A DNA stretch of 28,935 nucleotides from a virus (taxonomy: Duplodnaviria; Caudoviricetes): the IMG/VR virus record IMGVR_UViG_3300035180_001652, positions 1 through 28,935 of that record; one strand, given 5' to 3'. Under the pieces are notes generated by a model. It did no database searches. It was not told where the DNA came from and saw only the letters and a list, made by a program, of their open reading frames with translations. Each line of letters begins with the position of its first letter. The first letter of the stretch is position 1. Shown here in pieces: positions 1 to 28,935 of the stretch. The position numbers were made by a program, and so were the translations under genes.

Positions 1-340
1 CAGGCTGACGCCGCAGACACGCAGGCCGCATCGGGCACGTTACCTGTATCCGCCCAAGCCGCCCAGGCCGACGCCGCAGACACGCAGGCCGCGTCAGGCA
101 CGCTGACTGTCGTCACCCAGGCCGCCCAGGCCGACGCCGCAGACACGCAGGCCGCGTCCGGCACGCTGACTGTCGTCGCCCAGGCCGCCCAGGCCGACGC
201 CGCAGACGCTCAGGCCGCGTCCGGCACGCTGGCTGTCGTCACCCAGGCCGCTCAGACTGACGCCGCAGACACTCAGCTTACAAGCGGAGTTCTCGGAACC
301 GGCATTGTTGCGGTGCAGGTGGACGCCACGGACACGCAAT
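1..340 (+). repeat. 63-bp coding tandem repeat (21 aa), 4 good plus 2 degenerate copies visible
   Basis: Units begin CAGGC(C/T)GACGCCGCAGAC at 1, 64, 127 and 190, with degenerate copies at 253 and 316. Confidence 0.95.
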
Positions 341-861
341 CCGCGTCGGTTGTTCCTAACCCGCCCATTGTCATTACGGCGGCACAAGTCAACGGCGCTG
401 ACGTTCAGCTTGCGTCCATTAACTTCAGATACAACACGCTGAACGCGGCATACTTGTACGCTGCGCAACAGGCTGCGCCGCAAAAGTTCTACGCTATATC
501 GCCCCCGCCGCAAGAAAGCACAGCGGTCTATACGCAGTCTGGCGCGTTCACCGTTCCGTCGTATTCAAATTACTTCCTCGTAAGCGCAACGGCTGCGGGC
601 GGTTCGCCCTACGGCGCGGCAGGACGGCAAACGTCACGGCAACAGTTGCCTGTTGTTGCTGGCGACGTGCTGACAGTAGCTATTTCGCCGAACGTCACCG
701 TTCAGCGTGGGGGCCAAACACTACTGTCGTTGCTGGATGGTGCAGCGTATGCAAAAGGCACGCAAGGCGGCCTACCGCAAGACTCTGGAATTGTCGGGCT
801 TGGCAGTGGGGTCGATCAGGGCGACCCGTTTCCAGCGGCGCTCGTTTTTATTTGGAGTTGA
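1..861 (+). CDS. Virion/tail-associated protein, 5' truncated, with 21-aa repeats and a C-terminal glycine-rich tail-fibre-like domain
   Basis: Frame 1 is open from base 1 to TGA at 859-861 (same frame as track ORF 313..861). Contains QADAADTQAASGTLTVVTQAA repeats. C-terminal YTQSGAFTVPS...AAGG...VVAGDVLTVAI resembles glycine-rich domains of tail-fibre proteins. Confidence 0.65.
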   Translation, partial: QADAADTQAASGTLPVSAQAAQADAADTQAASGTLTVVTQAAQADAADTQAASGTLTVVAQAAQADAADAQAASGTLAVVTQAAQTDAADTQLTSGVLGTGIVAVQVDATDTQSASVVPNPPIVITAAQVNGADVQLASINFRYNTLNAAYLYAAQQAAPQKFYAISPPPQESTAVYTQSGAFTVPSYSNYFLVSATAAGGSPYGAAGRQTSRQQLPVVAGDVLTVAISPNVTVQRGGQTLLSLLDGAAYAKGTQGGLPQDSGIVGLGSGVDQGDPFPAALVFIWS

Positions 862-862
862 T

Positions 863-1345
863 ATGTCAACCTTCGACGACGCATTTACTGCCCTCATCGG
901 CAACGAGGGGGGCTACAGCAACAACCCCGCCGACCCTGGCGGTGAGACGATGTGGGGCATCACGCAGCGCGTGGCGCGAGCGTATGGATACACGGGCGCG
1001 ATGGAGGATTTGCCGTTGGAGACGGCGAAGGCTATCGCCAAGGCGAAATACTGGGACGCATACTCGTGCGATAACTTCGACCCGCGTATTGCATTCCAAG
1101 TGTTTGATGCGGCGTATAATGGCGGCCAGCCGGCCCTATGGCTACAAAAAGCAGTCGGCGTGCCGGAGGACGGCATCATTGGCCCTGTAACGATTGCCGC
1201 CGTGAACGCTGCCAACCCGTTGCAGGTCATCATGCGGTTCAACAGCTACCGGCTCAGTTACTTGACATCGCTTAGTTCGTGGCAGTTCTTTGGGCGCGGG
1301 TGGGCGAACCGGATTGCTCGCAATCTTTTACAAGGGGCGCAATGA
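863..1345 (+). CDS. Endolysin, glycoside hydrolase family 108 with PG_binding_3 domain
   Basis: NEGGYSNNPADPGGETMWGIT catalytic motif and C-terminal FGRGWANRI. GGAG RBS at 854-857 before ATG 863. Confidence 0.95.
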   Translation: MSTFDDAFTALIGNEGGYSNNPADPGGETMWGITQRVARAYGYTGAMEDLPLETAKAIAKAKYWDAYSCDNFDPRIAFQVFDAAYNGGQPALWLQKAVGVPEDGIIGPVTIAAVNAANPLQVIMRFNSYRLSYLTSLSSWQFFGRGWANRIARNLLQGAQ

Positions 1346-1857
1346 TGAATATCACATGGGCAGACGTTGGGCGAGCAGTGGGCAGCATCGCCCCGGCTCT
1401 TGGCACGGCGCTCGGTGGCCCTGCGGGCGCCGTAGTGGGCAGCTTGGTCGCTTCGGCGCTCGGGACGAACAATGACCCCGCGTCAGTAAACGCCGCCATC
1501 GCCGCAGATCCGACCAATGCGGCCAAAATCATCCAGCTTCAGGCGGAGCACGAAGAAGCCCTCGCCAAGATGAACCTGGAGTATGAGACTGCGGTCGTCA
1601 ACGCCCAGGCAGGCGACATTCAGGCCGAAGCGAGGTCAGAGTCCTGGCTTGCGGCGAACTGGCGGCCCATCCTGATGTTGTCGTTTACGGCGATCATCGT
1701 CGTGAACTACCTTGTGCTGCCCGTTGCGCAGTGGTTTGGTGTGACCGAGCCTCCCTTGGTGCTACCGCCTGATATGTGGGCACTATTAAAAATCGGCGTA
1801 GGCGGGTATATTGTGGGCAGGTCTGGAGAAAAAATCGCACGGAGCTTGAAACCATGA
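1342..1857 (+). CDS. Holin, 3-TM (GTA-holin-like) family
   Basis: N-terminal APALGTALGGPAG, then SESWLAANWRP, hydrophobic segments and GGYIVGRSGEK. ATGA overlap with the endolysin stop. Confidence 0.85.
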   Translation: MMNITWADVGRAVGSIAPALGTALGGPAGAVVGSLVASALGTNNDPASVNAAIAADPTNAAKIIQLQAEHEEALAKMNLEYETAVVNAQAGDIQAEARSESWLAANWRPILMLSFTAIIVVNYLVLPVAQWFGVTEPPLVLPPDMWALLKIGVGGYIVGRSGEKIARSLKP

Positions 1858-2177
1858 TGTCGCTCAAGGAACAAATCGACCGGGACACGATCCATCATTT
1901 TTCGTCGGGGGTCTACGCAAAGCAAATGCTCCTGCCGAAAGGAGCGATTGCGCTGACGCACAAGCACAAGTATGACCACTTGAGCATTCTGGCGCAGGGT
2001 GCGGTAGTGCTGGAGACGCCCGAAGGGCGGCAACTACTCCGCGCCCCGGTCGCCGTGACCATCCGCGCAGGGGTTGCCCACGGCATCATAGCGCTCGAAG
2101 ATTCTGTTTGGTTTTGCATCCACGCCACGGACGAGACCGACCCCGCCAAGGTTGACGAAGTCGTCATCCAGAAATAA
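1854..2177 (+). CDS. Phage cupin-like beta-barrel protein
   Basis: HHFSSGVYAKQM...HKHKYDHLSIL...H...ALEDSVWFCIH His-rich cupin pattern. ATGA overlap with the holin stop. Confidence 0.75.
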   Translation: MMSLKEQIDRDTIHHFSSGVYAKQMLLPKGAIALTHKHKYDHLSILAQGAVVLETPEGRQLLRAPVAVTIRAGVAHGIIALEDSVWFCIHATDETDPAKVDEVVIQK

Positions 2178-2195
2178 TCGAACAAGGAGACTGAC

Positions 2196-3182
2196 ATGCC
2201 ATTTGCCAGCATTATCGGCGCGGTTGCGGGGCCACTTATTGGGGACGCCCTGTTCGGCGGCAGTTCGTCTAACAGCCAAGGCGGATACCAAGGCGGGTCA
2301 TACCTGCCCCCTAACCTGACTCAAGCGGCGAACGCCGAACTGGGTTTGATCCCGCAAATCAGCGCGAACAACCTCTACCAGCAGACGTTGCCAGCCGCGC
2401 AAAACGCCGTAAACGGAGCAATCTACAGCCCCTACTACGGCCAAGCACTCTCCGGTGCGCAGCAAGCGTCGCAGACCGGGATGTGGCAAGGCTCGCAGGC
2501 AGCCAACGCGGCGAACCAGCTTTACGGCCAAATGGGCCAGATTCCGTGGCTGCAAAACCAACTCGTCCAATCCGCGTTTGACCCACAGAGCCAGCTTTAC
2601 AACTACCTACGCTCGCAGAACGCAAACCAAGTCAACGCAGACCTCGCTGCGCGAGGGTTGAACATGAGCGGGGCCGGGGCGCAGATTGCGGCGCAGCAGA
2701 ACCAGTTATTCAACCAAAACTGGCAGAACGACCTACTGAACCGGCAACTAGCCGGGGTGCGCGGGGTTGGCGCACTCAATCAGTCTGCGGGGCAACTGGG
2801 ATCGGTTGGGGCAAGCATCGGCACGCAAGGGGCGAATTTGATGGCCCAGTCTGCGGTGATGCCCTACCAGACGCAGCTCAATGCGGCAAACTCGCAGCTC
2901 GGGATGATGAACAGCCTTGGGCAAATGGGCCAGCAAGCCAACGTGCCGATCCAGCAGCAGATTGCTGACTACAACGCCTACCAAGGGCTTGGAGACCCAA
3001 GGTCGCAGCTTGGGCAGCAAGACCAACTTAACAAGGCGGCGCAAGGCTTTGGCGCTACGCTTGTCAAACCGATTAGTAACGCCGTTGGCGACGCAATCAA
3101 AAATTGGGGGTCGGGCGTGAGCGGAAGCAGCGGAAGCAGCGGAAGCGGCTTCTCGGGCGATCCCCTCGCCTACATGGGCTAA
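2196..3182 (+). CDS. Putative DNA ejection/pilot protein
   Basis: AAGGAG RBS. N-terminal Gly/Ala hydrophobic segment and Gln/Asn/Gly/Ala-rich helical composition (LAARGLNMSG) typical of podovirus internal virion proteins. Confidence 0.65.
   Translation: MPFASIIGAVAGPLIGDALFGGSSSNSQGGYQGGSYLPPNLTQAANAELGLIPQISANNLYQQTLPAAQNAVNGAIYSPYYGQALSGAQQASQTGMWQGSQAANAANQLYGQMGQIPWLQNQLVQSAFDPQSQLYNYLRSQNANQVNADLAARGLNMSGAGAQIAAQQNQLFNQNWQNDLLNRQLAGVRGVGALNQSAGQLGSVGASIGTQGANLMAQSAVMPYQTQLNAANSQLGMMNSLGQMGQQANVPIQQQIADYNAYQGLGDPRSQLGQQDQLNKAAQGFGATLVKPISNAVGDAIKNWGSGVSGSSGSSGSGFSGDPLAYMG
3120..3146 (+). repeat. AGCGGAAGC x3 coding repeat (Ser-Gly-Ser linker)
   Basis: Three exact 9-bp units read directly. 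Confidence 0.85.
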
Positions 3183-3191
3183 GGACGAAAT

Positions 3192-4898
3192 ATGAACATC
3201 GGCAGCTACTTGCGGTTTGGCAACATGCTGACAGGCGCATATAACGCCGATCAGAAAGATATTGCTAACCGGCAACGCCAGCAGCAGATCGACAACTTGC
3301 TGGCGACCAGCGCGCTGGCGCGTCAGATTGACAGCCAGAATTTCCGAGACCAGCAGACCGCCCTCGGTGGGTTAGGGGCGTTTTACCGAAACCTTACAAG
3401 CGACCCGCCGCCCCCTGAGACCATTGCCCCCGCTCCAACGCCAGGGCAAAACAGCGCGCGGCAGCCGCTTCCGCCAGTAGACACAGCGCAGTCGTTCCCC
3501 GTTCCGCCTCGAAGCATACAAACCGTGCAGCTACCGGGCGCAGAGTCAGTCCCTACGTTCGGCCCGAAGCAGCAGTTCGATCACATTTCGACCCCGGAGC
3601 AGGTCGCTGCTGCGGTTGACGCTAAGAAGATGAGTCCGAACGCTGCGGCGAGCATTTTGCTCGACATGGCGCGGCGCGGTGTGGGGCAAACGCCCGCGCC
3701 TGCGGCGTCGCCAGCCATGCCGCCCGCTCAGCAAGGCCAAGATGCTGATTCGCCGCTTTCGCCCGGAACTTATGGGCGCACGATGGCGCTCATTCAGAAC
3801 AACCAGCCCCTTAACCTCGCTGCTCGGACTGCTGCGGACTTGCTCAAGGCGCACCCAAACATGAGCAACCGAGAGCTTGCCCTCACCATGAGCATGGTCA
3901 ACCCGGTGATAACAAAGCAAGCCGACGCCGCGCTCCGCGATGCAAGATTGAGTGACACGGACTTTTTCAAGACCGTGAACGCGCTTTTGCAGCAGGACAG
4001 AAATCGACGTGCCGACGCATTGCTTCCGTCGCAGATTGATAAAAACGAATCGCAAGCAGCCAAAAATGCTGCTACGGCAGGTTACTATTCTGGTGGCAGC
4101 GGCGCTGGTGGCGGTGCTGCCCCGCAGGCGACCGATGCAGGTTATGACCTTGCGTTGGCTTACTTGAACGGAAAATTGGGGGCAACAGGTGGCCCTACCG
4201 GAGCAGCGCGGCAAAAGCAAGCGTTTGATCAGCTCAAGGAAATAGGGCTACGCCCCTCTGATGAAAAGCCGTATCAAAACGATTTGGCGGCGGCGCGTAG
4301 CGCACAAACGCAATTGACCCAACGCGCAACCACGTTGCAAGCAACGGCCGAAGCTATTGACACACAGCTAAGCCAAGCTGTTGCCCTCGCTAAGCAACTT
4401 AACTTGGACGGCCCCGTTACGTGGAACAGCGGCAAGCTCTACGTCGGCAACAAGGCAATACCCACGGATTCGCCAATCTATGAAGCGATTCAGAAGTACG
4501 ACACTCTTGTAAAAGACGCCTCCCGCGAGGCTGGCGCACAGCAGATGTTTGGTAGAGCTACCGTCGCGGGCCTTAGACTCGCCGAGAAAGTTGTCGATGC
4601 AAACAAAGGCGCAGGGTTGGCCGGCGTGGTGCAGGGGCTAAAAGCCGGCGCTCAGGCGTCTGTTGAGGCGATAAACCACACTATCGCTGCAACACGAGTG
4701 ATGCCAGAGTTACGCCTTATTTCGCGGGCGAGCAAACCTGAAGTAGCGGCACAGGCGCTTGGGTTTACCCCCATCAGCATGGACAAGCTGAAAGAGTATG
4801 CGAAACAGCACAAGATAACTGAAGATCAAGCGGCAATGGCGCTCAGCACGCAGCCCAACCATCCCTATTACGTTGTTGGCTACCCCTATGGACAATAA
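3192..4898 (+). CDS. Putative internal virion / DNA ejection protein (568 aa)
   Basis: TAAGGA RBS. Ala/Gln/Pro-rich helical protein in the ejection-gene position. Confidence 0.55.
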   Translation: MNIGSYLRFGNMLTGAYNADQKDIANRQRQQQIDNLLATSALARQIDSQNFRDQQTALGGLGAFYRNLTSDPPPPETIAPAPTPGQNSARQPLPPVDTAQSFPVPPRSIQTVQLPGAESVPTFGPKQQFDHISTPEQVAAAVDAKKMSPNAAASILLDMARRGVGQTPAPAASPAMPPAQQGQDADSPLSPGTYGRTMALIQNNQPLNLAARTAADLLKAHPNMSNRELALTMSMVNPVITKQADAALRDARLSDTDFFKTVNALLQQDRNRRADALLPSQIDKNESQAAKNAATAGYYSGGSGAGGGAAPQATDAGYDLALAYLNGKLGATGGPTGAARQKQAFDQLKEIGLRPSDEKPYQNDLAAARSAQTQLTQRATTLQATAEAIDTQLSQAVALAKQLNLDGPVTWNSGKLYVGNKAIPTDSPIYEAIQKYDTLVKDASREAGAQQMFGRATVAGLRLAEKVVDANKGAGLAGVVQGLKAGAQASVEAINHTIAATRVMPELRLISRASKPEVAAQALGFTPISMDKLKEYAKQHKITEDQAAMALSTQPNHPYYVVGYPYGQ

Positions 4899-6564
4899 CA
4901 TCGACGTTAAAGACCTGCCACCCCCGCCTACCTGGATGACGGGCGGCAAACCGCCAGCGTCGCCACAAACGTCTAAAGGTTCTACTGACGTCGACGTTAA
5001 AGACCTGCCGCCCCCGCCTGCCTGGATGACGCAAACCACGAAGTCGAGCGGCAACCCAGTCGCGCCTGAACCGGAAACGCCGCAATCCGCAGGGCACAAC
5101 TGGTTGGACACTGCAATACAAGGCGCTAAAGGCGTTGTAGGCGGCATGAACGTGCCCTTCTGGAACGCTGTAGGGTCAATCCCTATCCCGGCAGTGCAGC
5201 AATACGCGCAAAAAGAGGCGCAAACTGCGGGCAATTTGGGTTCGCCGACTGGACAGGCGCTCGGCCAAGGGACGACACAAGCCCTCACTATGCTGGCGCA
5301 ACCTGAAATCAAGGGGGCCATGTGGATGCGAGCGGCAGGCCAAGCCGCTCTTAGCGGGTTGCAGTCTTACCTAACAGCGCCGCAAGGTGAGAAAACCAAG
5401 GCCGCCGAAGTTGGTGCAGCAGCCGGCGGCGTACTAAGCAGCGCCGGGGCAGGACTGGCCAAATGGTTAGGGGGAAAAGCAGCAACACCTGCCGCCGAAC
5501 GTGCCATCCAAGAGGCTAAAGGGCAAGGCTACAAGATCATGCCGAGTGCGGCAACGGGCTTCGGCAAAAGTGCGCAGGAGCTTATCAACGCGGGGAAAGG
5601 TTCTGCCGCCGCGCACAACTACAACCTCTATGAGCAGACGCTCGCAGAGTTGGCTGGCATCCCCAAAGGCGTCAAAATCGATAGCGACTCTTTGGCGCAG
5701 GCAAACAGCGCCATCTCGAACGCATTTGCGTCAAAGCTCGCCGGAAAGACGGTCAAAATTCCAGCGACAACAGCGTCTGCTGTGCGCGGCTTGGTGGAAA
5801 AGCAGCCGGCTATTGCCGAAGAAGTTGTCGGGGCTACGGGGCTATCAAAAGCGTTCGAGGCCGCCGCGCACGGAGAGCCTATCCCTGCAAAAGATTGGTT
5901 CGCCATTGTGCGGCAGCTTAAAGCCATGCGCTACGCTCAGAAAGAACCGAATGTCCAGCGCCAGCTAAGCTCAGTCATCGACGCGCTAGAGCTACCTGTC
6001 CAGCAGTTTAGCCCCGACATTAACAAGGCGTACCGAAACTTTAACAACCAATACCGCGCCAATGCGTTGCTCCTTGATGCAACGGCCAACGACCTAAATT
6101 TTTTGCAGACCGGCAAGATCAACCCTGTCAAAGTGTGGGCAGCGGCGATGAACGACGCAAAATCTACAAGTGCGCAGGCAAAGACACTCATCACCGACGA
6201 CCCGTTGACACAGACCGTGCGACGCGCTGCGCAGTTAGACCTTGTTCCACAAGCACGAGAGGCAGGCGACGCTGAAATGCTGAACTTGCTCCTGGCCGGC
6301 GCACATACGGCGGGTGCGCCAGTGCATTTGTCTTTGGGGTCTTTCAACGTTCTCCCAAAAATTGGCACTGCAATGGGGTTCGGCGCAGCCGGACGCGCAT
6401 TGTATGGCTCGCCAATGGGACAAAGACTACTAGAATCGGGCCAGATGGTTGACCCCTTAACCGGGAAGCTCATTCAGGCAGGAAGCCGAGCGATGGTGTC
6501 TACCTTGCCCGGCGCACTTCCGTCCTTTTCTTCATACGATCCGTCACCTGCGCCTTCCCAATGA
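4888..6564 (+). CDS. Putative internal virion / DNA ejection protein
   Basis: ATG 4888 overlaps the upstream gene end. Duplicated N-terminal DVKDLPPPPxWMT motif and Gly/Ala-rich membrane-like segments (GAAAGGVLSSAGAG). Confidence 0.55.
   Translation: MDNNIDVKDLPPPPTWMTGGKPPASPQTSKGSTDVDVKDLPPPPAWMTQTTKSSGNPVAPEPETPQSAGHNWLDTAIQGAKGVVGGMNVPFWNAVGSIPIPAVQQYAQKEAQTAGNLGSPTGQALGQGTTQALTMLAQPEIKGAMWMRAAGQAALSGLQSYLTAPQGEKTKAAEVGAAAGGVLSSAGAGLAKWLGGKAATPAAERAIQEAKGQGYKIMPSAATGFGKSAQELINAGKGSAAAHNYNLYEQTLAELAGIPKGVKIDSDSLAQANSAISNAFASKLAGKTVKIPATTASAVRGLVEKQPAIAEEVVGATGLSKAFEAAAHGEPIPAKDWFAIVRQLKAMRYAQKEPNVQRQLSSVIDALELPVQQFSPDINKAYRNFNNQYRANALLLDATANDLNFLQTGKINPVKVWAAAMNDAKSTSAQAKTLITDDPLTQTVRRAAQLDLVPQAREAGDAEMLNLLLAGAHTAGAPVHLSLGSFNVLPKIGTAMGFGAAGRALYGSPMGQRLLESGQMVDPLTGKLIQAGSRAMVSTLPGALPSFSSYDPSPAPSQ
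4901..5031 (+). repeat. 41-bp direct repeat, 2 copies 90 bp apart (4901-4941, 4991-5031)
   Basis: TCGACGTTAAAGACCTGCC(A/G)CCCCCGCCT(A/G)CCTGGATGACG, two mismatches. Confidence 0.95.
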
Positions 6565-7871
6565 AAATTCTCGTCATCGACCCGTCGGCGTTGGCGCTCG
6601 ACTTTTGCCTGCGCAGCATGGCCGAGGGCGCACAAGTCCGGTGGTTCATCCGCAACAAGCCCGATGGGTTAATCACCGTCGGGGATCATCTTGTCCAGAA
6701 AGTGCAGCATTGGGAGCAGCACATGAACTGGGCAGACTTGGTGTTCTTGCCCGACAATGCGGTCTACATGGCCGACTTGGACAAGTGGCGGCAGCGCGGG
6801 TATCCGATCTACGGGGCCAACAGCTTCACTGCGCAGTGGGAGCTAAACCGGCAGGTCGGCATGGATGTGCTCAAAGCGCATGGCGTGCCGCTCATCGAGG
6901 GCGAGACGTTCACCAGCTACGACAAGGCCATTGCCTACGTCAAGGCCAACATGGGGCGCTACGTTTCCAAGCCGTTCGGAGACGCAGACCGCAGCCTGTC
7001 CTACGTCAGCAAAGGGCCGGCAGATATGGTCTACATGCTGGAAAAGTGGAAAAAGACCGGCAGGCACGTCCCCGCGTTCATCATGCAGAAGTTCCAACCC
7101 GGCATCGAGATGGCCGTGGGCGCATGGGTCGGGCCTGCCGGGTTCGCAAGCCCTTGGTGCGAGAACTTCGAGCACAAGAAGCTGATGAACGACGACAAAG
7201 GTCCGAACACAGGGGAGATGGGCACCGTCGTCACTTACACCGAGAAGTCCAAACTGGCCGACAAAGTGCTCAAGCCGCTGGAGGAGTATCTGGTGCGCAG
7301 CGGGCACATTGGGTTCGTGGACGTTGCAGTCATCATTGACGACAAAGGCAATCCGTGGCCGCTAGAGTTTACGATGCGCCCAGGTTGGCCGATCTTCAAC
7401 ATTCAGCAGCAACTACACCGGAGCACAGCAAAATGGATGCTCGAAAGCCTAAACGGATCATCGATCTGGACGAACTTCTTGACGGGCCTGTCGGCGACGG
7501 GGGTCGTGCTGGCGATCCCGGACTTTCCTTACAACAAACTGAGCCGCAAAGAAGTGTCGGGCACGCCGATCTACAACCTGGACGCGGTGAGCAGCCACAT
7601 CCACCCCTGCGAGCTGAAGGCGGCGAAGGTGCCAGTGGAGCGCGGGAACAAGATCGTGGAGGAAATGCACCTCGTGAGCGCCGGGACGTATCTACTCATC
7701 GCAGCGGCGGCAGCGCCGACAGTGGACGCAAGTCGGGAGCAAGCCTACAAAGCCTTGGACTCGTTGTCGGTGCCGAACTCCCCGATATATCGGACGGACA
7801 TTGGCAAGCGCCTCAGCTCCCAGTTGCCCAAGTTGCAGAAGATGGGCTATGCAACGAGCCTGAAACTGTAA
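6561..7871 (+). CDS. PurD (phosphoribosylamine-glycine ligase)-like ATP-grasp enzyme, divergent
   Basis: MKILVID start, AQWELNR, EHKKLMNDDKGPNTGEMG (cf. PurD DHKR..GD.GPNTGGMG), LEFTMRPGWP (cf. EFN.RFGDP) and C-terminal YRTDIG. Confidence 0.85.
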   Translation: MKILVIDPSALALDFCLRSMAEGAQVRWFIRNKPDGLITVGDHLVQKVQHWEQHMNWADLVFLPDNAVYMADLDKWRQRGYPIYGANSFTAQWELNRQVGMDVLKAHGVPLIEGETFTSYDKAIAYVKANMGRYVSKPFGDADRSLSYVSKGPADMVYMLEKWKKTGRHVPAFIMQKFQPGIEMAVGAWVGPAGFASPWCENFEHKKLMNDDKGPNTGEMGTVVTYTEKSKLADKVLKPLEEYLVRSGHIGFVDVAVIIDDKGNPWPLEFTMRPGWPIFNIQQQLHRSTAKWMLESLNGSSIWTNFLTGLSATGVVLAIPDFPYNKLSRKEVSGTPIYNLDAVSSHIHPCELKAAKVPVERGNKIVEEMHLVSAGTYLLIAAAAAPTVDASREQAYKALDSLSVPNSPIYRTDIGKRLSSQLPKLQKMGYATSLKL

Positions 7872-8149
7872 ACAACGAGCAGACCAATCACCTCAACCGG
7901 ATCGTCAACAAGGCGCTGCGCAAGATCGAGGACATTCTTGACCTCAACCCTGCGCCTTGGGACAACGACTATGCGCGGCTGCTATCCATCCAGAAGGACG
8001 CAGCCGCCAGCGCGATCAATATGGCGATCAAGGCCGACGAAAGCCGGTTCCGTGCGCAGTCGGACGCGGCTATTGCAGTGATCCTAGATGAAGTGCGCAG
8101 GCTCAAGGCCGGGCGCGCGCAAGCGGTGATTGAGAATCACGCCACTTGA
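7868..8149 (+). CDS. Hypothetical helical protein; start unresolved (possibly frameshifted)
   Basis: The 3' part of track ORF 7355..8149 (LNRIVNKALRKIEDILDL...) looks protein-like and fills the gap to the convergent primase, but no in-frame ATG/GTG/TTG lies near 7870. Confidence 0.45.
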   Translation, partial: VNNEQTNHLNRIVNKALRKIEDILDLNPAPWDNDYARLLSIQKDAAASAINMAIKADESRFRAQSDAAIAVILDEVRRLKAGRAQAVIENHAT

Positions 8150-10605
8150 GCTTCGTCCTCTTGCTTGAACTCGAAGCCGAGCCTATCAGTGTCGATTTCG
8201 AGGCATTGCGTCTGCCCTTGCGGGGGAACGCCCGTCATGCCCTTGGTCAGCGTCACCTTACGCAAGCCGCGCAAAACGCCGATCTTGCGCAGTTCGCGCT
8301 GCGCGTCAGCCCAGTCTAGCCGCCGCTGCAACGCATAGCGGCGCATGAGCGTGTAAGAGACATAGAGCGTGCGGCTAGGCGCTTCATAGCGCATGGTGTA
8401 GGGCGGCGTGGTGCGGATCAGGTCGAACACCACGTTCTGCATGTTGGTCTGCACGCAATGCGCGATGTTCTCGTTGATGAAGTCTGTAAGCGTTTGTGTC
8501 GCGTCTGACTCGTAGGCGCTGCGGTGCTCCCGTTCAGCCAGGATCAGTTCGCGGCCAAATTCCAGCACGGCGTTCGCATCGACGGGGATGCCGAGCGCGG
8601 CCTTCACGACGCGGGCCATCATGGCTGCGCCAGCGACCATGTTGACGCGGATGCGTTCTTCAGTCGGTGCCTGAATCGCCGCTTGCAGTGCGCTTTTGAC
8701 TTTTTCCAGCCCCTGCGCGATCAAGTCTTTGTGGTCGACCAAGTATTGCGCCAGGACGTGTCCGGCAGATCCGGCGTTCGCCATCAGCAGGCGCTTCATC
8801 ATGTCGCCATCCTGCAAGCGGGCGTTGGGCGGCAACACCACGCGCATTTCCAGCACGCGGAAAGCCTCCGGGATTGCGCCCAAATCCATTAGTTTTTCGA
8901 TGATGGATGTGTTGCTGCTCGATGTGAGGATGGTGTGCCATTCCGGGGCCATCTCGCGCATGTGGCCCGAGCGGTCAAGCCGCCGCTTGTCCCGGCCTTC
9001 GGACACGTCGTAGGCGAGCACGGCGAGCTTTTGGCCGTCGAGTTTCGTCAGTTCTTCGGCCTGCACCGGAAGGTTGTGCATGATGGAGAGGAACGCCACC
9101 CGCGCGTTCTCGGTGTCCTGGGCCTTGCTGAACGCGGACTCTTGCGTCCCGAATACGCTCGTAATGGCGCTCTGCACAGTGGACTTGCCTTGCCCTGAAG
9201 GGCCGACCAGCGACAGGATGCCGCCACGCTCGCCCGACAGCTTCATCAACGGCGCGGCCAGCGAGCACATGAACGCGAAGGTCTGCTTGGGGCTGTCGCC
9301 GCACAGCAGGGGCAACACCGCCTCGCGCCACGCGTTCACGTCCCCGACCAGGGGCATATACCGCGCCAGTTGCGCAGCGTGCGGTTCCAGATGCACCAGC
9401 ACCGGCACTTGGCCTGCGCGATAAAGCCGGTTGCCGACAAGGAAACTGCCGTCCGCTTGCCAGCCGAATTGTTTGTATGAGTCCGTCACTTTTTGCTCCC
9501 GCTCCAGTTTCTCTTTCGACGCAATCAGAAACGCCTTAACTCCAGTCGCACGCTTGCCGAACACGCTCACGCCGATGTTGTTCAGCGCCTGCTCGAACTC
9601 CCGGCTCAGTTGCGCCATCGTTAAGTGGTGCTTGGCCTCATGCGGGTTGAGCACTGTCACTTCGATGTATCGCTGCTCCTGCACGCCGGGGATGCGGATG
9701 ACGTTCGTCACGGCAACCGGGTAGTGCAGCAGTGTGTCCCATGTCGCCTCGCCGCTTTCTTCGTCTTTTACCTTGACCTGCAAGGTGCCTGCATGAATGC
9801 GGTAGCCATCGGGGATGAACGGTGCCAGTGCCTTCCACTGCTCAACTTCTGGCGCTGGCTCAATGCCGCGCCGTTCTTTGCCACGAATGATTGCCAACAC
9901 CTCAGCCTCGGGCAGCGGCGGCACGCACTTGGACTCGTTCAGCGCCAGCACTTCGGCCACCAAGTCATCGCCCTCAACGCCAGCCTTGATCTTGGCGTAG
10001 CAAGCTTGGCTCAGATAGTCGTTGCGCCCGCCGTGCGGGATGACGCCCAAGGCCGCCGCCAACATCCCCGTAGGTGCGTCCAGCGGGCTTTGCTGTCGCG
10101 GGGTTGCCTGCGCCTTGGCAAGCAGCTTCGCGGGCAGCATCGGCATATCGTCCAGCGACGGCGGCAGGCCGTTAATCCAACGGTATTGCCACGGCGTGCC
10201 TTCGTCGTCAACGACGACCGATGGAGGCAACACGTCCTGGCCGCCAGCGGCTCGCAGTTCAAACCCATGCTGGTGCAAGGCGACTGTGCGCATACCCTCT
10301 GGTGCGCGGAATAGCGCCTTCCAGCGGCGCGGCCTGCCGCTCGTCCAGACGGGGCACGCAGCGACGATTTGCTTGAGCGCATCGGGCGAGAGCCCCTGCG
10401 CAGCCCACCACGCCTTAAACAGCGTGGAGTCGTCAACATCAAGACAACAGGTGCCAGAAAGCGCATGGTTGACGCCCACATTGCCGCGTTCGAGACGCGC
10501 AACGTCCTCGCATCTTCGCTCCACCCACCCCTGCTCTCTCGGCCCTTTTTCGTCTCGCGGGATAGCGACAAGTGCTAACCCTAACCGTAGATAGTCTTGG
10601 ATCAT
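8137..10605 (-). CDS. Primase-helicase: bifunctional prim-pol N-domain, PriCT-1 and DUF927 NTPase
   Basis: KGPREQGW, NVGV, CCLDVD, ELRAAGGQDVLPPS (prim-pol); GGRNDYL...CVPPLPEAEV (PriCT-1); QFGWQ and Walker A GPSGQGKST (DUF927). Confidence 0.9.
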   Translation of the reverse strand: MIQDYLRLGLALVAIPRDEKGPREQGWVERRCEDVARLERGNVGVNHALSGTCCLDVDDSTLFKAWWAAQGLSPDALKQIVAACPVWTSGRPRRWKALFRAPEGMRTVALHQHGFELRAAGGQDVLPPSVVVDDEGTPWQYRWINGLPPSLDDMPMLPAKLLAKAQATPRQQSPLDAPTGMLAAALGVIPHGGRNDYLSQACYAKIKAGVEGDDLVAEVLALNESKCVPPLPEAEVLAIIRGKERRGIEPAPEVEQWKALAPFIPDGYRIHAGTLQVKVKDEESGEATWDTLLHYPVAVTNVIRIPGVQEQRYIEVTVLNPHEAKHHLTMAQLSREFEQALNNIGVSVFGKRATGVKAFLIASKEKLEREQKVTDSYKQFGWQADGSFLVGNRLYRAGQVPVLVHLEPHAAQLARYMPLVGDVNAWREAVLPLLCGDSPKQTFAFMCSLAAPLMKLSGERGGILSLVGPSGQGKSTVQSAITSVFGTQESAFSKAQDTENARVAFLSIMHNLPVQAEELTKLDGQKLAVLAYDVSEGRDKRRLDRSGHMREMAPEWHTILTSSSNTSIIEKLMDLGAIPEAFRVLEMRVVLPPNARLQDGDMMKRLLMANAGSAGHVLAQYLVDHKDLIAQGLEKVKSALQAAIQAPTEERIRVNMVAGAAMMARVVKAALGIPVDANAVLEFGRELILAEREHRSAYESDATQTLTDFINENIAHCVQTNMQNVVFDLIRTTPPYTMRYEAPSRTLYVSYTLMRRYALQRRLDWADAQRELRKIGVLRGLRKVTLTKGMTGVPPQGQTQCLEIDTDRLGFEFKQEDEAQVA

Positions 10606-10616
10606 TTTGAAAGGGG

Positions 10617-10645
10617 AAAAGGATCGGGGCGGGGAGCCCCAATCC
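10617..10645 (-). terminator. Intrinsic terminator between SSB-like gene and primase
   Basis: Minus strand GGATTGGGGC-TCCCC-GCCCCGATCC-TTTT: 10-bp stem with one G-U pair, then a U-tract. Confidence 0.65.
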
Positions 10646-10654
10646 TATACTCGA

Positions 10655-11506
10655 TCAGTCGCCGAGCAAAGCGTCCAGGTCAACTTTTTCAGCCACCCCC
10701 GTCTTGGCCTTGGAAAGCGGTGTCACCTTCTTCTCCGGCGCGGCGATAGGCGCTTCTTCCACCGCAGGAGCTTCCATCACGACCTCCCGAACGGGCGCAG
10801 CGACCATCGGCGCACCCATGCCAACCGCAGCCTTCGCGCCCTCGCTCTGACGCAGTTGCACCGCAGCGTGCAGTTCTTCCTCGGTCAACGGGCGCTTGAT
10901 CGTAAAGATCACACGCGGGTAGTCGCTCTTAGCATCGAACGACGCATCGAACACCACACGCTCAAGGTCGATGTTCTGGCGAACAGCGTCCTTGACCGCA
11001 TCGGCAAACGCCAGCATGTTCATGGGCGAGAGCCGCCACGCAAAAATTTGCGCGTCGGGATCGCCCACCAGCATGACGGCGATGCGCTTGGAGTCCTTGC
11101 ACCGTTTGTTTTTCTTGCCCGACACCGGGTTGATGTCGCTGCCCCAAACGTTATGCGGGCAGTTTGCGCACGAGGGCGACTGCGGGTGCTCAACACCGTC
11201 GTTGGGGCGGATGCCGTTGTCCGAGGCGCAGTCCGGGGCGCGGGGTTCGCCGTCCGGGTCATACTTGCTCAGGTAGAACGTCTTGCTCTTGGCCGGGTTT
11301 GCAGCGATCAGCGCAAACTGGATGTTGAACGAGTTCAGCACATGCTCCTCGCCATCGAGCATACGCAAGCGCCAGCGTGCGCCCTTGATGCTGATCTCGG
11401 GGAACGTGCGGCCTTCGCCGGACATTCCGCTGATTACGTCAGCCGCAAGGCTAGACAGCCCTGCAACGGTCGGCAGGTTCGTGGTTTTAGTGGTCAGGTT
11501 ACTCAT
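10655..11506 (-). CDS. Putative ssDNA-binding protein with Cys cluster
   Basis: ISIKGARW, SKTFY, PDCASDNG, CANCPHNVWGS, KRCKDSKRIAV and an acidic C-terminal tail (DLDALLGD). AAGGAG RBS; located in the replication module. Confidence 0.7.
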   Translation of the reverse strand: MSNLTTKTTNLPTVAGLSSLAADVISGMSGEGRTFPEISIKGARWRLRMLDGEEHVLNSFNIQFALIAANPAKSKTFYLSKYDPDGEPRAPDCASDNGIRPNDGVEHPQSPSCANCPHNVWGSDINPVSGKKNKRCKDSKRIAVMLVGDPDAQIFAWRLSPMNMLAFADAVKDAVRQNIDLERVVFDASFDAKSDYPRVIFTIKRPLTEEELHAAVQLRQSEGAKAAVGMGAPMVAAPVREVVMEAPAVEEAPIAAPEKKVTPLSKAKTGVAEKVDLDALLGD

Positions 11507-11691
11507 GTTTCGCTCCTTTTCGCAGGCTCAATAAAACGGCGTAGCGCCGCGGCTCGACTCAGAACAATCCGAGTCTTTCTTCCGATGACGCGGCAATGCA
11601 CCTCGTCACGGTTGATCTGTTCGACGCGCACCCGTCCTAGCGTGAGGGTGCGGATCACTGCTCCGACACGGAGAATCTCGCGCGGGTTCAT
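11503..11691 (-). CDS. Hypothetical protein (62 aa, basic)
   Basis: ATGA overlaps with both neighbours. Confidence 0.65.
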   Translation of the reverse strand: MNPREILRVGAVIRTLTLGRVRVEQINRDEVHCRVIGRKTRIVLSRAAALRRFIEPAKRSET

Positions 11692-12032
11692 TTGACACTC
11701 AGCACGGTCGTGCCGCTCACCTCAACGCCGGGGATGACCTCGCCGTCCTCGATCAGCCGCAAGGCTTCGGTTGAGTCGATCGACTGCTTGACCAGCGCGG
11801 GGTTGGACTCTGCAAACTGCGCGAAGGCGTTCCAGTCTGTCACCTTGACGTTGCGCCGCACGTAGGTCGTCACCAAGCCAGCATCAGTGCGTGCCGACTT
11901 CAACCCTTCCTCGGCCAGCTTTGCTTCAATCTGGCGACTCAGATCGTCAAGTATTGCGCTGTAGCTCTTGACGGCAGCATCTTTTTCCTCGCGGGCGCGT
12001 TTATACGCCGCGATCAAGTCGTTAAGTTCCAT
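11688..12032 (-). CDS. Phage replication-module protein (N-terminal coiled coil; SARTDAG, VTDW, IPGV)
   Basis: GGAGAGAG RBS. Motifs resemble the small protein found between SNF2 helicase and SSB in PolA phages. Confidence 0.75.
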   Translation of the reverse strand: MELNDLIAAYKRAREEKDAAVKSYSAILDDLSRQIEAKLAEEGLKSARTDAGLVTTYVRRNVKVTDWNAFAQFAESNPALVKQSIDSTEALRLIEDGEVIPGVEVSGTTVLSVK

Positions 12033-13593
12033 AGCTCTCTCCGTTTATCCACGCCATGACTAGGTTCTGTAGGGACTGGCGTGCTTGGTTCCTACTGTAA
12101 ATTGCCCGCTCTAGGGCGTCAACAAAAATGTGTAAGATTCTCGTGTGAGATGTTTGCGAGGGCCGCTGGATGCGGGCGTTGGCCTGCACGTAGGCGTCCC
12201 CGCCGTCCGTGGGCGCATACCAAACGATCGTATTGGCCGCCGTGAGCGTCAGGCCGTGGCTCATGGTGCGCGGGTCAGCGACGATGATGCGCGGTTCGGG
12301 CTTCTTTTGGAAGTCTGCGAAAATCTGCGTGCGGTCGCTCAGGCTCGTCTCGCCCGACACTACGGCCACCGAGTAGTCGCCCTTGAGCGCGTCTGCAACC
12401 CGCTTGACGATGCTCTGAAACGGCGCGAACACAATGATCTTCCGGTCGCACTCGTCCACAATGTCGCGCAGCAGGGCCAGCCGGGGCGAAGCGTCCACGT
12501 CATGCGCCTGATGGTCTTTGTCATAGACCGCGCCAGCCAGAATCTGCAAAATCTTGATGCGCAGCGCCCCCTCATGCACCGCCGTAATCTCTGCGCCGTT
12601 ATCGAGCGCCCACTGCATCTTTTTGCGTAGCTCATCGAGCGCCTTGCGCTGCGCAGGCGTCATCTCCGCTTTGCGATGCTCGTAGGTCGTCGGCGGCAAG
12701 TCGATGCAGTCATCGCGCCGGAACCGGATCGCGGGCTGCATGAACTCGCCGACGAGCTTCTCCGCGCTCGGGACCGGCTCCCACTTGAAGTTTGATACCT
12801 GCCGCATCACGGTGTTGCGGAATGCCCGGTAACTCAGCTTGGGCTTGTCGATCAGTGCCTGCTGGCCGTAGGCGTCGGTCGGCTCTTGTGGCGTTGGCGT
12901 GCCCGTATTCAGCCAGACCAGCGGGTTCGGCAACCCACGGATCAAGTCACGCAGGGCTTTCCATCGCGCAGTTGTCGGGTGCCGGTATTTGTGACTCTCG
13001 TCCACAATGATTAGCCACGACGTTTGCTTCGCCATGATCGCTTCGCGCACGGCGGGGATGGTCAACCCCTCATTGTTGATGATGTAGTAGTCCGCGTCAT
13101 CCTCCAATGCTTCGAGCCGCTGCTTCACGCTTCCGTGCAGCACGCTCGACCGCCGACGCCCTGGGAAGTGCTCGCCAATCGCATCACGCCAGACACTGTA
13201 GACCGTGGTCAGCGGGGCGACGATCAGCACTTTCGTAACGACATTCAGCCCCAACAAGTAGTCGCTGGCCCACAGGTTGCCGAGCGTCTTACCCGTCCCT
13301 GGCTCGGACAGGTTATGGCAGCGCGGGTGCGTGGTCAGGAACCGCGCCATCTCGATCTGGTGTGCCATCGGTTTGTCAATCGACGGCGAGCGCGGCCAGT
13401 CGTAGCTCGTCTCGATGGGCGACTTGACTGGCAAGCCAATATGCGCGGCGGCGATCATCGCCAGCAGGTTGACGGGCGCGACCACAACATCCTTGACGAC
13501 CCGCGCACCAGGAATCGCACGCGCAACCCGCTCAGGCTCGGACAGTCCGGGCCAGCCGACCACGTTATGCTTTGCACTGTAAGCTAATTGCAT
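12022..13593 (-). CDS. SNF2-family (SF2) helicase
   Basis: EPGTGKT (motif I), IIVDESH (II), TGTP (III), SHGLTLTAA (V) and QANARIQRPSQ (VI). Confidence 0.93.
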   Translation of the reverse strand: MQLAYSAKHNVVGWPGLSEPERVARAIPGARVVKDVVVAPVNLLAMIAAAHIGLPVKSPIETSYDWPRSPSIDKPMAHQIEMARFLTTHPRCHNLSEPGTGKTLGNLWASDYLLGLNVVTKVLIVAPLTTVYSVWRDAIGEHFPGRRRSSVLHGSVKQRLEALEDDADYYIINNEGLTIPAVREAIMAKQTSWLIIVDESHKYRHPTTARWKALRDLIRGLPNPLVWLNTGTPTPQEPTDAYGQQALIDKPKLSYRAFRNTVMRQVSNFKWEPVPSAEKLVGEFMQPAIRFRRDDCIDLPPTTYEHRKAEMTPAQRKALDELRKKMQWALDNGAEITAVHEGALRIKILQILAGAVYDKDHQAHDVDASPRLALLRDIVDECDRKIIVFAPFQSIVKRVADALKGDYSVAVVSGETSLSDRTQIFADFQKKPEPRIIVADPRTMSHGLTLTAANTIVWYAPTDGGDAYVQANARIQRPSQTSHTRILHIFVDALERAIYSRNQARQSLQNLVMAWINGESYGT

Positions 13594-13861
13594 CCAACAT
13601 CCCCCTTACGTCGTCCCCACTGTAAGCAACGGTTACATAGCCGTGCGCTTGCCGAATAGCGGCGACCTCACGCTCCTGGTTCGGCGTCAGCTTGCCGTTC
13701 GCACTTTTCGCTTCGACCGCAAAGAACGCGCCTTTGTAGCAACCGACAAAATCCGGTATCCCAGACCGCCCATAGCCGTTCATGGCGGGCATGAAATACC
13801 AGCACCCATACTCGGCCAAGACTTTCTTGACCTCGGCCTTCACTTTCGCTTCGGGCGTCAT
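13565..13861 (-). CDS. VRR-NUC domain nuclease
   Basis: TPEAKVK...GRSGIPD...AVEAK...LTPNQ PD-(D/E)XK signature. Confidence 0.92.
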   Translation of the reverse strand: MTPEAKVKAEVKKVLAEYGCWYFMPAMNGYGRSGIPDFVGCYKGAFFAVEAKSANGKLTPNQEREVAAIRQAHGYVTVAYSGDDVRGMLDAISLQCKA

Positions 13862-13950
13862 GGAAGGAGCATATACAACAAGAAAGAAACGACGGCGTAG
13901 GCAGCTAGGAACGCAATCCCGCCCACAGCAAGCGCAAAAAACTCGTCCAC
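13858..13950 (-). CDS. Small single-TM membrane protein (30 aa)
   Basis: AAGGAGG RBS six bases before GTG 13950. Product MDEFFALAVGGIAFLAAYAVVSFLLYMLLP; its stop overlaps the VRR-NUC ATG. Confidence 0.7.
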   Translation of the reverse strand: MDEFFALAVGGIAFLAAYAVVSFLLYMLLP

Positions 13951-13951
13951 G

Positions 13952-14602
13952 TCAAGCCTCCTTCTTCGGGTAAAGCACGCACTTATTCGCACTGCACCAG
14001 TTGCAAAGCGGCGAGGGCTTGGGCGCCCATCGCTCGTCGGCCTCAATCTGCGCAATGATGCGGGCAATCTTGTCCTCGACGGCTTGCAGGTTGCATCGCT
14101 CATGCACCACTTCTGCGCCGACCTTGCCGTGCTTCAGGTAGACGTTGAACCCGGTCACTATCTCCACGGCAGGGAACGCTTTGAGGACAGCGAGCGCGTA
14201 GCAGTCGTGTTGCAGCGTGTCCTCATAGGGCTTGCCACTTTTCCAATCGCACACCACCGCACGCTTGCCGTCGTCGCTGATGAGCAGCACGTCCAGCTTC
14301 GCCACAAACCCCTTTGGCGGCTTTGTCACGGCGTAATCGAACTTGTCATCAAGGAAGATCGTCTGCTCGATCCGCGCGTTGTCGATGCGGTTGCGCACGC
14401 TGCTGATGCTTTCCTCGTAGATCGTCAGCGGCTCGGGGAGCGGCGTGCGCGTCTTGAGCGCAGTCTCGATGGCCTCGTGAATCTCAACGCCGCTCGACGC
14501 CTCTTTGCTCTGGTAGGGCAGCGTATCCCGCGCTTTGTATTTCCGGTAGAACTGCTGCGGGCACTTCAGGTAGCAGCTCAGGCTGGAGTAGGAGTAGATC
14601 AT
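13952..14602 (-). CDS. Cas4-like / RecB-family PD-(D/E)XK exonuclease
   Basis: SYSSL..Y.KCP, G.EIH, KLDV, DWKSGK, Q...YA and C-terminal LCNWC...C (four-Cys Fe-S arrangement). Confidence 0.9.
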   Translation of the reverse strand: MIYSYSSLSCYLKCPQQFYRKYKARDTLPYQSKEASSGVEIHEAIETALKTRTPLPEPLTIYEESISSVRNRIDNARIEQTIFLDDKFDYAVTKPPKGFVAKLDVLLISDDGKRAVVCDWKSGKPYEDTLQHDCYALAVLKAFPAVEIVTGFNVYLKHGKVGAEVVHERCNLQAVEDKIARIIAQIEADERWAPKPSPLCNWCSANKCVLYPKKEA

Positions 14603-14928
14603 TCTCGCTGCTCCTTCACGCTCACCAGCTTCTCAAGGTAGTGCAGAGCCTTCTTCAAGTCTTGCAGACCGTCGCCCTTCCGGCCTGCGCGTGAGAGATA
14701 CTTGATCGCGTTCCCGCGCAAAAAGCCTTCAAACTCGGCCTCGCTCATCCAAGATTCCATCGCCGCCCACGGTTGAACTGCCAGTTCCTTGTAGTGGTCG
14801 CCGCCGATCTGGTAGCTATCAGCAAGCCGGCTTTTGTTCGCGGTGTATACCGTCCCGGCGAAACGGCATGTGTCATGATGCCGTTCACCGTCTTTTGCTC
14901 CGCACTTCACACAATACAAACTGCTCAT
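14599..14928 (-). CDS. DUF3310 family protein (T7 gp1.7 nucleotide-kinase-like) with N-terminal CxxC/HxxC extension
   Basis: QIGGDHY...GFLRGNAIKYLSRAGRKG...DLKKALHYL. ATG 14928 overlaps the polymerase stop. Confidence 0.85.
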   Translation of the reverse strand: MSSLYCVKCGAKDGERHHDTCRFAGTVYTANKSRLADSYQIGGDHYKELAVQPWAAMESWMSEAEFEGFLRGNAIKYLSRAGRKGDGLQDLKKALHYLEKLVSVKEQRE

Positions 14929-17546
14929 TTTGAATAGTTCCTTGCATATCCGCCTGCACAATTGAGCGGCACACCTTCCGCATAGCTCGGTGCCGCACGC
15001 ATCACGCACTTCGCAAACTCGAACGCCTCGTCCGCCTCGCCTTCCCGCGCCAAAAAGACAATCTCATCGTGCGTCATAGTGACCACGCGATACTTGCTCC
15101 TGATGGCAAGCATCTGGTCGGCCACAATGTCGCGGGCGATGGCCTGAACGATGTTCTCAACCAGCGCCGCGCCGTAGAGTCTGCGCTTGTTCGCCCCCAC
15201 ACCATACTCATACCCATCCGGCGTCAAGCGTAGGCTAGGATAGCGCAGCACACGGCCAGACGGCAAGCGAAGTGTCTCGAACTCGGTCATGATGAGACGC
15301 ATCCACTGGATGCGGTCGTCCTGCATCATCGCTCGCAGCATACCATCGGCACGCTTCCAAAGTCGCGTAATCGCGCCGTATGTGTTACGGTATGTAGCAA
15401 CATACTGCTGCGCGTCCTCAAGAGTTGTGTCGGGCTGCTTGGTGACGATCTGCGCGTGGAGCTTGGCATGGCCGACCCCATAGCCAAGCCCCAAGATACA
15501 ATTATGAACAATTATTGGCCCTTGATTCGTCATCACCATGAACCGGTTGTTCGGTCCGCAATTGAGCAAGTCGTAGACTGGCAAGTTCTCTTTCGAGGGC
15601 GAGGATTCTTTGTGATAAATCGTTCGCCTTTCTTCGGTTTGCAACGTTTTGCTTCCGAGTAACGAACCTGATATTCCCTGGCGCATAGGGGCCGTCAACG
15701 TCAATCCTGTCAAGCTCAAGCGTTGGATTGTCCCATCCAGGTACAGTCTGAACGTACCGGAGAAACGCTGCGCGATCCTCGCGCCATGCTGGATCAACGT
15801 AAATGCCCCTCCCACCATAACTGGGGAACGCTGCGCTCTTCGGATTGTGGCATCTACTAATGCACGACGACAATCTGCTAAGTAGCCGCGACCTATGCGC
15901 GTCGTCTGAAAGCGCGGCTTTATATTTCCACCATCGTTTCGCCCCCGCAGCGACTTTTGCGCACGCATTGCAGCGCGTTGAACGCCCTGCAAGAATGTTT
16001 TCACGGCTAACAATACCTTCCCACCCGCATGAGCACCGGCAAACAGGGTGCCACCCTGCCGCCCGCCCAGTGCGCGACCGATGCGGCTCAAACCGGAGCA
16101 CGGTAAGCTCGCCAAATCGAGCGCCGACCGGAAAAGGCCACGGTTTGACTGGACCTCTGACCACTCCCGCCATCCAAGTCCCGTCAGGATTTCGTGGTCC
16201 TCCGTCGCGGCGATCCCGAAACGCCGGAGCGTCGGTTTGTATCCCTGAAATTGCAGCCCACTGTGTTTTACCCATGATTCACCATCCCATACCAAGTCCA
16301 TAACCGAAACTTGAACTATAGGCTTCCACCCTTTGTCAGTCAAGACTTTAGTGTCGGCTGCCAAGCAGGTTTTCCCTACGAAGCGTTTGATCTCGTCAAT
16401 CTCTTCCCCCGGCCATATCCGCTCCGCGAACTTGACGTAAACGTCCTCACCTGCGGCAAACTGCGCCAGCAAGTCATCCTGGCCAGCCAGCCACGCGAGC
16501 ACGCGGGCCTCGATCTGGCTTGAGTCCACGACGACCAGCACATACCCGTCCGGGGCCGTCAAGCACTTGCGCAATGCCGAGCCTCGGTTCAGGTTCTGCA
16601 TGTTCAAGCCGTCCGCGCCCGACCAGCGGCCCGTGTGTGCGCCGTAATATTTGAGCGGCACTGGCATCGACCCGCGCCCGCTTACACCAAGAAACTTCGT
16701 CGTCCGCCGTAGCTCTGAGACGCTCTTAGCGGCCAGCCGGCCTTGGATGAGCACAGCCGCACGCGGATCGGCTTTGAGCGCCAGCATGTCGGGATCATCC
16801 TTGCGCAGCGTCTCGGGAACCTGAACCCCACGCGCCGCGAGCACTGCGGCAAACTGCGGGTTGCTCATCAGCACGTCGAGGCTCACCCCGGATGCTGCGA
16901 CAGCCGCGTCGCGCTGCGCCTCCAGCTCCGCCAGCCGCGCTTGAAGTAGCGCCGCGTCGATCGTCAACACTGGCTCAGTGAACATGCGCACTGTGCAGTC
17001 GATCAGCGCCAGCTCACGCTTGTAGCGAATTTCTGGCAGCTCCGACCGAAGGGCGGCATCGAGCGCGTGATGCAGCTTGCGCAGCAGCTCCACGTCCTGC
17101 CTGCAATACTCGGCCAACCGCGTCTCTAGCATGGGGTCGAGGTCGCGCACACCGAGGGTTTTTACCAGCGCGTCACCCTTCGCGCCCAAGCCATATCGCT
17201 CACTCAGCGCTGCCAGGGAATGCTTACCATGCACATCAGCTAGCCGCGCCATGCTCAGTGTGTCCACGATGCGCCGCGGCCTGACGTTGTAGTGCCAGGA
17301 CAGGATTGCCATATCGAACGCAGCATTGTGGGCGCACCAATATGCGTGTGAAAATCTCTCCGCGAGTTGGAGCAAGGCCGTAGACGCCGACGGGCCGGAC
17401 CGCCACCAGACAGAACCATCATCGATGCAATAGGCGAACCCATGCACCTTGAACCGCGCATCACGGATATATTCTTCCGTGGACATTTTCGACAAAGTGT
17501 AACTTTTGTCATAGTATGTTTCAAAGTCGATGTAGATTGTTGTCAA
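14925..17546 (-). CDS. polA: Family A DNA polymerase (3'-5' exo plus pol) containing one intein; 873-aa precursor, 584 aa after splicing
   Basis: DFETY and AHNAAFD (exo), HTGRWSG, motif A VDSSQIEARVLAWLA, motif B RFVGKT|CILGLGYG split by the intein, and motif C THDEIV. TTG start with GGAGAGAG RBS. Confidence 0.95.
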   Translation of the reverse strand: MTTIYIDFETYYDKSYTLSKMSTEEYIRDARFKVHGFAYCIDDGSVWWRSGPSASTALLQLAERFSHAYWCAHNAAFDMAILSWHYNVRPRRIVDTLSMARLADVHGKHSLAALSERYGLGAKGDALVKTLGVRDLDPMLETRLAEYCRQDVELLRKLHHALDAALRSELPEIRYKRELALIDCTVRMFTEPVLTIDAALLQARLAELEAQRDAAVAASGVSLDVLMSNPQFAAVLAARGVQVPETLRKDDPDMLALKADPRAAVLIQGRLAAKSVSELRRTTKFLGVSGRGSMPVPLKYYGAHTGRWSGADGLNMQNLNRGSALRKCLTAPDGYVLVVVDSSQIEARVLAWLAGQDDLLAQFAAGEDVYVKFAERIWPGEEIDEIKRFVGKTCLAADTKVLTDKGWKPIVQVSVMDLVWDGESWVKHSGLQFQGYKPTLRRFGIAATEDHEILTGLGWREWSEVQSNRGLFRSALDLASLPCSGLSRIGRALGGRQGGTLFAGAHAGGKVLLAVKTFLQGVQRAAMRAQKSLRGRNDGGNIKPRFQTTRIGRGYLADCRRALVDATIRRAQRSPVMVGGAFTLIQHGARIAQRFSGTFRLYLDGTIQRLSLTGLTLTAPMRQGISGSLLGSKTLQTEERRTIYHKESSPSKENLPVYDLLNCGPNNRFMVMTNQGPIIVHNCILGLGYGVGHAKLHAQIVTKQPDTTLEDAQQYVATYRNTYGAITRLWKRADGMLRAMMQDDRIQWMRLIMTEFETLRLPSGRVLRYPSLRLTPDGYEYGVGANKRRLYGAALVENIVQAIARDIVADQMLAIRSKYRVVTMTHDEIVFLAREGEADEAFEFAKCVMRAAPSYAEGVPLNCAGGYARNYSK
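15501..16367 (-). mobile_element. Intein (289 aa) inserted in polymerase motif B
   Basis: Starts CLAADTKVLTDKGWKPI (block A), has ATEDHEILT (block B TxxH) and VYDLLN (block F), and ends IIVHN followed by Cys+1 (block G). Removing it restores GKT-CILGLGYG. Confidence 0.95.
15502..16275 (-). CDS. HNH-like homing endonuclease encoded in an alternate frame inside the intein (start may be ATG 16173)
   Basis: GARFGELTVL, CRCSCG, STRCNAC, RCHNP....YGGRGI.V...W and LDRIDVDGPYAPGNIRFVT..QN..NRR. Offset from the polymerase start is 1271 nt, not a multiple of 3. Confidence 0.9.
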   Translation of the reverse strand: MGKTQWAAISGIQTDAPAFRDRRDGGPRNPDGTWMAGVVRGPVKPWPFPVGARFGELTVLRFEPHRSRTGRAAGWHPVCRCSCGWEGIVSRENILAGRSTRCNACAKVAAGAKRWWKYKAALSDDAHRSRLLSRLSSCISRCHNPKSAAFPSYGGRGIYVDPAWREDRAAFLRYVQTVPGWDNPTLELDRIDVDGPYAPGNIRFVTRKQNVANRRKANDLSQRILALERELASLRLAQLRTEQPVHGDDESRANNCS

Positions 17547-17608
17547 TTGGCTCTCTCCGTGCGTTTACTATGGCAGGGCACGCGCTGTATAAGAAACGTA
17601 GCGTTCAT
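17543..17608 (-). CDS. 21-aa bridging mini-ORF (MNATFLIQRVPCHSKRTERAN)
   Basis: ATGA overlap with the upstream gene stop and TTGA overlap with the polymerase start. Confidence 0.35.
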   Translation of the reverse strand: MNATFLIQRVPCHSKRTERAN

Positions 17609-17838
17609 TGTGCTTCCTCTGGAAATTTCGACAGCGCCGGTTGCGCCTCAGCCTTCGCGCTGTAGAACCCGCGCTCGTAACCTTCCCGGTATGCATCACG
17701 CAGCGCTATATGCACAAGGTTCGCAGGCCGAGGGGTTGGGAACCGTATCGTATAGGTTGACGCGCCGACCTCGTAAACGGCAATCCCGGCCTCATGCTTG
17801 GAGCCGCCGTCCCACTTGAATTTAACTGCGTCTTTCAT
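17605..17838 (-). CDS. Hypothetical protein (77 aa)
   Basis: GGAGG RBS four bases before ATG 17838. Confidence 0.7.
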   Translation of the reverse strand: MKDAVKFKWDGGSKHEAGIAVYEVGASTYTIRFPTPRPANLVHIALRDAYREGYERGFYSAKAEAQPALSKFPEEAQ

Positions 17839-17849
17839 GTTTCCTCCAT

Positions 17850-18062
17850 TTATGCCGCCCATCGATACAGCGCCACGCGCCGGGTTCCGAGCGGCTTGAT
17901 GACTTCAGCCACTTCGACCAGGCCAGCGCGGCGTAGGCGCAGCACGACGTTCGACACGCTGCGCACGGGTCGGCAAATTTCGGTTGCAATCTGCCGAATG
18001 CTGCGCGGCTCAGGCGCGTGCATCAGCAGATCGGCGACAAGGTAGACAGTTCGAGGGGTCAT
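17850..18062 (-). CDS. Winged helix-turn-helix DNA-binding protein
   Basis: SIRQIATEICRPVRSVSNVVLRLRRAGLVE pattern; ATGA overlap with the upstream gene. Confidence 0.75.
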   Translation of the reverse strand: MTPRTVYLVADLLMHAPEPRSIRQIATEICRPVRSVSNVVLRLRRAGLVEVAEVIKPLGTRRVALYRWAA

Positions 18063-19138
18063 CGCTCGATCCTCTTCGGACACCACGTCGCGGCCACGAT
18101 GTTAGCAAACCCTAGGTATTGCAGACACTTAAGCTCGTTACCATCGGCGCGAACCTTTGCGCGGAACGCATCCAGATCGCCCGAAAAGCACCCGGCCTCA
18201 ACCCAGGGGCCGCCCTCGACGTTGAACGCGTAGACCGTTCGATTGCCGCTGCCAGCGCCGGACAGGGCCAGCAGCGGATAGCCCGGTTTTGCGCGTTTCC
18301 CACCGAAGAAACACCCACTGCCGAAGGTGCAACGCCCGCCGAAGCGGCAAGCCTTGCCGAAGCTGCAAGACCCGCCGAAGCTGCAAGACCCGCCGAATCT
18401 GCACCCAAACCCGAAGCTGCAAGACTTGCCGAAGATGCAAGACTTGCCGAAACTGCAATACTCCTCAAAGGCGCAAGCCGTGTCGAAGCTGCACCACTCT
18501 CCGAAACTGCAAGACGCGCCGAAACTGCAAGACTCGCCAAAACTGCAACGCCCGCCGAAGCTGCAATAATCGCCGAAGCTGACCCCACTACCGAAGTGGC
18601 ACGCACCATCGAAGTTGCACCCACGGTCGAACTCGCATTCGCTGCCGAAGCTGCAACGCCTACCGAAATAGCACTCATCGCCGAAGCTGCAAGACTCGCC
18701 AAAACTGCAATCCTTGCCGAAACTGCATAAATAGCCGAAACCGCAAGACTTTCCGAAACTGCAAGACTCGCCAAAACTGCAAGACTCGCCAAAACTGCAC
18801 TCGTCTCTAAAACTGCAACGCTTACCGAAACTGCAAGACTCATCAAAGCTGCAAGACTCGCCGAAGACGCAATACTCGCCGAAACTGCAATACTCGCCGA
18901 AGATGCAAGAATTACCGAAACAGCAATACTCGCCGAAACTGCAACGCTTACCAAGGTTGCAACGATCACCGAAGTTGCATTGCTCGCCGAATTTGCAATC
19001 CTCGCCAAAAGTACAAGACGCGCCGAAACTGCAAGACGCGCCGAAACTTTGTACTTGCGAGTAGTCGCCAGTCGGGCACTGCCGAACTCCGTCCACCATC
19101 GGCAGGGCGTCAAACTCTGCTTGCGTAAAAACTCTCAT
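18059..19138 (-). CDS. Cys/Phe hexapeptide-repeat (beta-helix-like) protein with C-terminal GCF.G domain
   Basis: 41 consecutive xFGxxC units. C-terminal RTVYAF...VEAGCFSGDLDAF resembles the cap domain of phage repeat proteins. GAGGA RBS. Confidence 0.8.
   Translation of the reverse strand: MRVFTQAEFDALPMVDGVRQCPTGDYSQVQSFGASCSFGASCTFGEDCKFGEQCNFGDRCNLGKRCSFGEYCCFGNSCIFGEYCSFGEYCVFGESCSFDESCSFGKRCSFRDECSFGESCSFGESCSFGKSCGFGYLCSFGKDCSFGESCSFGDECYFGRRCSFGSECEFDRGCNFDGACHFGSGVSFGDYCSFGGRCSFGESCSFGASCSFGEWCSFDTACAFEEYCSFGKSCIFGKSCSFGFGCRFGGSCSFGGSCSFGKACRFGGRCTFGSGCFFGGKRAKPGYPLLALSGAGSGNRTVYAFNVEGGPWVEAGCFSGDLDAFRAKVRADGNELKCLQYLGFANIVAATWCPKRIER
18311..19048 (-). repeat. 18-bp coding tandem repeat, about 41 degenerate units
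   Basis: Plus-strand consensus CCGAA(A/G)CTGCAAGACTCG, with the period kept and no indels seen. Confidence 0.95.
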
Positions 19139-19148
19139 GGGTCGTTCC

Positions 19149-19361
19149 TCACGTAGTCAAGTCAAGAACAGCGAACAGCATCAAAACTGCCCACAGCGCC
19201 CACGCGATGCCGATGGCGATCTCGAATGCTGATAGCCGCTCGGGCCGGGGCAGGTCCGGGTACGGAGCCGGAGTCAAGTTGTCCAAGTCTGAGCACTTGC
19301 CGATGCCTGGGTACAGCCGCGCAGGGCAGCGGCGGCCTTGATGACAATCTCGATCACACAT
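19149..19361 (-). CDS. Small membrane-anchored protein with CxxxCxQGRxCP motif
   Basis: GGGGA RBS before ATG 19361; MCDRDCHQGRRCP; C-terminal hydrophobic helix. Confidence 0.7.
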   Translation of the reverse strand: MCDRDCHQGRRCPARLYPGIGKCSDLDNLTPAPYPDLPRPERLSAFEIAIGIAWALWAVLMLFAVLDLTT

Positions 19362-19527
19362 ATCTGTTTCCCCACTTAGGATCAGCGCCTTCGAGCAGCA
19401 GGCCGCCATTTTTGCGTGCGGTGAGCCATGCCCGCAGCCAGCGGCGGCGCATAGCCGGGTCAGTCCATAGCCGCCGCGCCATGCGCCGCAGTTCGAGCAG
19501 GGCATAAGGGGTTGAGCGTTGACGCAT
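19354..19527 (-). CDS. Hypothetical Arg/Trp-rich protein (57 aa), absent from the ORF track
   Basis: TAAGGT RBS. MRQRSTPYALLELRRMARRLWTDPAMRRRWLRAWLTARKNGGLLLEGADPKWGNRYV fills the gap between neighbours. Confidence 0.65.
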   Translation of the reverse strand: MRQRSTPYALLELRRMARRLWTDPAMRRRWLRAWLTARKNGGLLLEGADPKWGNRYV

Positions 19528-19536
19528 GGCGGCACC

Positions 19537-20088
19537 TTAGGGGCGGAACGGCATGATGACGCCGAGGAACGCATCGCGGGACAGATGCACCAGCGCACCG
19601 CGCTCGCCGTTATGGTCGAGCTTGATGCGCCCGGGATACTTAGCGCCGAACGCCTTGTTGACCTGGGCAAAGAGGGACAGCAGGTCAACGTCAAACTGCG
19701 CCGCTTCGCCGCTCGTTTCAGCCGGGATGACTTTTGTATAGTCGGGGTACTTGCCATCGAGCGGGGTAAAGCCGAAGTCCTGGCCAGCGCCGGGGTTGAT
19801 GATGCGGGCGGTATTCGCCTCGGGGTTAAAGGTCAAGTCGCCCCACTTCGCCGTTCCGCGCTTAGGCTTGAGTTGTTTCACCACGTCGGCTGGGATGATG
19901 ACGCTGAACGTATGCTCGTTCTCAACCGCTTCAGTATACATACCGAGCGCATGGCTGTTCGTGGCAACGTAGACTGTTTTGTCGCGCTGAAAGTCAACGT
20001 AGATGCCGTTCAGGTAAAAACGAACGTCATTTTTAGCAGCCAGGGGCAGCAAGACGCGGACAACTTCGAGGTTGATGGTGTTTTCCAT
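19537..20088 (-). CDS. Truncated DNA polymerase III beta-clamp (DnaN)-like protein
   Basis: DVRFYLNGI, VATNSHAL, DGKYPDYTKVIP and terminal VIMPFR match DnaN middle and C-terminal motifs. Only 183 aa. Confidence 0.85.
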   Translation of the reverse strand: MENTINLEVVRVLLPLAAKNDVRFYLNGIYVDFQRDKTVYVATNSHALGMYTEAVENEHTFSVIIPADVVKQLKPKRGTAKWGDLTFNPEANTARIINPGAGQDFGFTPLDGKYPDYTKVIPAETSGEAAQFDVDLLSLFAQVNKAFGAKYPGRIKLDHNGERGALVHLSRDAFLGVIMPFRP

Positions 20089-20103
20089 GATTTTCTCTCC
20101 TTG

Positions 20104-20544
20104 TTAAACAGTAGCGGGAAGCTTGTAATACGACATGCCGCGAAGCCGGGCGCAGTTGGCGCACCCTACGCAGTCAACGCATTTAGCGCAGTCTGCGCAC
20201 GCTACGCAGTCAGCGCAGTTAATGCAGCCGGCGCATCTCGCGCAGTTGGTGCATCTCGCGCAGCCGGTGCAGCCGGTGCAGCCGGTGCAGCTTGCGCAGT
20301 CGAGGCACTCGGTGCAGCCGGTGCAGCTTGCGCAGTCGAGGCAGGCAATGCACCCGGCGCAGTCGATACAGTCTGCGCATCCAATGCAGTCAACACAGCC
20401 GGCGCATCCAGCGCAGTCGATGCAGCCGATGCAGTCAACACAGCCGGCCTCATCGAGCGCCTTGCAGCGGGCTTCGGCGTCGGCCTGGCTCGCGTCGCTC
20501 CATGAGCGGTTGCCACGCGGGGACACACTAGATTCATAACGCAT
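20104..20544 (-). CDS. Cys-rich tripeptide-repeat protein (33 consecutive Cxx units)
   Basis: AAGGAGAGAG RBS; CVDCIGCIDCAGC... array at 20146-20442. Confidence 0.8.
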   Translation of the reverse strand: MRYESSVSPRGNRSWSDASQADAEARCKALDEAGCVDCIGCIDCAGCAGCVDCIGCADCIDCAGCIACLDCASCTGCTECLDCASCTGCTGCTGCARCTNCARCAGCINCADCVACADCAKCVDCVGCANCARLRGMSYYKLPATV

Positions 20545-20591
20545 GATGGCTCTCTCCTTGTTTGATGGTGCAGCGTGATGCTGCGGTGTGA

Positions 20592-20619
20592 ACTATAAAT
20601 GAAAATGTGCGGGATGCAA
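20592..20619 (-). promoter_or_regulatory. Sigma-70-like early promoter
   Basis: TTGCAT-16 nt-TATAGT with an upstream A-tract, followed by a GCAGC-ATCAC-GCTGC hairpin and RBS. Confidence 0.6.
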
Positions 20620-20639
20620 ATTGATTTTTTCTATCGGGT

Positions 20640-21431
20640 TTAGGCGGTCGATTTCCTGGCGCGGTAGGCGGCCTGGGCACGGCGCAGCGCGGCCTTGCCC
20701 TTGTCAGACTGAGCATACCGAGCGCGGGCGGCCTTGCCTTTGTCAGACTGGGCATAGCGGGCGCGGGCGGCCTTGCCTTTCTCGCTCTGCAAGTATTGCT
20801 TGCGCGCGGCCCGGCCTTTCTCGCTCTGTAGGTATTGCTTGCGAGCGGCCTTGCGCTGCGCTTGCCATGCGTGGATGGAGCCATCGAGCCGGCGCAGGTG
20901 CTTTTCCCAGTAATACTCGGAGCGGGCCTCGACCGGCGCGGTCGGGTCGGGCGCATGGTATAGCGGGCCAGGGGCGGACGGCATCGGCGGCGGGGCGATC
21001 GGGGCGAGCTTAGGAAGCGCCGGGGCGGAGGGGGATGGCGGCGGCGCGTTGCGCTTGAGCGCGTCGATGCGGCGCACTAGACGCATAGCAATGCTCGCAT
21101 CCTCGCGCATACGCAAGCGCATTGCGTCGGCTGCGGGTGAGCCTGCACACTTATACGCAAGGCTGCGAACAAGATCGACAGCATGACGGAGGCCAGCGCC
21201 GAGCGCCAGCGCAGTCGGGACGGACGCAACGGCGGGATGCAGGATGCAAGCGCGGTGTTCCGCGTCGGCGCGTGCGTAGAGCTTGAGCATTGCGCGATGC
21301 GCACGGCCAGCGGCCAGCACGTCGGGGCGGCGGTCTTTGCGCACGACAGATTTTGCTCGATCACGCGCATGACGCGCAGCATTGCGGCGGCGGGCGGCCT
21401 CGAGCATGGGGGAGAGTTTATCGGGTAGCAT
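20640..21431 (-). CDS. Hypothetical basic protein with Pro-rich linker and C-terminal 13-aa repeats; start uncertain
   Basis: AARKQYLQSEKG(R/K) x2 and AARARYAQSDKGK x2 (39-bp repeats). No clear RBS at 21431. Confidence 0.6.
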   Translation of the reverse strand: MLPDKLSPMLEAARRRNAARHARDRAKSVVRKDRRPDVLAAGRAHRAMLKLYARADAEHRACILHPAVASVPTALALGAGLRHAVDLVRSLAYKCAGSPAADAMRLRMREDASIAMRLVRRIDALKRNAPPPSPSAPALPKLAPIAPPPMPSAPGPLYHAPDPTAPVEARSEYYWEKHLRRLDGSIHAWQAQRKAARKQYLQSEKGRAARKQYLQSEKGKAARARYAQSDKGKAARARYAQSDKGKAALRRAQAAYRARKSTA

Positions 21432-21456
21432 GGCAAGGATGGAGGGTAGATTTTTA

Positions 21457-21804
21457 TAAGTAGTTGATTTTGCAGGGGAATTTAGGGTTTAGCGGGTAGA
21501 TCAGCGCCCGGGGATAGGGGCGTGGGGCTTTACATGCCACTACTATAACATGCAGTGCTATATATTAACAATGTAATGCTAGTTTTTGTTAGTTTTTATA
21601 GTGGCTAGATAAATAAAGGTCAAAAACACTATGCAAATCAAGTACTTGCGATAGGTGGGGGGCTTCAAGCCGGTGGGCGCGTTTCCCGGCCGCCCGCTGC
21701 GCCGATCCCGGGCGATATAGGTAGAATGTAAAGCGATCCGGCCCTATCCTTTTTCTGTGTCTAGCAGGATAACGGGCAAAAATGATAAGCAAGTCAAACA
21801 CTTA
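21457..21804. promoter_or_regulatory. IHF consensus sites in AT-rich non-coding region
   Basis: WATCAANNNNTTR matches at 21457-21469 (minus, AATCAACTACTTA) and 21636-21648 (plus, AATCAAGTACTTG), with a one-mismatch site at 21792-21804. Confidence 0.6.
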
Positions 21805-21907
21805 GCGGTTTCCGCACCAGAATGGTGCAGGATAGTAGATGCTGGCGCGCGCGCCGCTGCGCCGACTGCTCAAGGATTAAGCGGCCGATGTGAGTGCCCA
21901 CTAACTT

Positions 21908-22078
21908 TTATCCCCTAACCGCGAGCAGCACGCCCATGAACACCCCGAGCATGACGGCGCCGGGGATTTCCCGGCCCCGGCTGGTGCGCGGTTCGGGCCT
22001 GTAGATTTCCCTGTAGCGATCGAGCGCTTTCGCCCCACGCACCATCTCGATGTTTGCGGTGTATTCAGACTCTCTCAT
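21908..22078 (-). CDS. Small protein with C-terminal hydrophobic helix (56 aa)
   Basis: GAGGGG RBS before ATG 22078; ends GAVMLGVFMGVLLAVRG. Confidence 0.65.
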   Translation of the reverse strand: MRESEYTANIEMVRGAKALDRYREIYRPEPRTSRGREIPGAVMLGVFMGVLLAVRG

Positions 22079-22088
22079 GTTCAGCCCC

Positions 22089-22418
22089 TCAGAACTGCCG
22101 GAACAGGAACTTGTCGCCATCCGACCAAATGACGGTCGTGCGCTCGCTCAGGAACTTTTCGACCATCTCGCGCCGCGCTTCGTCGTCCTCACAGCCCGAT
22201 GCGTCTAGGCCATAGTCGCTGATGATCTCGTCTACGCTTGACTCTTGGAAGTCGCAGCAAAGCGCGATTACGTCAAGCTCGATTTGCTCGCCGGTTTCTT
22301 CCTCAAGCTGCTCAAGGTACTCGAAGAGCGCCCGCAGCGCCTCGTCGCTGAATTGATTCCCGCGCCCGGCGCGGCGGAAGGCGTCGATGAAATCGAAAAA
22401 GGTGACGCGTTGGAACAT
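22089..22418 (-). CDS. Acidic early protein (109 aa)
   Basis: AGGAGAGAGAGAG RBS before ATG 22418. 27 D/E versus 11 K/R counted by hand; contains ELDVIALCCDF. Confidence 0.8.
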   Translation of the reverse strand: MFQRVTFFDFIDAFRRAGRGNQFSDEALRALFEYLEQLEEETGEQIELDVIALCCDFQESSVDEIISDYGLDASGCEDDEARREMVEKFLSERTTVIWSDGDKFLFRQF

Positions 22419-22449
22419 GATGCTCTCTCTCTCTCCTGGGGCAGATTGA

Positions 22450-22668
22450 TTACAGGGCGCGGACAATTTGAACTTCGCCGCTGGCTTTCAGGGAAGCGGC
22501 CAGGGCTGCGGCCTCTTCGACAGTGTTAGCGTGGATAAATCGCATCGTCTCCGACCGAGACCATCCGGGGTTATCCGCGCTCCGATAGTCTTTTGTGACC
22601 ATCACTGTGGGGCGGCCGGCTGTGTCGGTGCCGTAGTAGGCGGCTTTGATTGTGGTGGTAGCAGTCAT
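22450..22668 (-). CDS. Hypothetical protein, first gene of the early operon
   Basis: AGGAGAG RBS directly downstream of the promoter. Confidence 0.75.
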   Translation of the reverse strand: MTATTTIKAAYYGTDTAGRPTVMVTKDYRSADNPGWSRSETMRFIHANTVEEAAALAASLKASGEVQIVRAL

Positions 22669-22686
22669 CGTTTACTCTCCTAGTTA

Positions 22687-22719
22687 GCATCGCGGTGTTG
22701 CGATGCCTGTATTATAACA
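22687..22719 (-). promoter_or_regulatory. Extended -10 sigma-70 early promoter and 5' hairpin
   Basis: TGTTATAAT (22719-22711), then GCATCGC-AACACC-GCGATGC and ACTAGGAGAG. Confidence 0.65.
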
Positions 22720-22782
22720 AACGAGTTCACGACAAAGTCATTCCGTTGCAAACTTTTACACTTTTATTTTTTCTGGCGGGAA

Positions 22783-22886
22783 AGCAAGAAACGTGCCAGG
22801 ATGTCGCAAGCAAGATGCGTGCCAGGTTACGAACGGTTGCAGGGGTTACATTCGGTTACAGTCTCGGGTAGCAAGAAACGTGCCAG
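22783..22886 (-). promoter_or_regulatory. Three sigma-54 (RpoN) -24/-12 consensus elements
   Basis: CTGGCACG-TTTC-TTGCT (22783-22799), CTGGCACG-CATC-TTGCT (22809-22825) and CTGGCACG-TTTC-TTGCT (22870-22886). Confidence 0.8.
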
Positions 22887-23089
22887 GATTGGAACTCTGG
22901 AATCCACCCGGACGGACGGGGTGAAATTTTATAACTCCGGGGTGCCGCCCATTCCGCGTTCAAGTTTCAAAATTCCCCCGCGTTGCTACTACTTGCGGAC
23001 GCTTGCGCCCGTCCAGCGCCTGCTTGCTCCCGCTTGCTCTCCGCCTACGGACGCTTACGCCCGTCAAGCACCCACACAATAAACGTGAC

Positions 23090-23118
23090 TTGACAACGTT
23101 GCGCCGCTGCCGAATAAT
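23090..23118 (+). promoter_or_regulatory. Sigma-70 promoter for the rightward operon
   Basis: TTGACA-17 nt-AATAAT, then a GCACGCA-ATGG-TGCGTGC hairpin and ACTAGGAG RBS. Confidence 0.75.
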
Positions 23119-23164
23119 TCCGCCCAGCACGCAATGGTGCGTGCCCGTCACTAGGAGTAACTAA

Positions 23165-23359
23165 ATGGACATTGACCCGATCTTGAGAACGCGAGACGTC
23201 ATGCGGATCACGGGGCAGGCACGCTCAACTATTTATGACAAGCTCAGCCGCGGCGAATTTCCCAAGCCGGTGAAGCTCGGACAGCGGGCCATCGGCTGGT
23301 ACACATCAGACATCGCCAAGTGGCTGGAATCGCTCAAAGGCGGGCCGAAACATGAGTGA
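23165..23359 (+). CDS. alpA: AlpA-family transcriptional regulator / excisionase-like protein
   Basis: ILRTRDVMRITGQARSTIY...GEFPKPVKLGQRAIGW...DIAKW. Confidence 0.93.
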   Translation: MDIDPILRTRDVMRITGQARSTIYDKLSRGEFPKPVKLGQRAIGWYTSDIAKWLESLKGGPKHE

Positions 23360-23540
23360 TGCTCATGCACATACGGGCGGCCCGGATTCCTCTGGCGCGG
23401 TCAAAATCATCATCGAGGTGAGCGAGGCCGGCGTGCTAAAAATCCATGCATCCGCTCCAGACGAGAGTGCAGTGGTCGTTGCACTGGCTACTGCACTGGC
23501 CGCCGTCAAAAATGTTGACAGCGAGCAGTTTTTGCACTAA
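23352..23540 (+). CDS. Hypothetical protein (62 aa)
   Basis: Overlaps the alpA end and has protein-like composition. Confidence 0.55.
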   Translation: MSDAHAHTGGPDSSGAVKIIIEVSEAGVLKIHASAPDESAVVVALATALAAVKNVDSEQFLH

Positions 23541-23575
23541 TCTACCCACACTCTCTCCTCCTCCCCCTGGAGCTT

Positions 23576-23601
23576 GCGGCCCACTTGTGGGCCGTCTTTT
23601 T
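23576..23601 (+). terminator. Intrinsic terminator-like hairpin immediately before terL
   Basis: GCGGCCCA-CTTG-TGGGCCGT-CTTTTT. Confidence 0.65.
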
Positions 23602-25572
23602 ATGTCTCAGACATCGCCTCTAGTCGAATTGATCGCGGAGTTGCAAGCAGACAAGCAGTTTGCACTCTCCTACATCTTTGCGCATCGGCATCCAGACGAG
23701 ACGCCTGCGTTCCATAAGCAGATCGTTGCTGCGTGGGATGACCCGCACCCCCGCGTGCTCATCGAAGTGTTCCGAGGCGGCGGGAAATCAACGCTCGCAG
23801 AGGAATACCTCACGCTTGCTGCGCTGTTCCAAGAGGCGCAATACATCCTGCTTGTCGGCAACACATACAGCAGTGCGTGTGACCGGCTGGCGAGTATCAA
23901 GCATGAGCTAGAAAACAACGAGAAGATCGGCGCAATGTTCGGCTCGGTGCGCGGGGCGACGTGGACGGAGAACGACATCACCCTGTCCAACGGCGTGCGC
24001 GTGCAGGCGTTCGGTGCCGGACAGAGCGTGCGCGGGGCGAAGGAAGTGACGCGCAACATGCGCCCTGACCTGGTGCTGATCGACGATCTGGAGGATCGGG
24101 AGTCGGTGGCCACGCCAGAAGCGCGGCGCAAGGTGTGGCAGTGGTTCACTCGTGAGCTTGTCCCCGCGTGCGACCCCAAGGCGCGTATCCGCGTCAACGG
24201 CACGCCGCTGCACGAGAACTCCATGATTGAGGAACTCAAGCGCAATGCAAACTGGAAGTGCTTGAGCTTCCCCATCTACACCGGAGTAGAACCTGACCGG
24301 GTGCCCATGTGGCCTGCGCGGTTCTCGCTGGAGAAGATCAACGAGCTTTATGAGCAGTTCAGGACGGACGGCGACCTTGCGGGGTTCAGCCAGGAATACC
24401 TGCTCAAGCCTATGGACGCGGTAGCCAGCATCTTCGACCGCAACGACATTATCTACGCTGCGCCGTCCCCTGCGCATCTTTACATCCCGCGCATCTTGAT
24501 CGTTGACCCGGCGCGGACGACAAACCGCTCCACAAGTGCGCGGACGGGCTACGTCGTGGGGTCGTGGGTTGGCAACGAGCTACACGTCCATGAGGCGGTC
24601 GGTGGGTTCCACACGCCGTCAGAGCAGATCGAGTATCTCTTCCGGCTCAACGATGCGCATCACCCGATGACGGTGGCCGTCGAAGAAGATGGCCTCAACC
24701 AGTGGCTCTTGCAGCCCATTCGGGCGGAAATGGTGCGCAGGGCGGACATCTTGCCGTTGCAGCCGGTCAAGGCCCCGCGTGACAAGATCAGCTTCATCAA
24801 GGGGTTGCAGCCGTTCTTCAGGGCGCATGAGGTCAAGTTTCTCAAGCCGCTGCCTGACCTTGAGGCGGAGCTTGCCAGTTTCCCCCTCGGGCGCGTCGAT
24901 ATTGTCAACGCGCTGGCCTACATGCTTAGGCTTCGGCCAGGGATGCCGGTCTACGCGGCGTTCAGTTCGGACCACATTCAGCACCGCGTGCCCAACGCCC
25001 GAGCAGACTGGTATGTGTTCGTGAACGCCACGCCGGGGATGCTATTTGCAACCCTCGCGTTTGTGCAGGACGGCCTGTTGAGCGTCGTCAAGGACTGGGT
25101 GATCGAGGGGTCGCTCGACGATAGCTTGCGGGCCGTGCTCATGTCCGTCAGCCACGAGATTCCCACAGGCAAGGTGCCGCAGATTGTGGTGCCGTATGAC
25201 CGCACGCTCATCAACGACGCGTCGAACTTGCCCGCAACGCTTAAGCGGCTGCGGCTGCAATTCCGCACCGGGAAGCGGATTGTTGACGCACAGGAAAGCC
25301 TCGACTCGGCGTTGCGGCTCCGGCGTAACAATGCGCCTACATTCACCGTCAGCCCCGAGGCGACGTGGACGCTCAATGCTCTGGCTGGTGGATATTGCCG
25401 CGAAGCAGGGACAGCATCGTTCGCGGTGCGAGAAAACGTTTACAAACACGTTGCGCAGGCGTTAGAGTCTGGCTATGCGAGTTTGAGCGGTTACGCGCTG
25501 GACTCCGAGCGAGACGATCTCGTTTATAGTTACACCAGCACCGGGCGGCCTTACATTTCGATGCGACGGTAA
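23602..25572 (+). CDS. terL: Terminase large subunit with C-terminal extension
   Basis: TPAFHKQI, Walker A FRGGGKST, Walker B LVLIDDLED, NGTPLH, FSQEYL, nuclease IVDPA, and FPLGRVDIVNAL. Confidence 0.93.
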   Translation: MSQTSPLVELIAELQADKQFALSYIFAHRHPDETPAFHKQIVAAWDDPHPRVLIEVFRGGGKSTLAEEYLTLAALFQEAQYILLVGNTYSSACDRLASIKHELENNEKIGAMFGSVRGATWTENDITLSNGVRVQAFGAGQSVRGAKEVTRNMRPDLVLIDDLEDRESVATPEARRKVWQWFTRELVPACDPKARIRVNGTPLHENSMIEELKRNANWKCLSFPIYTGVEPDRVPMWPARFSLEKINELYEQFRTDGDLAGFSQEYLLKPMDAVASIFDRNDIIYAAPSPAHLYIPRILIVDPARTTNRSTSARTGYVVGSWVGNELHVHEAVGGFHTPSEQIEYLFRLNDAHHPMTVAVEEDGLNQWLLQPIRAEMVRRADILPLQPVKAPRDKISFIKGLQPFFRAHEVKFLKPLPDLEAELASFPLGRVDIVNALAYMLRLRPGMPVYAAFSSDHIQHRVPNARADWYVFVNATPGMLFATLAFVQDGLLSVVKDWVIEGSLDDSLRAVLMSVSHEIPTGKVPQIVVPYDRTLINDASNLPATLKRLRLQFRTGKRIVDAQESLDSALRLRRNNAPTFTVSPEATWTLNALAGGYCREAGTASFAVRENVYKHVAQALESGYASLSGYALDSERDDLVYSYTSTGRPYISMRR

Positions 25573-25617
25573 ATGCTTAAGCCGCCAGCCCCAATTACAT
25601 TCTTGCATGGCCGATAA

Positions 25618-27720
25618 ATGACTGAAGATGACCGCGATCTAGAGCAGGAGCAAGAACGAGATTACGTCACCAAAAAAGACGTGCTCGAACAAGCTAAAGA
25701 GGTCTACCGAGACGTGATCGAGGCATACCTTGCCCGCGAGGATCGTGATCGGGACATTGAGAAGTTTTGGGACATTTACAACTGCAAGCTGGGCGACGAT
25801 CAGGCTTACGCTGGTAAGTCGAAGGTATTTGTGCCCATTGTGCGTGACGCGGTGGAAGCGCGGACGCTGCGGTTTAGCAACGCCCTCTTCCCGAGTAATG
25901 GGCGATACGTCGAGTGCATTTCCAGCACGCAAGATACGGCACGGGCGCTGACGGCGCTACAAAACCACTATGTGCGTGCGAGCCGACTGCGCGAAGTAAT
26001 TACGTCACTGTTGCGTGCTGGCGACATTACGGGCCAATACAGCCTGTATGTGGACTGGCAGACGCGAGCACGCACCGTCACTGAGCGGCAGCTAGAGGAA
26101 GTGCTGACTCCTGAGGGGCTGCCGACCGGCGTGCAGATCGAGACGGAAAAGGAAGTCGAGGTTGAAGTAGGCCTGCCGGATGTGTGGGTGATCGCCGACC
26201 AAGACCTGGCGGTCATCCCGGCGACGGTGGACAACATCGACGACGCGGACGTGGTAGCCGTCACTTTGCGGGCGACGAAGTCTTGGCTGCGCGAGCGCAA
26301 GGATCAGTTCTCGCCGAAGCAATACAAGCGGGCGATGGAGCTGTTCTCCGTCTCGTCGGACCGCAAGGAGAACCCCAACCATCCCGACGACCCTAAGCGG
26401 CAGGCCAAGGAAGCCGGGGTTAAGAGCGACAAAGGCACAAAACACTTGATGCTGCATCAGGTGTGGTGCAATCTGAAAATTGACGGGGAATACACACCTT
26501 GTTACTTTGTCGCCTTCGGGCCGGACGAGTTCTTGACGATCAAGAAAAACCCGTTTTGGGGGCAACGCCCGCCCATTATTTCGGCGCCGGTCAAAAAACT
26601 GCCGGGGAGTTTTTGGGGCGTCAGCCCGATCAAGGCCGTTGCCCAGTTGCAGTATCAAGCGAACGATGCGGTCAATATGGGGATGGACGCTGCGCAGTAT
26701 GCTCTTGCGCCTATCGTCATGACGAACCCAGAGCGCAACCCTCGCGTGGGGTCGATGGTGCTGGAAATGGCCGCCGTGTGGGAAACCAGCCCGCAGGACA
26801 CGCAGATTTTGCAGTTCCCGAAGCTGTGGCAGGACGCTTTGCAACTGGTCGCAGCCACAAAGTCGCAGATTCAGGAGAGTTTCGGCCTCAACCCGGCCAT
26901 GATGCCGATGGGTGGGTCGCCGTCACGCAAGCCGACGCAAGCCCAGGTGGCACTGGAACAGCAAGTGACGATAGAAGGGATCAGCGACGCTGTTCGCGTG
27001 CTGGAGTCGTTCATTTTGACGCCTCTGGTTGAGCGGATCTTTGAGTATGACCAGCAGTTTCGCGATAAAGACGCCAGCATTGAGCACTTTGGCGAGCTAG
27101 GCTATGAGGCAGAACTGGAGCGCGTGCCTCCGGTGCAGTGGGGAACGCGGTATCGGTTCGTGTGGAACGGCGTGCAGCGGATGCAGAACACGCAAAACGT
27201 CCAGCAAATGATCGCTGCGATGAACGTGCTGCGCGGGATTCCACCCGCACAACTCGGCGGGCGCACGCTCGACATTGGGCCGATCCTGGATGTGCTGACC
27301 GACACCGTGTTTGGCCCCAGGTTGGCAAGCCGTATTCTCAAGTCGCCGCGAGAAACGTTGAGTATCGACCCGCGCCTGGAAAACGAAATGCTGATCCAGA
27401 ACATGCCGGTTGTTCCAAGCCCGATGGACAACGACGCCGAGCACATTCAGATGCACCACATGGCCGCCATGCAGACTGGCGACCCGACGCACCAGATTGC
27501 GTCGCACATTCAGCTTCACAACCGCCAGATGCAGCAGAAAGCCGCTGCCCAAGCCCCGCAAGGCGCACCAGGAATTCCTGGCGGTGCGGGGCCGGGTGTG
27601 CCGGGGACGCCACGCATTGGCGGGCAAGCAGTTGGGCCGCGCGGTGTAGCGCAGCAGCCCCCTGGTGCAGTTCACCCCGACCAGATGCACGCGCCGGGTG
27701 TTATGCCCCGGAAAATGTAA
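25618..27720 (+). CDS. Portal protein (P22-like, 700 aa)
   Basis: Lies between terL and scaffold. SKVFVPIVRDAVEA, PGSFWG..P and LQYQAND.VN...D motifs; Gln/Pro/Gly-rich tail. Confidence 0.88.
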   Translation: MTEDDRDLEQEQERDYVTKKDVLEQAKEVYRDVIEAYLAREDRDRDIEKFWDIYNCKLGDDQAYAGKSKVFVPIVRDAVEARTLRFSNALFPSNGRYVECISSTQDTARALTALQNHYVRASRLREVITSLLRAGDITGQYSLYVDWQTRARTVTERQLEEVLTPEGLPTGVQIETEKEVEVEVGLPDVWVIADQDLAVIPATVDNIDDADVVAVTLRATKSWLRERKDQFSPKQYKRAMELFSVSSDRKENPNHPDDPKRQAKEAGVKSDKGTKHLMLHQVWCNLKIDGEYTPCYFVAFGPDEFLTIKKNPFWGQRPPIISAPVKKLPGSFWGVSPIKAVAQLQYQANDAVNMGMDAAQYALAPIVMTNPERNPRVGSMVLEMAAVWETSPQDTQILQFPKLWQDALQLVAATKSQIQESFGLNPAMMPMGGSPSRKPTQAQVALEQQVTIEGISDAVRVLESFILTPLVERIFEYDQQFRDKDASIEHFGELGYEAELERVPPVQWGTRYRFVWNGVQRMQNTQNVQQMIAAMNVLRGIPPAQLGGRTLDIGPILDVLTDTVFGPRLASRILKSPRETLSIDPRLENEMLIQNMPVVPSPMDNDAEHIQMHHMAAMQTGDPTHQIASHIQLHNRQMQQKAAAQAPQGAPGIPGGAGPGVPGTPRIGGQAVGPRGVAQQPPGAVHPDQMHAPGVMPRKM

Positions 27721-27763
27721 TGCTTACTCAGGAGGCCGTTATGCTGCATTGACTGGCTGAGTG

Positions 27764-27791
27764 TTGCAATTTGTTTGGTTTGATGTAGTAT
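27764..27791 (+). promoter_or_regulatory. Possible sigma-70-like promoter for scaffold/capsid genes
   Basis: TTGCAA-16 nt-TAGTAT in AT-rich intergenic DNA. Confidence 0.4.
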
Positions 27792-27801
27792 TTGCGCATC
27801 A

Positions 27802-27852
27802 TCGACTGACGTCCGTAAGACGTTGTTCGACTTGTGGCCGTAAGCACACTAG
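27802..27852 (+). promoter_or_regulatory. Tandem RNA hairpins with identical CGUAA loops in the scaffold leader
   Basis: TCGACTGACGTC-CGTAA-GACGTTGTTCGA and CTTGTGGC-CGTAA-GCACACTAG, abutting the GAGG RBS. Confidence 0.6.
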
Positions 27853-27860
27853 AGGTAAGC

Positions 27861-28628
27861 ATGAACGACGATCAAGAATTTGAAGGTGGCTTGGATGAAA
27901 TCGACACGGAGCAAATCACTCCCAACGGTGACGAAAATGGCGACGCACAGCAAGGCGCTGATGAGAATGCCGAAGTCGTCGGCCAAGATGGAAGTGAAGA
28001 CGCCGACGCCGATGACGAAGCCATTGCCGAGGCTGCTCGCGCCGCGCAAGCGGAGCAAGTAAGCCGTTCTTCAAGAGCACAAGACCGGATTCGCCGGCAA
28101 CAGGAGGAATTGCAACGCGAGCGTCAAGCACGCGAATCGGCAGAACGAGAACGTCAGCTATTGCTGCAACAGCTTGAGCAACAGCGTGCCGCGCTGGAAC
28201 AGGCTCGACAGCAGCAATATCTTGAAACGCTCGACCCCGCCGAACGCCAAGCGTATTTGCTTCAGCAACGCATGGAGCAAATGCAGCGTGAGATGCAGCA
28301 ACAGCAGTTCAGCCAGCAGGACATGATGGACAAGATGGCGTTTCAGCAGCGTGCGCTGCAAAACCCGATGATTGGCAAGTATGTCGATCGGGTTGAGCAG
28401 ACGCTGATGCAGATGCGTGCAAAAGGCCAGACTGCCCCCCGCGAGTCGATTTTGAAATTTTTGGTCGGTGAAGATGTGCTTACCAAGGCTCCGGCGTCTA
28501 TCGCCAAAGCCGCTAAAGCCGCTTCTAAGTCTACGTCCAAGCCGCTACGCGCTCGTGGCAATGCCGCCCCAGGCGCAGCGGATGAAGATGCAGATCTGGA
28601 AGAACGCCTCTCTCGGATCACCTTTTAA
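27861..28628 (+). CDS. Capsid scaffolding protein
   Basis: GAGGT RBS before ATG 27861. Acidic N-terminus and Gln/Glu/Arg coiled coil; lies between portal and capsid. Confidence 0.85.
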   Translation: MNDDQEFEGGLDEIDTEQITPNGDENGDAQQGADENAEVVGQDGSEDADADDEAIAEAARAAQAEQVSRSSRAQDRIRRQQEELQRERQARESAERERQLLLQQLEQQRAALEQARQQQYLETLDPAERQAYLLQQRMEQMQREMQQQQFSQQDMMDKMAFQQRALQNPMIGKYVDRVEQTLMQMRAKGQTAPRESILKFLVGEDVLTKAPASIAKAAKAASKSTSKPLRARGNAAPGAADEDADLEERLSRITF

Positions 28629-28640
28629 GGACTTTGCATC

Positions 28641-28935
28641 ATGGCAACAAACAACGCCGCCAACTTTGCCGCAGACGTCGGTAAATATATTCAGAAAAAG
28701 ACGCTGGAGTTGACTCAGCGCCAGATTGTTGTGTCTCAACTCGCGGAGCGGGTTGAGCTGCCGAAAGGCATGGGCACAACCTACTATGCGTTCCGTTACG
28801 AGCGCGTCCCCCTGCCCTACACCACCTTGTCGGAAGGCGTGCCCTCCGCTGGCGAGACGATGACGATTACGCAAGTGACCGGCACCGTGGCGCAGTGGGG
28901 CGACCTGATCCGCATCACGGACGTTGCTGAACTGA
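28641..28935 (+). CDS. Major capsid protein (N4-gp56-like), 3' truncated
   Basis: TAAGGA RBS. MATNNAANFAADVGKYIQKKTLEL...LPKGMGTT..AFRY...LSEGVP....MTITQVTGTVAQWGDLIRITDV. Confidence 0.9.
   Translation, partial: MATNNAANFAADVGKYIQKKTLELTQRQIVVSQLAERVELPKGMGTTYYAFRYERVPLPYTTLSEGVPSAGETMTITQVTGTVAQWGDLIRITDVAEL

Follow-up and report, generated by a model that had tools for sequence, protein, structure and literature searches.

The window, that is, the whole 28,935-nucleotide stretch of viral DNA analysed here, covers a phage replication region in which genes for a primase, a helicase, a nuclease, an exonuclease, a terminase and a portal protein lie close to a gene for a family A DNA polymerase (PolA). 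The polymerase gene and the features found or predicted within it are as follows.

14925..17546, minus strand: gene for the family A DNA polymerase precursor, 873 amino acids (aa), or 584 aa without the intein.
15501..16367, minus strand: intein of 289 aa in polymerase motif B (KT|CILG), where the related loci L002 and L249 show an 867-nt gap.
16098..16367, minus strand: N-terminal splicing part of the intein (residues 1–90), with Cys1 and T55xxH58; pLDDT about 97; host-frame omega (dN/dS) 0.19–0.32.
15609..16097, minus strand: in-frame filler loop (residues 91–253), the product of reading the nuclease gene off-frame, predicted to be disordered.
15501..15590, minus strand: C-terminal splicing part (residues 260–289), with D266 and His-Asn; pLDDT about 97.
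15502..16275, minus strand: hidden +2-frame ORF of 257 aa for the nuclease, with a Cys-pair N-terminal domain, YGGRG, a His-Me-finger-like core and a long C-terminal helix.
15646..15711, minus strand: predicted active site D189-R190...Y197...N201...N210, lacking His and PacI-like; identical in all 48 proteins aligned.
16273..16288, minus strand: Shine-Dalgarno-like GGGATGGTGA (16288–16279) and likely start codon ATG (16275–16273), overlapping the intein codons W-D-G-E-S-W.
16315..16343, minus strand: sigma70-type promoter motif, TTGACT-17-TATAGT, within codons 9–18 of the intein and predicted to drive the hidden gene.

The polymerase ORF (17546..14925, minus strand) runs without a break across 873 aa and matches Pfam DNA_pol_A (E = 1e-21). 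As an earlier note on this DNA had proposed, the frame continues through a 289-aa intein that has all of its splicing motifs (Cys1, T55xxH58, VYDL and a terminal His-Asn, followed by Cys at position +1) and that sits in motif B of the polymerase, at KT|CILG. The unbroken ORF rules out a split intein or fractured gene for the window, a description that fits only two relatives, L104 and L181. Exactly the 867 nt of the intein are absent from L002, L249 and L005, the first two being close relatives, and the polymerase gene of the empty allele L002 measures 1,752 nt. The window thus contains an in-frame insertion that is absent from homologues, as expected of a class 1 intein. The natural empty site in L002 and L249 reads GGGAAAACC/TGCATACTC, and this replaces the earlier reconstruction, in which the joint was followed by TGTATCTTG.

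The two ends of the intein and its middle have different properties. In the AlphaFold model the ends reach a pLDDT of about 97, and residues 91–253 are mostly below 50. The model matches solved inteins, among them Ssp DnaB and gp41-1, with a probability of 1.0 (best E = 6e-4), and the family intein profile matches the Mtu RecA intein (E = 3e-5); the modelled insert has the HINT fold. With the curated HMMs of Pfam and NCBIfam, neither the intein nor the nuclease reached the cut-off. TxxH and [YF]D are found in 134 of 134 family inteins, and the +1 residue is Cys in 130 and Ser in 4; both intein ends were called by their splicing motifs, so that counts of Cys1 and of the terminal Asn are true by construction. 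Host-frame omega is 0.27 over the final 35 intein codons. The insert ends in protein-splicing motifs under host-frame selection, which bears on a reading of the insert as a group I intron. The in-frame middle had been said to resemble off-frame text; it has no Pfam match, it is predicted to be disordered and its host-frame omega is 1.58. The amino-acid make-up of this filler departs only in the way that stop avoidance predicts (Tyr up, Phe down), and no amino-acid selection on it beyond stop avoidance was seen. A canonical bifunctional intein, with its endonuclease domain in frame, was rejected on the basis of the disordered middle and of the absence of an in-frame nuclease from all 80 loci described below.

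On the same strand and in the +2 frame, the intein DNA encodes a complete ORF of 257 aa that matches PHROG 374, ‘HNH endonuclease’ (E = 1e-32). The predicted fold of this hidden protein has a pLDDT mostly above 85 over residues 50–240, and its Cys pairs lie at 81/83 and 102/105. The window therefore holds an intein with a complete out-of-frame nuclease ORF on the same strand and an open host frame. We checked for compensating indel errors: contigs from four of four public runs cover the polymerase gene, and no insertions or deletions are listed. Both frames are also open in three further assemblies (L003, L004 and L080). The nuclease has 165 protein homologues at E ≤ 0.001. Among 162 loci selected by the nuclease (duplicates and the window's own contig are counted, and L084, a weak unrelated match, is excluded), 160 have a host ORF that stays open along the whole nuclease, with the phase the same each time, in agreement with the proposal that about 770 nt are kept open in two frames. 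The same layout occurs in all six GenBank phage records examined (MR14, EBPR siphovirus 2, SO-1, Pubbukkers, VSe103 and Vibrio 97.13).

Both intein ends could be called in 156 of 168 loci, the other 12, which were truncated, split or enlarged or escaped the pattern, being excluded, and the nuclease phase is identical in 156 of these 156. Exclusion of L096, for a miscalled end, left 134 distinct inteins; family members share kinship, so that locus counts are not independent events. Selecting by the splicing part instead gave 80 loci, of which 67 are contiguous inteins with a +2 nuclease, 6 are contiguous with a +1 nuclease, 3 are mini-inteins and 4 are truncated, with no case of an in-frame nuclease. 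The six +1-frame loci carry a more distant nuclease and occupy other polymerase sites. These results confirm the original observation of a shifted-frame nuclease inside a PolA intein, and show that the dual-coding intein is real and widespread and not an artefact.

The two frames are under different selection. Omega was estimated from 39 disjoint pairs that are 70–99% identical and free of indels. Over the nuclease core, omega is 0.15 (CI 0.13–0.17) in the nuclease frame versus 1.58 (1.45–1.71) in the host frame, and the pattern is reversed in intein codons 1–30, with 0.19 in the host frame versus 1.63 in the nuclease frame. The two overlaps with the splicing parts have host-frame values of 0.32 and 0.27 and nuclease-frame values of 0.87 and 0.76. 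This is the outcome that had been predicted, with the nuclease frame under purifying selection and the intein frame constrained only to avoid stops; over the nuclease core, the rates show purifying selection for the nuclease frame alone. Permutation of synonymous nuclease codons gave a mean of 2.9 host-frame stops per locus, and about 6 of the 134 loci would be expected to be open by chance; that none of this set has a host-frame stop is by construction, and the unbiased figure is the 160 of 162 given above. For the window alone, the same permutation gave 1.6 host-frame stops (P(0) = 0.09). Host-frame stops would be purged because the polymerase needs the whole precursor.

The hidden ORF had been described as a complete HNH-like endonuclease. 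Its completeness and the PHROG 374 match bear this out, but the catalytic His is missing. A classic HNH or Endo VII nuclease was rejected, as no His general base follows the metal-binding Asp and D189-R190 is invariant in 48 of 48 aligned proteins. The predicted active-site pattern is found in 126 of 134 loci. PacI probably shares the D-R-x6-Y-x12-N spacing with the hidden nuclease. In a full structural search, PacI (3m7k) came second with a weak match (Z 5.1, rmsd 3.2 Å over 86 residues, model residues 114–215), a Z score that is tied with that of an unrelated axonemal chain and lies below the tool's reliable level. Foldseek with the nuclease model returned nothing at E ≤ 0.001 (the best was ScoMcrA, E = 0.15), a sequence search of solved structures, PacI included, gave no match to the nuclease, and an Atlas search with the nuclease gave only unnamed viral clusters at 0.95. 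The weak fold match suggests that the nuclease may have a PacI-like Asp-Arg/Tyr/Asn site. Many phages carry free-standing and intron-borne relatives of the nuclease that are about 30% identical to it. The TAA stop of the nuclease lies, as claimed, within the His-Asn codons (CAT AAT) of the window intein, but an overlapping stop is seen in just 40 of 156 loci, the remainder mostly ending 22–61 nt earlier, and we rejected it as a family feature.

For expression of the hidden gene, the earlier note had offered internal initiation at ATG 16275 or ATG 16173, or frameshifting. Before intein nt 93 the +2 frame contains 199 stops in 4,020 codons, and from nt 93 to the nuclease core it contains 6 in 6,658. 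Over the latter stretch 125 of 130 inteins have an open +2 frame, versus 21–23 expected, and the five in which it is closed all have a substitute ATG, at nt 117 or 138. An ATG at nt 93 or 99 is present in 116 of 130 inteins; its enrichment at nt 93 is confounded, as a control Trp shows the same bias for A before the Trp codon. Shine-Dalgarno strength is not higher than in a recoded null (46.9% exceed the null mean). The start codon is where local folding is weakest (mean −4.9 kcal/mol versus −5.9 to −10.4 elsewhere), and no stable hairpin covers the start in the window (z +1.2). A search for a conserved −1 slippery site found X XXY YYZ heptamers in just 6 of 130 loci, at several positions. Of these routes, we favour internal initiation from ATG 16275 over frameshifting; ATG 16173 is the less likely start, given that the frame is also maintained upstream of that codon.

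A consensus scan placed the promoter motif TTGACT-17-TATAGT at 16343..16315, in codons Leu9-Thr10 and Pro16-Ile17-Val18 and 40 nt upstream of the ATG. When about 1,470 positions per locus were scanned in 134 loci, 99 of the 141 promoter-like matches fell at intein nt 25, and no other position had more than 5. The motif is present at nt 25 in 97 of 129 ungapped inteins, versus 21 or 13 expected under synonymous recoding, and in 65 of 92 members of a diverse subset; it is also found in the polymerase inteins of SO-1, Pubbukkers and VSe103. Leu9 is encoded by TTG in 97 of 129 inteins and changes synonymously in 2 of 38 pairs, versus 16 of 49 at other Leu codons within codons 1–30. Little or no extra synonymous constraint is seen at codon 16 (5/27 versus 114/391), Thr10 or Val18. 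In five of five distinct sister inteins with a +1 nuclease, and in the mini-intein L398, the motif is absent and the +2 frame is closed. Thirty-five of the 134 inteins score under the promoter threshold, about 20 of them forming one clade that has only a weaker, shifted TTG...TA-T candidate (a lead only). These data suggest that the motif in the first codons of the intein is likely to switch on the hidden nuclease gene, and that such a built-in promoter may be how hidden genes of this kind are expressed. We found no description of an intein-internal promoter, or of this PolA intein family, in the open-access literature searched.

It is possible, though improbable in our estimate, that the same homing element has its nuclease translated from the long polymerase mRNA by internal initiation, the promoter motif being unused or secondary. 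In the clade of some 20 loci, and likewise in the split L104 and L181, the nuclease is intact and the nt-25 motif missing, and the split loci count against the motif being necessary; weakest folding at the start codon also fits this alternative. Against it are the position specificity of the motif in 99 of 134 inteins, the synonymous constraint at Leu9 and the loss of the motif in the +1-type controls. We favour a dedicated transcript from the predicted internal promoter.

Empty and filled alleles occur in one metagenome, with L003 (filled) alongside L002 and L249, and joints that skip the intein are present in four of four runs. The element is patchy in its distribution, with empty alleles among close relatives, as expected of a homing endonuclease. 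Between the window and L080 the intein differs at 34 of 867 positions, and the extein at 96 of 680 and 29 of 200; the downstream extein of L080 has 9 differences in 200 to the empty allele L002 versus 29 in 200 to the window. In the first bases 3′ of the intein, filled alleles share TGTATCTTG and empty alleles have TGCATACTC. The shared TGTATCTTG is the pattern that co-conversion would give, and part of the overall pattern could come from ordinary recombination between strains. Insertions occupy four positions within motif B (108, 43, 2 and 1 loci, with 2 more unclassified); on the nuclease tree, the two main sites are intermixed. Trees of the nuclease and the splicing parts conflict at 18 of 59 supported splits, and their distance correlation, 0.43, equals that of nuclease versus extein, making poor tree evidence for the intein and nuclease having travelled as one unit. 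The nuclease has been lost by deletion or stop in L380, L135 and L240, as expected of a selfish gene; the mini-intein L380 is an in-frame deletion in which both nuclease ends are still visible. The split relatives L104 and L181, with 4 and 2 host-frame stops, nest among contiguous forms (support 84–89) and, with this modest support, appear to derive from a contiguous form.

Alternatively, the hidden protein could be kept for a job other than homing, either cutting competitor or host DNA as a phage restriction enzyme would or binding DNA without cutting it. The missing HNH His fits this idea, as does the fact that full structural alignment matches it to a single nuclease, the restriction enzyme PacI, whose viral homologues have been speculated to be restrictases (PMC5714182). 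However, the nuclease is nested in the intein at every locus examined, filled and empty alleles coexist, and the nuclease is lost by deletion or stop, and we regard such a role as quite improbable. Still less probable is a −1 ribosomal frameshift out of the intein frame that would yield the nuclease as a fusion protein: the +2 frame does correspond to a −1 shift and is open through the N-terminal part of the intein, but the slippery heptamers are scarce and scattered and replacement ATGs occur where the frame is closed. An assembly error or chance open frame, with an in-frame nuclease displaced by compensating indels, is refuted by the four indel-free runs, the constant phase in 156 of 156 loci and the lack of any in-frame case among 80.

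We therefore return to the homing element with its own promoter. In our judgement this is the probable explanation: the PolA intein DNA also encodes a conserved +2-frame nuclease, likely made as a separate protein from a predicted internal promoter for host RNA polymerase and likely to be the homing endonuclease of the intein. Under this model, the 873-aa precursor would fold its two ends into one HINT domain, with about 165 filler residues looped out, and splice to the 584-aa polymerase. Host sigma70 RNA polymerase would begin a short-leader transcript near 16308, with translation from ATG 16275. The nuclease, probably using a PacI-like tyrosine base, would cut motif B at the empty site in relatives infecting the same cell, and repair would copy the intein plus a few flanking bases into the cut allele. 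The element may have originated when a free-standing nuclease gene settled out of frame in a mini-intein, as the earlier note suggested. The interpretation given in that note is, on the whole, supported by the frame-split selection, the empty alleles in the same populations and the free-standing and intron-borne relatives.

A broader version, to which we give about even chances, is that this is a large, old and triple-coded family. Codons 1–18 would also serve as a host sigma70 promoter, the next codons as ribosome site and start, and the rest as a tyrosine-dependent (PacI-type) homing nuclease, which would be switched on independently of the polymerase gene; out-of-frame capture would have happened at least twice and in-frame capture never, and contiguous forms would have given rise to split and mini-inteins. 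Dual-coding elements may be one route to split inteins, and the role of homing nuclease may be filled by a PacI-like enzyme that lacks the His. Out-of-frame intein nucleases are a family of hundreds of loci missed by annotation pipelines and not rare singletons. The polymerase inteins of the Dhillonvirus and Jerseyvirus phages SO-1, Pubbukkers and VSe103 are the same element, at the site K-A|C-E-L-G and with a nuclease 44–46% identical. The element sits in cultured E. coli phages. Among these three records, only that of SO-1 annotates a nested HNH ORF, and it labels the insert a type I self-splicing intron.

The earlier note mentioned reports of alternate-frame HNH genes in a few phage insertion elements, and the layout has indeed been published. 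Gosselin, Arsenault and Gogarten (bioRxiv 10.1101/2025.01.02.630785) describe inteins of actinobacteriophages in which frame 3 holds an endonuclease VII-like gene. As here, their inteins are contiguous, with a same-strand frame 3 (+2) nuclease and an unstructured in-frame middle, and they too propose invasion by a free-standing nuclease gene. By contrast, the 19 host proteins given in that preprint include no family A polymerase, the nuclease matched Endo VII (1E7D), and the second ORFs are said to be located, as a rule, outside the splicing domain; the nuclease described here overlaps both splicing parts. Phillips, DeSimone and Gogarten (bioRxiv 10.64898/2026.09.14.751524) report a dnaX intein from cyanobacteria whose +2 frame holds a LAGLIDADG gene. 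It resembles the present element in its +2 ORF, frame-dependent omega and putative Shine-Dalgarno site, and in the presence of empty, mini and full alleles together in one population, and differs in its host, a cellular DNA polymerase III subunit, and in its LAGLIDADG nuclease. The word ‘promoter’ is absent from the main text of either preprint. Arsenault et al. 2025 (PMC11855218) describe the ShiLan insertion in phage methylases, which likewise has a hidden out-of-frame HNH gene and an open host frame, but has no splicing domain, encodes a classic HNH and is proposed to use leaderless initiation; translation of the hidden gene is posed there as a question. Papers on hidden out-of-frame nucleases leave the mode of expression open, and a conserved intein-internal promoter motif offers a precise and cheap test.

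The fractured genes of Dassa et al. 2009 (PMC2677866) combine a split intein and a free-standing endonuclease that is described as expressed separately between the intein halves, in some cases with its own control elements. L104 and L181 share this layout, whereas the window has a contiguous intein and an overprinted nuclease. PacI is reported to use Tyr in place of the catalytic His and is placed in His-Me finger group 20 (PMC5714182, PMC3384342, PMC4081073); like the predicted site here, that group is described as lacking the catalytic His and using Tyr as the base, with metal binding by Asp and Asn and with Cys pairs. PacI is, however, a restriction enzyme with an 8-bp site, and the match to it here is weak (Z 5.1) and finds no counterpart in sequence. 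Thus, the layout of an out-of-frame intein nuclease was already known, and the family described here adds to it the promoter motif, the predicted His-less active site, and the split, mini and +1 relatives.

Among the related loci fetched for comparison, designated by L-numbers, we found split, reduced and enlarged forms of the intein that carries the hidden nuclease. Two loci carry the element in split form, with stops in the host (polymerase/intein) frame, and three carry mini-inteins:

L104, 2409-3296: split form of the element, stops in host frame
L181, 2277-3176: split form of the element, stops in host frame
L380, 659-1081: mini-intein of 141 aa
L398 and L400, 2501-2905: mini-inteins of 135 aa

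In both split loci, a free nuclease gene is flanked by split intein halves, which is a fractured-gene layout, and the C-terminal half restarts at an ATG immediately upstream of PVYDI. A clean in-frame deletion has removed the nuclease core from L380, leaving the promoter motif and ATG in place. In L135 and L240, a stop interrupts the nuclease core while the host frame is intact; the promoter motif is also gone in L240. The inteins of L180, L381 and L404 are longer (about 350-380 aa), with both frames still open; in their hidden nuclease, the N-terminal Cys domain is duplicated or an additional one is present.

Six sister inteins (L333, L335, L358, L391, L392 and L399) are located at other PolA sites, IYGGK/CVEN and GGKLVEN/CTQ, with the intein counted from the match start. 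The nuclease in their +1 frame is more distantly related, is likewise of the D-R/Y type and starts later, and these inteins lack the predicted promoter motif at intein nt 25. This motif is also missing from the L154, L157 and L208-L241 clade, in which TACTAT or TACTGT is conserved at intein nt 23-28, with a TTG 17 nt upstream that uses the last extein base (intein nt 0-28). Judged from sequence, this pair is possibly a shifted promoter.

In the window, polymerase motif B (15480-15500, minus strand) reads K-T-C-I-L-G-L-G-Y, with Leu at what we take to be the position of Phe762 in E. coli Pol I. One further ORF of the window matched, weakly, only PHROGs of unknown function:

Window 18059-19138, minus strand: 359-aa ORF spanning short Cys-Phe-Gly-rich repeats

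Many nuclease homologs (protein matches, E<=0.001) sit on contigs of about 905-975 nt, approximately the intein length plus short flanks, as expected from a filled/empty assembly-graph bubble. The nested HNH ORF is already annotated in the GenBank record of Sodalis phage SO-1:

L244 (Sodalis phage SO-1), 870-4058: intein locus

In that record the insert is described as a self-splicing intron of type I, but the insert's ends are intein motifs.
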